DNA of 64,000 nucleotides from Roseibacillus sp. (GTDB taxonomy: Bacteria; Verrucomicrobiota; Verrucomicrobiia; Verrucomicrobiales; Akkermansiaceae): contig CBDEUM010000014.1 of the NCBI GenBank assembly GCA_965242925.1, forward strand, positions 192,001-256,000, in the 5' to 3' direction. A program made the translations under genes and the position numbers. The stretch's first letter is position 1; each line of letters starts with the position of its first letter. A model generated the notes under the pieces. That model was not told the origin of the DNA. It did not search any database and saw only the letters and a list, made by a program, of their open reading frames with translations. Below are positions 1-64,000 of this stretch, piece after piece.

Positions 1-635
1 TCCAGGCCCATCCACGGGCTGTGCGGGGTGCCGAACCAGATCACCGTAAAGGAGGGTTTCTCCGCCTTGGCCTGCGCACCGATGAACTTGAGCGCTTCCG
101 CCACGATGACTTCCGAGGAATCGCCCGTGAACTCCTCGAACTTCCCCTTCCGGCTCATGACCGGATCCTTGTCGAAGAAATTGGTGACCGAGAGCCACTC
201 GTCGAATCCGAATCCGCCCGGGCCGTGGGTGTCTTCCTTCAGGATGGGAACTCCCGGCCCACGCAATCCGTTGAGGTGCCACTTCCCGAAATGTCCGGTG
301 GCATAGCCCGATCCTCGGAGCGCTACCGCCAGGGTCTTCTCCTGCTTGCGCAAGGCAAAACCGTGGCTCTGCACTCCGGTCCGGTTGTGCGTCCGCCCGG
401 TCAGGACCGTCGCCCTGGTTGGCGAACACACCGGACCTCCCGCATAGAACCGGTCGAAGCGCAGCCCGCCCGCCGCCATCGCATCGAGGTGCGGGGTCTT
501 GAGCACGGGGTGGTTGTAATACCCGGTCTGTCCCCAACCCATGTCGTCCGCCATGACGAGGACGATGTTCGGTTTTTGCGCGTCGCAGGGGATAAACGCG
601 ATGAGCAGGAAGAAGGCTGGAAGGAGGATCCTCAT
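1..635 (-). CDS. Sulfatase (formylglycine-dependent), N-terminal part, runs off the window
   Basis: Not in the ORF track. Manual translation from ATG at 635: [35 protein letters not shown]...[13 protein letters not shown]...[12 protein letters not shown]. Signal peptide, CxPxR motif and GKWH motif. Confidence 0.93.
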
Positions 636-747
636 GAATTGATCTGGCTAGGGGAGGCATCCCACCATGCTTCCCCCGGCGTGGCAACTCATCACGATCC
701 GCAGCAGCTGCGGCGTATCTCCCCGGACATGGAGCCTGTCCAACCGG

Positions 748-2238
748 TTACTTTTTGAGCGCCGTCACCTTGTCAGCCCACGCGATATCCCGGTCAAAGA
801 ACACTGCGAACGGCTTGTAGTTGTGATACGGCACCGCGTCCTGCTGCCATTGCTGAACGATGCCGTCGTAGCTGCGCCGCATCCTCTGGAGGAGTTCCCC
901 GTGCTCCTCCGGGAGACGAGCGAGGTTTTCCAGCTCCAGGGGATCCTGTTCCGTATCGTAAAGTTCCTCCACCGGCTCAAAGCCCTTCCCGCTCCAGGGC
1001 CAGTAAATGTATTTCGTCTCCCTCGTGACCACCGCCAGGCTGTGCACTTCGGCCGGTCCCCAGACATTGATGAGGGGCAGCGCTGTTCGGATCCTGCCCT
1101 TCGGGTTCTCATAGAGCGGCAGGATACTGTGCCCATCGATCCCCTCCGGACGCTCCACCCCGGCCAGCTCCAGGATGGAAGGCATGAGATCTATGTTCCC
1201 GGTCAGGGAGTCACAGCGCAGCTCCTTCCCGCTGTTGGAGTGGCGCGGATCATGGATGATCAGGGGGACGCGGGATGATTCCTCGTAGGGCAGCACCTTG
1301 GACCCGTAACCGTGCGACCCACACAGAAATCCATTGTCCGAGGTGAAAATCACAACCGTGTTTCCTGCCACCCCGTTCTTCTCCAGGGCTGACCGGATCA
1401 TTCCTACCGCCACGTCTACTGCGTAAACCTGTTGATGATACGTGGCCATCACTTCGTCGTACTTGGTCGCGTAGTTCCAACCGTAAAACCGCTCATACTG
1501 GCGCCCCTGGCGGCTCTGCCTGGCAAAATGCAGACCATACTCACGACCAAAGTTCCTGGGCTTGGTAAAGGTCCTGCCGGCGTAGACCGCCTCGTCCAGT
1601 GGATCGGGAGTGGCAGGTTTGTGGGGAGCCTTGAAGCTGACGGAGAGGCAAAAAGGCTTCTCCGCCTTCGCCGCCTCCGCAATGAAATCCGCCCCGAATG
1701 CCCCGTAGGAGCGCGAGGAATGCGGATACTTCTCTGCATAGGCCGCCATCGATTTGTTCCTCGCGGTCTGGTAATGCGTCTGTCCCGGCCCCGCCCCCCA
1801 TCTGTCAAAGTCACTCGTGGGCAGCGCCCCTTTCCTTTCCGGTTTCGTCGTGACCACCAACCCTATCTTACCCGCCATGGCGGTCAGGTAGCCCGCCTCC
1901 CTGAGCAGGACCGGATAGGAATTGGCCCAGTGTGAGCTATGGAGGGCCCCATGCTCAAAATTGCATCCGTGCCTGAACTCAACCTTGCCCGTCAGGATGT
2001 TGGCCCGGCTCGCCATACAGATCGCCGTGCTGACATAGTGGCAATCGAAGACCATCCCATCCTTCGCGAGGGCATCGAGGTGCGGGGTCCTTACCTCGGC
2101 ATTTCCGTAGCACCCCATCGAATAGCTACACTGGTCATCAGTGAGCAGAAAGACGATGTTGGGCCTTTCCCCTCCGACGGGAAGAGCCGCGACCGGAAGG
2201 CAGGAGATGCAGGCCAGCAACATCAAGGGAAACTTCAT
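748..2238 (-). CDS. Sulfatase with CxAxR signature
   Basis: RPNIVFLLTDDQ, CMASRANILTG, FTSDNG, YEESSRVPLII, ELYD..DPLELENL. Start moved to MKFPLML (2238), which gives a signal peptide. Confidence 0.92.
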   Translation of the reverse strand: MKFPLMLLACISCLPVAALPVGGERPNIVFLLTDDQCSYSMGCYGNAEVRTPHLDALAKDGMVFDCHYVSTAICMASRANILTGKVEFRHGCNFEHGALHSSHWANSYPVLLREAGYLTAMAGKIGLVVTTKPERKGALPTSDFDRWGAGPGQTHYQTARNKSMAAYAEKYPHSSRSYGAFGADFIAEAAKAEKPFCLSVSFKAPHKPATPDPLDEAVYAGRTFTKPRNFGREYGLHFARQSRQGRQYERFYGWNYATKYDEVMATYHQQVYAVDVAVGMIRSALEKNGVAGNTVVIFTSDNGFLCGSHGYGSKVLPYEESSRVPLIIHDPRHSNSGKELRCDSLTGNIDLMPSILELAGVERPEGIDGHSILPLYENPKGRIRTALPLINVWGPAEVHSLAVVTRETKYIYWPWSGKGFEPVEELYDTEQDPLELENLARLPEEHGELLQRMRRSYDGIVQQWQQDAVPYHNYKPFAVFFDRDIAWADKVTALKK

Positions 2239-2392
2239 CGTATGGGAGATGGTCGACAGTATTGCCGCGGAAGCGATCAGGAACTCGCTGTTTCTCCTCC
2301 CCTTCCATGCCGTCACTTCCCACAAGGGGGTTTTAAGCCTTGAAGCTACCAAATAACTCCCCTAAACCCCGCCCCCGAATTCATGCCAAACC

Positions 2393-3901
2393 ATGTCTGA
2401 CACTTCCTCCGATATCGGACTCGTAGGCCTTGCGGTCATGGGTCAAAACCTCGCCCTGAACATAGCTGACCACGGCTTCAGGATTTCCGTTTACAACCGC
2501 ACCACTTCCAAGACCGACAAGTTTGTGGCCGCCAATCCGGACACTCCCGGCGGGGTGGTGGGCGCAACGACCCTTGAGGAGTTCGTGCAGTCCATCAAGC
2601 GTCCACGCAAGATCATCATCCTGGTCCAGGCCGGCGGCCCCACCGACTCGGTAATCGACGGACTGACCGAACTGCTCGACCCCGACGACATCATAATCGA
2701 CGGAGGAAACGCACTCTGGACCGACACCATCCGCCGGGAAAAGGATCTCAATGAAAAGGGCTTCCGGTTTGTTGGTTCCGGGGTCTCGGGCGGAGAGGAA
2801 GGTGCGCGCTTCGGCCCGGCCCTCATGCCCGGCGGGAAGGAGAGTGCCTGGCAGGAACTCAAACCCATCTGGGAAGCGATTGCAGCCAAGGTCGACGAAG
2901 AAACCGGCAAGCCCCTGGAAGGCGCCGAAGCGGGAAAACCCATCGAGGGTGGTGTCCCCTGCGCGACATACATCGGCGAAAATGGTGCGGGCCACTATGT
3001 CAAGATGGTCCACAACGGCATCGAGTACGGCGACATGCAGGTGATCTGCGAGGCCTACAATCTGATGGGGAATCTCCTCGGCATAACTCCCGGGGAAATG
3101 AGCGCGGTCTTCGGGGACTGGAACCAGGGCGTCCTGGATTCATTCCTCATCGAGATTACGGCCGACATTCTCGGTCAGAAAGATCCCGAAACCGGTCAAC
3201 CCTTCGTCGATATCGTGCTCGACACCGCCGGCCAGAAGGGAACCGGCAAGTGGACCTCCATCAACGCCCTCGACATGGGCATCGCCGCCCCCTGCATCGC
3301 GGAGGCTGTCTTTGCCCGCTGTATCAGTGCCCTCAAGGAAGAACGGGTTGCCGCTTCCCAGGTGATCACCTCCAACCTCGAGACTTTCGAGGGCGATCGG
3401 ACAGAGTTCGTGCAGGCCATTCACGATGCGCTCTACTGTTCCAAGATCTGCTCCTACGCCCAGGGCTTTCAATTGATGCGTGAAGCACAGAACGAGTATG
3501 GCTGGCAGCTGGATTTCGGCCAGATCTCCATGATCTGGCGCGGTGGATGTATCATTCGCGCCCGCTTCCTCCAGAAGATCTTCGAGGCCTACCAGGCCAA
3601 CCCCGAAATTGCCAATCTCCTCCTCGATCCCTACTTCAAGAGCGAAATCGACCGCTGCCAGGCCAACTGGCGCAAGGTGGTGGCCACCGCGGCCCTGCAC
3701 GGCATCCCCATTCCCTGCTTCAGTTCGGCGCTCTCCTACTACGACAGCTACCGCAGCGCGCGCCTCCCGGCCAATCTCCTGCAGGGACAGCGCGACTTCT
3801 TCGGAGCCCATACCTACGAGCGGGTCGACAAGGAGCGGGGTCACACCTTCCACATCGACTGGCCCGCCCCCGACCGGCCGCAGATCCAGATCCAACCGTA
3901 A
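2393..3901 (+). CDS. gnd: NADP-dependent 6-phosphogluconate dehydrogenase (decarboxylating)
   Basis: [68 protein letters not shown]. Confidence 0.98.
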
Positions 3902-3906
3902 CCGGC

Positions 3907-5310
3907 CTACTTCCCGCCCTTCGTTCCGATCGCGATCAGTTTGAACCGCGTACGAAAGAAGAGCATCCCCCCGGCCAGAGCCGGTGAGGCCAGGCAGGTA
4001 TCGTCCAGCTCATTCTCAGCTACCACCGAGAATTCATCACCCGCCTTCACCACGAAGACCTTCCCGGTTTCTCCTGCAAAGAAGAGGTGCCTGCCATCGG
4101 AAACAGGTGAGGCGCTGAATCCTCCCCCACCCTGCCCGATCCGCTCGCGGTAGTGGATCTCGCCGGAGACCGCATCGAAGCAGGTCAGGACACCCCCCCC
4201 ATCGCAACTGTAGAGGTTCTTCCCCACCACGATGGGCGTGGCCATGTAGGCCCCCTTGCGCCCATGAACCCAGGGGATGTGCTCGCTGGTATCGTCAACC
4301 TTCCGGAGCGTAATCTCACCCCGGGCGCTCAACCTGACTGCGCGCATGGGGCTGTGCCTGCCGTGCGCATTGCTCAGGAAAACGTTCCCGTGGGCAGTGA
4401 CCGGAGTAGGCACCGGGATGTCACCACCTCCCTGGAGCTTCCAGATCTCTTCGCCGCTCTCGAAATCGTAAGCCCCGGTGTGATGCCAGCCATTAACGAG
4501 AATCTGAGTCTTCCCCTCGTGCTCCACGATGGTGGGCGTCCCCCAGGTCGGGACATCTTTCCGCTCTCTCTTCCAGAGTTCCTTGCCGTCCTCAAGCCGG
4601 TAGACCGCGAGAAACGATCCCTCCTGCACATCGCAAAGAACCACGACCTTGCCGTCGTGAATGACCGGTGAACTCCCAAATCCCCACTGGGCGGTCTTTA
4701 CCCGGAACCAGCCCGCATCCATCGGCCCAAGATCCTTCCGCCAGCGCAACTCTCCCTCCATGTCAAAACAGAAGAGGCCCTCTGATCCGAAAATGGCTAC
4801 CAGGTTCTTCCCATCCGTGGTGGGTGTTGAATTACAATGGGTGGCCTTGGTGTGGCGCTTGACCTTTGGTTTCCCCTCGAACCCCACCTTGTTGAAGAGA
4901 ACCGCTCCCGTCGCTTTGTCGATGGCGAGCAACCGCCATTGCTGCACGCCATTATCGCTGGCGGATCCGACATCACCTCTGACCTTCACATCCAGTTCCT
5001 GCACCCCCCCGGTGACCGCGGTGGCCAGATAGACCCGATCGCCCCAGACAATGGGGGAAGCATGCCCAAGGCCCTTGATCCCGGTCTGCCAACGCACATT
5101 TTCCTGTTTTCCCACGTGCCAGCGGGTGGGCAGTCCGGCTCCTGCCAGGAGTCCACTCGCACGGTGACCCCGGAACTGGGACCACTGTCCCGCCGGGGAC
5201 AATCCCGGGGCGGGTAGAGCAGCCCTGGCGGTCTCTTCAGCTCCCTCAGGCCCAGCTGCAGTCGAGCTGATCATTACTCCGGCGAGGAGGTGGGGGAAGA
5301 ATCGTCGCAT
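3907..5310 (-). CDS. PQQ-binding-like (BamB-like) beta-propeller protein, PVC type
   Basis: Signal peptide, WSQFRG, WQTGIKGLGHASPIVWGD, repeated SP/TP...G..W blades, C-terminal ASPALAGGMLFFRT. Confidence 0.88.
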   Translation of the reverse strand: MRRFFPHLLAGVMISSTAAGPEGAEETARAALPAPGLSPAGQWSQFRGHRASGLLAGAGLPTRWHVGKQENVRWQTGIKGLGHASPIVWGDRVYLATAVTGGVQELDVKVRGDVGSASDNGVQQWRLLAIDKATGAVLFNKVGFEGKPKVKRHTKATHCNSTPTTDGKNLVAIFGSEGLFCFDMEGELRWRKDLGPMDAGWFRVKTAQWGFGSSPVIHDGKVVVLCDVQEGSFLAVYRLEDGKELWKRERKDVPTWGTPTIVEHEGKTQILVNGWHHTGAYDFESGEEIWKLQGGGDIPVPTPVTAHGNVFLSNAHGRHSPMRAVRLSARGEITLRKVDDTSEHIPWVHGRKGAYMATPIVVGKNLYSCDGGGVLTCFDAVSGEIHYRERIGQGGGGFSASPVSDGRHLFFAGETGKVFVVKAGDEFSVVAENELDDTCLASPALAGGMLFFRTRFKLIAIGTKGGK

Positions 5311-5397
5311 GGTAGCACTCCCGACAGATTACCAGTAAAACCGTCCTCCGCCCAGAGCAGGATGTCAAGTTGCGGGGAGGGCCTGCCTGTGCGTTCC

Positions 5398-6588
5398 TCA
5401 ATCGTCCAGATCGACCATCGGGTCAACCTCCTGATCGTAGTCGACACCCGGAAATCCAAAGCCGAAAAGCTTGAGAAACTCTTCCTGGTAATTGTTGAAG
5501 TCCGTAATTTCCCGGAGGTTCCCGGAGGTCACCAGGGGCCAGATCTCCTTCACCCTTTCCTGGATGGCCGGATCCATCTCCCAGTCATCGATCCGGATGA
5601 GCCCCTTGTCATCGAATTGCGGCACGTTGTTGTTGTAGAGGTGCGTGGAAAAGAGCCGCTGGATCTGCTCGATCGTTCCCTCATGATTTCCCTTCTCCTT
5701 CATCACGCGATAGAGGATGGAGATGTAGAGCGGCACAACCGGGATAGCCGAGCTGGCCTGCGTCACCAGTGCCTTGTTGACAGAGACGTAGGCACCTCCA
5801 TCGCCGTTCGCCTTGAGCAGAGCATCGATTTGCCGGGCCGCATTCCGCAGGTCGATCTTGGCACGTCCCATCGTCCCGTTGGTGTAGACCGCCCAGGTCG
5901 CTTCCGGGCCTATATAGTCATATGCCACCGCAGTCGTACCCGGTGCCAGCACTCCCCCCTCGTTCAGAGCTTCCATCCAGAAGCTCCAGTCCTCGCCCCC
6001 CATCACTGCCACCGTGTCGGAGATTTCCTGCTCGGTGGCTGATTCAATGGTCACCTCGCTCACCATCCCCTGATCGGTATCCAACGTCTTGGAGGTGTAG
6101 TTCTGACCGATCGGTTTCAAGGTCGACTTGTGAATCTTGCCCGTGCGCGGATGCTCCCGCCGGGGCGCCGCCAGGCTGTAGACGACCAGATCGATCTGCC
6201 CGAAATCGGCCTTGATGGCCTCCACCACCTGCGTCTTCATTTCATTGGAATAGGCATCGCCGTTAAAGCTCCGTGCATAAAGGCCCTCCGCTCCAGCGGC
6301 CCGGTGAAAGGCGGCGGAATTGTACCATCCCGCCGTGGCACACTTTATCTCCTCGGGAGGACGCTCGAAAAAGACCCCCATCGTCCTGGCTCCGCTTCCG
6401 AAGGACGCCGTGATCCTGGACGCCAGGCCGTAGCCGGTGGAGGCGCCAATAACGAGAACGTTCCCTGGTCCGTTCTCAATGGCACCCCTCGCCTTCACGT
6501 AATCAATTTGTTCCTGCACGTGAGCAGCGCATCCCGTGGGATGGGCAGTGAGGCATACAAATCCCCGCACTCTCGGCTTGATGATCAT
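5398..6588 (-). CDS. fabV: Enoyl-ACP reductase FabV / trans-2-enoyl-CoA reductase
   Basis: Start MIIKPRVRGFVCLTAHPTGC; VLVIGASTGYGLASRI, VYSLAAP, VMGGEDW, YTNGTMGRAK, KALVTQASSAIP, HEGTIEQ, LIRIDDWE. Confidence 0.96.
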   Translation of the reverse strand: MIIKPRVRGFVCLTAHPTGCAAHVQEQIDYVKARGAIENGPGNVLVIGASTGYGLASRITASFGSGARTMGVFFERPPEEIKCATAGWYNSAAFHRAAGAEGLYARSFNGDAYSNEMKTQVVEAIKADFGQIDLVVYSLAAPRREHPRTGKIHKSTLKPIGQNYTSKTLDTDQGMVSEVTIESATEQEISDTVAVMGGEDWSFWMEALNEGGVLAPGTTAVAYDYIGPEATWAVYTNGTMGRAKIDLRNAARQIDALLKANGDGGAYVSVNKALVTQASSAIPVVPLYISILYRVMKEKGNHEGTIEQIQRLFSTHLYNNNVPQFDDKGLIRIDDWEMDPAIQERVKEIWPLVTSGNLREITDFNNYQEEFLKLFGFGFPGVDYDQEVDPMVDLDD

Positions 6589-6725
6589 GAGGCGAACTCT
6601 CCGGACGCCACCCACGCCGGTCGAGCAAAACCTGTCCCTGCCGGTCATTTTGGATCCTGGTGGGTGGCCACTACCATACCATCAGGGACTAGACAGTCTT
6701 CTCAGCAGGATTCATACCCATTCCC

Positions 6726-7430
6726 GTGAATCTCACAGGAAAGCGTGCGGTCGTCTTTGGGGGCACTTCAGGGATCGGACTCGCTACAGTCCGGCAACTG
6801 GCCGCCGCAGGGGCAAAAGTTGTCGCCGCGAGCCGCTCCGCGGAAGAGCAGCCGCCACCCGCCGAGGGGGTGTTTCGGCGATCAGTGGATATCCTCGATC
6901 GAGAGGCCCTCACTGCCTTCTACAAAGAAGCCGACCCATTTGACCTGGTGGTGAACACTGCCGTGCCGGCCGGGCGGGAGCAGGGCCCCTTTCCCGGGAT
7001 GAACCTCGACGGCTTTCAGGCCACCTTCAACAAACTGTGGGGCTACGTGAACACGGTACACCTGGGGCTTCCCTATTTCACGGATCAGGCCTCCATCGTA
7101 CTGGTGAGCGGATTCCCGGCCCGCAAGTGCAAACCCGGGGCTTCCGCCATCTCGACGGTGGGCCACGCGGTGGAGGGGTTCGTGCGTGCCATTGCCCCCG
7201 AGATCGCCCCCAGGCGGATCAACATCGTGTCGCCCGGCATCATCGACACGCCCCTCTTCCCACAGCAAGGCGCGGAGCGGGAAGAGTTTTTCCAGAAAGC
7301 AGTCGGCGACCACGCCATTCCCCGCCCCGGCCGGGCCGAGGAGGTAGCACAGGCGATTCTCTTCCTCCTGCAGAACGACTTCACCACCGGCACCGTGGTC
7401 GACGTCGATGGTGGTGCCTCCTTACCCTGA
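6726..7430 (+). CDS. Short-chain dehydrogenase/reductase (atypical active site)
   Basis: VFGGTSGIG Rossmann motif, RINIVSPGIIDTP, TTGTVVDVDGG. GTG start. Confidence 0.9.
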   Translation: MNLTGKRAVVFGGTSGIGLATVRQLAAAGAKVVAASRSAEEQPPPAEGVFRRSVDILDREALTAFYKEADPFDLVVNTAVPAGREQGPFPGMNLDGFQATFNKLWGYVNTVHLGLPYFTDQASIVLVSGFPARKCKPGASAISTVGHAVEGFVRAIAPEIAPRRINIVSPGIIDTPLFPQQGAEREEFFQKAVGDHAIPRPGRAEEVAQAILFLLQNDFTTGTVVDVDGGASLP

Positions 7431-7527
7431 CCTGCTGCAGGGTCTTCTCTGCACCCATGCTAGGACACATGCCAGCGGACCGCGGTTCCTCCCGCCCGAT
7501 CGTCACCGCCTTCCCTGGAGCAGGACT

Positions 7528-8604
7528 CTACCGCTGCACCCGGGCATTGCCCTTCCAGATACTCCAGACCTGGTCTTCGTCGGCGGGCTGGCCATAGTCG
7601 GTGAGAAGGGTCGCGGCCAATGCTCCGCTGGCCCAGCCGAACTGGGCACACTTCTCACCTTCCCAGCCGCGCAGGATGCCATACAGCAGTCCGCCCACGA
7701 AACCGTCTCCGCCGCCAATCCGGTCGAGGACCCCGATCTCACGGGGCTCAATAACGTGCCAGTCATCTCCGTCGGCCACGATGCCGCCCCATTCGTGCAG
7801 GTTCACGCTGATCACTTCCCGGAGGGTAGTGGCGTAGACCGAGGCGTTGGGGAACTGCTCCTTCACCCGGTTGATCATCTCCTTGAAACTGTCGATCTTG
7901 CCGGCGATATCCTCGCCTCCGGCTTCCGGCCCTTCCACTCCGAGACAGAGCTGGAAATCCTCCTCGTTTCCGACAAGGACATCCGCAAGGGTCCCAATTT
8001 CGTGAAAAGCTTCACTCAGTTCCTCCTCCCGTCCCTTCCAGAAGGTGGCCCGATGATTGAGGTCGAAGGAGATCTTGGTGTCGTATTTCTTGGCCGAGCG
8101 GGCCACATCCAGGCAGAACTGGGTCGAGTCTGGCGAGAGCGCAGCGATCAGGCCCGACATGTGGACGATCTGGGCACCCTCTTCTCCGAAGATCCGCTCA
8201 AGGTCGAAATCCCCGGCCTTGAGGTCGCAACCTACTTCCCCAGCCCGGTCATTCCAGACCCGGGGTCCACGCGAGCCCGTCCCGCTGTCCGCCATGTTGA
8301 TCTGGTGCCGATAACCCCAGGGACCGCCTTGCTCGATATCAGGCCCCTCGTAGTCCATATGGCGACCGGCCAGGTTGTCCTTGATGAAGCGGGAAACCGG
8401 GCTGTCCTTGATGAACGCGGTCAGAATCTTGACCGGGAGTCCGAGATAGGAGGAGACGCTGCCCACATTGGATTCCGCACTGCTGGCGGTCAGTACGAAG
8501 TTGTCCGAACAGTGAAAGGGCTGACCGTTCACCGGGGTGAGGCGTGTTCCCATCGAGGTGGGAATCACCATCGCATACTTGCAGTCGGGCTTGAGGGCGA
8601 TCAT
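7528..8604 (-). CDS. PfkB-family sugar kinase (2-keto-3-deoxygluconate kinase-like)
   Basis: SAESNV, SFDLNHR, VGNEEDFQ, DRIGGGDGFVGG (PfkB signature 2). Start at 8604 or 8619. Confidence 0.88.
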   Translation of the reverse strand: MIALKPDCKYAMVIPTSMGTRLTPVNGQPFHCSDNFVLTASSAESNVGSVSSYLGLPVKILTAFIKDSPVSRFIKDNLAGRHMDYEGPDIEQGGPWGYRHQINMADSGTGSRGPRVWNDRAGEVGCDLKAGDFDLERIFGEEGAQIVHMSGLIAALSPDSTQFCLDVARSAKKYDTKISFDLNHRATFWKGREEELSEAFHEIGTLADVLVGNEEDFQLCLGVEGPEAGGEDIAGKIDSFKEMINRVKEQFPNASVYATTLREVISVNLHEWGGIVADGDDWHVIEPREIGVLDRIGGGDGFVGGLLYGILRGWEGEKCAQFGWASGALAATLLTDYGQPADEDQVWSIWKGNARVQR

Positions 8605-8795
8605 GGCGTAAGGTGGCAATAAGGTTGTTCGCTAGGTGTCGGGCAGGTAGCAGGATTGCCCGGCCACGGCAAGCCCTACACGGCGCTCCGCCTGGACCAG
8701 AAAGAAGGCCCGGCCAAAGAGAGTCACTGCCTTGGTGCCCGGTCGCTCTTGCAGAACACCCGATGCCATCAGCTCCGCTCCCCACCCGGACCACC

Positions 8796-8884
8796 TCATG
8801 AACGGCAAAACCACCAGCGATCGGGGTAAGCCGAGATGTGCGGCGTGACAGATCGACCGGACCTGACCTGATCGCCGTTCATGA
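8796..8884. other. Intergenic nested inverted repeats (possible structured RNA or operator)
   Basis: TCATGAACGGC (8796-8806) is the reverse complement of GCCGTTCATGA (8874-8884). GCGATCGGG (8817-8825) can pair with CCTGATCGC (8867-8875) with one G-U. Confidence 0.35.
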
Positions 8885-9230
8885 TTGATACCGTAAAGCC
8901 CCCCCGGGCACTGCCTTCTGAAACAAACTTGAATGGAAGATTCTCCGGGAAATTCATTCAGATATCCTAACTACCAAGGGAGCCTTCTCCATCCACTTCA
9001 TTTACCATCATCCATTGAGCTGAAGTTGTTGCCAAGTTATCCGCCGGTCCTCCATGGCCATCGCTCTTTCGTGTGTCCCCTTTTCGTAAATTTCTAGCTT
9101 GTTGGATTCCGGATCTTTGGTTGTAGATCACCCCTGACCAATTCTCATGGGCTTACCCGGCGCCAAAGGCGGACACCCATGAATTTCCTCCGGGGACCAC
9201 AATACAACGAAGCTCACCAGACGGTAAACC

Positions 9231-10370
9231 ATGGCAAAAAAAACAACCAAGAAGAAGAATACGGCAAAACGTTCCAGTGATGTAGCAGCCGCGGAGAAAT
9301 TGGCGGCAACTGCAAAAAAATCGATCATCAAACCCGATCAGGATGGTGCAATCGACGACGTAGCCGCAGTCAAGAAACTCAATGATGCCCGCGACGCGAT
9401 CGTGGCCGAATTGCGCAAGAGCATCGTGGGGATGGACCAAGTCATCGACGAAGTTCTCATTGCCATCTTTTCCCGCGGACACGGGCTTCTCGAAGGGGTT
9501 CCCGGACTGGCAAAGACCCTTCTGGTCAGCTCCATCGCCAAAACGCTTTCCCTCTCCTTCAAGCGGATCCAGTTCACCCCGGACCTGATGCCTTCTGACA
9601 TCACGGGCAGTGAACTCCTCCAGGACGACCCGGAGACCCGGGAGCGCAAGTTCATGTTCACCAAGGGACCGATCTTCTCCAACCTCGTCCTCGCGGACGA
9701 AATCAACCGGACACCCCCCAAGACCCAGGCAGCCCTTCTTGAGGCCATGCAGGAAAAAATGGTGTCTGCTGGCGGTGATGACTACGTTCTCGATGCCCCA
9801 TTCTTCGTACTGGCCACCCAGAACCCCCTTGAGCAGGAAGGAACCTATGCTCTTCCGGAAGCCCAGCTTGACCGGTTCATGTTCAAGATCCATGTGAGCT
9901 ATCCATCCCAGCAGGAGGAAATCGACATCATGCGCAGCGTAACCGGCAGCGGTGGTGGCTCCCCCCAGCAAGTGATTGGCAAGGAGGACATCCTTGCCCT
10001 GCAGGATCTCGTCACCCGGGTTCCCGTCGCGGACCACATCTTCCAGTATGTTGCCGCACTCGTCCGGGCCACCCGGCCCGCCGAGGACAACGCTCCCGGA
10101 TTCGTCAAGGACTTCGTCTCCTGGGGTTGTGGCCCAAGGGCCTGCCTGAACCTGATCACCGGTGCCAAGGCCCGGGCTATCCTGCGCGGGCGCTTCGGCG
10201 CGTCTCTTGAAGACGTTCAGGCCCTCGCCGGCCCCGTTATGCGCCACCGCATGGGACTCAACTTCGCGGCTCAGGCCGAGGGTGTTGATGCCGATCACGT
10301 CATCGGTCGTCTCCTTGAGGAGATCCCCAGCGACAAGGAACTCTACGAGAAGACAGCGGCCTCAGCCTGA
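9231..10370 (+). CDS. moxR: MoxR-family AAA+ ATPase
   Basis: LLEGVPGLAKT (Walker A), RIQFTPDLMPSDITG, LADEINRTPPKTQAALLEAMQE, ATQNPLEQEGTYALPEAQLDRF. Confidence 0.97.
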   Translation: MAKKTTKKKNTAKRSSDVAAAEKLAATAKKSIIKPDQDGAIDDVAAVKKLNDARDAIVAELRKSIVGMDQVIDEVLIAIFSRGHGLLEGVPGLAKTLLVSSIAKTLSLSFKRIQFTPDLMPSDITGSELLQDDPETRERKFMFTKGPIFSNLVLADEINRTPPKTQAALLEAMQEKMVSAGGDDYVLDAPFFVLATQNPLEQEGTYALPEAQLDRFMFKIHVSYPSQQEEIDIMRSVTGSGGGSPQQVIGKEDILALQDLVTRVPVADHIFQYVAALVRATRPAEDNAPGFVKDFVSWGCGPRACLNLITGAKARAILRGRFGASLEDVQALAGPVMRHRMGLNFAAQAEGVDADHVIGRLLEEIPSDKELYEKTAASA

Positions 10371-10403
10371 TCCAATCCGGTCGGCCGGCTGCCCACCCCG
10401 GCT

Positions 10404-10446
10404 CTCATCTTCCTCCCCCTGCCCAATCGCCCGGGGGAGGGATGAG
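10404..10446 (+). other. Strong intergenic stem-loop without U-tract between moxR and DUF58
   Basis: CTCATC-TT-CCTCCCCC / 13-nt loop / GGGGGAGG-GATGAG: 14 bp with a 2-nt bulge. Confidence 0.5.
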
Positions 10447-10559
10447 GCTTCCCGGAAGCACTGAGCAGAGCCCGCCACGGCAGGTGAAACGAATTCATGC
10501 CGAACCGGCCAACGTAAAGAAAAACGAGAAAGCAGCGAAACGCTCTCTCAGCACCAGAC

Positions 10560-11513
10560 ATGCCTGAAGCGACCACTCCATCCAGCGAGCCCTCCCCGGA
10601 GGTCTCCAACAAGCCACGCGGCCCCAAGTATCTCGATCCGGAAACCCTGTCCCAGATTGGCTCCCTCGAGGTCGTGGCGCGCCGGGTTGTGGAAGGGCTG
10701 AGAATCGGCCAGCACAAGAGCCCCAGCCGGGGCATCAGCTCGGAATTCACCGCATACCGGCAGTATTCCCAGGGCGATGAGACACGCAACATCGACTGGA
10801 AAGCCTACGCCCGCTGTGACCGGTATTACATCAAACTCTTCGAGGCGGAGACCAATTTCATCTCCAACATGCTCCTCGATGCGAGTCAGTCGATGACCTA
10901 CCAGTCCGGCAGGATCTCGAAGATCGAATACGCCAAATACCTGGCGGCCTGCCTGTCCTATCTCGTCATCGACCAGGGAGACTCTGCCGGGATCGGCATC
11001 TTCGACGGGAAACTGCAGAACTACATTGCCCCCAAGAGTCACATGGGGGTCCTCCATGACATCTCTGCAGAACTGGAGAAGGTCAATCCCGTCCCGCGCA
11101 CCAACGTGGGCGCGGTCCTCCATGACTTCGCCCACCGCATGACCCGACGGGGCTTCGTGATGCTTTTTTCCGACCTCTTCGATAACACCGAGGAGTTCAT
11201 CGAAGGACTCAACCATCTCCGTTACGGGGGACATAACGTCATCCTGTGGCACATCATGGACCCCTACGAGATCGAGTTCCCACTCAACGGCATGTGGAAA
11301 TTCATGGGGCTGGAGGGCGAAGGCGAAGTCATTACCCAGCCCGGAAGGGTCCGGTCCAACTACCTTGAGGAACTCGAAAAATTCGTCACCGACATCAAGA
11401 AGGCCTGCAACAAGGTCGGCGTCGAACACGTGCTGGTAAACACCAAGACCCCCATCGAGCAGACCATCAGCAACTATCTCCTCCAGCGCTCCGCGCTGGC
11501 CAAGGCTAAATAA
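10560..11513 (+). CDS. DUF58 (VWA-like) protein
   Basis: GQHKS..RG.SSEFTAYRQYSQGDETRNIDWK, LLDASQSM (MIDAS-like), FSDL. Follows moxR. Confidence 0.95.
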   Translation: MPEATTPSSEPSPEVSNKPRGPKYLDPETLSQIGSLEVVARRVVEGLRIGQHKSPSRGISSEFTAYRQYSQGDETRNIDWKAYARCDRYYIKLFEAETNFISNMLLDASQSMTYQSGRISKIEYAKYLAACLSYLVIDQGDSAGIGIFDGKLQNYIAPKSHMGVLHDISAELEKVNPVPRTNVGAVLHDFAHRMTRRGFVMLFSDLFDNTEEFIEGLNHLRYGGHNVILWHIMDPYEIEFPLNGMWKFMGLEGEGEVITQPGRVRSNYLEELEKFVTDIKKACNKVGVEHVLVNTKTPIEQTISNYLLQRSALAKAK

Positions 11514-11538
11514 TAATACCAGGCCCGCAGGAAGAATC

Positions 11539-13419
11539 ATGACGACGTTATCCCTCTCCACAGTGACCCGGACCCTCGCTTGCCTCACGGCGGCGGCGTT
11601 TCCGGTCCTGGCCCGGGGAGAAGCCGTCGTGATCAGCTCCGAGAATCACCCAGCTCTCCAGCGGGCCCTGAGCGAGACTCCCCAAGCCGACAAGGATACC
11701 AACGGGCAACTCTCCCTTGAGGAGTATGTGGAACTCCTGCCTCAGCAGCGCCCCAATGACCCCGAGAATCCCAAGGCCCCGCTCCTCCCGGTGCGCCCCA
11801 ATGGGGACCTTGTGATCCACGAGTTCGAGGACAACAATCTCGGACAGAACCCCAAGTGGAGTCCGGTCCATGCTACGCCTGTCAAGGACAGCACACTGGG
11901 CAATCTCGGCGGAAACTGGCAGAGGGAGGGAGATGCCTTCAACCGGGATCTCCAGTCCGGGACCAAGATGATGAGGCGCCGCGTCGGCCCGTTCGAAGGA
12001 AAGCTCTTCCTCACCACCATCGGCAACAGCCAACGAGCCGTTGGAAGCCTCCGTTCTCCCATCTTCCTGATCGAGCAGGACTACATTCTCATCCGGATGA
12101 GCGGAGGCGGCCACCCGGGGCGGGTCTGCCTCAATCTGCACACCAGCCAGGGCATTGTTCGCAGTGCCACCGGCCACAACGACGACTATTTTGAAAACGT
12201 CGCGATGGATGTCCGGGAGTTCCGCGGGCAATTCGTACGCCTTGAACTGCTCGATCAGCACCGGGGGATCTGGGGCCATCTCAACGTGGACGAGATTCTC
12301 ATGACCTCCAAACACGAAGAGGCCCGGGTGGTTAACAAGCGTCCCCCGCCACCCATTCCCACCGGCGGACTGATCGTCTCCGGGGGCGGCCGCGACCAGG
12401 GAGTGCTCAAACTGGAGAACGGTCAACTCTCCTGCGAGGACAAGCCCCTCGTCGGCGAAGCCTTCCTCGCGATCAACCCCATGCCGGAAAACGCCCCCCG
12501 GTTACCCGGCTCCGTTCACCTTCTGAATGGCGAGGTCTGGAACGCCGAGGTTCTCACCGTCGAAGGCGCAGGCCGGAAAAAAATCCTCAACATCCGAAGC
12601 CAGATTTTCGGCGCTCAGAAGATTCCGCTTTCCACCCTCTCCAGCATGGAGTTCGTGGCCGGGGCCCCCGGCGACCCGCGGGAACCGGGCACCTTCTACC
12701 GCAAGGATGGCGAGCCCCTTCCCGGCAGCCTGATCTGGGTCCGAGCCAAGGATATCGCCATCCGCTCCCCCCTCGGCGTGATTCCGGTCCCCCGTGCAGC
12801 GGCCCTGCGCTTCGTTCTGGCAAGGCCGCAGCCACCGGCCCAGAGATCCGGTGACGAGATCGGCCTGACAGACGGCAGCCTGCTCTTCGGCACCACCAGC
12901 TTCGAAGGCAACCAGCTTCTCATCCAGCATGAAACCCTTGGAGAGCTGAAGCTGGCATGGAACGCCGTCCACTACCTGCGACGCAACCTTCCCGGACTCA
13001 CCTGGCTCGATAACGTCCCGCGAACCGTCATGGAAGCCATTGGCCCGGCTCTCCCCCCCCCCGCCCCCAGGCTCTCCACCAAGGTCAATGAGAGCCACGC
13101 GCGCTCCCTGCGCATCATGCCCCATACCGTTCTCCGGTTCGCTCTTCCCGCCCCGCACGGTCCAGCCCTCTTCCGGGGCCAGCTCCACCCCGTTCCCGGC
13201 AACCGGGCCCGGTTGGAAGTCACCGTCCTCGATGGAGACTCCCCCGTCTGGTCAAGCAAGGTCGAAACCGCCAGCGGTCCCATCCCCCTCGCCCTCAGCC
13301 TCCCCGGAGGCGAGGAACTGACCATCAAGGTCGCATTTGACGGCCCCCTGACCTTCCCCTGCGGGGTGGACCTGCGGGACGCACACGTGATCCGGACAAC
13401 CAATCTCAAACCCGAATAA
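11539..13419 (+). CDS. Secreted multidomain protein: EF-hand, GH32-associated-like beta-sandwich, PVC repeats, NPCBM-like C-terminus
   Basis: Signal peptide; DKDTNGQLSLEE EF-hand loop; GSLRSP.F...GGG...VRSATG...GQFVRLELLD...WGHLNVDEI module; VHLLNG/IGLTDG repeats. Confidence 0.7.
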   Translation: MTTLSLSTVTRTLACLTAAAFPVLARGEAVVISSENHPALQRALSETPQADKDTNGQLSLEEYVELLPQQRPNDPENPKAPLLPVRPNGDLVIHEFEDNNLGQNPKWSPVHATPVKDSTLGNLGGNWQREGDAFNRDLQSGTKMMRRRVGPFEGKLFLTTIGNSQRAVGSLRSPIFLIEQDYILIRMSGGGHPGRVCLNLHTSQGIVRSATGHNDDYFENVAMDVREFRGQFVRLELLDQHRGIWGHLNVDEILMTSKHEEARVVNKRPPPPIPTGGLIVSGGGRDQGVLKLENGQLSCEDKPLVGEAFLAINPMPENAPRLPGSVHLLNGEVWNAEVLTVEGAGRKKILNIRSQIFGAQKIPLSTLSSMEFVAGAPGDPREPGTFYRKDGEPLPGSLIWVRAKDIAIRSPLGVIPVPRAAALRFVLARPQPPAQRSGDEIGLTDGSLLFGTTSFEGNQLLIQHETLGELKLAWNAVHYLRRNLPGLTWLDNVPRTVMEAIGPALPPPAPRLSTKVNESHARSLRIMPHTVLRFALPAPHGPALFRGQLHPVPGNRARLEVTVLDGDSPVWSSKVETASGPIPLALSLPGGEELTIKVAFDGPLTFPCGVDLRDAHVIRTTNLKPE

Positions 13420-13431
13420 GGACTCAACCTC

Positions 13432-15642
13432 ATGGGAACACTCAATTCACTCGGACTGTGGTCAATCATCGGCGCACTGGGCATCGCAGTGCCAATCATC
13501 ATCCACCTCCTCTACCGGAAGCACCGCCGCCAAACGGACTGGGCTGCCATGGAGCTGTTGCGCAGGGCCCTCGTAACCCGTTCCGGCCAGGTCAAGATCG
13601 AGGACCTGATCATTCTGCTCCTGCGCTGCCTCGCCCTTGCCCTCCTGGCCCTTGCCCTGCTGCGCGTTACCCTGGACTCCAACTCCGTTCTCGCCGACGA
13701 AAAGATCGGAATGGTGGTGGCCATCGATGCCTCCTACAGCATGAACCACGGCGAGTTTTCCCGCTTCGACAGCGCAATCGACAAGGCCCGTGAAATCTTT
13801 GGACAAACTGCCAAGGAGGGGGACCCCGTGAGCCTCGTGCTCATGAGCAGCCGCCCCGAGGTTCTCCTGCGCAGTGCCCGGTATGATCCCGCCACGGTGA
13901 CAGAGATCCTCGATGGACTCGATTCAGCGGGACCGAATTCCCTGAACCTGGAGACCAACATCGAGCTCCTCGATGAGCTGGTAAAAGAGCTGAAGACTCC
14001 CGGGAAAGAGTGCTTCCTGATCACTGATTCGCAGGAAATGGACTGGGCTGAACTCCCCCAGCGGACCCGGAATACCCTTGAGCAGCTGCAGGAAGAGAAA
14101 AATGTCAACATCTTCATCGTTCCCGCCAGCAATGAGGGAGAAGACAACCTCGCCATCGAAAGCCTCAACTACACCTGGGGCTCGCTGCGGAAATCAGGTG
14201 AAGCCCGCTTCACCGCCCTCGTCCGTAATACCGGACGCAGTTCCGAGGAAGGAGCAACCCTTGAGTTCTCGGTCGACGGGAACCTGACCAAGCGGGTGGC
14301 GGTCGGCAGCCTCGCTGCCGGTGAGTCCCGCCCTCTTGAGTTCACCACCCAGTTTGACAAGGCCGGTGATGTCACCCTGCAAGCGGAACTGAGCAAGGAC
14401 GACCTTGCCGACGATAACGTCCGCCATGCTGTTGCCCGTATCCGCCCCGGCATCCGGGTCCTCTTCCTTGAGGGAGATATCGAGAACACCGCAGGAAATC
14501 GCGGTGGCAGCTACTACGCGAAGGCGGCCCTGCGCCCCCAGGACAGCGACAGTGAGGAAGGAGTGGTTGTCAACGAAATCGATCCGGCCGATTTCGGCCT
14601 TGAGAAACTCAATGCCTTCGATGTCGTGATCATGAACAACGTGCTCTCGGTCTCCTCCGACACGGCCAAGCGCCTCAAGCGTTTCGTCAACGAAGGCGGG
14701 GGGCTCATTGTCTTCGCTGGCGACCGGGTGGAGGCCTCGGAATACAATCAGAGTCTCGGCGATGGCGAGGGTGGGGAAGGAATTCTTCCTGCCCAGCTTG
14801 GCGCAATTGCGACCAGCGAGAACGAAGAAGGCTGGGCCCTCGAAGCCTCCAAGTCCGGCCACCTTCTCGCCCGCCTCACCGCCCGCTACCCGGAAAAGCT
14901 TCTTGATGCCATCCGTATCACGAGACAGATCGAGGCCACCCCGGCAGAAAACAGCGAAACTCTCATCACTTCCCAGTCAGGAAACCCCGTTCTCCTGAGC
15001 CGTTCCACCGGATCCGGCACCGTTCTCCTTTTCACCACTACCGCCAACCAGCGCTGGAACAACCTCCCACGCGAGCCACTCTATGCCATCCTGCTCCAGC
15101 AGGCCGTCACCATGCTCACCAGTGATCCCGGTCGCCTGCAGCTCACGGTGGGCACAGATGCTTCTCTCCCCTTGGCCAAGAGAGAAGCGGGAGAATTTGT
15201 CGCCCTCCGCACCCCGGGTGCTGAGAATGCTGAAGACGTCAGGGTCACCCAGGACGGCGACCAGCTGGTGGCTGAAGTCTCCCTGACCGAGCACGGCATC
15301 TACGAGATCGAAGCCGAGGACGATAAACCCGGAATGGTGGTTGCGGCCAACGTCAATGCCCGTGAATCCAACGTCCGGGTGGTCGAAGGTGCCGCGCTTG
15401 CCAATAGCCTGGACGACACCGGGGTCAAGGTTCTCAACCGGGCCGGCTCCATGGCTGATGCCATCCAGGCTGAACGCCGGGGAAGCGAGTTGTCCAGCCG
15501 TCTGCTCCTCGCCGCCATAATCGCCTTCATCCTGCAGAGCATCCTCGCCCGGCGCTTCACCAACCGCATCAACCGGGAGGATACAACGGACCTTTCCACC
15601 ATCCTGCAAATGAGCCAGGTCGCCGCCGCCCGCCGCAGCTAA
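13432..15642 (+). CDS. BatA-N / VWA / Ig-like / GATase1-like membrane protein
   Basis: PIIIHLLYR...AMELLR...LLLRCLAL (BatA-type N-terminus), IDASYSM MIDAS, DDLADDNVR, FVNEGGGLIVF, C-terminal TM. Confidence 0.88.
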   Translation: MGTLNSLGLWSIIGALGIAVPIIIHLLYRKHRRQTDWAAMELLRRALVTRSGQVKIEDLIILLLRCLALALLALALLRVTLDSNSVLADEKIGMVVAIDASYSMNHGEFSRFDSAIDKAREIFGQTAKEGDPVSLVLMSSRPEVLLRSARYDPATVTEILDGLDSAGPNSLNLETNIELLDELVKELKTPGKECFLITDSQEMDWAELPQRTRNTLEQLQEEKNVNIFIVPASNEGEDNLAIESLNYTWGSLRKSGEARFTALVRNTGRSSEEGATLEFSVDGNLTKRVAVGSLAAGESRPLEFTTQFDKAGDVTLQAELSKDDLADDNVRHAVARIRPGIRVLFLEGDIENTAGNRGGSYYAKAALRPQDSDSEEGVVVNEIDPADFGLEKLNAFDVVIMNNVLSVSSDTAKRLKRFVNEGGGLIVFAGDRVEASEYNQSLGDGEGGEGILPAQLGAIATSENEEGWALEASKSGHLLARLTARYPEKLLDAIRITRQIEATPAENSETLITSQSGNPVLLSRSTGSGTVLLFTTTANQRWNNLPREPLYAILLQQAVTMLTSDPGRLQLTVGTDASLPLAKREAGEFVALRTPGAENAEDVRVTQDGDQLVAEVSLTEHGIYEIEAEDDKPGMVVAANVNARESNVRVVEGAALANSLDDTGVKVLNRAGSMADAIQAERRGSELSSRLLLAAIIAFILQSILARRFTNRINREDTTDLSTILQMSQVAAARRS

Positions 15643-15683
15643 CCAGTTCCAACCCGAAGTCAACCACTACTGCCCCTCACGCC

Positions 15684-18078
15684 ATGCTCAACAAACTGCT
15701 GGGACTCGACCCTTCACAGGAAATCGATAAGTGGGACCTCGCCTTCCGGGGCGGCTCGCTCATTGGCCTTCTCCTCATCGTAGCAGCCATCTCTTTCGCG
15801 ATCTTTCTCTATCGTAGCGAGCAGCTGGTCACCAGCAGGCGACGCATAACCATGATTGCCCTGCAGGGGGCCGCCCTCCTCACCCTGATCCTGATCCTGA
15901 TGCAGCCCTATGCCAGGATCAAGATGAGCAAGGAATCCAAGAGCTCCATGATCGTCATGCTCGACACCTCACGCAGCATGTCCATCGAGGATCCCCGCAC
16001 CGCTGCTGAAGATATAGAGGAAGCCGCCAAGGTGCTTGGCAAGAGAGCCCTGGATGCTCCCGCCCTGGGCTCCGATGATGCAAGGAATCTGCAACAGGAA
16101 CTCGGCTCCGCCCGCCGGATCGACCTCGCCCGGGCCGCCCTTGAGCATGAGGACATGAAACTCCTCGACCAGCTTGAGGAGACTTACGACCTTCGGTTCT
16201 TCACCTTCGACTCCCAGCTGCGTGGAGAGGACCCACGGACCACCCCGGGAAGTGCCTCCGGGGATGATCCGGAAAGCGCCTCCCTGCCCGTGGCAGAGGG
16301 CACCTCTTCCCAGATCGGCAACGCTATTGAAGATGCCGTGGATCGTTTCTCGGGACAGCCGCTTGCCGGTGCCGTGGTCATCAGTGACTTCGCCTGGGTC
16401 GAGGGCAAGGATCCCGTCGACGTGGCCCGCAGGCTGAAGGAACGCCGCGTTCCCCTCTACACTGTTCCGGTCGGACTTCCTGCCCCACCCGACATTCATG
16501 TCCGTGGGGTGATCGCCCCGGAGGTGGTATTCAAGGGAGACCGCGTCCCCCTGCGGGTCAAGATCGAGTCCCGTGGCTTCGCCGGCAAGGCCGTCCAGCT
16601 CTACTTCCGGGTTAACGAAGACGAGAAGGAGAGCAAGCAGGTCACCCTCAAGGACGGAGTCCAGTTCGAGGAATTCATGTTCATCCCGGAGGAGGAATCG
16701 GGCACCTTGAAGCTCAGCTTCGAGATCAACCTGCAGGAAGGCGAGATTTCGGAGGTCAACAACTCCACCAGCCACAACGTCCGCATCCTCGATGAGAAAA
16801 TCAAGGTTCTCTATATCGAGGGCATGCCCCGGTGGGAATTCCGCTACCTGCGCTGGGTCCTCCTGCGCGATCCCCGCCTCCAGGTTCAGTTCCTCATGAC
16901 CCAGGGAGATCCAGCCCTCGCTGGCTCCTCTCCCCTGCACATAGGCCGCTTCCCGGAGGACCCCAAGGTCGCCCTGCAATACGACCTGATCATTCTCGGT
17001 GATGTCGCGTCGTCCTATTTCAATGCCGCCCAGACCCAGTTGATCGAGAAGCTCGTCCGCGAACGCGGGGGCTCGCTCCTGATGCTGGCTGGCCCCATGG
17101 CCGCTCCCTCCACCTATCGTGATAATCCCATCGGCGATCTCCTCCCCATCAATATCGGCACCGGAGGCACCTTCAATCCCGGCATCAACGTCTCCCCGGA
17201 GGTCACCGAGGACGGACAGAAGAGCCTCGCCACTTCCCTTTCCCTCGCGCCGGACGTAAGCGCGCGTATCTGGAGAAACGTCAAGTTCATGTCCCTCCCC
17301 CAGATCGCAGGAGCGAAATCAGGGGCCACCACTCTCCTGCGCCTGCCCAAGGCCAACGAGATTGATGCCGACTATCCGCTGGTAGCCTGGCACCGCTACG
17401 GGACCGGCAAGAGCCTCTTCGTCGCAACCGAGGACCTCTGGCGCATGCGTCTTGAAGTGGGCGACCGCTTCCATGCCCGCTTCTGGGGCCAGACCATCCA
17501 GTTCCTCACCCTCTCCCGTCTTCTGGGGGCCAACAAGCAGATCAGCATCGAGACCGATCGCAGCAGTTACAGCGCAGGAGACCAGATCCGCGTGTTCGCC
17601 AACGTCCTCACCGAATCATTTGAACCGGTGGAGGGTGAAAGTTACGAAGTGGTCCTCGAGGAGAAGGACAACCCGGACTCCTCCACCACCATCGAGATGA
17701 CCGCGGTGGAGAGTACTCCGGGCCTCTATACGGGTTCCTACCTCGCCAGCAAGGATGGCAACTTCGAGGTAAGTACCCAGCCTGAGGACGCCGATATTTC
17801 CAACACCGCCGAGTTCTCCGTCTCAACCGTCGACATCGAGGACCGGGAAACCTCCATGCAGACCGATGTCGCCAGGCAGGCCGCCGAGATTTCCGGAGGA
17901 CGTCAGTTGAGCCTGGCGGGACTCGGGGAATTTCCTGCCAGCCTTCCTCCGCGAGGAAACTACCGATAGTATCATCACGATCGAGAGGGAACTTTGGGAT
18001 ACGCCCCTGTGGTTTATCCTCATCGTCGCCTTCGCGGGCACCGAGTGGTTCCTGCGGCGCAAGGACAACCTCGTATAA
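15684..18078 (+). CDS. VWA + GATase1-like (DUF1355-like) membrane protein; apparent +1 frameshift near 17949
   Basis: LDTSRSM MIDAS, KVLYIEGMPRWEFRYL, YGTGKS..ATEDLWRMR. The main frame stops at 17969. The family-typical tail ELWDTPLWFILIVAFAGTEWFLRRKDNLV lies in the next frame and ends at TAA 18076-18078. Confidence 0.85.
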
Positions 18079-18113
18079 CAGAGAATCGAACCATTCACCA
18101 ACTGACCAGACCC

Positions 18114-19916
18114 ATGGCCGAAGGACACGACAGCAGTATCGAAGACAGGCTGCGACAAGCCCACCGGGAGGAGCGAAAGTGGTATAATATCCGTGGAGCT
18201 TCCCGGCTCATTCTATGGCTCATCGCCCTCCTCGCCGTCGACTTCCTCATCGACTGGGGCCTCTTCGCCAAGACCCAGATGTCCGGTGCGACCGGCCTGT
18301 CTCTCCTCCTTGTGAACATAGGAATCCTGGGATGGGTCGGCTGGCGCGAATGGTGGCGCCACCTGAGAAGTTACGACGCGCTCACCACCGCCCTCGAGGT
18401 GGAGAAACGTCATCCCGGCCTCAGCTCCCTCCTGGTCTCCTACATGCAGCTCGAGGACGGCCCTGCCGCGGACCAGGGTAATGTTTCGCAGGCCCTGATC
18501 AACGCCATGCGTGACCAGGCCATCGAGCTGAGCCGTCCGATCAACTTCCGGGACATCGTGGACCTCGGCCAGCTCCGCAGGATCGGTGGCGTGGCTGTTG
18601 TCATCTTCCTGGCCTTTGCCGTTCTCGGAATCTTCAACAAGGAACATGCCGCAACCCTGCTTAATCGTCTGGCCGGGGGAGACGCGGAATACCCCACCCA
18701 GACGATCATCACCAGTACCAGCCAGGATTCCGTCATCCGGATCGGGGACGAACCCGTCATTACCGCAACAGTCGACCAGAATGGCGAAGTCCCGGAAGAG
18801 GGGAAGCTCTTCATGAAGGAAAAGGGCTCGGACGACAATTGGAAGGACGTTCCCATGCGACCGGGCAGAAAGTCCGCCAACGAGTTCTCCTTCCAGCTCA
18901 AGCCGGTCGACCGGGACACGCTCTTCTACATCAAAATTGGTGATGACCGCAGTGACGAATACACCATTGATGTGATCACTTCCCCGCGAATCACGAAGTC
19001 CGATCTCGTCCTCCAGTATGCCGAATACATGAACCGGGAAGACGGCAGGAGCGATCAGCTGAACCTCGAGGTCCCGGAAGGTACTACCCTGAAATGGACC
19101 GTCTCCTGTGACACCCCGGTGAGTTCATGGGAAGTCTTGGTCCCCTCCGACTGGGGAGCTCCTGAGGCGGAGGAGGAAGCTGCTCCCGCCCCGGAATCCG
19201 AACCCAAACCCGAGTCCGGACAGACTGCTGACTCCGTCGAGGGCGAAGAGGCTCCCAGATTCCGCTCCATCCCCGCCGATCTGGACGAGAACGGAACGAC
19301 CGCCACCTTTGAGATTCCCATCGAAAAGGCCCTCAGGTATTCCTTCCGATGGACCGAAAAGGCAAACGGCTTCAGTTACGAGGACGTCCAGTATGGCGTC
19401 AAGGTCACCAGCGATGGACTTCCGGATGTTGACCTCCTCCAGCCCCGGGAGGTCGGATATGCCACCCAGACGAAGGTGGTGAAGATGCAGGCCAAGGGCA
19501 CCGACGATATCGGCCTCGACAAGGCCTGGCTGGTGTATTCTCTCAACGGGGCGGACGAAACCAAGGTCGAGATTTTCAATTTCGAGGGGGATATCAATAA
19601 AACCTTCGATTACAGCTGGAAACTGGCGGAAAGCATCAAGGAACTGAAGCCCACTGATCGCATATCCTTCGCGATTGAGGTGGCTGACCGGCATCCCGAC
19701 CGGGAAATCCACCTGCGACGCACGGCCCCGCGACAATTGACTATCGTTACTCCCGAAGCTTATCTAGAATGGTACCGAGCAGAGTACGGGTCGCAGATCG
19801 AAGAACTGAAGCGTTCCCGTAACCAGGAGCTGGCGGCCCAGAAGGCTGTCACCCAACTCCAGACCGAAGAAGGCATCGAACCCGAAAAAGAAGAAGATGA
19901 TGAAAGCGAAGAATAG
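18114..19916 (+). CDS. Membrane protein with three TMs and Ig-like domains (DUF4175-like N-terminal half)
   Basis: Start MAEGHDSSIEDRL; TM segments; VEKRHPGL..LL; VPEGT; D..P.V.L..P; TDDIGL. Confidence 0.72.
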   Translation: MAEGHDSSIEDRLRQAHREERKWYNIRGASRLILWLIALLAVDFLIDWGLFAKTQMSGATGLSLLLVNIGILGWVGWREWWRHLRSYDALTTALEVEKRHPGLSSLLVSYMQLEDGPAADQGNVSQALINAMRDQAIELSRPINFRDIVDLGQLRRIGGVAVVIFLAFAVLGIFNKEHAATLLNRLAGGDAEYPTQTIITSTSQDSVIRIGDEPVITATVDQNGEVPEEGKLFMKEKGSDDNWKDVPMRPGRKSANEFSFQLKPVDRDTLFYIKIGDDRSDEYTIDVITSPRITKSDLVLQYAEYMNREDGRSDQLNLEVPEGTTLKWTVSCDTPVSSWEVLVPSDWGAPEAEEEAAPAPESEPKPESGQTADSVEGEEAPRFRSIPADLDENGTTATFEIPIEKALRYSFRWTEKANGFSYEDVQYGVKVTSDGLPDVDLLQPREVGYATQTKVVKMQAKGTDDIGLDKAWLVYSLNGADETKVEIFNFEGDINKTFDYSWKLAESIKELKPTDRISFAIEVADRHPDREIHLRRTAPRQLTIVTPEAYLEWYRAEYGSQIEELKRSRNQELAAQKAVTQLQTEEGIEPEKEEDDESEE

Positions 19917-21747
19917 CCTATTACCCTCCCTGGCCATCGCCGCCACGGGCCTTCTGGCCTTTCCGGGCCTTGCCCAGGAGGAAGAGGACCGGGCCGACAG
20001 CATCGTAGGGACCAAGCAGCGCCTTGGGTCCGAGGTCAATCGGCAGAACGGCGTGGGCCGTCGTATGAATTCCGTTGTCCGGCGCCTCAGCTTTCTCCTC
20101 GAGGACCTGCAATCCAATGGACTCGCCGAGGAAGGCGGAGCAAACACCCTTAATGAAACCCGCAACTCCCTGGGGGGACTTCGCACCAAGAAGGTGGTGA
20201 CTGCCCGCGATGAGCTCGCCAATGCCCGTGAGAAGTTCCGCCCCGGTAAACCGGAGAACTCCCACCCTCATCTCGCGGAAGCGGGCAAGACCATTGAGGA
20301 AATCGTGGAAGAGCTCGGCAAGATCATCTCCGGCGCCAACACTGTCCTGGTCGACGATCTCCTCGTGAAGCAGGTCCGCGAGATCATCAAGACCGAGGAG
20401 TTCATGCAGCGCCAGACCAAGCAATGGGGGATCGAGGCCTACAGGAACAAGGATGCCGCCAAGGTTGACCAGGCTCGCCTGGGCCGCGCCCAGCAGGCGG
20501 TCATTGATCGCTACGGACAGTTTTTCCAGACTCTCGTGAAGGCCCGTAAGGAGGCCGTAGACGAAGAGACCCTGAGCCGGTTTGGAAGGGCTGAGCTCTC
20601 CCTCCTTGAGAGCAAACCCGTCCCGCACATGGCCCGTGCCATCGAGCAGATCGCCCAGACCAAGGCTGCCGACGCGGTGACGGACCAGGAGAAGGCTCTC
20701 GAGGCCCTCCGCGAGGCGGAGAAGATCCTGGCCGCGGAGTCCAGCGGAATGTCGGACCTCGTGGCGGATATCGCCCAGATCCTTGCCGACCAGAAGGATC
20801 TGCAACAGGATACCGTGCAGGCTGAGGGTGAGGTCTTCAAATCCGAGCAAAGCCAGCTGGAAGCCCGTCAGCTTGAGATCGGCATCCAGATCGAGGAAGT
20901 GGCCGAAGAACACCTTACGGAAGAAGCGACTCCCGATGCCGAGGATCCCCTGCGCGACGCCCTGACCGAGGCTGGCGAACACGTGGCTGTAGCGGCCGCC
21001 GAGATCAATACCGGCAACAAGGACGGCGGAATCAAGGCCCAGAGCGATGTCATCGCGGCCCTGGAACAGGCTCTCGCCGCTGCCGAGGCCGGGGCCGAGG
21101 CCGAACTCGGATCCGGTGATGGCCTTTCCGACGATGGAGGAGCCGGCGACGATGGATTTGGCGACGATGGATTTGGCGACGATGGATTCGGCGACGATGG
21201 ATTCGGCGACGATGGATTCGGCGATGATGGATTTGGGGCCGACGGAGCTGGGGCCGGAGCAGATGCTGGTGCCGGAGCTGGTGCCGGAGCTGGTGCTGGT
21301 GCTGGTGCCGGTGCTGGTGCTGGAGCTGGTGCTGGAGCTGGAGCCGGAGCTGGTGCTGGAGCTGGAGCTGGAGCTGGAGCCGGAGCTGGAGCTGGAGCCG
21401 GAGCCGGAGCTGGAGCCGGAGCTGGAGCTGGAGCTGGTGCTGGAGCCGGAGCTGGAGCTGGTGCTGGTGCTGGTGCTGGAGCTGGGGCCGGACAGGGCAG
21501 CGGACAGGGACAGGGACAGGGACAGGGTGGAGGGCAGGGGAAAGGTAATCCCCTCGACCTGCAGGAAAGTTCAGCAGCCGGAACCTCCTCAACCGTAGCC
21601 CAGGGAGACGCGGTGGCCCGCACCCGGCAATCCAGCAATTCTCTCACCCGGCGCAGACGCTCTGCTGCCATCCAGAATTATGTGCAACCTCTCCCGGCAG
21701 AGTTTCGGAAGATGGTTGCGGAGTATTATGAAGCCCTTGAGGAATGA
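19897..21747 (+). CDS. Secreted coiled-coil protein with (GDDGF)6 and (AG)38 low-complexity tail (DUF4175-like C-terminal half)
   Basis: Signal peptide, Q-rich heptads, Gly-rich region, terminal LPAEFRKMVAEYYEAL motif. Overlaps both neighbouring genes. Confidence 0.8.
   Translation: MMKAKNSLLPSLAIAATGLLAFPGLAQEEEDRADSIVGTKQRLGSEVNRQNGVGRRMNSVVRRLSFLLEDLQSNGLAEEGGANTLNETRNSLGGLRTKKVVTARDELANAREKFRPGKPENSHPHLAEAGKTIEEIVEELGKIISGANTVLVDDLLVKQVREIIKTEEFMQRQTKQWGIEAYRNKDAAKVDQARLGRAQQAVIDRYGQFFQTLVKARKEAVDEETLSRFGRAELSLLESKPVPHMARAIEQIAQTKAADAVTDQEKALEALREAEKILAAESSGMSDLVADIAQILADQKDLQQDTVQAEGEVFKSEQSQLEARQLEIGIQIEEVAEEHLTEEATPDAEDPLRDALTEAGEHVAVAAAEINTGNKDGGIKAQSDVIAALEQALAAAEAGAEAELGSGDGLSDDGGAGDDGFGDDGFGDDGFGDDGFGDDGFGDDGFGADGAGAGADAGAGAGAGAGAGAGAGAGAGAGAGAGAGAGAGAGAGAGAGAGAGAGAGAGAGAGAGAGAGAGAGAGAGAGAGAGAGQGSGQGQGQGQGGGQGKGNPLDLQESSAAGTSSTVAQGDAVARTRQSSNSLTRRRRSAAIQNYVQPLPAEFRKMVAEYYEALEE
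21145..21234 (+). repeat. Six tandem 15-bp repeats GGCGAYGATGGATTY encoding (GDDGF)6
   Basis: Counted directly; variation only at synonymous third positions. Confidence 0.97.
21265..21492 (+). repeat. 38 tandem 6-bp units GCYGGN encoding (AG)38
   Basis: 228 nt of gct/gcc + ggt/gga/ggg, in frame with the 19897 ORF. Confidence 0.97.
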
Positions 21748-22805
21748 ACACCCGACCACTTCGCACAACCACCGTGGCTGCCCTGACCGCAGCCTCCCTG
21801 ATCACCACCACTCTTCCCCTTGCCCGCGTCCAGGCACAGGATGAGGCCGCGCCTACCCAGACCGTTGGGGTAGCCCGGCTCACCCCTGAGGCCGAAGCCG
21901 CCATCACGAAGGGGCTGGCCTATCTCGCCAAGGACGGGACCCAGAACCCCGATGGCAGCTGGGGAGGATCCGGCAACCCGGTGGCAGAAACTTCCGTGGG
22001 ATTGATGGCCTTCATGCTGAAGGGCTATGTGCCGGGCCGTGGCGAGTATGGACGCCTGATGGACAAGGCGATCTCCTACCTCATCAACAAGGGCCGGGAG
22101 CAACGGGGCTTCATGGGGACTCCAAACAACCATGCCGGCATGTATGAACACGGACTTGCCGTTCTCGCCCTCTCCGAGGCCTGGGGTCAAAGCAAGAATC
22201 CCCGCCTGAAAACCGCCCTGCGCCGTGCCGTCGACATCATCCTGCGGGCCCAGAATGCGGAAGGAGGATGGCGCTATAACCCGGAACCCCGGGACGCCGA
22301 CCTCTCCATGACCGTCATGCACGTGGTCGCCCTGAATTCCGCCCGGGAAGCTGGCATCTCCGTCCCGGATGCCACCATCGAGAAAGCCACCAAATACGTC
22401 CTCTCCTGTCAGGATGAGGACAGCGGGGGCTTTCGCTACCAGCCCGGCGGCGGGGAACCCGGATTTGCCAGAACCGCAGCCGGGGTCATGTCCCTCATCA
22501 TGTGCGGGCAGCTCCGGCACAAGGCCACCCAGCGTGGGCTCGCTTTCCTCAAGGCCTATCCCGACCGTAAATTCGACAAGAACTATCCCCGTTTCCACTA
22601 CTCCCACTACTACGCGGTCCAGTCGATGTACCAGGCCGGCGAATCCGACTTCCAGGCCTGGTACCCGAAGATTGCGGCTACCATCGTCTCCAAACAGCAG
22701 CAGGACGGCAGCTGGGGCGGAGCTCACGGCACGGTTTACGGAACCGGATTTTCCATCCTCATTCTGGGAGTGCCTTACCGCTACCTTCCCATCTACCAGC
22801 GCTAA
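21744..22805 (+). CDS. Secreted prenyltransferase/squalene-oxidase-repeat (alpha/alpha)6 barrel protein
   Basis: Signal peptide; QW-type motifs QNPDGSW, QNAEGGW, QDEDSGGF, QQQDGSW; MYEHG; DLSMT; terminal YLPIYQR. Confidence 0.9.
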   Translation: MNTRPLRTTTVAALTAASLITTTLPLARVQAQDEAAPTQTVGVARLTPEAEAAITKGLAYLAKDGTQNPDGSWGGSGNPVAETSVGLMAFMLKGYVPGRGEYGRLMDKAISYLINKGREQRGFMGTPNNHAGMYEHGLAVLALSEAWGQSKNPRLKTALRRAVDIILRAQNAEGGWRYNPEPRDADLSMTVMHVVALNSAREAGISVPDATIEKATKYVLSCQDEDSGGFRYQPGGGEPGFARTAAGVMSLIMCGQLRHKATQRGLAFLKAYPDRKFDKNYPRFHYSHYYAVQSMYQAGESDFQAWYPKIAATIVSKQQQDGSWGGAHGTVYGTGFSILILGVPYRYLPIYQR

Positions 22806-22886
22806 CGGTGAGTCCCTCCCGGCCGACGGGATTCACGGTTCCGGGGCAGACCGGAATCCATAGGGCCTGAGCCGCATCAGTCGCAT

Positions 22887-24791
22887 ATGATCCGCCTCCC
22901 TCACAGCGTCGCCATCGGCCTTCTCGCCGGTGCCTGTGCCTGGCTCCCGGCCGCACCACCACCGGCCGGAGCTGGCCGGATGCTACAGCAACTCGAGAGC
23001 GAGAGTTGGATTCAGCAGGCCGAAGCCCTCCACTATCTCGGCGAACACCGGGTGGAGCTGGCCGCTGATGACGTCCGGGCTCTGCTCAACGACAAACCCG
23101 TCCATTCCTGGATTCGTGGACGCGCCCTGCTCGCCCTGTCGCAGATCGAGAACGGGGTGAATCCCGGTGAATTCGGCAAGTGGGTCGCCCACGACCAGGG
23201 CGCTCTCCGCGCGGCCGCCGCCGAGGTGCTCGAACTCCACGGAGGCAACTCCGCAACGACCTGGATCGGGATCCTCCTGAAAGATGCCGATCCTGCCGTC
23301 AAGTGCCAAGCTGCCGCTGCCCATGCACGCCGGAAGAAGGGGGACGCCTGGGCGGTGGTCGATCAGCTCACCACCACACCAGACCCAACCCTCGCCCGGG
23401 CCTCGGCCCGGGCCCTGGCCTTCACCGGCAACGAGGCCGCCCTCACCCGTCTGGCCAAACAACTCGCCACCCCCGGACTGATCCGCGAGTCGCTTCGTGG
23501 GATCAGTGATATCCAGAGCGCCCCCCTCATTCCGATTCTCCTCAATCTCCTCCCTGACCTCGAGGAAACCGACCTCAACTACGCCGCAATTCTTACCGGA
23601 CTGCAGAATCAGGAATGGAAGAAGGTCACCGCTGGCATGGCTGATTTCATCAAGAGCGGCGACGAAAAACGCGTGCGTAGCGCTGCCCGCCTCATAACCA
23701 CCCTCACGCGTTCCCCGGAACTCGGTCCCCCTCTTCGCGAAGCCCTTGCTGAGGCCACCCAGACCGAGACGATCGAGGCGGGCCTGATCGCCCTCGGTTC
23801 CGCGGCCATGAATCCTGACGAGCACCACCAGTTCTTCGGCAAAACCCTCAAGCACGAGGAATCCTCCATCCGCTCCCTCAGCATCCGCTGCCTGGCCCAT
23901 TGCAAGGAAATCAACCACTACGACATCCTGCGCGAGAGTCTGGTCGACGAGGATCCCGAAGTGATCCGGGCCGCTCTGAGCGCACTCAAGCGCCAACCGG
24001 CCGTGAACGCCCCCCAGGGCAGGCTCGTGGCCTACCTCGAAGCTCCCCTCTCCAGCGACGACGAGACCGTCCGCGCCCTGGCCTATGAAGTCCTCGCCCA
24101 CGCAGGAAGTGAAGCGGACTTCCGCCCCGCTATGGCCGCGTTGGAGGAACTCCTGACCGGCAAGGATGAGATCCTGCGTGCAGCCGCAGCCAAGGCGCTC
24201 GGCGCTCTGGCCCCGGAAGACCAGATCGGAGAAGTGGTGGCGGCCCAGGGATATCTCGCCCACTGGATGGTGATCGGCACCTTCCTCAATGACAAGGAAC
24301 ACAAGGCTTTCCACGAAGTACACGAACCGGAAAAGGAAATCGACTTTGAGAAAAGCTACAAGGCGACCTACATCTGGCTCCTCGAAGGCCGCAGCGACAA
24401 GCCCATTGAGCGCGAGGTCACCTGGGGCGAGGGCATCGTCGACCGGACCGACGGCAAACTTGCCATGTCCTCCCAGCTTCCCCCACCCGGATCATTCGCG
24501 GTGGGCTACGCGGTAGCCGACATCCACGTGGACACCGCGAGGGAGGTCACCCTCGACGTTGACGGTGACGACGCTTTCCGCATCTGGCTTAACGGTGAGA
24601 AAATCTCGGAGAAGATCGCCCCCTACCAGCACCGCAAGGACTGCATCGCCGAACACAAGGGCCTGCAGGTCAAGCTCGTGGCCGGAACCAACCGCTTCAT
24701 CGTCAAGTCCGCCAATGTGGACTATCGTTGGTGGGTGCGCCTCCGGCTCACCGATTCCAACGGGATCCCGATTCCCTTCCGAACACCATGA
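22887..24791 (+). CDS. Secreted HEAT-repeat protein with C-terminal PA14-like beta-sandwich
   Basis: Repeated L.D.DP.VR.AA..AL helices; C-terminal WMVIG.F ... GDDAFRIWLNG ... LVAGTNRFIVK. Confidence 0.82.
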   Translation: MIRLPHSVAIGLLAGACAWLPAAPPPAGAGRMLQQLESESWIQQAEALHYLGEHRVELAADDVRALLNDKPVHSWIRGRALLALSQIENGVNPGEFGKWVAHDQGALRAAAAEVLELHGGNSATTWIGILLKDADPAVKCQAAAAHARRKKGDAWAVVDQLTTTPDPTLARASARALAFTGNEAALTRLAKQLATPGLIRESLRGISDIQSAPLIPILLNLLPDLEETDLNYAAILTGLQNQEWKKVTAGMADFIKSGDEKRVRSAARLITTLTRSPELGPPLREALAEATQTETIEAGLIALGSAAMNPDEHHQFFGKTLKHEESSIRSLSIRCLAHCKEINHYDILRESLVDEDPEVIRAALSALKRQPAVNAPQGRLVAYLEAPLSSDDETVRALAYEVLAHAGSEADFRPAMAALEELLTGKDEILRAAAAKALGALAPEDQIGEVVAAQGYLAHWMVIGTFLNDKEHKAFHEVHEPEKEIDFEKSYKATYIWLLEGRSDKPIEREVTWGEGIVDRTDGKLAMSSQLPPPGSFAVGYAVADIHVDTAREVTLDVDGDDAFRIWLNGEKISEKIAPYQHRKDCIAEHKGLQVKLVAGTNRFIVKSANVDYRWWVRLRLTDSNGIPIPFRTP

Positions 24792-27700
24792 GGCCGGGAC
24801 TGCGAACGCTCTTCTGCTGTCTGCCTTTTCTCGGTGTTCCACTCTTTGCCGCTGCGGAGGTCCCGATCTCCGACCCCCGCTGGGCCAAGGCCCAGAGCGC
24901 CTACGACGCCGGTCACAAGGATGAAGGTCACAGCCTCCTGATCGAACTCGCGGAGTCTCATCCCGGCCACCTCGATCTCGCGGTGGCCTGCTACTCGACC
25001 ATCCTTGAGGAGGAAGGGCGGCTCCTGAAATCCAATCCATGGATTGATCTCGCCGCTGGACGTCTCGTCGCCCTCGAACAGGTTGGCGCAATCTCTGCAA
25101 ACACCCGCTCCATCCACGAGGCCGTCCCGCGGTTTATCGACAAGGCCCTGCAGGACGGGCAACAGCTCGAAGCCCGCGAAACAACCGACCGCCTCTATCG
25201 GGAGAATCCCAATGACCTCTATTGGCGCATCCGTCAGGCCTATAATTACCGCCGCATGGACCTGCTGGACACCCTTCCCCTCTACCAGAAACTCAAGGAA
25301 GACCTCGACCCCGATCACCCCCATCCCTACACCCGCGAACTCTGGAGCTGGATGGACAACGAGTTGAAGATCATCGAGAAACTGCCCCATCCCATCTACC
25401 CCCTTCCAGAGGGCACTCCCCTCGCCCTCATGTCCCCCGACGACCCGGATGGCTACTGGCGGACCGTTCTCGACCGTTCCCCCGCCGATATCCCAATCCA
25501 GGTCGATCGTGTCGCCGCCCTTGCCCGCAACCAGATCATCCCCTGGCAGGATCAGACGGGCCTCACCGATCCCCTCCGGGCTCTCGACCTCCACCTGCAG
25601 TCCAAGCCTGCCGCCGAACTTGCCGCGCTGCGCACGCTCCAGGATGATCTCTTTGCCCGGGAGAGGCTGCCAAATCAACCGAAGGAAGCCGATCTGCTCT
25701 CCCTGAGTCGCCGGTTTGCCTGGTCGGCTGAAGTCCACAGAAAGCTGCTCGCAGTAGCCAACGAGGCCCTCTGGGAAGGCCGGTCCGAATCCGCCCTGCG
25801 TAGCTTTCGTGAAATTCTCACCCACTCCGCTGACCCGGCCCTGAGGGATGCCGCCCAGGTGGGAGCGTGGACGGCTCTCAAGCTGATCGGAGCATTCGGC
25901 GAGCTGCGGGCCTTCGCTGACGCCATCGACCCCGGCAAGACGTATCCCTGGATGGGCAAAACTGCCAAGGGAGCACAGATCAGGGCGGAGCTTCGCAAGG
26001 GAGTTCCCACCCCCCCTCCGACCCAGGCGCCTTCTCTCAAGGGGCTGAGCCAGCACGTCCTCCAGCTCCCTCCAGTTTCCCCCTGGCCTACCGACACCCC
26101 TGCCATCGGTTTTGGGATCGATCTCCAGATCGCTGGATCGCAGATCATCGCAAGTGGCCGCAACCTGCTGGTGAGCTACGATGCAAACGATCCGGGAACT
26201 CCTCTATGGTCCCATCTTCAACCCCATCCGATCGAACATCATCGCCACACCGGATTTCACCCCGGCTACTTCCGTCCGCTCATCCTCGACGACACCCTCT
26301 ACACCCGTTGGGGTCTCACCTCCCTCCCCAATGGGATTGCAGCCTTCGAACTGGCCGGGGGTCAACCTCTCTGGTCCTACGGCTACGACCGCGGCAGGTC
26401 TCCCTATTCAAGCGGGGTCCCCATGGGCGACCCTGTGGCTGCGGACGGCGGCCTCTTCTATCTGCAGTGGCATACCCCCGGTGGTGTCACCGACCGCAAC
26501 CGGACCGTGAGTCTCATCCATTTCGATCCCAACGAGCGGCGACCCCGCTGGTCGGCTGATCTCGTCAGAGCGGGCCGGGCCGCCGATATCAGCGGGAGCA
26601 TGCAACAGTCTGCCCCACAAAATACCATCTATGGGAATGCCGTCACCGTTCATCGGGGGGCCGTCTACTGCAACACCAACGCCGGCATGATCATCCGCTG
26701 TGACGTGCGCGACGGTCGCGTCGACTGGATTCACAATTACCGCCGGCAGAACTCCAGCCTCGTCCCCGAAAACCTGGGCGCGAAACCGATTATCAGCGGC
26801 AGCATGGTCATCTGCATGCCCCGGGATGATGGGCGGATCTTCGCCCTCGACCAGGACACCGGTCTTCTCGTCTGGGACAATCCCCTCGTGATGGGAACCG
26901 AGATGATCGGAGTCTCCGGGCACACCCTCGTCGTGCGAGGCGCAGGAGTCCTCTCCGGGCTGGACATCAAGACCGGCATAGCCCGCTGGTTCCGTCCTCT
27001 CCCCCTGGGGGCTCTCGGACGCGCACTTCTTCGGGGGGATTCTGTCTACCTCGGATCAGTCAGCGAGGTGACGCGCATCGAGGCCCTTACGGGCAAGGCG
27101 CTGGAGCGCCGCCCCTGGGCCCTCGGCGAGGCCCGGCCTCTGGCATTCACCATCGCCCACAACAGGATCTTCGTGATGAGTGACAATCCTGCCCCAGACC
27201 GCAGACACAACATCGGCGAACCCCTGGCCCGTATCAAGGTGTCACCCGCCTCTCTCAAGCTCCCGCTCCGACGCACCTGGAGCCTCACCCGCAGCGATGC
27301 CCGGATCGCCCTCGCCCCAGCCTCCTCGGGATTGCGGGACACCGCCTACCTTCTCTCCGGCGGCATCCTCGAATGTCTCGACCTCAGCCCCAGCGGATCG
27401 ATCAAATGGCGCCGCTTCGTGGACGCCCACAATGCATCCCTGTCCTTCGTTGGCGAAAAGCTCTTCCTCGTGGGAAACGGACGTTCGCGCCGCGGTCGTA
27501 ACCGGGCCGTCGCCCTCAGCGCCAGAAACGGACGTTTCCTCTGGGAGGCTCCTGTTCCCTCCGCCCTCGGAAATCCCTTCTTCTTCGGAACGAGGATCAT
27601 GTACCACGACCGCCGCGGCAAAATGGTGGTCCTCGACCACGAGAACGGAACCCAGGCCTGGGAACGCACCTTGAACGAGGGACATCTTGTCGATCCCTAC

Positions 27701-28933
27701 TGGGACGGCCAGAACCTGAATATCTTCCATGCCTCCAAGTGGCACGGACCTCACCACCTTGTTCTCGATCCCGCCACCGGTCGGACCATCCGGCGTAATC
27801 GTATCATTGTTGCCAACACTCCCTCTGCCAACCTGGCCCGCCCCCTGGAAAATGGATGGTTTGAAGTACGCTTTCCCGCTCGAACCGCCAGCTGGGTTCG
27901 GCTGACCGCCCTTTCCGAAGTCAATGGTGGAGGCTGGGCCTCCGCAGCGGAACTGCACGTTCTCGATGGGGACGGCAAACCTCTTCTCCGGGACAAGTGG
28001 ATCATCGAGGCAGAACACGAACGCAACAATGGTCTCCGGGCCCTGCCCCCCAATCTGGTTGATGGTGACCCCGCCACCTGGTGGCACTCGCCGTGGAAGC
28101 ATCCCGACAAACCCGCCATTGGAAAGATTGTTCCGCACCCCCATTTCATCCACATCAACCTCGGCGCACCCCAGCGCGTCAGCGGGTTTCAGTACCTGCC
28201 CGCCAAGATCAATAACAACAACGGCATGATTCGTGACTATGAGTTTCATGCACGGGTGGACCTTGACCGGGACTGGGGCGACCCGGTCGCCGCCGGAATT
28301 CTTGTCAACCGCCTTCACGTCAATCGTAACCACTTCGGTCCCGGTGCCGTATTCTTCGATGCCCGTAATTACCCTGGAAACAAACAGACTGTCTTCCGCT
28401 ATAATCTGGACGGCCAAGCCGCCCAGCCAGTCGAAGAAGAGGGCCATCTCCTTTCCACGCACGGACGCTATGCCCTCATCACCTCCAAGAATAAGCTCAT
28501 CCTGCGACGGTCCGATGATCCAAACTACCGCTTTGAACTCACACCCCACATCGAGCACGGACGCCACGGTGACATTGTCATAGAGGGTGACCGTCTCATC
28601 ATGGGGCGCCATAAGATCGCGATCGCCGACCTCAACGCCAAACGCTTCCTTGAGATCCCCGAGGATCCGAAATCACGCCGTCACCAGAATGGCAACTTTG
28701 TCCGCCTGCAGGATGGGCACTTCCTCAAGATCGTCCACCACGGCAACAAGCAGGAACTCGCCCTCATCAACATGACCACCGGGCACATCACGGAGGGAGT
28801 CCTGGAGACGCAGGTCGAGCGCTTCACCGAAGACCGCTTCCTCAAGCCCCCCCGCCAACGCCTCCTCACCTTCGACCGGACTCTCCTCTTCTACGACAAC
28901 TCAACCCTGAGTGCGTGGGTGGCTGCGAATTGA
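24788..28933 (+). CDS. Large secreted protein: helical N-terminus, PQQ-like propellers, inserted F5/8 type C (discoidin) domain
   Basis: ATG at 24788 overlaps the upstream TGA; signal peptide; D..TG...W blades; DGDPATWWHS..PHPHFIHINLG. Confidence 0.8.
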   Translation: MRPGLRTLFCCLPFLGVPLFAAAEVPISDPRWAKAQSAYDAGHKDEGHSLLIELAESHPGHLDLAVACYSTILEEEGRLLKSNPWIDLAAGRLVALEQVGAISANTRSIHEAVPRFIDKALQDGQQLEARETTDRLYRENPNDLYWRIRQAYNYRRMDLLDTLPLYQKLKEDLDPDHPHPYTRELWSWMDNELKIIEKLPHPIYPLPEGTPLALMSPDDPDGYWRTVLDRSPADIPIQVDRVAALARNQIIPWQDQTGLTDPLRALDLHLQSKPAAELAALRTLQDDLFARERLPNQPKEADLLSLSRRFAWSAEVHRKLLAVANEALWEGRSESALRSFREILTHSADPALRDAAQVGAWTALKLIGAFGELRAFADAIDPGKTYPWMGKTAKGAQIRAELRKGVPTPPPTQAPSLKGLSQHVLQLPPVSPWPTDTPAIGFGIDLQIAGSQIIASGRNLLVSYDANDPGTPLWSHLQPHPIEHHRHTGFHPGYFRPLILDDTLYTRWGLTSLPNGIAAFELAGGQPLWSYGYDRGRSPYSSGVPMGDPVAADGGLFYLQWHTPGGVTDRNRTVSLIHFDPNERRPRWSADLVRAGRAADISGSMQQSAPQNTIYGNAVTVHRGAVYCNTNAGMIIRCDVRDGRVDWIHNYRRQNSSLVPENLGAKPIISGSMVICMPRDDGRIFALDQDTGLLVWDNPLVMGTEMIGVSGHTLVVRGAGVLSGLDIKTGIARWFRPLPLGALGRALLRGDSVYLGSVSEVTRIEALTGKALERRPWALGEARPLAFTIAHNRIFVMSDNPAPDRRHNIGEPLARIKVSPASLKLPLRRTWSLTRSDARIALAPASSGLRDTAYLLSGGILECLDLSPSGSIKWRRFVDAHNASLSFVGEKLFLVGNGRSRRGRNRAVALSARNGRFLWEAPVPSALGNPFFFGTRIMYHDRRGKMVVLDHENGTQAWERTLNEGHLVDPYWDGQNLNIFHASKWHGPHHLVLDPATGRTIRRNRIIVANTPSANLARPLENGWFEVRFPARTASWVRLTALSEVNGGGWASAAELHVLDGDGKPLLRDKWIIEAEHERNNGLRALPPNLVDGDPATWWHSPWKHPDKPAIGKIVPHPHFIHINLGAPQRVSGFQYLPAKINNNNGMIRDYEFHARVDLDRDWGDPVAAGILVNRLHVNRNHFGPGAVFFDARNYPGNKQTVFRYNLDGQAAQPVEEEGHLLSTHGRYALITSKNKLILRRSDDPNYRFELTPHIEHGRHGDIVIEGDRLIMGRHKIAIADLNAKRFLEIPEDPKSRRHQNGNFVRLQDGHFLKIVHHGNKQELALINMTTGHITEGVLETQVERFTEDRFLKPPRQRLLTFDRTLLFYDNSTLSAWVAAN

Positions 28934-29003
28934 ATCGGGCAGGAGGCCCGGATGAATTCACCGAAGGTCTTTCCAAACCCTTCCCTGGATCATAAGGAAG
29001 AGA

Positions 29004-30915
29004 ATGCGAATGTTCCTCGCCCTCCTCGCCGCCTGCCTCGGATTCACCATCGCTGCCCCGGCCAGGTTGCCCAATATCGTCTACATCATGTCCGATGAGC
29101 TCGCCTACTACGAGCTCGAGCACATGGGAAACCCCTACCTCAAGACCCCGCGAATTGATGGCATGGCGAAGGATGGCATCCGTTTCACCCACGCCTTTGC
29201 CGCCGCCCCGGTCTGCGCACCCCTGCGCTGCAACCTGATGACCGGCAAACATGCCGGTCATGCCTCGGTCCGTGCCAACGACGGCGGCACGCCCCTGCGC
29301 GCCGACGAAGCCACCATCGCTTCCCTGCTCAAGGAAAAAGGCTACGCCACCGGAGGGTTCGGAAAGTGGGGTGCCGGTGGACGGGACTCCACCGGTGTGC
29401 CGGAAAAACACGGGTTCGACCTATTCTTCGGTTACTACGACCAGGTCCACGCCCACTCCTTCTATCCACCCTATCTCATCCGCAACAGCGAGGAAGTGAA
29501 GCTGCCAGGCAACGAGGGCGGACGGACGGGCCAGACCTACTCCCACTACGCCATCATGGAGGAAGGCCTGAAGTTCATCCGCACAAACAAGGAGAACCCC
29601 TTCTTTTGTTACCTCCCCATCACCCCGCCCCACGGCATGTACGACATCCCCCGAGACGATCCGGCCTGGAAACAGTATAAGAACGAAGACTGGATCAGGG
29701 ATGAGAAGATCCCGCAGGACGTGAAGAACTACGCCGCCATGGTCACCATGGTGGACAACAACGTCGGACAGGTCCTCGACCTCCTTGAGGAACTCAAGCT
29801 CACCGACAACACCATTGTCTTCTTTACCGGCGACAATGGCGGCCAGGACCGCTTTCGTTCCGGCGACCATCCCCGGGGATTCTTCAGTCCCAACAAGGAC
29901 CCCGAAACGGGAGTTGAATTCCGGGGCGGCAAGGGAAACCTCTACGAGGGGGGCCTCCGTATTCCCTTTCTTGCACAATGGCCCGGCAGGATCAGAGGCG
30001 GGCAGGTGAGCCCTCTCATGTTCGCCCAGTACGACATCCTCGCCACCCTCACCGGGCTCGCAGGGGCCCGCACACCCAAGGACACCGATGGCATCTCAAT
30101 CCTGCCCACCCTCCTCGGGGAGGAGGCCGCGGGACACAAACAGGCAACCCATCCTCACTTCTACTGGGAGTTCGGCAACATGCAGGCCGTCCGTATCAAC
30201 AACTGGAAAGGCTTGCATATCCGCAACAAGAAGAGCTGGGAGCTTTACGACCTGAAGGAAGACATCAGCGAAACCACCAACCTCGCCAGCAAACACCCCG
30301 AAGTCATCGCCCGGATGAAGAGGATCATTGCCGAGAGCCACGAACCCGCCCGCCCCGGCAGCTACACCACGCGGGAGCGACACGAGCGGGACCGCTGGGC
30401 CAAGTGGGCAACCTCGCGCCCCCAGCCCTCGCCCCGCGTCGCCCGCATGAAGCGCATCAAGGACAGGAACCTCGTTCCCTTCGAGAAGATGAAACTGGTA
30501 AGTTTCAGCAGCGAGAACCCGTCCAATAACCGCAAGGCGATCTTTGCCATCGATGGTCGACCTGACACCGTCTGGCACTCCAACTGGTCGGATGGCCTGA
30601 GAAAGCATCCCCACGAACTGGTCATCGATCTTGGCGCCATCTACAGCATCTCCGGCTTCCGTTACCTCGCCCGGCAGGACGGAGGCTGGAATGGAGCCTT
30701 CGCCAAAACGGAGTTCTACGTGGGCAATTCCCCGGACTGAGTTTCCTTCCTGCGCTGCCAAGGCCACCTTTACCAAAGACAGGAAGGCGCAGTCCGCCAC
30801 CTGCGGGAAACCCGTCCGGGGGCGCTACGTCAAGGTCCGCGTCCTCTCCGAAGTCAATGGAGAAGCCTGGGGCTCCGCGGCCGATATCGGGGTAATCGGG
30901 AAGCCCGCAAAATAA
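29004..30915 (+). CDS. Arylsulfatase with C-terminal F5/8 type C domain; apparent +1 frameshift near 30735
   Basis: PNIVYIMSDE, CAPLR, GFGKW, GKGNLYEGGLR. The F5/8 domain stops at TGA 30738-30740, and its remainder (RGRYVKVRVLSEVNGEAWGSAADI) is in the next frame, ending at 30915. Confidence 0.9.
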
Positions 30916-30925
30916 CCTCGCCCGG

Positions 30926-32167
30926 TCAACACTCCTCCAGCGCTGCGTAGTCAACCGGCCGGTGGCAGTCGAGGGCCGCGGTGACAGGCGGCATCTCGTA
31001 TTTCAGCCCGGTTGCACAGTTGAACAGCACCACTGAGTCCTCGACGCCAACCCGCCCGGCCGCCAGTTCCTTCTTGTAGGCGGCATAGGTGGCCGCGCCC
31101 TCCGGGCAGAGAAGAATTCCCTCCAGATCGGCCATCTCAGCCCAGGCCTCTTCGATTGCGTCGTCGTCGACCGCGGTTGCCAAGCCATTGGTGGAGCGTA
31201 CGCCCCGCAGAATGAGGAAGTCTCCCACCGCGGTCGGCACCCGGATGCCTGCCGCCATGGTGTGAGCGTTTTCCCACGCCTCGGCATGCTCCGCACCTTC
31301 CTCCCAGGCCCTCACGATGGGGGCACATCCGCTGGCCTGCACCGCCACCATGCGCGGCCGTTTCGAGCCGATCCACCCCATCGCTTCCAGTTCATCGAAG
31401 GCCTTCACCATTCCGATCAGGCCCGTCCCCCCCCCGGTGGGATAGAAGATAACATCCGGCAGCTGCCAATCGAACTGTTCCGCCAACTCAAGTCCCATCG
31501 TTTTCTTACCCTCGATGCGATAGGGTTCCTTCAGAGTGGAGACGTCAAACCAGCCCATGGTCTCCACGCCCTCACGCACGATCCTGCCGCAATCGTGGAT
31601 CAATCCGTTGACCCGCCATACGCGCGCGCCCTGCATCGCAATCTCACGCAGGTTGGTCTCCGGGGTATCCTCGGGACAAAAGACAAAGATCTCCATGCCG
31701 GCCCGTCGTCCGTAGGCTGCCATCGCCGCGCCGGCATTCCCGTTGGTCGGGATGGCCAACTTGGCGAGGCCCAGTTCCTTCGCCATCGAAACCGCCAGGG
31801 CCAACCCGCGCGCCTTGAAGGATCCGGTCGGCAAGCGCCCTTCGTCCTTCACCACCACCGGGCCACCACCCAGTAGCGCCTGCACCCGGGGCACCGGTTG
31901 CAGGGGCGTGGTCACTTCCCCCAGCGTCACAATGTTCCGCGCCTGCCTGACAGGCAGAAACTCACGGTAGCGCCAGAAGTCCGCAGGTCGCCTCCGCAAG
32001 TCCTCCCTGCTGAGCGAGTTTGCCAGACCCTCCAGATCGTAGCGGACCAGGAGAGGGCGCCCCTCTCGTGACAAGCCCTGCAGCACATCTGCTTCATAAC
32101 GCTCGCCAGTCATCGAGCACTCGAGATGAGTCACGAAGGTCGGCCTTTCCGCAGTAATATTGTCCAT
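30926..32167 (-). CDS. thrC: Threonine synthase (fold-type II PLP enzyme)
   Basis: THLECS, FWRYREFLP, LGEVTTPL, KDEGRLPTGSFKARG, PTNGNAG, PYRIEGKKTMG, PTGGGTG, CPEGAA. Start MDNITAE at 32167 (or 32176). Confidence 0.88.
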   Translation of the reverse strand: MDNITAERPTFVTHLECSMTGERYEADVLQGLSREGRPLLVRYDLEGLANSLSREDLRRRPADFWRYREFLPVRQARNIVTLGEVTTPLQPVPRVQALLGGGPVVVKDEGRLPTGSFKARGLALAVSMAKELGLAKLAIPTNGNAGAAMAAYGRRAGMEIFVFCPEDTPETNLREIAMQGARVWRVNGLIHDCGRIVREGVETMGWFDVSTLKEPYRIEGKKTMGLELAEQFDWQLPDVIFYPTGGGTGLIGMVKAFDELEAMGWIGSKRPRMVAVQASGCAPIVRAWEEGAEHAEAWENAHTMAAGIRVPTAVGDFLILRGVRSTNGLATAVDDDAIEEAWAEMADLEGILLCPEGAATYAAYKKELAAGRVGVEDSVVLFNCATGLKYEMPPVTAALDCHRPVDYAALEEC

Positions 32168-32275
32168 CCCGGCCATTCTCTTCCGCTCCTCTGTCCGGCA
32201 AAGCCGAAAGCCCCGTTTCTCGACTTTTCCTTGACCCCGGCCTCCTCCGCGGCACGTTCTCTTGGCCCTGAAACC

Positions 32276-33709
32276 ATGTTCACCCCCCGTTCGACATCCC
32301 GGCTCTCCTGGAACCTGCTGGCGATTGTCCTGACCCTTTCCCTCGGCGGGCCAGTGAACGCCCAGCTTATTCAAATCCGGGGCAACGACCGGGTCATCAG
32401 CAATGGAGACACCACCCCCAGCGGTGACGATCACACCTCCTTTGGCCAGGTTCTTGCCGACTCCGGACCCGTTGACCGCGAGTTCACCATCCGCAACCTC
32501 AGCAGCACACCGCTGCAGATCCTCTTCTTCCAACGCACCGGGCAACACCCCGGCAATTTCACAGTGATCGACCCCCCCGACCTGACCATTCCAGGGAACG
32601 GGAATTCCTCCATGACAATCCGTTTCCTGCCACCCGCCGCAAGCGGACTGCGCACTGCCACCATTCGCCTCGTAAGCTCCTCCGTCGTAAACGGCGACTT
32701 CCGGTTCGACGTCGCGGGCGAACTGATTTTCCCCTCCCCCAACATCGTGATCTCCGGCAACGGAGTCGTGATTCCGGACGGATTTTCCTCTCCCGTCGTG
32801 GGAAACAACACGAATTTCGAAACCCTCGACCTCGACGGCAACCCCCTCACCCGCACCTTCATCATAAGCAACACCGGAGAGCAGGACCTCCGCATCCGTA
32901 GCGTCGACGTGGTCGGGATCAACAGTGACCAGTTCTCCATCAGCAGGAACCCCGACACTTTTATCGGACCGGACAGCGAGAGCACCTTCGAGGTTACCTT
33001 CAATCCGACCCGGGAAGGGGCGCACCGGGTCACCGTGCAGATCAACAGTAACGACCCCACCCCGACCGAAAGGATCTACAGCTTCTCCTTGCGTGGCACG
33101 GGACAATCCCTCAGTCCCCGACTCGTTCTCAGCGGAAACGGAATCGATATCACTCCCGACGATGAGACTCCCGGACCGGAGGATCACACCCGGTTCCCCG
33201 ATACCGATCTGCTGTCCGCCTCGACCCGCACCTTCACCGTGCGCAACCCAGGCAACGGCCCGCTCCTGATTGACGCCGTTGAATTCCTTGGTTCCCATGC
33301 GGCCGAGTTCACCGTGACGCAGCCCCCCTCCTCCCCGCTTGAACCGGAAACGGTGTCCAGCCTTCAGATCACTTTTCGACCCATGGTGCAGGGACCCCGG
33401 ACCGCCACTCTGCGCATCACAAGCAACGACCCCGCTCAACCCGTCTACGAAGTCGACCTGGAAGGCATCGGGGGACGCTTCAAGCTCCTTGGAATCGAGC
33501 GGGACGACAACGACGCCCTCATCAATTTCAGCACCACCTCCTCCCCGGGAACATACATCTACCGCATCTTCCACTCCACCGACATGGAGGAATGGGAATC
33601 CGTCGGATCGATTTTCTCCAATGGCAGGGAGACCCTGCAATTCCGCCACCGTAACAGCACCGGAAGCGCCAAGGCGTTCTGGTATGTGGAAGAATCGCGC
33701 TTCGAGTAG
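32276..33709 (+). CDS. Secreted protein with three choice-of-anchor D (ASH/HYDIN Ig-like) repeats
   Basis: Signal peptide; three units of I.GN...I..GD.TP...DHT.F...RTFTI.N.G...L...F.P...G.RTA...I.SND; C-terminal STDMEEW...FW tail. Confidence 0.85.
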   Translation: MFTPRSTSRLSWNLLAIVLTLSLGGPVNAQLIQIRGNDRVISNGDTTPSGDDHTSFGQVLADSGPVDREFTIRNLSSTPLQILFFQRTGQHPGNFTVIDPPDLTIPGNGNSSMTIRFLPPAASGLRTATIRLVSSSVVNGDFRFDVAGELIFPSPNIVISGNGVVIPDGFSSPVVGNNTNFETLDLDGNPLTRTFIISNTGEQDLRIRSVDVVGINSDQFSISRNPDTFIGPDSESTFEVTFNPTREGAHRVTVQINSNDPTPTERIYSFSLRGTGQSLSPRLVLSGNGIDITPDDETPGPEDHTRFPDTDLLSASTRTFTVRNPGNGPLLIDAVEFLGSHAAEFTVTQPPSSPLEPETVSSLQITFRPMVQGPRTATLRITSNDPAQPVYEVDLEGIGGRFKLLGIERDDNDALINFSTTSSPGTYIYRIFHSTDMEEWESVGSIFSNGRETLQFRHRNSTGSAKAFWYVEESRFE

Positions 33710-33712
33710 TCA

Positions 33713-34495
33713 TCACCCTTCCGGTCCGATCAAGTCGACCACGCCCTCCAGGAAACGGATGTGGCACTGCACGCGCCGGTAAAGCGAGTATTCCGAGGGG
33801 GTCTCGAAGGTCAGCGCGCTACGAGCACCGTTGAGAAACAGGTGGATCGACTCCGGCATCCCTCCGAGCTCCCTCACGATCTTCATCAGACCGCGGGTGC
33901 GCCGCATCACTCCGCTCTTCGGAATCATTCCCTCCACTCGTCCCCGGTGGCGGGGGATGATCTCCTCCACCCGTTCAAGCAGATCCTCCCCCAGACTCTT
34001 TCCCTGGCGGACTAATTCGTAGACGTAGGTCCCGTTGGCATCGAAATCCTCATGGAGACTGACCGCGACTGCGAAATCCCGCTCCGAGATGAAATCGAGA
34101 ATGGCCCCGATGATCGGGATCCCGGGACAATCGAAAGAGCGGTTCAAGTCCCTTCCCTCGGCGTCTTCCCGCCTGTTGTTGCTCAACCCCCACGGATTGA
34201 GGCAGGGGAAGATGACCACCGGTCGCTCACGCAGCGATTGCAGGTTGTTTTCCGCCCATTGCAGGAGCCCCTGCACCGCTGCAGGCTCATCACCGTGAAT
34301 TCCCGCACTCAGGTAGAGTCCGTTGCCCTGGACGGGGTGACGGTTGCGCAACCCGATGACGGGATCGCCCCCTCCTCCCAGTAGTCTGACAATCTGGAGA
34401 TCCGCTTTCCGGGCAACCGAGCGCCAGCTCCTCAGAAGTTGGCCCGCATCATGACTGCGGTGAGCGGCAAGGTAGGCACGTTCATCGGAATCCAC
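33713..34495 (-). CDS. M14-family metallocarboxypeptidase / AstE-like
   Basis: SAGIHGDEPA, LNPWG, DLNR, SLHED, FETPS. Start uncertain (GTG 34495 chosen). Confidence 0.85.
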   Translation of the reverse strand: MDSDERAYLAAHRSHDAGQLLRSWRSVARKADLQIVRLLGGGGDPVIGLRNRHPVQGNGLYLSAGIHGDEPAAVQGLLQWAENNLQSLRERPVVIFPCLNPWGLSNNRREDAEGRDLNRSFDCPGIPIIGAILDFISERDFAVAVSLHEDFDANGTYVYELVRQGKSLGEDLLERVEEIIPRHRGRVEGMIPKSGVMRRTRGLMKIVRELGGMPESIHLFLNGARSALTFETPSEYSLYRRVQCHIRFLEGVVDLIGPEG

Positions 34496-34603
34496 ATTCC
34501 TCGCTTCGCACAAGGCGACAACAACGTCGATCCCTATGGCAGGAAAAAGCGCCTCGCCGCGTAGCGGTGCAGCAATTATAAATCCGGCTCTACTCGCCCC
34601 ATC

Positions 34604-36880
34604 ATGATCATCACCCAACCAGCCTTCCTCTTCTCCCTGGTCACAGCCTTCCTTCTCCTCTCAGGTAGCCACCTGCTTCAGGCTCAGAAAAACAAGATCC
34701 AGGAGGAGAAGAAGCCGTGGTGGGATGCCCCCCAGCCGCGCTTCTCGAGATCGGAACTCGGCGACGTCTTCACCGGGACAATCGACATGCGGGGGGACGC
34801 AAAGGTCAGGGATCGCACCATCTACAAGGCAATCGCAGTCCGGCTAGGGGAGGGTGGCAAGGCAGGCACGGTCCTCTTTGACACCGAGATGATGCGCATG
34901 GCCTGCGCCGTTCCCGATAAACCGGTCATGTTCAATACCTACCGCGACGGACTGGGCGGAGCCGGGCACTGGATTGGTTCGCCCTATCTCTTCACTACCG
35001 AAAGTGGACCGGCCTGGGCCGATGAAGGCGGGAACTTCCAGGATGTGCGCAAGGGGAAGAAGGCTGGTCCGTTGCCCCGGGCATGGGCTCAATATCGCGG
35101 ACTCTACCGACATGACGAACGGGTGGTTTTTTCCTACCGCATCAATGGGACGGGCATCCTCGACATGCCCTGGATCGAGGAAATCGATGGAATCAGGCTC
35201 TTCACCCGGACCCTGGAAGTGGAGCCCTCCAAGGTCATGCTCGTCCTGCGACTCTGCCAGAACCGGACCACCCCGGGTTCCCTCACCACCGTGCTCCCCT
35301 GCCGCGGGACCAGCCCCGCCGTGGAAGTAGCCGAAAAGGACGGTCACTGGCACCTCGGGATTAAACCCCGCAAGGAAACCATCCGTCTCAAGCTGGTGAT
35401 TGGATCCATCCCTCTCGACCAGTCCGGGAAAATCGCAGCCACCGTCAAGAAAGTGGCTCCGGCTGAGGATCTCTCGCGTTCCACCGGGGGTGGACCACCC
35501 CGGCATCCCAAGACCCTGGTAACCCGGGGATCGGTCGGCCAGGAGAAGGGTCCCTACGTTCTCGATACCATCACTCCGCCTTTCGAAAACCCGGACAAGA
35601 TTCTCTTTCGATTTGGGGGACACGACTTTTTCTCCAACGGTGACATCGCGACCTGCACCATCGACGGGGATGTATGGCGCGTATCGGGCATTGATGACAA
35701 ACTTCTCAAGGTTGAATGGCGCCGCTACGCCACCGGCCTCTTCCAGCCGCTCGGACTCAAGGTGGTCGAGGACAAGGTCTACGTTCTCGGACGCGACCAG
35801 ATCACCCGCCTCCACGATCTCAACAAGGACGGTGAAGCAGACTTTTACGAGTGTTTCAACAACGAGTGCCGCATCGGGAAACACGTGCACGAGTACGCCA
35901 CCGGCCTCGAGACCGATCCCTCGGGAAACTTCTATTTCGTGAAGGGGCATGGTGCCAACAACGAGCACGCAGGCACCCTGCTCAAGGTCTCACGGGACGG
36001 ATCGCAGATCGAGGTGGTAGCCACTGGATTCCGCTGGCCCAACGGGTCCGGCGCAGGACCGAACGGAGAGCTCACGGTGGCCGATCAGCAGGGCACATGG
36101 GTCCCCTCCTCGCGCTTGGACCTGGTCAGGAAGGACGGATTCTACGGCTTCATGAACGCTCATCACCGGGCGGAGAAACCCACCACCTACGATGGCCCTC
36201 TCTGCTGGATCCCCCACAAGGTGGACAATTCCTGCGGAGGGCAGACCTGGAATACCTCCAGCAAGTGGGGGCCCTTCAAGGGCCACATGGTCCATTGTTC
36301 CTATGGAAAGTGCACCCTCTTCCTGGTCCTCCAGGAAAATGTCGGGGGCGTGGACCAGGCCGGCCTCTATCAGTTTCCCTTCAAGTTCCAGTCAGGGGGA
36401 ATGCGGGCCCGTTTCAGCCCTCACGACGGTCAACTCTACGTGAGTGGACTGAAAGGCTGGCAGACCAGCGGAGCCAAGGATGGATGCCTGCAGCGCGTGC
36501 GCTACACCGGTGCCGCCGTGGCCATGCCCAAAAGCCTGAACATTCACAAGAATGGGATCCGGATTGGTTTCACGCAGAAAGTCGACAGGGAACTGGCCGA
36601 GGACCTCGACAGCTGGCAGCTCGAGCAGTGGAACTACCGATGGACCAGTAAGTATGGCTCCAAGGAATACAAGGTCTCCAATCCCGACCAAGTCGGACAC
36701 GATAAGGTTGAAGTCACCTCCGCCAAACTGCTGCCCAACGGCACGGAGGTCTATCTTGAGATTCCCAACCTCGCACCCGTCATGCAGATGAAGATTCGCT
36801 TTGATCTCGAAACCACTGACGGGGAGGAAATGATTGGAGACCTGCACAATACCATCCACGTCTTGGGACCCGCATTGTAG
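34604..36880 (+). CDS. Secreted DUF6797-like + sugar-dehydrogenase-like beta-propeller protein
   Basis: Signal peptide; YRGLYRH..RVVFSY; GDVWRVSG; ATGLFQPLGL; DLNKDGEADFYE; ATGFRWPNG; DQQGTWVP. Confidence 0.8.
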   Translation: MIITQPAFLFSLVTAFLLLSGSHLLQAQKNKIQEEKKPWWDAPQPRFSRSELGDVFTGTIDMRGDAKVRDRTIYKAIAVRLGEGGKAGTVLFDTEMMRMACAVPDKPVMFNTYRDGLGGAGHWIGSPYLFTTESGPAWADEGGNFQDVRKGKKAGPLPRAWAQYRGLYRHDERVVFSYRINGTGILDMPWIEEIDGIRLFTRTLEVEPSKVMLVLRLCQNRTTPGSLTTVLPCRGTSPAVEVAEKDGHWHLGIKPRKETIRLKLVIGSIPLDQSGKIAATVKKVAPAEDLSRSTGGGPPRHPKTLVTRGSVGQEKGPYVLDTITPPFENPDKILFRFGGHDFFSNGDIATCTIDGDVWRVSGIDDKLLKVEWRRYATGLFQPLGLKVVEDKVYVLGRDQITRLHDLNKDGEADFYECFNNECRIGKHVHEYATGLETDPSGNFYFVKGHGANNEHAGTLLKVSRDGSQIEVVATGFRWPNGSGAGPNGELTVADQQGTWVPSSRLDLVRKDGFYGFMNAHHRAEKPTTYDGPLCWIPHKVDNSCGGQTWNTSSKWGPFKGHMVHCSYGKCTLFLVLQENVGGVDQAGLYQFPFKFQSGGMRARFSPHDGQLYVSGLKGWQTSGAKDGCLQRVRYTGAAVAMPKSLNIHKNGIRIGFTQKVDRELAEDLDSWQLEQWNYRWTSKYGSKEYKVSNPDQVGHDKVEVTSAKLLPNGTEVYLEIPNLAPVMQMKIRFDLETTDGEEMIGDLHNTIHVLGPAL

Positions 36881-36898
36881 GGCTGCGCCTCGCCTGCC

Positions 36899-37909
36899 CT
36901 ACAATACTTCCGCGATCACCTCCACGGCCCGGTCCACGTCCTCCGCGGACACATCGAGGTGGGTAACCAACCTCATCGGATTCCCGGGATACACCAGGAT
37001 CCTCCGCTTGCGCAAGGAATTGACAATCCTCTCCACCGCGATCTCCGGAAACCTGGCATACACCATGTTGGTCTGCACCTGATCCGGATCGGCCTGGCAG
37101 CCCTCGATATCCACCAGTCCCTCAGCCAGACGTTGCGCGTTGGCATGATCATCGGCCAAACGTTCCACATGATGCTCCAGGACATAGATTCCCGCTGCCG
37201 CCAGCAGACCCGATTGCCGCATCCCTCCGCCCACCACCTTGCGCCAGCGCCGGGCCTCGGTGATAAAATCAGCTGACCCCGTAAGCACGGAGCCCACCGG
37301 GGCACCCAGCCCCTTGGAGAGGCAAATCGAAACACTGTCAAAGGGTGCCGCCAGTTCGGCGGCCGGACGGCCGGACTTGACCGCTGCGTTGAAGAGCCGG
37401 GCCCCATCCAGGTGCAGACACAGGCCGTGCCTGTCCACCAATGCGCGCGCGTCCTCCTCATGCCCTGCCGGCAGGACCCGCCCATTGGTGGTGTTCTCCA
37501 AGCACAACAACCGCGTGCGGGCGAAGTGATAGTCATCCGGCTTGATGAGGCGCTCCACTTTCTCGAGATCGAGCCTGCCATCTTCCTCCAGATCGAGGGG
37601 TTGCGGTTGAATCCCGCCCAAGGCGGCTGCGCCACCTCCCTCGTAAATGTAGGTGTGGGCTTGCTGTCCCACGATATACTCGTCTCCCCGGCCACAATGA
37701 GTGAGCAAGGCGCAAAGATTGCTCTGTGTTCCGCTCGAGACAAAGAGCCCCGCTTCCTTGCCCAGCATCCCGGCAGCCAGTTCCTCCAGCCGATCCACGG
37801 TGGGATCGTCCCGGAAGACATCGTCTCCCACCTCGGCCTCCGCCATCACGCGCCGCATCTCCGGTCCCGGCCGGGTCACCGTGTCACTTCGCAGGTCGAT
37901 CACGCTCAT
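36899..37909 (-). CDS. ltaE: Low-specificity L-threonine aldolase
   Basis: [59 protein letters not shown]. Confidence 0.96.
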
Positions 37910-38023
37910 GATGCCGAGTGCTTAGAGAGAAGGGAACGCAAGCACAAGCTTCACCCCACAGACCCGCGTTCCGGGGATTGCCTCCAGCGCCGTTCCTGCC
38001 TAAAGAAAGCCCTGCCTGTCGAG

Positions 38024-40822
38024 ATGTCCCGTTTCCTGCCATTACTGCTTACGCTCCTGCTGAGCCCGTCGACGTTCTCGCAGGAGATCCAGTTCAATCG
38101 CGATATCCGGCCCATCCTCTCCAACAAGTGCTTCCTCTGCCACGGACCAGATGAGAAGAAGCGCAAGGCGGACCTGCGGCTTGACCTCCGTACGGGAGCG
38201 GTCGCGGACCTGGGCGGTTATGCCGCCATCGTTCCAGGAAAACCCGGGGAAAGCGAACTACTGGCGCGGATTGCGCACGACGATCCAGACGAGATCATGC
38301 CACCGCCCAAAGCCAAGCGGGGACAACTTACTGCAAGTGAAATTGCTCTCGTCCACCGCTGGATCGAACAAGGCGCTCCCTACCAGGGGCACTGGGCCTT
38401 CGAACCGGTCGCAAATGTGACGGTGCCCGATTCGTGGCAGGGCAATCCCATCGACTACTTTATCGAGCAGCGGCTGAAGAAGGCGGGGGTCATGCCCAGT
38501 GCGCCCACCGACTCCGAAACGCTCCTGCGCCGCCTCTCCCTCGACCTCACCGGCTTATTACCAAGCCTGGAAGAACAACAGACCTTTTCGGAGGCGAGTT
38601 TCGAGGCCACCGTCGACCGCCTGCTGGCCTCCCCTCACTTCGGCGAACGCTGGGGCCGCCACTGGCTCGACCAGGCGCGCTACGCGGATTCTCACGGTTA
38701 CTCTATCGATGGCGATCGCCAGATGTGGCCCTTCCGCGACTGGGTGATCAAGGCCCTCAACGACGACTTGCCCTTCGACCAGTTCACTATCGCGCAACTC
38801 GCGGGCGACCTTCTACCCAACCGCACCAAGGCGCAGCACGTCGCCTCCGCCTTCCACCGCAACACCCTCATCAACCAGGAAGGCGGATCCGATCGCGAAC
38901 AGTTCCGCGTCGAGTCCGTCATTGACCGGGTCAACACCACAGGGGCGGTCTGGCTGGGTCTCACCGTCGGTTGCGCACAGTGCCACACCCACAAGTTCGA
39001 CCCCATCACGCAGCGCGAGTATTACCAGCTCTTCGCCTTTTTCAACAACACCGAGGACGCCAACAGCACCGGCGCCACCGTTGAGGTGGAGGAGCACGAG
39101 ATCCTGGACAATGCCCCTGAGCCACCACCCGCCAAAACTTTCCCGTCCGCCAAGGCCAAGTGGAACCCGGTGCGCTACCAGGATCCTGTCACGAGCTCCG
39201 GGAAGCCGCTGCACGTGCAGAAGGACAACTCACTCCTGGTCGACAAGGCCGCCGGCATGAACGACTCCTACCATGTGCGGGCGGCGACCTACCTCGACCG
39301 CGTGGCCGCCCTGCGCCTCCGCGTGTTGCCGGACAAATCTCTCCCCCGGGACGGACCGGGCACTGCCAGCAACGGCAATTTCGTTCTCACCAAATTTCGC
39401 ATCCAGGCACAGGGAAAACCGATCGAGATAAGTCAAGCCTTCGCCGATCACGAACAGCCAGGCTATCCCATCGCAGGCACGTTGGACCAGGATGGGAAGA
39501 CCGGTTGGGCCATCAACGTGGACGGGGGACAAAAGGCTGCCATGAACGCGCCTCACGAGGCTGTCTTTGTCTTCAAGGAACCGCTCGAAACGAAGGGCGA
39601 GCCCCTCGAAATCACGCTGGAGCACACCCTCAACGAGAACTACATGGTGGGCCGCTTCACAATCGAACTCTCCTCCTCGGTTCCGCTTGCACCGACTGTC
39701 AAGCCGGCGGCAATTCCCAAGCCGCGCAAAGGGAAAGTGATGGTCATGAAGGAACTTCCCAAGCCCCGGCCGACCTTCCTCCTCACCCGCGGCGACTTTA
39801 CCCGCCCCGATAAGGAGGCGGGCGAAATCGTCCCGGGCACCCTCTCGCAGGTGAACCCCACCCTTGCACAAGCCACCGGGCGCCCCACCCGGCTCGAGCT
39901 GGCCCGCTGGCTGGTCCACCCCGAGAATCCACTTACCCCACGCGTGACCGCCAACCGTATCTGGATGCGCTACTTTGGCCGAGGCCTAGTGGAAACGGAG
40001 GAGGACTTCGGAACTCAGGGGAGTCCCCCCAGTCACCCCGGGCTGCTCGACTATCTAAGCCACCACTTTGTGGAGGGGGGCTGGTCGATGAAGAAGCTCC
40101 ACCGCCTCATCGTCACCAGCAAAACCTACCAGCGCTCCTCCCATGCCCGGCCCGACCTGGGGGAAATCGACCCGGGCAACTATCTCCTGGCCCGCCAGAA
40201 CCGAATCCGGCTCGATGCCGAGGTTGTGCGCGACGCCGCCCTCTGCGCCAGCGGCCTGCTCACCCCAAAAATCGGTGGACCCGGCGTCTACCCGCCACAG
40301 CCCACAGGCATCTACGCCTTCACTCAGAGCAGGAAGAACTGGAAGACGAGCACGGGGGCAGACCGCTACCGGCGCGGCATGTACATCTTCTTCTACCGGA
40401 GCGCTCCCTATCCACTTTTGCAAACCTTCGATGCTCCCGACTTCCAGACCACCTGCACGCGGCGGGTAAACTCAAACACACCTCTCCAGGCCCTCACGGT
40501 GGCCAATGATCCCGCTTTCCTTGAACTTGCTCAGGGATTCGCCGAGCGGTTGCTGCGCGAATTGCCCTCCGCCAACATCGCGACCCGCATCGAGCGCGCC
40601 TATCAACTGGCTCTCGGCCGCGTTCCCAGCGAGACGGAACGGAAGCTCCTCGTCGACTACTTCGAAGCGCAGGCCGCCGACTTCGCCGGCGATGCCACCG
40701 CCGCGGGCAAATTGGCCACCGGCGCCATGAAGGCGGGACCGGAACCTTACGCCCGGGGCGCAGCCCTCGTGTGCGTGGTCCGCGTCATCCTCAACACCGA
40801 CAACTTCATCACGCGCGAATGA
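38024..40822 (+). CDS. Planctomycete cytochrome c / DUF1549 / DUF1553 (PSD1) protein
   Basis: Start MSRFLPLL; FNRDIRPILSNKCFLCHG, NPIDYFI, GERWGRHWLD.ARYADS, CAQCHTHKFDP, FGRGLV...DFG.QG..PSHP.LLD, SNTPLQAL. Confidence 0.94.
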   Translation: MSRFLPLLLTLLLSPSTFSQEIQFNRDIRPILSNKCFLCHGPDEKKRKADLRLDLRTGAVADLGGYAAIVPGKPGESELLARIAHDDPDEIMPPPKAKRGQLTASEIALVHRWIEQGAPYQGHWAFEPVANVTVPDSWQGNPIDYFIEQRLKKAGVMPSAPTDSETLLRRLSLDLTGLLPSLEEQQTFSEASFEATVDRLLASPHFGERWGRHWLDQARYADSHGYSIDGDRQMWPFRDWVIKALNDDLPFDQFTIAQLAGDLLPNRTKAQHVASAFHRNTLINQEGGSDREQFRVESVIDRVNTTGAVWLGLTVGCAQCHTHKFDPITQREYYQLFAFFNNTEDANSTGATVEVEEHEILDNAPEPPPAKTFPSAKAKWNPVRYQDPVTSSGKPLHVQKDNSLLVDKAAGMNDSYHVRAATYLDRVAALRLRVLPDKSLPRDGPGTASNGNFVLTKFRIQAQGKPIEISQAFADHEQPGYPIAGTLDQDGKTGWAINVDGGQKAAMNAPHEAVFVFKEPLETKGEPLEITLEHTLNENYMVGRFTIELSSSVPLAPTVKPAAIPKPRKGKVMVMKELPKPRPTFLLTRGDFTRPDKEAGEIVPGTLSQVNPTLAQATGRPTRLELARWLVHPENPLTPRVTANRIWMRYFGRGLVETEEDFGTQGSPPSHPGLLDYLSHHFVEGGWSMKKLHRLIVTSKTYQRSSHARPDLGEIDPGNYLLARQNRIRLDAEVVRDAALCASGLLTPKIGGPGVYPPQPTGIYAFTQSRKNWKTSTGADRYRRGMYIFFYRSAPYPLLQTFDAPDFQTTCTRRVNSNTPLQALTVANDPAFLELAQGFAERLLRELPSANIATRIERAYQLALGRVPSETERKLLVDYFEAQAADFAGDATAAGKLATGAMKAGPEPYARGAALVCVVRVILNTDNFITRE

Positions 40823-42276
40823 ACGTCCACAATCAGGAGCGCATCCAACATTGGCTCGCCGAGCGCACGCGCCGTCACTTCTTCCGCGACTGCGGAGTGG
40901 GACTGGGGACCATTGCCTTCAATTCCTTGCTCGGACAATTGCAGGCCCGTCACCTCCCGGCCATCGATCCCGCCCGGCCCATGGGCGCCCGCATTCCGCC
41001 CCTCCCGGCCAGGGCCAAAAACGTCATCTTCCTGCACATGGCTGGTGCACCCAGTCAACTCGAACTCTTCGAGGACAAACCAAAGCTGCGCGAGCTCCAC
41101 GGCAAGACGCCTCCCAAGAGCCTGATGGAGGGCAAGCGCTTCGCCTTCCTCAAGGGCAACGAAACGCTCCTCGGCAACTCGCGCCCCTTCGCGCGCTACG
41201 GACAGTGCGGGATGTCCCTGAGCGATCAGATCCCGCACCACCGTAAGATCGTGGACGAGGTGGTCTGGCTCCGTGGAATGACCACCGATGTCTTTAATCA
41301 CGGCCCGGCCAAGCTCTTCATGAATACCGGATTCCAGGCTCCGGGACGTCCGAGCATGGGCGCCTGGATCACCTACGGCCTGGGCAGCGAGAACGACAGT
41401 CTCCCCGGCTTCGTGGTTCTGCAGAGCGGTCCGCGAGGGCCACGCGCGGGCAATTCGCTCTGGGCCAGCGGGTTCCTCCCCACCTCCTTCCAGGGCGTCC
41501 CCTTCCGCGGCAAGGGCGACCCCATCCTCCACCTGCGCAGCCCGGAAGGAATGACCCGGAAGCGCGAGCGCAAGTTCTACGACGCGGTGGGAGCCCTCAA
41601 TCGCGCCCGCCTGGAGGAAACCGGCGACCCCGAAATTCTCACCCGCCTCAACGCCTACGAGATGGCCTATCGCATGCAGAGCAGCGCACCCGAGCTCATG
41701 GATCTGAACAAGGAGTCGCCGCACACTCTCGACCTCTACGGCGTGAAACCGGGCCAGCCATCCTATGCCTCCAATTGCCTCCTCGCCCGCCGCCTGGTGG
41801 AGCGCGGGGTGCGCTTCGTGCAGCTCTATCATACGAATTGGGATAGCCACGGCGGCCCAGGCGAGACCCTCACGGATGACTTTGAGAAAGTCTGCAAGTC
41901 AGCTGACCAGGCCAGCGCCGCCCTCGTCCTCGATCTCAAGGAACGCGGCATGCTCGACGACACCCTCGTCATCTGGGGCGGTGAATTCGGTCGCACCCCG
42001 ATGGGCGAAAATCGCAAGACCACCGGACGCGATCACCACATCGACGCCTTCACCATGTGGATGGCCGGAGCCGGACTGAAGAAGGGCTACATCCACGGCG
42101 AAACCGACGAGCTCGGCTTCGGCGTGGTAAACGGAAAAGTCCACGTCCACGACCTCCACGCCACTCTCTTGCATCTGCTAGGCTTCGATCACGAACAGCT
42201 CACCTACCGCTTCCAGGGGAGAGACTTCCGACTCACCGACGTACACGGCCGCGTGGTGAAGGAGATTCTGGCATAG
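40819..42276 (+). CDS. DUF1501 protein (Tat-like leader)
   Basis: TRRHFF leader, AKNVIFLHMAGAPSQLE, RPSMGAW..YGLG, LARRLVERGVRFVQ, GGEFGRTP, GRDH, GRDFRLTDVHG. ATGA-coupled to the upstream gene. Confidence 0.95.
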   Translation: MNVHNQERIQHWLAERTRRHFFRDCGVGLGTIAFNSLLGQLQARHLPAIDPARPMGARIPPLPARAKNVIFLHMAGAPSQLELFEDKPKLRELHGKTPPKSLMEGKRFAFLKGNETLLGNSRPFARYGQCGMSLSDQIPHHRKIVDEVVWLRGMTTDVFNHGPAKLFMNTGFQAPGRPSMGAWITYGLGSENDSLPGFVVLQSGPRGPRAGNSLWASGFLPTSFQGVPFRGKGDPILHLRSPEGMTRKRERKFYDAVGALNRARLEETGDPEILTRLNAYEMAYRMQSSAPELMDLNKESPHTLDLYGVKPGQPSYASNCLLARRLVERGVRFVQLYHTNWDSHGGPGETLTDDFEKVCKSADQASAALVLDLKERGMLDDTLVIWGGEFGRTPMGENRKTTGRDHHIDAFTMWMAGAGLKKGYIHGETDELGFGVVNGKVHVHDLHATLLHLLGFDHEQLTYRFQGRDFRLTDVHGRVVKEILA

Positions 42277-42294
42277 ATCTCCCGGACAGGAGGA

Positions 42295-42657
42295 TTGTCA
42301 CGCCCGAAGTCCCTTCCTGATGGTGATGTTTCAAGACGAGAGCTCCAGGGATATTCCAAGATCCTCTTTAATGCAGTGAGCTTTCTTCGAAGAAACAAGG
42401 CGGTTGGAAAAGGGGCACTTCCTCCTCCGCTAGAATTCCTCACTCCACGATAATCCGCCCAGGTGATCAGGAAGATGGTGGAGATCAAGGAGTGCCTGCG
42501 GAAAAGCTACGTGAGAGAACACGAGGGAAGAGACCCGTTTGCCTCTCCCCTGATGCATCCGGCCGGAATCCGGTTTCTGGATGACGAGAAGGAGCGCCCG
42601 ATCCTCTCTCCCTTCTTCCCCGATGAAGAAGGATCCGCAGCGCAGGCCCCCTCCTGA
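42295..42657 (+). pseudogene. Possible small gene or remnant interrupted by an in-frame TAA (42451-42453)
   Basis: One frame is open from 42295 to 42657 except for a single TAA; no recognisable homology. Confidence 0.25.
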
Positions 42658-42707
42658 AATCGAGGATCCCCTTGCTTCGACTGTCAAGACCCCTGAAGAT
42701 CCGCCTC

Positions 42708-45554
42708 ATGCGACTGACCTGCCTTGCTCTCACGCTGGCACTTGCCGCTCCGCTCCCTGCCAATCCGGTCCTCATTCGCGAGACCGGCCCGCTCACGCCG
42801 GAGGAGGAACTCAGGGGGTTCAGCGTTCCGGACGATTTCGAGGTGCAACTCTTCGCAGCGGAGCCCATGATCAACAAGCCCATCAACCTGGCTTGGGATG
42901 GAAAGGGACGACTATGGGTATCATCCACGGTGGAGTATCCCTATGCCGCAGGAAAAGACAGATGGATCGACGGGGAAGGATCGAAAGTCCGGGACAGCCA
43001 CGACGCCATCAAGATCCTGGAAGATGTCGATGGCGACGGGAAGGCCGACAAGGTGATCGACTTCGCAGAGGGCCTGAACATTCCCACTGGCGTGCTCCCC
43101 TGGCACAAGCCGGAACACAAGAACGGTTGTATTGCCTGGAGCATTCCAAATATCTGGTACTTCGCCGATACCACCGGGGACGGCAAAGCCGACCTGCGTG
43201 AGGTCCTTTTCGGGCCAATGGGTTACGAGCGGGACACCCATGGAATGTGTTCCAGCTTCCGACTTGGATCCGACGGCTGGGTTTACGCCACTCATGGATT
43301 CAACAACACCTCAACTGCCACCGCAAGCGACGGCTCAAGGGTGGAGATGCATTCGGGAAACGTCTTTCGCTTCAAACCGGACGGTTCAAGAATCGAAATC
43401 TGGAGCCGTGGACAGGTCAATCCCTTCGGTCTCTGCTTCGACAAGAGAGGCAATCTCTACAGCGCGGACTGCCACAGTGCCCCGATCTACCAGCTCATTC
43501 GCGGAGCCTACTATCCAAGCTTCGGAAAGCCGCACGACGGGATGGGTTTCGGGCCCACCATGATCCAGCACACCCACGGCTCCACCGGGATCTGCGGAAT
43601 TGTCTTCGTCGATCGCAACCAGTGGGGCCGGCGCTGGAACTACCGCATGCTCATTGGCAACCCGGTCAATTCGGTGATCAACCACGACGGGATCAAATAT
43701 GCCGGCACCACCCCCATCGCGGTGGAGCAACCCGACTTCATGACCAGCAAGGACCCCTGGTTCCGACCGGTCGACCTCTGCCTTGGCGAAGACGGAGCCC
43801 TCTACGTCGCCGACTTTTACAATAAGATCATCGGCCACTACGAAGTTCCACTCGACCATCCGGGCCGGGATCGGGAGCGCGGACGCATCTGGCGTGTGGT
43901 CTACAAGGGCGGAGCGGCTGCCCCCGGCCCCATGACTCTCCCCAAACCCAGTGCCAATCCGGTTGACGACCTCAAGTCCCGGGCCCCCTACACCCGGCGG
44001 GCTGCCGCGGCCCACCTCCAGCAGAACCCCCGGGCCGGAGCCCTGGACCCACTCCTTGAACTTTACTACCGCGAACGTCCCGACGACACCCACCTGCGGC
44101 ACGTGCTCCGGCTTGCAATCCGCGCGCAACTTGGGGTGCCCGCTGCCCTCCAGAGCGAGACGGCGTCCCGGCTCCTGCCCACCAACATCGCCCTCGCAAG
44201 TCACAACCAGCCCACTGCCGCGTTTCTTCTCCAGCGCCTGCAACGTGGCCCACGGCTACGACACACCCTCGAGATTCTCCAGCACCTCGCCCGTCACGGG
44301 GATTCCGGAGTGGTGGAGGGCGCAATCGCATGGGTGAAAACGCAGCATGACCGGCCGGTCCCCGTGCGCGCACGCCAATCAAGTGCCCTGCTGCAGGGCC
44401 TGCAGGAACGCGGCGAGCTGAAACCCCGTGCCTCCCTGGTCCGCCTGGGACAGGAAGTCGCCCACGCTCTCCTCGACGAGGAACGAGAGATCCATTGGAC
44501 GGTAAGCCCTCATCCCACCGATCCCGGGGGAGCTTCACCATGGATCATCCAGCAACGCAGGTGCGGCGACGGAAAAACCGTGGACGTCATCTCCAGTCTC
44601 CCCACTGGAACTCCCGGGGCAGAGACCTTCACCGGGATTCTGCGCACCGTAGCCTTTGAAGCCCCGGCCAGACTGAGTTTCTGGCTCTGCGGTCACCGCG
44701 GGCATCCGGATCAACCTGCTCACGAGAAGAACCTCGTGCGCCTGGTAGAAACGGCAACAGGCAGGGAATTGCACTGCAGCTACCCACCGCGCAACGATGC
44801 CGCCACCCGGATCGAGTGGGATCTCTCCGGCGCAAAGGGCCGCCAGGTGCAGTTGGAGGTGGTGGACGGCGACAATGGCGCTGCCTTCGCCTGGCTGGCG
44901 GTGACACGCCTTGAACCGGAAGTGGCCAAGGTGGAATCATTTGGACCGGCCGGGATTCACAGTGACCTCCTGCAGGAACTCGCCAGCCTGCTCCTGGTCA
45001 GCGCCCCCGTCGACCTGCGCGATCGCCTGCGACCCTTCCTTCCTCCTGCTCCGGCGCCTGCTCCTGCGGCCGTCTCCAAGGAGGAGCGCACCCGGCTCGA
45101 CCAGCTCATCGCACAACGCACGACCTCCTTCGCAGGGATTAGTCCCGACCTGATCCGGGGAAAAGCGCTCTTCAGAACCCACTGTGCCTCCTGCCATCAG
45201 GTGGCTGGCGAGGGCGCTCTCCTCGGTCCCCAACTGGACGGCATTGGGGCCCGGGGTCCTGCCCGGCTGAGCGAGGATATCCTGGACCCCAACCGCAACG
45301 TGGATGCCCACTTTCATCTGACCACCCTGAGGCTCAAGGACGGCACCATCACAACCGGTTTTATCCGTGGGCAATCAGGAGCGATTCTCCTCCTCGTGGA
45401 TCCCGCGAGCAAGGAACACCGACTGCAGAAGGATGCGGTTGAGAGCAGGGAAACCATCCCCCGCTCCCTCATGCCGCCCACCTTCGAGCACCTGCTCAAG
45501 GAGGCCGAATTCAATGATCTCCTGGGCTGGCTTCTCTCTCAGAAGAAGCAGTAA
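42708..45554 (+). CDS. PVC-type membrane-bound dehydrogenase-domain protein with C-terminal c-type heme (CxxCH)
   Basis: FSVPDDFEVQLFAAEP, DVDGDGKAD, NPFG, DPWFRPVD, RERGRIWRV, CASCH...GPQL...ILDPN, SLMP. Confidence 0.93.
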   Translation: MRLTCLALTLALAAPLPANPVLIRETGPLTPEEELRGFSVPDDFEVQLFAAEPMINKPINLAWDGKGRLWVSSTVEYPYAAGKDRWIDGEGSKVRDSHDAIKILEDVDGDGKADKVIDFAEGLNIPTGVLPWHKPEHKNGCIAWSIPNIWYFADTTGDGKADLREVLFGPMGYERDTHGMCSSFRLGSDGWVYATHGFNNTSTATASDGSRVEMHSGNVFRFKPDGSRIEIWSRGQVNPFGLCFDKRGNLYSADCHSAPIYQLIRGAYYPSFGKPHDGMGFGPTMIQHTHGSTGICGIVFVDRNQWGRRWNYRMLIGNPVNSVINHDGIKYAGTTPIAVEQPDFMTSKDPWFRPVDLCLGEDGALYVADFYNKIIGHYEVPLDHPGRDRERGRIWRVVYKGGAAAPGPMTLPKPSANPVDDLKSRAPYTRRAAAAHLQQNPRAGALDPLLELYYRERPDDTHLRHVLRLAIRAQLGVPAALQSETASRLLPTNIALASHNQPTAAFLLQRLQRGPRLRHTLEILQHLARHGDSGVVEGAIAWVKTQHDRPVPVRARQSSALLQGLQERGELKPRASLVRLGQEVAHALLDEEREIHWTVSPHPTDPGGASPWIIQQRRCGDGKTVDVISSLPTGTPGAETFTGILRTVAFEAPARLSFWLCGHRGHPDQPAHEKNLVRLVETATGRELHCSYPPRNDAATRIEWDLSGAKGRQVQLEVVDGDNGAAFAWLAVTRLEPEVAKVESFGPAGIHSDLLQELASLLLVSAPVDLRDRLRPFLPPAPAPAPAAVSKEERTRLDQLIAQRTTSFAGISPDLIRGKALFRTHCASCHQVAGEGALLGPQLDGIGARGPARLSEDILDPNRNVDAHFHLTTLRLKDGTITTGFIRGQSGAILLLVDPASKEHRLQKDAVESRETIPRSLMPPTFEHLLKEAEFNDLLGWLLSQKKQ

Positions 45555-45602
45555 CCCCGTGCGACCCGGTCCCATCCCGTCGCTCTACCCGCTCTCCTGG
45601 TC

Positions 45603-45638
45603 GGCCCCCCGCTACCACTTGGCTCCCCGCTACCACTT
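45603..45638. repeat. Tandem 18-bp duplication spanning the stop codon of the SMP-30 gene
   Basis: GGCCCCCCGCTACCACTT (45603-45620) and GGCTCCCCGCTACCACTT (45621-45638), one mismatch. Confidence 0.85.
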
Positions 45639-46529
45639 CACGCCCTTGGGCTTGGCGCCCCGCGCCAGCGTCTTCACTGAATAGAGCGAGGTGCGGGCGG
45701 TAATAAAGAGAGTATCGTAGTTGTCCCCCCCGAAGCAGACATTGGCGGGATGCTCGGGCGTTTCAATCACCCCGATCTTTCCCCCGTCCTTGTCAAACAC
45801 GTGGATCCCACCCCGCGAAGTAGTGTAGATATTCCCCTCGGTATCGATGCACATCCCGTCGCAGCGGATATCGATCTCAAAAAGCGGCTCCCCGAGCATG
45901 CCCTTCTCCACGACGTCGAAGGACCGGATCTTACCGACCTTGCCGGTGTCCGCGATGTAGACGCGCTTCTCATCCGGGGAAAAAGCGATCCCATTGGGCA
46001 TGTCATGCCCCTTGTAAAGGACATCGATGCCTGTCTTACCGATACGCCAGACCCACTTTCCACCAATCTCACCGGGCTTGCCCCTCAATCCATAACTGGG
46101 ATCGGTGAACCAGACTTCGCCATTGGAAAGAATGGCCAGGTCATTGGGGGAATTCAACTTCTTCCCCCCGATGTTGTCAGCAAGAACGGTGACTTTTCCC
46201 CCCGAATCGGTGCGAATCACGTTTCGGCCCGCGTGCTGGCAGGTGAGAAGATTGCCCTCCAGGTCGAGGATGTTGCCATTGGACTGCTGCACCTCCCGGT
46301 ATTCCCTGAGTCCACCCTTTCTGCTCCACTGCATGAGAACGCTGTTGGGAATGTCACTGAAGACCACCATCTTCCCGGAGGGAATCCAGACTGGCCCCTC
46401 CGTAAATTTCATCCCCCCCCCGAGCTTCTCCACCTTCGCCTCAGGCGACACGATCTTCGCCAGATCGGCTGGGGACAGGCTGGCAATAATGAGAGAAAGA
46501 ACGAGAACGAGAGGAAGAACCTGTTTCAT
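45630..46529 (-). CDS. SMP-30/gluconolactonase family protein (secreted)
   Basis: Start MKQVLPL; FTEGPVW, SDIP, LNSPNDL, FTDPSYG, PNGIAFSPDE, DGMCIDTEGN, NVCFGG. Confidence 0.93.
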   Translation of the reverse strand: MKQVLPLVLVLSLIIASLSPADLAKIVSPEAKVEKLGGGMKFTEGPVWIPSGKMVVFSDIPNSVLMQWSRKGGLREYREVQQSNGNILDLEGNLLTCQHAGRNVIRTDSGGKVTVLADNIGGKKLNSPNDLAILSNGEVWFTDPSYGLRGKPGEIGGKWVWRIGKTGIDVLYKGHDMPNGIAFSPDEKRVYIADTGKVGKIRSFDVVEKGMLGEPLFEIDIRCDGMCIDTEGNIYTTSRGGIHVFDKDGGKIGVIETPEHPANVCFGGDNYDTLFITARTSLYSVKTLARGAKPKGVKW

Positions 46530-46714
46530 GGGAGCATCTTGCAGGGCCCTTCCCCGATGGCAATGCCCTTCTAAGCTCTCACAGGCAGAGATTGGCACCC
46601 TGCTTGTAGTTGAAACATGCCACCCCCTTTGTTCCGGAAACTGTCTCTGTTCCATGGATTCATTCTCTGTCCTTCCCGGAGGCACGCCAACGTCCTAGGG
46701 TTCCCTGCATTGAA

Positions 46715-47650
46715 ATGAAAAATGCATTCCCGACCATCATGACCATACTGGCGCTGGGACATGGCGCCGACCGAGGGGCAGCCCAGTCCGACAACTGGGG
46801 CAAAACAACAACGCAAAAAGCTGAATTTCATGCCGCCAGTGATGTCCCCCGTTCCCAGGTCGAGCTCACCAGACAATGGTATGAAATAGCTTCCAGGGCC
46901 TGGGGTAATTACGGACCCCTGGAGTTCTGGATTGTCGGTCGCAACGAGGCCGCGGCGAGAGAGCTGGACAAAAAACATTGCGGGATCAGGAAGAAGAAAG
47001 ATCCCTCCGTCAGCCTCCGGCACTGCCTGGACAGAGGACACAATTTTGTTTCGTACGCAAAAGACGGGAATGCAGGCCTCAACACCAGGCGGAATGAAAA
47101 CGAAGAGTGGTCCGGCTTCATTATAACCATGTCCGCCAGGTATCCCGGTCCGGAAGAGGAGGATTACAAACCCGTGGTCTTGCACGAATATTTTCATGTC
47201 TACCAGCATGCACACATCCACAGCAGAAAGGACTCCGTCCGGAAGAGCCTGAACCAGGAAAATCCATGGTGGGGAGAGGGCGGGGCCGAATACATGGCCC
47301 AGCTGCTCTACTCAAAACAGAAAGGAGTCAGGCCAGGCTATTTAAAGGAAACCATGAAGCGGAAACTGAGATCATTGAAGGACCTCCGCCAAGGGGAGAA
47401 TATCAGGGATGTTCCCTATGGCAGGAGAGGAAGAATCTCCTATGACCTGGGAGCGTGGTTTATTGCATTCATTATCAGTAAATCCAGCGAGGAGGCTTAC
47501 CGGGTCAGGTTCTTCAAGGAGCTGGACTCAAAGGGTTTTGAAGGTGCCTTCGTGAAAAGCTTCGGGCAATCTTCGAAGGATCTTCTCGATGAATTCCACA
47601 ATGGTTTCCTCCAGTCGGATCTTGAGGAAAAGATGAAGATTATCCCTTAG
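46715..47650 (+). CDS. Hypothetical secreted HEXXH (gluzincin-like) metalloprotein
   Basis: VLHEYFHVYQ followed by PWWGEGGAEY, later SYDLG; probable signal peptide. Confidence 0.7.
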   Translation: MKNAFPTIMTILALGHGADRGAAQSDNWGKTTTQKAEFHAASDVPRSQVELTRQWYEIASRAWGNYGPLEFWIVGRNEAAARELDKKHCGIRKKKDPSVSLRHCLDRGHNFVSYAKDGNAGLNTRRNENEEWSGFIITMSARYPGPEEEDYKPVVLHEYFHVYQHAHIHSRKDSVRKSLNQENPWWGEGGAEYMAQLLYSKQKGVRPGYLKETMKRKLRSLKDLRQGENIRDVPYGRRGRISYDLGAWFIAFIISKSSEEAYRVRFFKELDSKGFEGAFVKSFGQSSKDLLDEFHNGFLQSDLEEKMKIIP

Positions 47651-47877
47651 CATTCCCGCTTACGCCTTACGGGGCTGGCCTGCGGCATCCACGCGGCGGA
47701 AGCCTCCATTGTTCTGCCCCGGGACAAGGGCACCCGGTGCCGGCAAAACAAGCCGTGATGATTGGCAGCTCCATTTTCATGACTGCGCCCTGCGCCAAAT
47801 CTCCGGGAGGGAAATCTGAAGGTTGCCGCCCTCTTTTCCGGATGGCGAATCCCTCCTCTCTGCGCTAAGAGGCCCCC

Positions 47878-49191
47878 ATGTTCTTGTCCCTGCGTTATCT
47901 CTTCCCGCTGCTGGTGCTCGCCCTCATTGCGGTCGTCTCCCTGGGCGGGGGCCATGAAACCCCGGTCCCGATCCGAGCCTACGTGGGCGCACGGATTATT
48001 CCGGTAACCTCTCCCGAGATTGCGGACGGCGTCCTCCTCGTCAAGGGGGAGACCATCGCGGCCGTGGGAAAGCGCGGCGAGGTTGTCATCCCGGATGACG
48101 CCGAAGTGATCGACGTAAAAGGCAAGGTCCTCTTTCCGGGTCTGGTCTGCACCCACTCCCACATCGGAAAAGTCCAGGGCGGAGATGGCTCTTCGCCCAT
48201 CCAGCCGGATGTGCGGGTGCTTGATTCCATTGACGTCCTCGACAGCACCGTTGAAAAGGCCCGCGCCGGGGGCATCACCATGGCCAACCTCATGTCCGGT
48301 TCAGGGCACCTGCTCTCCGGTCAGACCGCCTACCTCAAACTACGGGACGGCAACACCATCGAGGATCTCGCGGTACGCAATGAGGACGGTTCGATGGCGG
48401 GCGGAATCAAGATGGCCAACGGAACAAACTCTATCAAGGGTTCGGGTGGATCCCCCGGAACGCGGGGCAAGTCGGCCGCGCTGGTCCGGGCACAGTTCCT
48501 CAAGGCCCAACGCTACCGCGAAAAGCTGGCCAAGGGTGGCGATGACCCGCCCGAGCGCGATCTCGCCATGGAAGCTCTCGTGGAGGTTCTTGAAGGCAAT
48601 CGGGTGGTCCATCACCACACCCACCGCCACGACGACATCATTACCGTGCTGCGATTGAAAAAGGAGTTCGGCTTCAAGGTCGTCCTGCACCACGTCTCCG
48701 AGGCATGGAAAGTGGCGGACGAAATTGCGGAGGCCAAGGTGCCCTGCTCCATCATATATCTCGACTCACCCGGTGGAAAGCTGGAGGCGCGTGACCTCGA
48801 GTGGAAAAACGGAGCGGAACTGGAAAAGCGCGGGGTGCTCACCGCCTTCCATACGGATGACCCGATCAACGATTCGCGCTGGTTCCTGCGCAGCGCCGGT
48901 CTGGCGGTGCGGTCCGGGATGTCCCGTCAGAAGGCGCTTGAGGCGGTCACCATCGCGGGCGCCGAAATGATGGACCAGGCTCGCCACACCGGGTCGCTCA
49001 CGGTGGGAAAGAAAGCGGATTTTGTGATTCTGAATGGAGACCCCCTCTCGGTTTACACGCGGGTGCTGGAAACCCACGTGGAGGGGAGGAAGGTCTTCGA
49101 CCTCGACGATCCCAGGGACAAACTCTGGGCCGAAGGCGGGTTTGGTGCCGGTCACAAGCGACGTGCCAGCGGCTGCTGCTTCACCAGATAG
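47878..49191 (+). CDS. Secreted amidohydrolase family protein (metal ligands present)
   Basis: PGLVCTHSHIG, IKMANG, HTHRHDD, LHH, HTDD, GSLTVGKKADFV..GDPL. Confidence 0.9.
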   Translation: MFLSLRYLFPLLVLALIAVVSLGGGHETPVPIRAYVGARIIPVTSPEIADGVLLVKGETIAAVGKRGEVVIPDDAEVIDVKGKVLFPGLVCTHSHIGKVQGGDGSSPIQPDVRVLDSIDVLDSTVEKARAGGITMANLMSGSGHLLSGQTAYLKLRDGNTIEDLAVRNEDGSMAGGIKMANGTNSIKGSGGSPGTRGKSAALVRAQFLKAQRYREKLAKGGDDPPERDLAMEALVEVLEGNRVVHHHTHRHDDIITVLRLKKEFGFKVVLHHVSEAWKVADEIAEAKVPCSIIYLDSPGGKLEARDLEWKNGAELEKRGVLTAFHTDDPINDSRWFLRSAGLAVRSGMSRQKALEAVTIAGAEMMDQARHTGSLTVGKKADFVILNGDPLSVYTRVLETHVEGRKVFDLDDPRDKLWAEGGFGAGHKRRASGCCFTR

Positions 49192-49203
49192 GAGGACGAT
49201 CCA

Positions 49204-50436
49204 ATGAAGATATCCCCATTACTGACGATCCTCCTCCCGCTTACCGTGGCGACGGCCGGCGCCCAGATGGCCGTGCAGGCGGAATTGCTCTACCCCATGA
49301 CCGGGGATCTCAAACCCATCGAGGACGGAGTGGTGCTCTGCTCAAAGGACGGCAAGATCGAGAAGGTGGGCCCGGCCGGGGCCGTGCCCATTCCAGAGGG
49401 CTACCAGGTGCTCAAGGCCAAAGTGGCGACCCCGGGTTTCATCGATGCCCACTCCACCGTCGGCCTCTCGGGCATTCTGAATCTCGACCGTCACGACCAG
49501 GAACAACTGGAGAAATCGGCTCCGATCCAGCCCGAACTACGCGCCATCGACGCCTACAACGGGCGCGACCCACTCGTGAAATGGATCCGCCAACTGGGCA
49601 TCACCACGATCCACACCGGACACGCCCCCGGCGCCCTGGTGGCCGGGCAGACCATGATCCTCAAGACGAATGTCCCTACCATCACCGACCCGGAGAAAAA
49701 CACCCTGCGGCCTTTCTCCATGGTGGCCAGCACCCTCGGTCCGGACGGTTTCGGAGGAGGAGGAAAGGCCCCCGGAAGCCGGGCCAAGTCTCTCGCCATG
49801 CTGCGCGAAAACCTGCTCAAGGCGCAGAGCCACCTGAAGAAAAGGAAGAAGGCGAAGGAGGACGAAACGCCCGATCCCGACCTCAGGATGGATGCCCTCG
49901 CGGATGTCCTTGAAAAGAAAGTGCCCCTCCTCATCACGGCGCGGCGTCATCACGATATCGCCGCCGCCCTGCGCCTCCAGAAGGAGTTTGGATTCCGCCT
50001 TGTCCTCGATGGAGCCTCCGAGGCCTACCTGCTGCTGGAGGAGATCAGGGACGCCGGGGTTCCCGTTCTGGTCCACCCCACCATGGCCCGACCCTATGGC
50101 GAGAACGAGAACATGACCTTCACCCTGGCCGCCAAGTTGCACGCAGCGGGCATCCCCTTTGCTTTTCAATCAGGATACGAAGGCTATGTGCCCAAGACCC
50201 GTGTCGTGCATTTCGAAGCCGCCCTCGCCGTGGCCTACGGTCTTCCTCACCGGATCGCCCTCGCAGGCTGCACTTCGGCGGCCGCTGAACTGCTTGGAAT
50301 CGCCGACCGGGTGGGATCGCTGAAACCCGGAATGGCGGCTGACCTGGCCCTGTTTGATGGCGATCCCCTCGAAACCGTGACGCATTGCACCGGAGTGATC
50401 ATCGATGGCGTGGTCGTCTCCGAGAAAGTGAAGTAG
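49204..50436 (+). CDS. Secreted amidohydrolase family protein (degenerate ligand set)
   Basis: PGFIDAHSTVG, GITT, GSLKPGMAADL..GDPL; AGGAGG RBS upstream. Confidence 0.88.
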   Translation: MKISPLLTILLPLTVATAGAQMAVQAELLYPMTGDLKPIEDGVVLCSKDGKIEKVGPAGAVPIPEGYQVLKAKVATPGFIDAHSTVGLSGILNLDRHDQEQLEKSAPIQPELRAIDAYNGRDPLVKWIRQLGITTIHTGHAPGALVAGQTMILKTNVPTITDPEKNTLRPFSMVASTLGPDGFGGGGKAPGSRAKSLAMLRENLLKAQSHLKKRKKAKEDETPDPDLRMDALADVLEKKVPLLITARRHHDIAAALRLQKEFGFRLVLDGASEAYLLLEEIRDAGVPVLVHPTMARPYGENENMTFTLAAKLHAAGIPFAFQSGYEGYVPKTRVVHFEAALAVAYGLPHRIALAGCTSAAAELLGIADRVGSLKPGMAADLALFDGDPLETVTHCTGVIIDGVVVSEKVK

Positions 50437-50538
50437 AGCCTTTGAAGAGGGCCTCCACACAATGACTGACGCTTCAGGCATAATGATCACGGTGAACACC
50501 TTTCCTCCCTCCTGGAATTGGGGTATTGCACGTCGCCC

Positions 50539-52392
50539 ATGAACCGCATCTCCCGCCTTCTCTCCTGCGTTCTATTCCTTGCCCTGCCTGCTTCCGCCCG
50601 GACCTTTCCAGAGGCCGAACAGACCGCACACAAGCAGGGCGGAAAGGCTCTGAAGCAATCCGTGCAGGGCATTTCCGAAAAGGACCTGCGCAATTACGTA
50701 ACTCGCCTCGCCTCCCCCGAATACGAAGGCCGGGGAACAGGAGACAAGGGCGAACGCATGGCGACCTCCTATCTGGCTGCCTTCTTTGAAGGTCTCGGCC
50801 TGCAGCCCGCAGGAGCAGACGAATCCTACTTTCAGCCCTTCGACTTCCCGGCCGGCATGAAACTGGACGGCAAGAATGATCTCACCTTTGACAGGGTGAT
50901 CCCTGCCGGTTTTGGCAGAACCATCACCCCGGGGGAGCACTACCAACCGCTGTCCTTCAGCCAATCCGGCAAATTTGCGGCGGGGCTGGTCTTTGCCGGG
51001 TTCGGGATTCTCGCCGGGGAATACGACAGCTTTGAAGGATTGGAAGTGAAGGACAAGTGGGTCGTGGTCCTGCGGGGGAACCCGGAAGCGCGTCCACGGC
51101 TCCGCGGCTCCGGCCCACTCATCGTGAAAGCGAACCTGGCGAGGGAGAAGGGCGCGGCTGGGATCATCTTTGTGAAGGGAACCAACAAAGAGATCTCGGC
51201 GGAACTTTTACCGCCCAGTCAGGATATTGGCGGCGGCACGATTCTTCCCGCCATCACCATTACGGACCAGCTGGCCGCCTCCCTCCTCACCGGCAAACCG
51301 GAGCTCTCTTCCCTGAAAGACCTCTTCGAATCCTACTCCACGGCGAGGAAGATCACGGGTTTTGAGCTGAAAACCTGGATCTCCGCCCGGATCGGAGTGG
51401 TCAAACGCCGCGACGAGGGACGCAACGTGATCGCGCGCCTCGTCACGGGCACGAAGCCCTCGGAGGAAGCCATTATCATTGGCGCCCATATCGATCACCT
51501 GGGACATGGTAATCGCGGGGGCAGCCGCGCCCGGGGCGGGGAAGCGGCTGAGCTTCACCTCGGAGCCGACGACAACGCCTCGGGGGTGGCCGCCATGATG
51601 GAACTGGCCCAGCACTTCACTGCCCGGAAAAAGTCCGGGGCTCTCAAACTCAAGCGGGACCTACTCTTCGCAGGATGGTCGGGAGAGGAGCTGGGACTGC
51701 ACGGTTCAAGCCACTACGTCAAGCAGGTCGAAAAGCAGGGAGCCCTGCATCCGCGGGTCGCCGCCTACCTGAACCTCGACATGGTGGGACGGCTCAAGAA
51801 GGAGGGCCTTAACGTGCAGGGAACGGGGTCAAGCCCGGCCTGGGCCGGAGTGCTTGACCGGATTGATAAGCCGGATCAGCTCAGGATCCTCCGCTCCACC
51901 AGTCCCTACCTGCCCACTGACACCACTCCCTTCTACAATGCAGACGTCCCGGTGCTCTCCATCTTTACCGGCCTTCATGACGATTACCACACCCCGCGCG
52001 ACACCATCGAGACGCTCAATTTTGCCGGCCTCCACAAGGTCACCCGCTATGTCCGGAACATGACGGTCGCACTGGCACAGCTTCCCGAGGCCCCTGGCTA
52101 TGTGAAGGTCGAACGCAACCCGGGACGCAATGCGCCACGGGTGCGCCTGGGCATTCAGTTCGAGGCCCTCGAAGAGGGCATCAGGGTGACCAGTGTCCAG
52201 GCGGGATCCGCTGCCGCACGATCGGGCCTGCAGAACAGCGATATCCTCCGGCAGCTGGATGGGATGGATCTCGCGAATACGAATGATCTGACCGCCGTTC
52301 TCCGTAGGCTTGAGCCGGGAAAGGAGTACCCCTTGGCAGTCGGCCGCAGGGGGAAGGACCTCAAACTCCGAATAGTCCCCGAGAGGCGGTAG
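50539..52392 (+). CDS. M28-family aminopeptidase with PA and C-terminal PDZ domains
   Basis: EGRGTG, GAHIDHLG, GADDNASG, SGEELGL.GS, NLDMVG, DYHTP.D, RLGI...GSAAARSGL..D. Confidence 0.92.
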   Translation: MNRISRLLSCVLFLALPASARTFPEAEQTAHKQGGKALKQSVQGISEKDLRNYVTRLASPEYEGRGTGDKGERMATSYLAAFFEGLGLQPAGADESYFQPFDFPAGMKLDGKNDLTFDRVIPAGFGRTITPGEHYQPLSFSQSGKFAAGLVFAGFGILAGEYDSFEGLEVKDKWVVVLRGNPEARPRLRGSGPLIVKANLAREKGAAGIIFVKGTNKEISAELLPPSQDIGGGTILPAITITDQLAASLLTGKPELSSLKDLFESYSTARKITGFELKTWISARIGVVKRRDEGRNVIARLVTGTKPSEEAIIIGAHIDHLGHGNRGGSRARGGEAAELHLGADDNASGVAAMMELAQHFTARKKSGALKLKRDLLFAGWSGEELGLHGSSHYVKQVEKQGALHPRVAAYLNLDMVGRLKKEGLNVQGTGSSPAWAGVLDRIDKPDQLRILRSTSPYLPTDTTPFYNADVPVLSIFTGLHDDYHTPRDTIETLNFAGLHKVTRYVRNMTVALAQLPEAPGYVKVERNPGRNAPRVRLGIQFEALEEGIRVTSVQAGSAAARSGLQNSDILRQLDGMDLANTNDLTAVLRRLEPGKEYPLAVGRRGKDLKLRIVPERR

Positions 52393-52659
52393 GAGTCCAG
52401 GCCGATCTCCCAACGGACATCAGAAGTCACCTCCCTCCGTCATCCGCCAATCTCGAAGGCCCCGGAGGATGCCTCGACATCGGGGGCGGCACGGCAGGAA
52501 CTTTGCCTGAAGCAACATTCGGTCAGATTTACGAGGCCTCAACTGCACCCTGGCAATCTGGAAGCTCACCTGCTTTCCGGGAAGGTTGTTACCTTCTTCA
52601 TTCCGCTCCCCTCCGTGAGTGCATGAAAAATGAGACCTCCCCGGATTCTTCAGCAGTCT

Positions 52660-53325
52660 TTACACCTGCTGAGCAGTTTTTCGTTCGATCTCCCTGAGCG
52701 CTTTGACGAGATCAAGAGAGGTTGCAAACAACAGGCAGTAGGCCAGTAGTTCTGACAGTTCCTCATAAAAGACATGATGACGGAACCCGAAGAGATCTTT
52801 CTCGAAGGCCCTGCTCAGCGCGACGAGAAGAATGGCCGCCTGGACAAGATGAATACCGAGCGATGACCGCAGGTAGAGCCTTCTGTTGCCGAGATAGTAT
52901 TTCGCATCCTTTAGCATCAGGACCAGCAAGACCAGGGCCACGAGGAAAAAGATCGCCCTGCCCTCCTCCGCGAGCAGGAAGATCAACCATGTGGACACCC
53001 CCAGCTCATCCACATCCACCTCACGGAACGAAAAAATAAAACAAAGAACCGCCAGGAACAGGGCCAGCGCCCTGTGCTTTCCCCTCAGGGCGAATCCCGC
53101 GAAAGCAAAAACAACGCAACTGACCAGGAGCACCCCAGCCTGGATATTCTCCATCCAGCTGTTTTCTTCGTAGATAAAATCCATCCCCCGCCCGATCGCC
53201 AGATACCAGAGCACCAGATTCCCGGAGAGGAGCACCGACAACACGATGAGATTCCTGCGATCCAGAAAAATGAATCCCGTTGCGAGCAACACGCCAAACA
53301 GAATCGCAATGAGAAAGGAATCCAT
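52660..53325 (-). CDS. Hypothetical polytopic membrane protein
   Basis: About 7 hydrophobic segments; EENSWMENIQ, FREVD, YEELSEL motifs; more AT-rich than its neighbours. Confidence 0.7.
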   Translation of the reverse strand: MDSFLIAILFGVLLATGFIFLDRRNLIVLSVLLSGNLVLWYLAIGRGMDFIYEENSWMENIQAGVLLVSCVVFAFAGFALRGKHRALALFLAVLCFIFSFREVDVDELGVSTWLIFLLAEEGRAIFFLVALVLLVLMLKDAKYYLGNRRLYLRSSLGIHLVQAAILLVALSRAFEKDLFGFRHHVFYEELSELLAYCLLFATSLDLVKALREIERKTAQQV

Positions 53326-53517
53326 CAGGAAGCCGGGTTCAGACCTTGCCAGGCGAGCGGGAATACGGACTCATGGAGAAGCTGGCAGGCTGGGTTTCAG
53401 GAGATATTGGGGGATCCGGAAGAAAAGGATCCAGATGGGACACGGAACGCCATCATCACGTGCATTCCAGTATCACGGCTGATGCAAACATCCAAGATAG
53501 GATATCCAGCCGCCGGA

Positions 53518-54123
53518 CTAGGGAGCCGGGAGAGGTGACTTTCCCCACTCAGCCTTCCGGGACTTCCACTCCTCCAGCCCCGGCGTCATCCATTCTTCCG
53601 GATCCACGCCCAGCCCGTCCGCGATCCGATTGATGTAGTTGAAATAACCTATGACCTGTACCGCGATGGTAAGGGCCTCATCATCAAAACCCTCCTTCCG
53701 GAGGGAAATCAGGTCCGCCGCGCCCGCTTCACCCGGGGAGAGCGTGAGCTTCGCGGCGTAGTCGCAAAGCAACCGGTCGGCAGACGGAAGATCCATTTCG
53801 CGATAGTCGAAGACCAACTGCCGCGCCCCTGCCTCATCGCCCGATTCGCGGCCGAACTCGGCCGCGTGCGAGAGGGTTCAGTAGTAGCAGTCGTTGAGGT
53901 TGCTCACCACCGCTGCCAGCATCTCTCGACGGGCCGCCGAGAGCCCGTTGGGCGATTTCATCAGCTTGAGGTAGAACATCATGGAGCCCTCCAGGGCGGC
54001 AGGTTCCCGGCTCATCACCTTGATGATGTGGGCCACTCCGCCAGCCCGTGTCCGCGCGGATTCGTAAATTCTGGCGAGGGCACCTTCCGCCTCTTCTTCC
54101 GGAACCTGCTCAATATAGGCCAT
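53518..54123 (-). CDS. AhpD/carboxymuconolactone-decarboxylase-like peroxidase, probable selenoprotein (C79-Y-Y-U82)
   Basis: Two track ORFs are in the same frame and joined across TGA 53878-53880: REMLAAVVSNLNDCYY(U)TLSHA...YAAKLT..P...LRKEGFDD...FNYINRIADGLGV. 201 aa in total. Confidence 0.9.
53832..53875 (-). promoter_or_regulatory. Bacterial SECIS-like hairpin just 3' of the in-frame UGA
   Basis: mRNA: UGA-ACCCUCUCGCA (11 nt)-CGCGGCCG-AGUU-CGGCCGCG. 8-bp GC stem, G at loop position 2 followed by U; lower stem CCUC/GAGG and UCGC/GCGA. Confidence 0.8.
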
Positions 54124-54283
54124 GAGGAATCCAACCGCGGATCGTGGCCCATGGCGATCCTGGAAGCAGTTCTCCACAAGCTGCCTTAGGGCACGTCCGC
54201 GGTCGGCCATGCATCCGGTTTTCGGGCAATCGATCCACTAACTTTGAATATTAATTCTCCTTGAATACTTGATCCGCAGGTTT

Positions 54284-54315
54284 TTGACGGCGCAGACCTG
54301 GCAATTGTCATTGCC
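54284..54315 (+). promoter_or_regulatory. Candidate -35 box and palindromic operator upstream of the TPR-exbBD operon
   Basis: TTGACG at 54284-54289; perfect 6-4-6 inverted repeat GGCAAT-TGTC-ATTGCC at 54300-54315, in a divergent intergenic region. Confidence 0.3.
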
Positions 54316-54414
54316 CAGATGAAGATCTCCCGCAAACGACGCGCCCTGCTGGCAGATCCTCTCACCGACAATAGCATCTGTGAGCCCATCCTACCTTTGC
54401 TCCATCATTTCATA

Positions 54415-57400
54415 ATGAGCATGACAGCTCCTGATCAAATGATCAGGGTGTCCCGGATGGTGAGAAGAAGGCAGGGCAGATTCGCAACAGGCGGGGCATT
54501 CCTCCTCGCATTGCTGACGATGCTCCCCGGCCAGATCCAGGCCCAGGGCAAGGATCCTGCCCTTGATCTCTACTACCTCGCCTCCGGTGCCTACAACCGG
54601 AAGCTCTACCCTGCCGCCATCGGCGGATTCCAGGAGTTCCTGCAGAAGAACGCCAAGCACACCAAGGCGGACCAGGCCCGGCAGGGCCTGGCCCTCAGCT
54701 TCTACGCGCAGAAGCAATACGCCCAGGCCATTCCTCACCTCGGCGCCCTCCTGGCCAAGCCCAATCTTCCCAAGGAGATCAGTCGCGACCGCATCATCCT
54801 GATGCAGGGACAGTGTCTCCTGCGCAGCGGCCAGAAGGACCAGGCCCGCGCCCACTTCATCAAGGAGGAAGGCAAGTTGCAAAATCCCGCCTACAAGGCC
54901 TCCGCCCTCGCGGCCATCTGTGACATCTGCTTCGGCAAGCACGAATGGGATCAGGTCAACACCTGGACCGCCAGGCTGGTGCAGGCCAAGGGCACCCCCG
55001 ACCAGATGGCCCGTGGTCTCTATCAGCAGGGCTTCGCGAATTACCAGCTGAAGAAATACGAGAAGGCCGCCGGGATCCTCGAAAAGGTCACCCCCCTCAC
55101 CGCCAACGCCATCTGGAAGACACGGTCCTCCTACCTCCTCGGTGAGTGCTACACCATCGTCAAGAACCACGAGAAGGCCGAGCCCGCATTCGTGGCAGCC
55201 CTCCCGGGCCTGGAGGGCCCCGACAAGACCGAGTGCCACTACCGCCTGGGAGTGACCCGGTTCATCCTGGAGAAGTGGGCTCCGGCCGCGGAAGAGTTCG
55301 AGACCTTCCTGAAAGAGGAGCCCGGAACCCGGGACAAGGAACAGAAGAAGGAGAACCCCTACATCAAGGAATCGCAGCTCTACATCGGGAGATGCCTGCT
55401 GGAGCAGGGAGAGTTCAAAAAGGCCCAGAACCGGCTCTCGGGGTTGATCAACGTGGACAGCCCGTTGGGAGCCAAGGCCAACCTGTGGTTCGCCCGCGTT
55501 TTTTCGCGTCCGGAGAAGCCAAATTACGATCAGGCCGCCGCCTCCCTGGAGCCTGCGGTCAAGAAATACCAGAAATTCGCTCCCTTCAACGACGACCTGC
55601 GCTTCGATTATGCCAACGCCCTGATGAGCCGCAACAACCCCGACTGGAAGACCGCGGCCCAGGCGCTGGGACAGATCAACGGTGGGGTCTTCGGCCAGTT
55701 CGCGGAGGTTCTCGCCCAGCGGGCCACCTGCTACCACAAGCTCAAGGACTACAACACGAGCCTGAACCTGGCCAACGAGTACCTGGCCAAGTTCAAGGAC
55801 CATGAGATGGCTGGGGACACCCGTTTCCTGCGGGCCGAGAACATGTTCCTGCTCAACCAGCTCGATAACGCCATCAAGGCCTACCAGGAGTACCTGGCCG
55901 CAGACAAGGAGCACCCCCACACTCTTGCCGCAGCCTTCCGGGTGGCCCAGATCCACCACCACCAGGATCGCTGGGATCAATCCCTGGCCGCCGCCACACC
56001 ACTCCTGGCCAAGAAGCCGGAGGGTCCCCTCTTCGCCCAGCTCGCCTTCCTGGTGGGCAACTGCCACTTCCGCAAGGAGCAGTGGAAGGAATGCCTGGAA
56101 CCGCTGGAAGCCTTCGTGGCCACCCGGGTGCAGAAGAAAGGCAACAACCAGCAGGTCACTGCCGACCCCAATGTGGACACCGCGCTCATCCAGCTCGCGG
56201 TCGCCTACGACCGCACCGAGGATTCCATCAAGGCCCTTGAGCACCTCGAGACCCTCACCCGCTTCTACCCCAAGCCCACTCCGCACCTGCCCCTGGCTCT
56301 CGCCGAGCAGGGACGGCTTGCCTACCAGCAGGAGAACCTTTCCCTGGCAAGGCAGTCCCTCGAGCGCTTCCTCAACGAGGACAAACAGAACAAGGAACCC
56401 TTCAAGAGCGGGGCCCCGCCCCAACGGTTCCGGGTGAATTACTTCCTCGGCTGGATCAATGCCACCGAGAAAAAGCATGAGCCGGCTGCGCTGCACTTTG
56501 GTGCGGTTTCCAGGCACCACCAGCACGACCTGGCCCCGGATGCCGCCCTGCAGGAGGGCCTCGCCTACGTCTACCTCGAAAAGTTCGACCAGGCCGCGAC
56601 CCTGTTTCCGCAGATCCTCCAACGCTACCCGAAACACGAGAAGCTCCAGCGCGTCACCTACTACGCCGGACTCTCGCTCGCCCGACTGGAGAAGTGGGGA
56701 CCGGCCGCCGGCCACCTGCGCAAGGTGGCCGATACCTGGCCGGATTCCGAGTTCGCAGACCAGGCGCTCTACGAGTGGGCGTGGTGCGAACGCAAGCAGA
56801 AGCGGGAGACCGAGGCGGTCAAACTCTACGAACGCTTCCTGGCCAAATACAAGCAGAGCGCCCTCGTGATCAAGGTGCAGAGCGAGCTTGCCGGACTCAA
56901 CCTCAAGAGCGGCGCCCAGGACATGGTCATCGAGCGCCTCACCAAGGCGCTTGGGGAGGTCAAGGACGACGCCCTCAAGGAAGACCTGCGCTACCAACTG
57001 GCCAGCGCCCATTTTAGCAAGGGCGAATACGAAAAATCCGCCGGCATGTTTGAGCAACTCCTCAACGACTACCCCAAGTCCAAGCTCAAGGCCTCCATGT
57101 GCTTCCAGGCCGGGGAATCACGCTACAAACTGAAGGAGACCGTGACCGCCCGCGGACACTTCGCCGAGGGCATGAAGGCGAGCGGTCTCCAACCCGCCAT
57201 CGCCGAGTCCATGATGATGCGCCTCGCTGAAATGCAGTCCGCCACCGCCGATCACACCGGTGCTCGCAAAACCTATCAGGACTTCATCGGACGTTTTCCG
57301 GAAAGCAAATGGAGGCGCAACGCCCAGTTCGGACTGGCCTGGTCCCTTGAGAATTCGGACAAGCCCAACGACGCCATCCACCACTATGCCCCTCTCCTCG

Positions 57401-57699
57401 ACCCGAAGACCCCCATTGACCTCTGGACTGTGAGGGCCCGCTTCCAGACCGGAGAGTGCTACTTCAACATGCAGAAGTACGAACAGGCCGTGAAGGAGTT
57501 CCTCAACGTCGAAATTCACTACAAGAAGCATCCCGGCTGGCAGGCCAAGGGGATCCTCGAAATCGGCCGGGTTCTCCTCGCCCAGAACAAACGCGAGGAC
57601 GCCAAGCAGCGCTTCAAGGATGTCATCATCCGCTACCCGAAGCAAAAGGCGGCCATCGTCGCGCGCCAGTACCTCGATCAACTCCGCACCAACGGATAA
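54415..57699 (+). CDS. Large exported TPR-repeat protein (CpoB/BamD-like repeats)
   Basis: Signal-peptide-like FLLALLTMLPGQIQA, then many Y..A...F..FL..YP-type TPR units over about 1050 aa. Exact start uncertain (54415-54457). Confidence 0.88.
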   Translation: MSMTAPDQMIRVSRMVRRRQGRFATGGAFLLALLTMLPGQIQAQGKDPALDLYYLASGAYNRKLYPAAIGGFQEFLQKNAKHTKADQARQGLALSFYAQKQYAQAIPHLGALLAKPNLPKEISRDRIILMQGQCLLRSGQKDQARAHFIKEEGKLQNPAYKASALAAICDICFGKHEWDQVNTWTARLVQAKGTPDQMARGLYQQGFANYQLKKYEKAAGILEKVTPLTANAIWKTRSSYLLGECYTIVKNHEKAEPAFVAALPGLEGPDKTECHYRLGVTRFILEKWAPAAEEFETFLKEEPGTRDKEQKKENPYIKESQLYIGRCLLEQGEFKKAQNRLSGLINVDSPLGAKANLWFARVFSRPEKPNYDQAAASLEPAVKKYQKFAPFNDDLRFDYANALMSRNNPDWKTAAQALGQINGGVFGQFAEVLAQRATCYHKLKDYNTSLNLANEYLAKFKDHEMAGDTRFLRAENMFLLNQLDNAIKAYQEYLAADKEHPHTLAAAFRVAQIHHHQDRWDQSLAAATPLLAKKPEGPLFAQLAFLVGNCHFRKEQWKECLEPLEAFVATRVQKKGNNQQVTADPNVDTALIQLAVAYDRTEDSIKALEHLETLTRFYPKPTPHLPLALAEQGRLAYQQENLSLARQSLERFLNEDKQNKEPFKSGAPPQRFRVNYFLGWINATEKKHEPAALHFGAVSRHHQHDLAPDAALQEGLAYVYLEKFDQAATLFPQILQRYPKHEKLQRVTYYAGLSLARLEKWGPAAGHLRKVADTWPDSEFADQALYEWAWCERKQKRETEAVKLYERFLAKYKQSALVIKVQSELAGLNLKSGAQDMVIERLTKALGEVKDDALKEDLRYQLASAHFSKGEYEKSAGMFEQLLNDYPKSKLKASMCFQAGESRYKLKETVTARGHFAEGMKASGLQPAIAESMMMRLAEMQSATADHTGARKTYQDFIGRFPESKWRRNAQFGLAWSLENSDKPNDAIHHYAPLLDPKTPIDLWTVRARFQTGECYFNMQKYEQAVKEFLNVEIHYKKHPGWQAKGILEIGRVLLAQNKREDAKQRFKDVIIRYPKQKAAIVARQYLDQLRTNG

Positions 57700-57744
57700 C
57701 AGAATCTCTCCGGCACTCCACCACTCCGACCCTGCCCTTTCCCC

Positions 57745-58485
57745 ATGACGAACTACACAACAACCCAACCCTGGAAAGCCGTCCTCGGCATGACCTCCCT
57801 CTTCCTCCTCGCTTTCACCACCACCCTGCTGGCAGCGGATGCCGGAGCCGATGCGGGCGTCGAGAAGGAAACAATGTTTTCCCTCATCAAGAAAGGGGGG
57901 CCGATCATGATCCCGCTGGGCCTCGCCTCCATCATCGCCCTCGCAATTGCCATCGAACGCTTCATCTCCCTGCGCCGGGACAGGATCCTACCGGACGGAT
58001 TCCTCAATGGGCTGGGCCAGGCCTGGGACTCCGATTCTTCCGGTCAGACCGCCGAGCAGTATTGCGAGCAGAACTCCGGCGCCGCCGGGCACGTCTTCAA
58101 GGCCGGCATCCAGTGGCGCGACTCGGGCTACCAGGCGGTGGCCAAGGCCATCGAAGACGCTGGCATCCGGGAGGCCGACAAGATGAAGCGCAGCCTGCGC
58201 GGGCTTTCAATCATCGCGGCAGTCTGCCCGTTGCTCGGACTTCTCGGCACGGTTTACGGGATGATCGATGCCTTCCAGCGGACCTCCTCCAGTGGGGGTG
58301 CGGCCAAGACCGCCGATCTCGCAACCGGGATTTACGAGGCCCTGGTGACCACCGCGGCCGGCCTCACCATCGCCATTCCCGCCATGCTGCTCTACCAGTT
58401 TCTCCAATCCAAGGTGGACGGCCTGATCGATCATATCGACGAGGTGGGCACCGAATTCATCGTCAAACATGCCCGCAGCCACTGA
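57745..58485 (+). CDS. exbB: MotA/TolQ/ExbB proton channel protein
   Basis: KGGPIMIPL...IAIER, PLLGLLGTVYGMIDAF, LATGIYEALVTTAAGLTIAIPA. Confidence 0.95.
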   Translation: MTNYTTTQPWKAVLGMTSLFLLAFTTTLLAADAGADAGVEKETMFSLIKKGGPIMIPLGLASIIALAIAIERFISLRRDRILPDGFLNGLGQAWDSDSSGQTAEQYCEQNSGAAGHVFKAGIQWRDSGYQAVAKAIEDAGIREADKMKRSLRGLSIIAAVCPLLGLLGTVYGMIDAFQRTSSSGGAAKTADLATGIYEALVTTAAGLTIAIPAMLLYQFLQSKVDGLIDHIDEVGTEFIVKHARSH

Positions 58486-58531
58486 TGCCGGGTAGTCAAG
58501 GGCGACACACGGAAGCTTAACACCTGAACCC

Positions 58532-58948
58532 ATGAGAATTCGCAGCCGGGACAACGACCAGGGCGAGATAATCAACATCTCGAGCATGATCGACGTCATG
58601 TTCATCCTCATCATCTTCTTCCTGGTCACCACCACCTTCAAGGAGGAGGAAGTCGATCACCTCATCAAGTTGCCGGTCGAATCGCGTAACCAGTCGCTCA
58701 CCCAGACCGCGGGCAACCTGATCAAGGTCAATATCCGGGACAGCGGAGCCTACGTGGTGATGGGACAGCAGGTGACCGAAGAAGACCTCACCAAGTGGAT
58801 GAACGAGGAGGTCGAAAAGAAACCCGAACTCAAGGTCCTGATCCGTTGCGACAAGGAATCCAAGCACCTCTATCTCGCCAACGTGATGTCGATCTGCCGC
58901 CACGTGGGAGTTCCTGAGGCCAGCATCGCCGTCCGCACCGAGAAGTAG
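58532..58948 (+). CDS. exbD: ExbD/TolR biopolymer transporter
   Basis: INISSMIDVMFILIIFFLVTTTF with the conserved TM Asp; LP; VLIRCD. Confidence 0.95.
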   Translation: MRIRSRDNDQGEIINISSMIDVMFILIIFFLVTTTFKEEEVDHLIKLPVESRNQSLTQTAGNLIKVNIRDSGAYVVMGQQVTEEDLTKWMNEEVEKKPELKVLIRCDKESKHLYLANVMSICRHVGVPEASIAVRTEK

Positions 58949-58960
58949 GCTGACAGAATT

Positions 58961-61648
58961 ATGAACCAGCCCATGCCCATCCCCATCGAGGACGATCGCG
59001 ACCCCGATCGCAGGATCCTCGGGGTGACACGCAGGCAGCGCTTCCGTGCCTATTTCTGGATCGGGGTTATCCTGATGGTGGGGTTCCTCATCTGGGCTCT
59101 TTTCTACCTCCGCCCCGACCGCTGGTACACCTACACCGACCAGGTCGCCTTCGAGCAGGTCGCCCGCGACGTGGAACCCGGTTACGTCCTCTGGGAAAAG
59201 GCCGAACCGGTCGGTAGCGGATTGGCCCCTGGCGACGACATCGCCACGCCGGTCGTCTCCTCCAACGGGGCCCGCATGATCTACAGTGCCGGGGAGAAGG
59301 ATGGAAACGCCAATCTCTTCCTGCGGGAGTGGGACGGCACCGACTGGAAGGAGCCGCGTCCCATGCGGGCGCTCAACAGCTCCTTCCACGAACTCGCTCC
59401 CTCCCTCAGTGGCAATGGGGAGCTCCTCTACTTTACCAGTGACCGCCCCGGAGGGCAGGGCGGCTTCGACATCTGGGTCTCGAAGTGGGACGGCTCCGAA
59501 TATGCATGGCCGCTCCCCCTCACACCCCGGGTTAACACGCCCTTCGACGAAATTGACCCGGACTTCGCTCCCGACAACCTCAAACTCTACTTTGCGTCCA
59601 ACCGCCCCCGCCGCGCGACTGACACCTCCGAGAAAGTGGCCGCCATCCTGGAGAACGTCGAGGACCGCAAGGGCAACTTTGACCTCTACTCTGCTGACAC
59701 AGCCGGCGGTATCCCCCCGACAGTAAAAGGTCTCCTGAAACTCCAGGCTGAACAGAAAGCGCTCGCTGATTCACTGCAGGGATCCGAAAGCCCCCCCGGG
59801 GAAGAAACCGCGACCCAGGCGCAGACAAGTGCCGCTCAGGCAGCCCAGTTTCTCAGGAAGGCCGCCCAGCGACTTGGGGACGACGAACTACCGGATCCAA
59901 TCGGGCAGTCTAAAGAGGCGCTGAGTGCAGCGATCCATGAGATGAAAAAGGTCGAAGAGGCCCTGAGTGAGGAGCCAGACATGGCCCGGGAGCAGCTCAT
60001 CATTCGGAAACAAGCCAACGTCATGAACACGGGCGCCCCGGTTGGCATCATCGTGGAGCGTCAGTTGAGCATGCTCTATTCCCTGCGTGAAAGCGCCCTC
60101 GCCGATACGGAGATCATGGCCAAGCTTGGCGGCACTCCCCAGACCGAGGCCGCGGTGGACAAGGGACTCGCCTACCTCGCTAGCACCCAGGAGGAAGATG
60201 GGCGTTGGAACATCGCCAAGTCCGGGGGACAGGGGAACCACGACCAGGCCGCCACCGCCTTCGCCCTCCTCGCCTTCTACGGCCGGGGAGAAGTGCACGA
60301 CGAGGAGTGCAAGTATCAGGACACCGTAAAACGGGGAATCGAGTGGCTGCACGGGCAAAGGAATGTGGCCACCGGAGACTTCCGTGGCACCAGGCCCCAG
60401 GGCAATGCCATGTATGACCACGGCATTGCCTCCCTCGCCGTGGTGGAGGCCTTTGGAGTCACCAAGGACACCACCCACCGTGCCGCGGCCCAGTCCGCAA
60501 TCGATTTCATTGTGGCAACCCAGCACGAAGAAGGCGGCTGGCGCTACACGCCCAATCAGAAGGGAGACCTCTCGGTCACCGGCTGGTACATCATGGCTCT
60601 CGCCAGCGCCAAGATGTCGGGCCTCGAGGTCCCGGACAAGACCATGGAAGGTGCCGCAAAGTTCCTCGCCAGCGTGAGTCACGGCAAGAACAAGGGAGCT
60701 TATGGCTACACCGGCCCGGGAGGGGGAACCCCGGCCATGAACGCGGCCGGCTTCTTCTGTTCCCAGTTGCTGGGTCATTCCTCCAATACATCCAAGGCCT
60801 ATGAATCCTCCGTCATCGTCGACCGCCAGGCCTTCCAGTTGAACGACATCTACTACGCCTACTACGGCACCGTGGCATCCTACCAGCACCAGGGCCCGGC
60901 CTGGCGCAAGTGGATGGGAGCAATGCAGCCGGCCTTCGTGAAGGCGCAGAACTCTGACGGCTCCTGGAACACGGGGGGAGGCCACGGCGGGGCCATGGGC
61001 AAGGTCATCGTGACCGCCCTGGTGACTCTCTGCCTGGAAGCCCACTACCGTTACACTCCCCTCTACGGCCTGGGCTGGGAACCCGACCCCGAGGGGCCCA
61101 CCGGAAACAGCAGGGATCTCGCCGACCTCGCCGAGACACCCCTCTTCCGCCACGCCAAGTTTCTCAAGGATTTCAGCTCCCCCGCCAACGACACCGGACC
61201 GGTCCTCACCGACCATGGGGACTTCCTCTATTTCGCCTCCGAGCGTGATGGGGGAGAGGGAGGGGCCGACATCTGGCGTTCGCGGATCAAACGCACCCGG
61301 GTCAACGAGCCCGTTCAACCGAAGAACCTCGGTCCCGAGATCAACGGGGAAGATGATGAGACCAACCCCGCGGTCCGCAATGCCGGCTTCCACCTCCTCT
61401 TCAACTCCGACCGCGAAAACAACAGGAATGCCCTCTACAGCGCCCGCAGCAAGCGTGTGGTGCGTCGCTTCGATCTCACCAAGATGCCCGACCTCAACTG
61501 GATCATGGGTAACATGCTCTGGATCCTTGGTCTCCTCGCCTCATTGATTGGTTTTGTCTGGCTCACCAGGCGGGCCCTGACCGCTGGCAAGGAAGCCCAA
61601 GCCTCATCCGCCCTGCCCGATGACGCCCCCCCCGATCCCGCTGCCTAA
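58961..61648 (+). CDS. Membrane protein: PD40 (TolB-like) repeats interrupted by a squalene-cyclase-fold barrel, TMs at both ends
   Basis: LYFTSDRPGGQGGFDIW, LYFASNR, LYFASERDGGEGGADIW; QEEDGRW, MYDHG, QHEEGGWRY, DLSVT, QNSDGSW, CLEAHYRYTP. Confidence 0.87.
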   Translation: MNQPMPIPIEDDRDPDRRILGVTRRQRFRAYFWIGVILMVGFLIWALFYLRPDRWYTYTDQVAFEQVARDVEPGYVLWEKAEPVGSGLAPGDDIATPVVSSNGARMIYSAGEKDGNANLFLREWDGTDWKEPRPMRALNSSFHELAPSLSGNGELLYFTSDRPGGQGGFDIWVSKWDGSEYAWPLPLTPRVNTPFDEIDPDFAPDNLKLYFASNRPRRATDTSEKVAAILENVEDRKGNFDLYSADTAGGIPPTVKGLLKLQAEQKALADSLQGSESPPGEETATQAQTSAAQAAQFLRKAAQRLGDDELPDPIGQSKEALSAAIHEMKKVEEALSEEPDMAREQLIIRKQANVMNTGAPVGIIVERQLSMLYSLRESALADTEIMAKLGGTPQTEAAVDKGLAYLASTQEEDGRWNIAKSGGQGNHDQAATAFALLAFYGRGEVHDEECKYQDTVKRGIEWLHGQRNVATGDFRGTRPQGNAMYDHGIASLAVVEAFGVTKDTTHRAAAQSAIDFIVATQHEEGGWRYTPNQKGDLSVTGWYIMALASAKMSGLEVPDKTMEGAAKFLASVSHGKNKGAYGYTGPGGGTPAMNAAGFFCSQLLGHSSNTSKAYESSVIVDRQAFQLNDIYYAYYGTVASYQHQGPAWRKWMGAMQPAFVKAQNSDGSWNTGGGHGGAMGKVIVTALVTLCLEAHYRYTPLYGLGWEPDPEGPTGNSRDLADLAETPLFRHAKFLKDFSSPANDTGPVLTDHGDFLYFASERDGGEGGADIWRSRIKRTRVNEPVQPKNLGPEINGEDDETNPAVRNAGFHLLFNSDRENNRNALYSARSKRVVRRFDLTKMPDLNWIMGNMLWILGLLASLIGFVWLTRRALTAGKEAQASSALPDDAPPDPAA

Positions 61649-61669
61649 CCCAAGCGAAGGGAGAAGGCC

Positions 61670-64000
61670 ATGCCCGAACCGGAACAACAAAAACCCGAAC
61701 AACCCCCGGCCAACCACGCGCCCTCGCCGGCGCGCTGGCTGCTGCCGCTTGCCGCCCTCGCGGTAATGATCGGGATCGGCCTCCTCATCCAAGGCAAGCT
61801 CCGCAACGAGATCTGGTCCTACTTCACCGACGACCAGGGAACCCGCGTGGTAGTGCAGGATGGCAGGGAACGCTACATCCTCTGGCAGGATCCCCGGCAG
61901 AGCCTCTTCAAGGAAGAGGGCTCCACCGAAGAGCCCGATCCCGTCAATCAAGCCTCCGGTCGACTGGAAGCGGCCTTCTCCCCGAATGGCACCTCCATGG
62001 TCCTGGTCCGAACGGAAGCCGAAAACACCCGGGCCGACCTCTACTGGTCCACCTGGGATGGACGGCTCTGGACCCGCCCCACCGCTCTCAGCGCCCTCAA
62101 CACGGAGGCCGACGAGCGGGGACCGGCCTTCTCCCGCGACGGCAGGTATCTCTACTTCAGCTCCGATCGCGAGGGTGGCCAGGGAGGCACCGACATCTAC
62201 GTGGCCCGCTGGAACGGTCAGGAATGGACCGGCGTGGGAGCGCTGGGGACCACCGTCAATTCGCCCGCCCACGAAACCGGCCCCGCTCCCACCACCGACG
62301 GGAACCGCCTCTACTTCTCGTCCAATCGCGACGGCACCGGAAACGACATTTTCGTCTCACAACGTCTTGAGGAAACGCCTTCGGACCCCGGAGAGACTGC
62401 GAACGAAGCCGCCCCCGAACCAGTGGAGCCAAAAAATCCTGCCAATTCCGGGGAAGCAGTGGTCGAACTCCCGCCTCTCCCGAAATTTCGCAATGGGGAG
62501 ATCGTCGACCACCTCAATTCCTCCGCCGAGGACCTGCAGGCCGCCCTGACCCGGCGCGGCAACCATGTCTTCCTGGCCTCCGATCGCGATCGCAACACAG
62601 AGTCCGGTTTCGGCGTCTACTTCAGCCGCGTCATCGACGGGGAAGCGCTTCCTCCCGAGCGCGTCGACCTCTACCTCGACAGGGGTGATGTCACCGACCC
62701 CGCGGTACGCATGGAGGGCTTCGATCTCCTCTTCAGCACCAACTCCGGGACCAGCGAGGAGGAAGAAGGATTCAAGCTCTACCGTTCCACCACCCGTGAG
62801 GTCATTGGCTACACCAACCTCGATCGCTGGGAGTCCTTCAAGGAACTCATGAAGAATATCGGCTGGTGGATCCTCCTCGCTCTCCTCGCCCTCATTGCCC
62901 TCCTTTATCTCATGGAGGCCTGGCAGGACATCACCAACCTCTTCCACAAGTGCCTGGCCGGGTCCGCCGTCGTCCACCTCATCATTCTCTTTCTCCTCAT
63001 GCTCTGGCTCATCGCCAGGGAAGTGGGCGGCAAGGAGCCACAATCGCCCGTGGCCACCGTCAGCATCGAAGCCCTCATGGAGGAGGAACTGGCCCTCGAG
63101 AGCGAACCGGAACAGGCCCAGATCGCGGAAACCAAGAATCTTGTGATGACCGAGAAGTTCGACAGCGACTTCAAGATCCCCGTTTTCAAACCGCGTGAGA
63201 ATACCAAGGTCGTCCCCATCGTCACCAAGACTTCCAATGCCTCCCTCGTGCCCAGCGTGCGGCCCTCCAAGCTCAATGAATCGGAGTCGGAACAGGAACA
63301 ACCACAGCCCACCAAGGAACTCACCGTCCTGACCTCCCTGCCCGAGACCTTCCTCCCCGAACCGGAAGACCCCACCCTTGAGGAGGAGCAGGTCACCGAC
63401 CAGCAACTGGCCGAGAAACCGGCCGACCCCGCCGAGACCGAGTTCAAGCCCACCGAGTCCCTGGAGCAGGTGGAGCCCAAGCAGGCCGAGGAACACGAGG
63501 TGGTCGACACCGCCATCGAAAATGAGGCCGAGTCCAAGGATGTCTCGCAAACCGACTCCGCCCCCCAGGCCGCCGATACCGGGGGCGACATCGTCAATCC
63601 CCACCGCGGCCTGGAGGCCCTCGGCGCACCGCCCGAACTGGACGGGGCCGGAGACGCCATTACCAATCTGCTCAACCTCCCGGGGGACGCCCAGGCCAAT
63701 GACCCTCTCCTCCCCGGCAAACTGGCCACCCCGACCAATGATCTCGACACCCGGGCCATCACCAAGCTCATCAAGAAACAACGCGGACGGCCCTCACTGG
63801 ACACCATCGAGCAGCTTGGGGGATCGGACGCCACCGAGCGTGCCATCGGGGCGGCCCTTGAATGGCTCGCCCGCAACCAGGAGGGGGACGGCCGCTGGGA
63901 CATGCGCAAACACGGTGCCAACGGCGCCTACGATACCGCCGGGGCCGGACTGGCCCTGCTGTGTTTCTACGGCTGGGGCGAGGTTCACAACAAGGGTGGC
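61670..64000 (+). CDS. Membrane protein: PD40 propeller, TM hairpin with SxxxH, Pro/Glu-rich linker, squalene-cyclase-fold barrel (runs off the window)
   Basis: Not in the ORF track. Manual translation from ATG 61670 (AGGGAG upstream): MPEPEQQK...LYFSSDREGGQGGTDIY...WWILLALLALIALLYL...GSAVVHLIILFLLMLWLI...LGGSDATERAIGAALEWLARNQEGDGRW. Confidence 0.87.
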   Translation, partial: MPEPEQQKPEQPPANHAPSPARWLLPLAALAVMIGIGLLIQGKLRNEIWSYFTDDQGTRVVVQDGRERYILWQDPRQSLFKEEGSTEEPDPVNQASGRLEAAFSPNGTSMVLVRTEAENTRADLYWSTWDGRLWTRPTALSALNTEADERGPAFSRDGRYLYFSSDREGGQGGTDIYVARWNGQEWTGVGALGTTVNSPAHETGPAPTTDGNRLYFSSNRDGTGNDIFVSQRLEETPSDPGETANEAAPEPVEPKNPANSGEAVVELPPLPKFRNGEIVDHLNSSAEDLQAALTRRGNHVFLASDRDRNTESGFGVYFSRVIDGEALPPERVDLYLDRGDVTDPAVRMEGFDLLFSTNSGTSEEEEGFKLYRSTTREVIGYTNLDRWESFKELMKNIGWWILLALLALIALLYLMEAWQDITNLFHKCLAGSAVVHLIILFLLMLWLIAREVGGKEPQSPVATVSIEALMEEELALESEPEQAQIAETKNLVMTEKFDSDFKIPVFKPRENTKVVPIVTKTSNASLVPSVRPSKLNESESEQEQPQPTKELTVLTSLPETFLPEPEDPTLEEEQVTDQQLAEKPADPAETEFKPTESLEQVEPKQAEEHEVVDTAIENEAESKDVSQTDSAPQAADTGGDIVNPHRGLEALGAPPELDGAGDAITNLLNLPGDAQANDPLLPGKLATPTNDLDTRAITKLIKKQRGRPSLDTIEQLGGSDATERAIGAALEWLARNQEGDGRWDMRKHGANGAYDTAGAGLALLCFYGWGEVHNKGG

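Follow-up and report, generated by a model that had tools for sequence, protein, structure and literature searches.

An in-frame TGA in an AhpD-like gene of a Roseibacillus genome as a probable selenocysteine codon

Introduction

Whether an in-frame TGA terminates a gene or is read through as an amino acid determines both how the gene is annotated and what its product may do, and the locus described here raises this question at a presumed active-site position. The locus lies within a 64,000-nt stretch of a Roseibacillus genome, referred to below as the window; Roseibacillus is a genus of Verrucomicrobiota. From the letters and translations of the window, an earlier note had proposed that two adjacent open reading frames are a single gene for an AhpD/CMD-like peroxidase, in which the intervening UGA is recoded as selenocysteine (Sec). 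The gene model, the family and fold of the read-through product, the conservation of the TGA, the potential of the downstream RNA to act as a Sec insertion element (SECIS), and the Sec machinery of the genome are considered in turn, together with competing explanations.

Gene Model

The two open reading frames are both on the minus strand: 53878..54210 (110 aa) terminates in the TGA at 53878-53880, and 53518..53817 (99 aa) lies in the same frame (54210-53817 = 393 = 131 x 3), with zero stops in the 20 codons from the TGA to the TTG at 53817. Coordinates and frame arithmetic therefore agree with the proposal that the TGA is the only separator of two frames in one register, and the joined 201-aa gene containing NDCYY*TLSH was reproduced at exactly 53518..54123. 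The features of this gene model are as follows:

53518..54123, minus strand: putative AhpD-like selenoprotein CDS, 201 residues, from ATG 54123 to TAG 53518-53520, with a single in-frame TGA
53878..53880, minus strand: UGA, the candidate Sec codon (U82 of 201 aa), at the second position of C79-Y-Y-U82
53866..53925, minus strand: active-site segment E67-x11-C79-x2-U82-x3-H86, an AhpD-type proton-relay motif, read directly from the sequence
53923-53925, 53887-53889, 53878-53880, and 53866-53868, minus strand: codons of the active site, specifically Glu67, Cys79, Sec82, and His86, respectively
53847..53866, minus strand: SECIS-like hairpin within the CDS, a predicted fold only

From ATG 54123 to the TAG, the gene comprises 606 nt (201 residues plus the stop), and the read-through peptide runs ...AAVVSNLNDCYY-U-TLSHAAEFGRESG..., with the core NLNDCYY[TGA]TLSHAAEFGR. 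The ATG at 54123 (MAYIEQ) is a start kept among orthologs, as MAYI or GTG-AYI (VAYI), and all 12 genus loci but one, the frameshifted copy in genome G010, keep this start and 116-128 open codons past the TGA. The sequence 5′ of ATG 54123 diverges among orthologs; because it is not conserved, the longer ORF beginning at 54210 is probably not used.

Family, Motif, and Fold

The NCBIfam model TIGR01926 ('peroxidase-related enzyme') scored the read-through product at 135.9 bits (cut-off 81.8), which upheld the proposed AhpD/CMD-like peroxidase family; of the 230-aa read-through, residues 33-205 are matched to profile positions 3-176 (of 178), and the matched region crosses the TGA. The Pfam CMD model scored 22.8 bits (cut-off 23), and the AhpD core-domain model TIGR00778 scored 26.4 bits, under its 27.8 cut-off. 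Two AhpD-superfamily selenoprotein families that also have Sec in CxxU were tried as assignments, and the product is a member of neither, with 68.2 bits vs a cut-off of 175 for NF041238 (AhpD_rel_CFYUT) and 28.5 bits vs 310 for NF053654 (YciW-related).

Residues E67, C79, Y81, and H86 are invariant in the homolog alignment (A3). A profile built from 15 homologs and searched against the PDB recovered 6K40 (E 4.3e-45) as well as 2PFX, 3C1L, 2OYO, and 2PRR; Cys occupies the Sec column in 2PFX, 3C1L, 2OYO, and 6K40, as it does in the database homologs P0002, P0003, P0006, and P0028. The printed alignments of 6K40 and 2PFX place NRCVYCAVSH and NKCFYCLVAH opposite the TGA site of the window, so that the UGA does fall on the second redox Cys of the motif, as had been claimed. 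The spacing and residue set of E67/C79/U82/H86 also agree with the AhpD relay described in PMC3141380, where Glu118/Cys130/Cys133/His137 are given for Mycobacterium tuberculosis AhpD and Glu36/Cys48/Tyr50/Cys51/His55 for PA0269.

An AlphaFold2 model of the product (pLDDT 88.5, pTM 0.84) is all-helical, with ten helices. Its top fold matches are 6K40, 2OYO, 3C1L, 2PRR, and 2PFX, at TM 0.78-0.88 for this predicted model, and 6K40 is the best (TM 0.81/0.87, rmsd 1.7 A, 35% identity). The helices from H80-94 to H183-193 and the catalytic His86 all lie 3′ of the TGA in the model. Taken at the level of sequence, the gene product very probably belongs to the AhpD-like 'peroxidase-related enzyme' family (TIGR01926, COG2128), with its UGA recoded to Sec.

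Conservation of the TGA Codon

Orthologs were sought in 41 related genomes, the window's own included, of which 19 were other genomes of the genus. They were recovered from 11 of these 19 at 67-95% identity; the gene is considered dispensable because the search gave no ortholog in the other eight. TGA is present at this codon in 12/12 genus loci (the window's included; 67-100% identity) and also in L031, a homolog of 32% identity that belongs to another family of the same order, and three remoter homologs (L033, L035, and L036) have TGT or TGC at the site; the motif is absent from one weak match, L032. The pairing of Cys and UGA among homologs that recoding would predict was accordingly found in both forms, and the contrary case, that close homologs never have UGA here, is contradicted by the uniform TGA of the genus loci.

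A wider sample comprised the best 80 of at least 560 related loci in genome contigs. The site is a stop in 79 of these best 80 loci and TGC in one (L114), a count skewed to the query's own Sec clade by the way in which loci were found and ranked; 65 of the 79 stops are TGA by codon check, and 14 were seen as a stop in translation. Records among these best 80 are titled Planctomycetota, Verrucomicrobiota, Acidobacteriota, Actinomycetota, Chloroflexota, Gemmatimonadota, Latescibacterota, and others, the closest named ones being Roseibacillus sp. MAGs with 87% and 80% identity. For comparison, 299 Sec forms vs 902 Cys forms are given for the 'AhpD-like 1' family of the GOS survey (PMC2398784). 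Judged on these alignments, the TGA pattern at this codon is far beyond chance.

Probable Translation Past the TGA and Public Contigs

Substitutions on the two sides of the TGA were compared among ten orthologs; L027 was left out for its Ns, L030 for its frameshift, and L031 for its distance. Counted pairwise at the three codon positions, differences numbered 556/403/1613 over the 80 codons 5′ of the TGA and, 3′ of it, 697/677/2293 over 105 codons. Third-position changes start at the first codon past the TGA, and the substitution pattern thus indicates that the 3′ half is translated in this frame and is under purifying selection; the first start codon 3′ of the TGA occurs only after 20 codons.

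The possibility of reads with TGC or TGT at the site, which would have spoken against recoding, was also looked at. Contigs from two independent public DNA runs span the stretch and keep the TGA, with 53878-53880 unchanged. A 151-nt metatranscriptome contig (53828-53978) bridges the TGA with 0 differences, where DNA carry-over in the RNA library is possible, and RNA contigs of runs X15 and X17 cover the stretch in part only.

A SECIS-Like Hairpin Downstream of the UGA

The predicted hairpin begins 11 nt 3′ of the UGA, a spacer equal to that of the minimal SECIS of Escherichia coli fdhF, and consists of an 8-bp stem (53859-53866 paired with 53847-53854, CGCGGCCG/CGGCCGCG) closed by the loop AGUU (53855-53858). 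The 86-nt fold has a free energy of -40.8 kcal/mol (z -2.85) and the 45-nt fold one of -21.4 kcal/mol (z -2.24), a value equalled by 5 of 200 shuffles; the thermodynamics of the window's hairpin are thus only moderately better than those of shuffles, and the folds of several family members are not significant against shuffles (z -2.04 to +0.80). By the SECIS criterion of PMC1088965, specifically a stem-loop shortly 3′ of the UGA with a small, G-containing apical loop, the predicted structure in the window is of the SECIS type. An Rfam scan of 53400-54300 with E up to 10 returned only a chance snoRNA match of 13.2 bits and no curated RNA family.

Across the 12 genus sequences, stem changes are mostly G-C to G-U wobble, by which pairing is kept, and a stem pair is broken in four cells (one in L021, one in L025, and two in the frameshifted L030); true compensatory changes are absent from the stem among these 12 sequences, in which only wobble changes occur. 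Because the hairpin sits within a conserved CDS, its conservation in the genus is partly a protein constraint. The distant L031 has its own 7-bp stem, with the loop GUU, in an equivalent place.

Among 67 Sec-form sequences, RNAalifold gave no single consensus structure because subgroups put the hairpin in different registers, and per-sequence folds were therefore used. In the best hairpin of each sequence, the loop centre lies 20-32 nt from the UGA in 64/67, a G is present in the loop in 61/67, and 51/67 have a stem of 5 bp or more. The window's loop lies 23-26 nt from the UGA, whereas in most other sampled members it lies at 28-33 or 21-23 nt. On the predicted folds, the family appears to have rebuilt the in-frame SECIS hairpin in at least three registers while the encoded helix was kept; if the registers were rebuilt in this way, the family would be a natural case of a coding sequence and a SECIS co-evolving.

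Selenocysteine Machinery and Genetic Code

The window's genome (G000) comprises 4.58 Mb in 42 contigs at 60.1% GC and is 89.87% complete. The prediction that the sel genes and a UCA-anticodon tRNA would be found in it was borne out for tRNA-Sec, selB, and selD. The tRNA-Sec (UCA) is at C30:304340-304429 (RF01852, 59 bits vs cut-off 47; SeC(tca) by ARAGORN), selB is a 653-aa ORF on contig C34 (TIGR00475, 287.5 bits vs cut-off 242.25), and selD (TIGR00476, 366.6 bits vs cut-off 125) itself holds a classical in-frame TGA, SSCAG[TGA]ASK. Searches of this incomplete assembly with TIGR00474, PF03841, and tblastn with same-genus SelA did not find selA, which is present in 18 of the 19 other genus genomes. 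In G000, no counterpart was found for the 16 kb that surround selA in its closest relative (G008), and a control locus of the two genomes aligned at 91.5% over 3293 nt; the lack of a selA match would be explained by an assembly or binning gap, a missing contig being likeliest. Since selA was found in 31 of 101 sampled genomes and in 16 of 31 genera of the same order, Sec use is common in the order, and the expectation of Sec usage in a verrucomicrobium is supported by the machinery in G000 and by selA elsewhere in the genus.

TGA is the commonest stop codon in G000, where it ends 915 of 1908 long non-overlapping ORFs, and the genome is thus without a TGA-sense code. The conservation of the TGA, the Sec/Cys pairing, the hairpin, tRNA-Sec, selB, and selD all agree with the proposal that the UGA is recoded as Sec, and support it as a reading of the sequence.

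Alternatives to Recoding

If the UGA mostly or always terminated translation, an 81-residue fragment would be made and the 3′ region would be a separate gene or a relic. That standard callers list two ORFs, that database entries include C-terminal fragments starting past the site, and that selA was not found in this assembly all fit such a reading, and some truncation is to be expected in any case, given that bacterial Sec insertion competes with RF2. Termination is nevertheless very improbable: one TIGR01926 domain and, in the model, one compact fold cross the TGA; codon constraint is unbroken over it, with no start for 20 codons after; the catalytic His86 and the helices from H80-94 onward are encoded downstream; and the TGA is kept at the exact codon across wide divergence. 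The database fragments were seen in a 23-row alignment of the window's protein and 22 of 47 database hits, in which four of the 23 rows are C-terminal fragments starting just past the Sec site and 13 have W as the residue at this position. These rows substantiate the earlier expectation that standard gene callers would split the gene and add a second kind of misreading, as W.

The W residues are also what could be cited for decoding of the UGA as Trp, Gly, or Cys through a variant code or near-cognate read-through. However, TGG was found at the site in none of the best 80 of at least 560 genome loci, and W at the site is for this reason most likely TGA translated under a Trp code. TGA is moreover the normal stop of G000, the homologous residue is a redox Cys, and tRNA-Sec, selB, and selD, the last with its own classical TGA, are present, which together make decoding as another amino acid exceedingly improbable. 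A pseudogene, or a sequencing or assembly error for TGC or TGT, would take a single-base change, and the G010 ortholog does have a frameshift, and its hairpin contains a G-A mismatch. Against this, the stop stands at the codon in every one of the 12 independent genus assemblies and in all but one of the best 80 of at least 560 loci, the two independent public runs are without a variant there, and the downstream substitutions are those of purifying selection; this reading has a practically negligible probability and is already effectively refuted. Recoding to Sec is consequently the reading followed below.

Neighborhood, Proposed Mechanism, and Function

The adjoining gene, which is divergent, encodes a 1126-aa TPR protein; of the 11 other genus loci, 10 keep it and L028 gave no match. 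Downstream on the same strand, a gene kept in 5 of these 11 loci encodes a 221-aa hydrophobic protein for which Pfam gave no match; further neighbors are an M28/PDZ peptidase and an amidohydrolase. No peroxiredoxin/ahpC or reductase gene adjoins the locus, all 16 AhpC-TSA matches of the genome being elsewhere. A scan for promoters and terminators gave zero promoter-like sites and, within the CDS, a single terminator-like one, which equals chance expectation.

In the proposed mechanism, the UGA at 53878-53880 would not be a stop; rather, the hairpin 11 nt downstream would act as a bacterial SECIS and recruit SelB carrying Sec-tRNA(Sec) (UCA), and Sec would be inserted, with selenophosphate supplied by SelD, probably a selenoprotein itself in this genome. 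The product, as modelled, would be an all-helical thiol/selenol oxidoreductase. In M. tuberculosis AhpD, it is the second residue of CxxC that makes the nucleophilic attack. If the product works as AhpD-type enzymes do, Sec82, which occupies this second position, would attack through its selenolate, Cys79 would resolve the selenenylsulfide, and Glu67, His86, and water would form a proton relay; the likeliest role would be to detoxify hydroperoxides, or to restore a peroxiredoxin-type partner to its reduced state, in an oxygenated marine habitat. Gene integrity, TGA conservation, Sec/Cys pairing, the hairpin, tRNA-Sec, selB, selD, and the fold are seen in or predicted from the sequence, and we infer selenium insertion, the identity of the attacking residue, and the physiological substrate.

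The closest solved and genetically tested relative is the AhpD-like protein of Deinococcus radiodurans R1 (6K40; DR_1765 per PMC8945050), which has 197 aa and the same E-x11-C-x2-C-x3-H site. As reported in PMC8945050, a mutant without this protein is more sensitive to H2O2, and CxxC variants complement poorly. The D. radiodurans protein, whose role against H2O2 was thus tested genetically, has Cys at the second position, where the window's protein would have Sec. M. tuberculosis AhpD shares the relay residues and a helical CMD-type core with the window's protein, from which it differs in chain topology and by a low overall identity; its gene is in an operon with ahpC (PMC3141380), whereas the window's gene is without such a neighbor.

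The recoding could also be real and the enzyme a reductase for another substrate, such as a Bmp8-like dehalogenase or a disulfide or organoselenium/arsenic reductase. Several observations would suit this: the gene has no adjoining ahpC/Prx gene, TIGR01926 is named only 'peroxidase-related enzyme', the substrate sites of AhpD-like members are described as unknown in PMC3141380, and the Bmp8 debrominase (6OHI/6OHJ), a CMD-fold thiol-dependent dehalogenase whose catalytic Cys sits in the same helical hairpin, resembles the model in fold (TM 0.74) and was found in the profile search (E 3.4e-5). Bmp8 has only 14-15% identity, however, and differs from AhpD-like enzymes in chemistry and substrate, which makes it a lead for an alternative function only, whereas 6K40, at 35% identity, protects against H2O2 in a CxxC-dependent manner and the Glu/Cys/Tyr/Cys/His relay found in peroxidase-active AhpD-like proteins is complete here. 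Another substrate is accordingly unlikely, if worth bearing in mind, and the narrower version, a selenol-dependent reductase of another marine substrate, for example a halogenated or organo-element compound as for Bmp8, is an improbable analogy. A selenol-based hydroperoxide or peroxiredoxin-linked reductase is favored, by analogy and with middling confidence.

Relation to Known Selenoproteins

That AhpD-like CxxU proteins are known from marine metagenomes, as stated in the earlier note, is correct. AhpD-like CxxU selenoproteins were first described from the Sargasso Sea metagenome (2005), which yielded 27 sequences, in COG2128 (PMC1088965), and AhpD-like proteins ranked fourth in abundance among the selenoprotein families of the GOS survey of 2008 (PMC2398784); an 'AhpD-like protein, TIGR01926, CxxU' is listed in a 2026 review (PMC13188914), and BSepDB has a page for this selenoprotein family (PMC13326102). 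The window's gene agrees with the 'AhpD-like 1' family of GOS, as described in these sources, in the HMM, the CxxU motif with Sec second, a hairpin with a small G loop, and a marine setting, and differs from it in nothing essential beyond being a copy in a Roseibacillus-like verrucomicrobial genome. The gene adds one more member to a known selenoprotein family, is not new, and is of low scientific surprise; it opens no new question, its family, motif, recoding mechanism, and marine abundance all being published already.

A literature search, which covered the survey papers by their main texts, found no paper pairing Roseibacillus with selenoproteins. The term 'Verrucomicrobia' is absent from the main texts of PMC2398784, PMC13188914, PMC13326102, and PMC5029168, the supplements of which may list the phylum.

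Other TGA-Containing Genes in the Genome

The genome was scanned for TGA codons with coding-like flanks, a redox motif, and a downstream hairpin, with thresholds that were relaxed after the first settings missed both known genes. NCBIfam searches of 22 candidates gave no family match for 16, most of which look antisense or like chance frames in this 60% GC genome. The only other candidate in the window, at 44256-44513 on the minus strand, had no NCBIfam match. The following genes were retained, the last of them from the AhpC-TSA matches of the genome and the others from the candidate scan:

C13:44934-45152: SelW-like gene (TIGR02174, 52.2 bits vs cut-off 34.2)
C22:23092-23835: thioredoxin-fold gene with SASW-U-xxC
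C14:613191-613760 and C14:613819-614538: thioredoxin-fold tandem pair with SASW-U-xxC
C39:27373-27741: HMA-like UxxC gene, with weak family matches only
C14:407019-407378: AhpC-TSA match containing TGA

The genus has a small conserved predicted selenoproteome that is under-reported by standard pipelines. The value is for annotation: in this genome and its relatives, the AhpD-like gene would be called as two fragments or with Trp at its active site, and the same miscalling applies to at least selD, the SelW-like gene, several thioredoxin-fold UxxC genes, and the peroxiredoxin-like gene. On the gene content, part of the redox defence of the marine Verrucomicrobiota of this genus would require selenium. 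TGA is present in 9/9 genus matches of the SelW-like gene and in all 48 genus-wide matches of the thioredoxin-fold UxxC genes that cover the site.

Selenocysteine machinery

The assembly to which the window belongs (G000, 89.87% complete) contains tRNA-Sec, selB, and selD, the last of these lying outside the window.

G000:C14:573853-574776, + strand: selD (TIGR00476, 366.6 bits)

This selD carries one in-frame TGA within the N-terminal motif ...SSCAG[TGA]ASKLGQ..., and is itself a predicted selenoprotein gene. No selA was found across the whole assembly, and the 16 kb surrounding selA in G008, the closest relative, likewise had no counterpart there; together, these two absences point to a contig missing from an incomplete assembly. 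Among the other genomes of the genus, selA was present in 18 of 19. Its distribution was patchy in the order-level sample (31 of 101 genomes), and it was found in none of the 23 genomes sampled from another genus of the same family (g3, with genomes of 2-3 Mb).

Other candidate selenoprotein genes

Several additional genes of G000 contain in-frame TGA codons, including three that encode thioredoxin-fold proteins and one that encodes a SelW-like protein.

Candidate selenoprotein genes of G000 outside the AhpD-like gene and selD
G000:C14:613191-613760 and 613819-614538, + strand: thioredoxin-fold tandem pair (L123); weak family matches, ResA/DsbE-like
G000:C22:23092-23835, + strand: thioredoxin-fold gene (L122); weak family matches, ResA/DsbE-like
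G000:C13:44934-45152, - strand: SelW/SelT/SelH-like gene, 72 aa (L127); TIGR02174, 52.2 bits against a cut-off of 34.2
G000:C14:407019-407378, - strand: candidate with an AhpC-TSA match (90 bits) and one internal TGA
G000:C39:27373-27741, + strand: HMA/CopZ-like candidate with GVT[TGA]AGC; weak family matches only
G000:C12:63994-64845, + strand: candidate with TT[TGA]GSC, a UGSC-type motif; no match in the family search
G000:C34:19389-19757, - strand: 121-aa candidate with FDG[TGA]VLC; no match in the family search

All three thioredoxin-fold genes combine a signal peptide with the motif ...SASW[TGA]xxC..., and signal-peptide UxxC genes of this fold, frequently arranged as tandem pairs or triplets, were recovered from 19 of the 20 genomes of the genus; every genus-wide match covering the site (48/48) had TGA. 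The SelW-like gene carries CAQ[TGA] close to its N-terminus, a TGA that was likewise retained in all nine matches from the genus.

Orthologs and database entries of the AhpD-like gene

The ortholog in a second genome of the genus (G010:C87:5187-5784, L030/L034) is broken by a frameshift ∼55 codons past the TGA and has a G-A mismatch in the SECIS-like hairpin; either this copy is decaying or its sequence was misassembled. Many publicly available predicted proteins of the family have Trp at the Sec position (CxYW; for example, P0004, P0005, P0007, P0009, and P0010), and other entries are C-terminal fragments that begin right after it. Because TGG was absent from this site among the best 80 of at least 560 related genome loci, these entries probably arose either through translation of TGA as Trp or through gene models cut in two at the TGA and, so read, constitute a systematic annotation artefact for the AhpD-like family.

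An additional open frame in the window was rejected as a gene: it is a shadow ORF of the kind typical of genomes with 60% GC.

Window 54391-57057, - strand: 888-aa open frame, antisense to a 1126-aa TPR gene (54319-57699, + strand)
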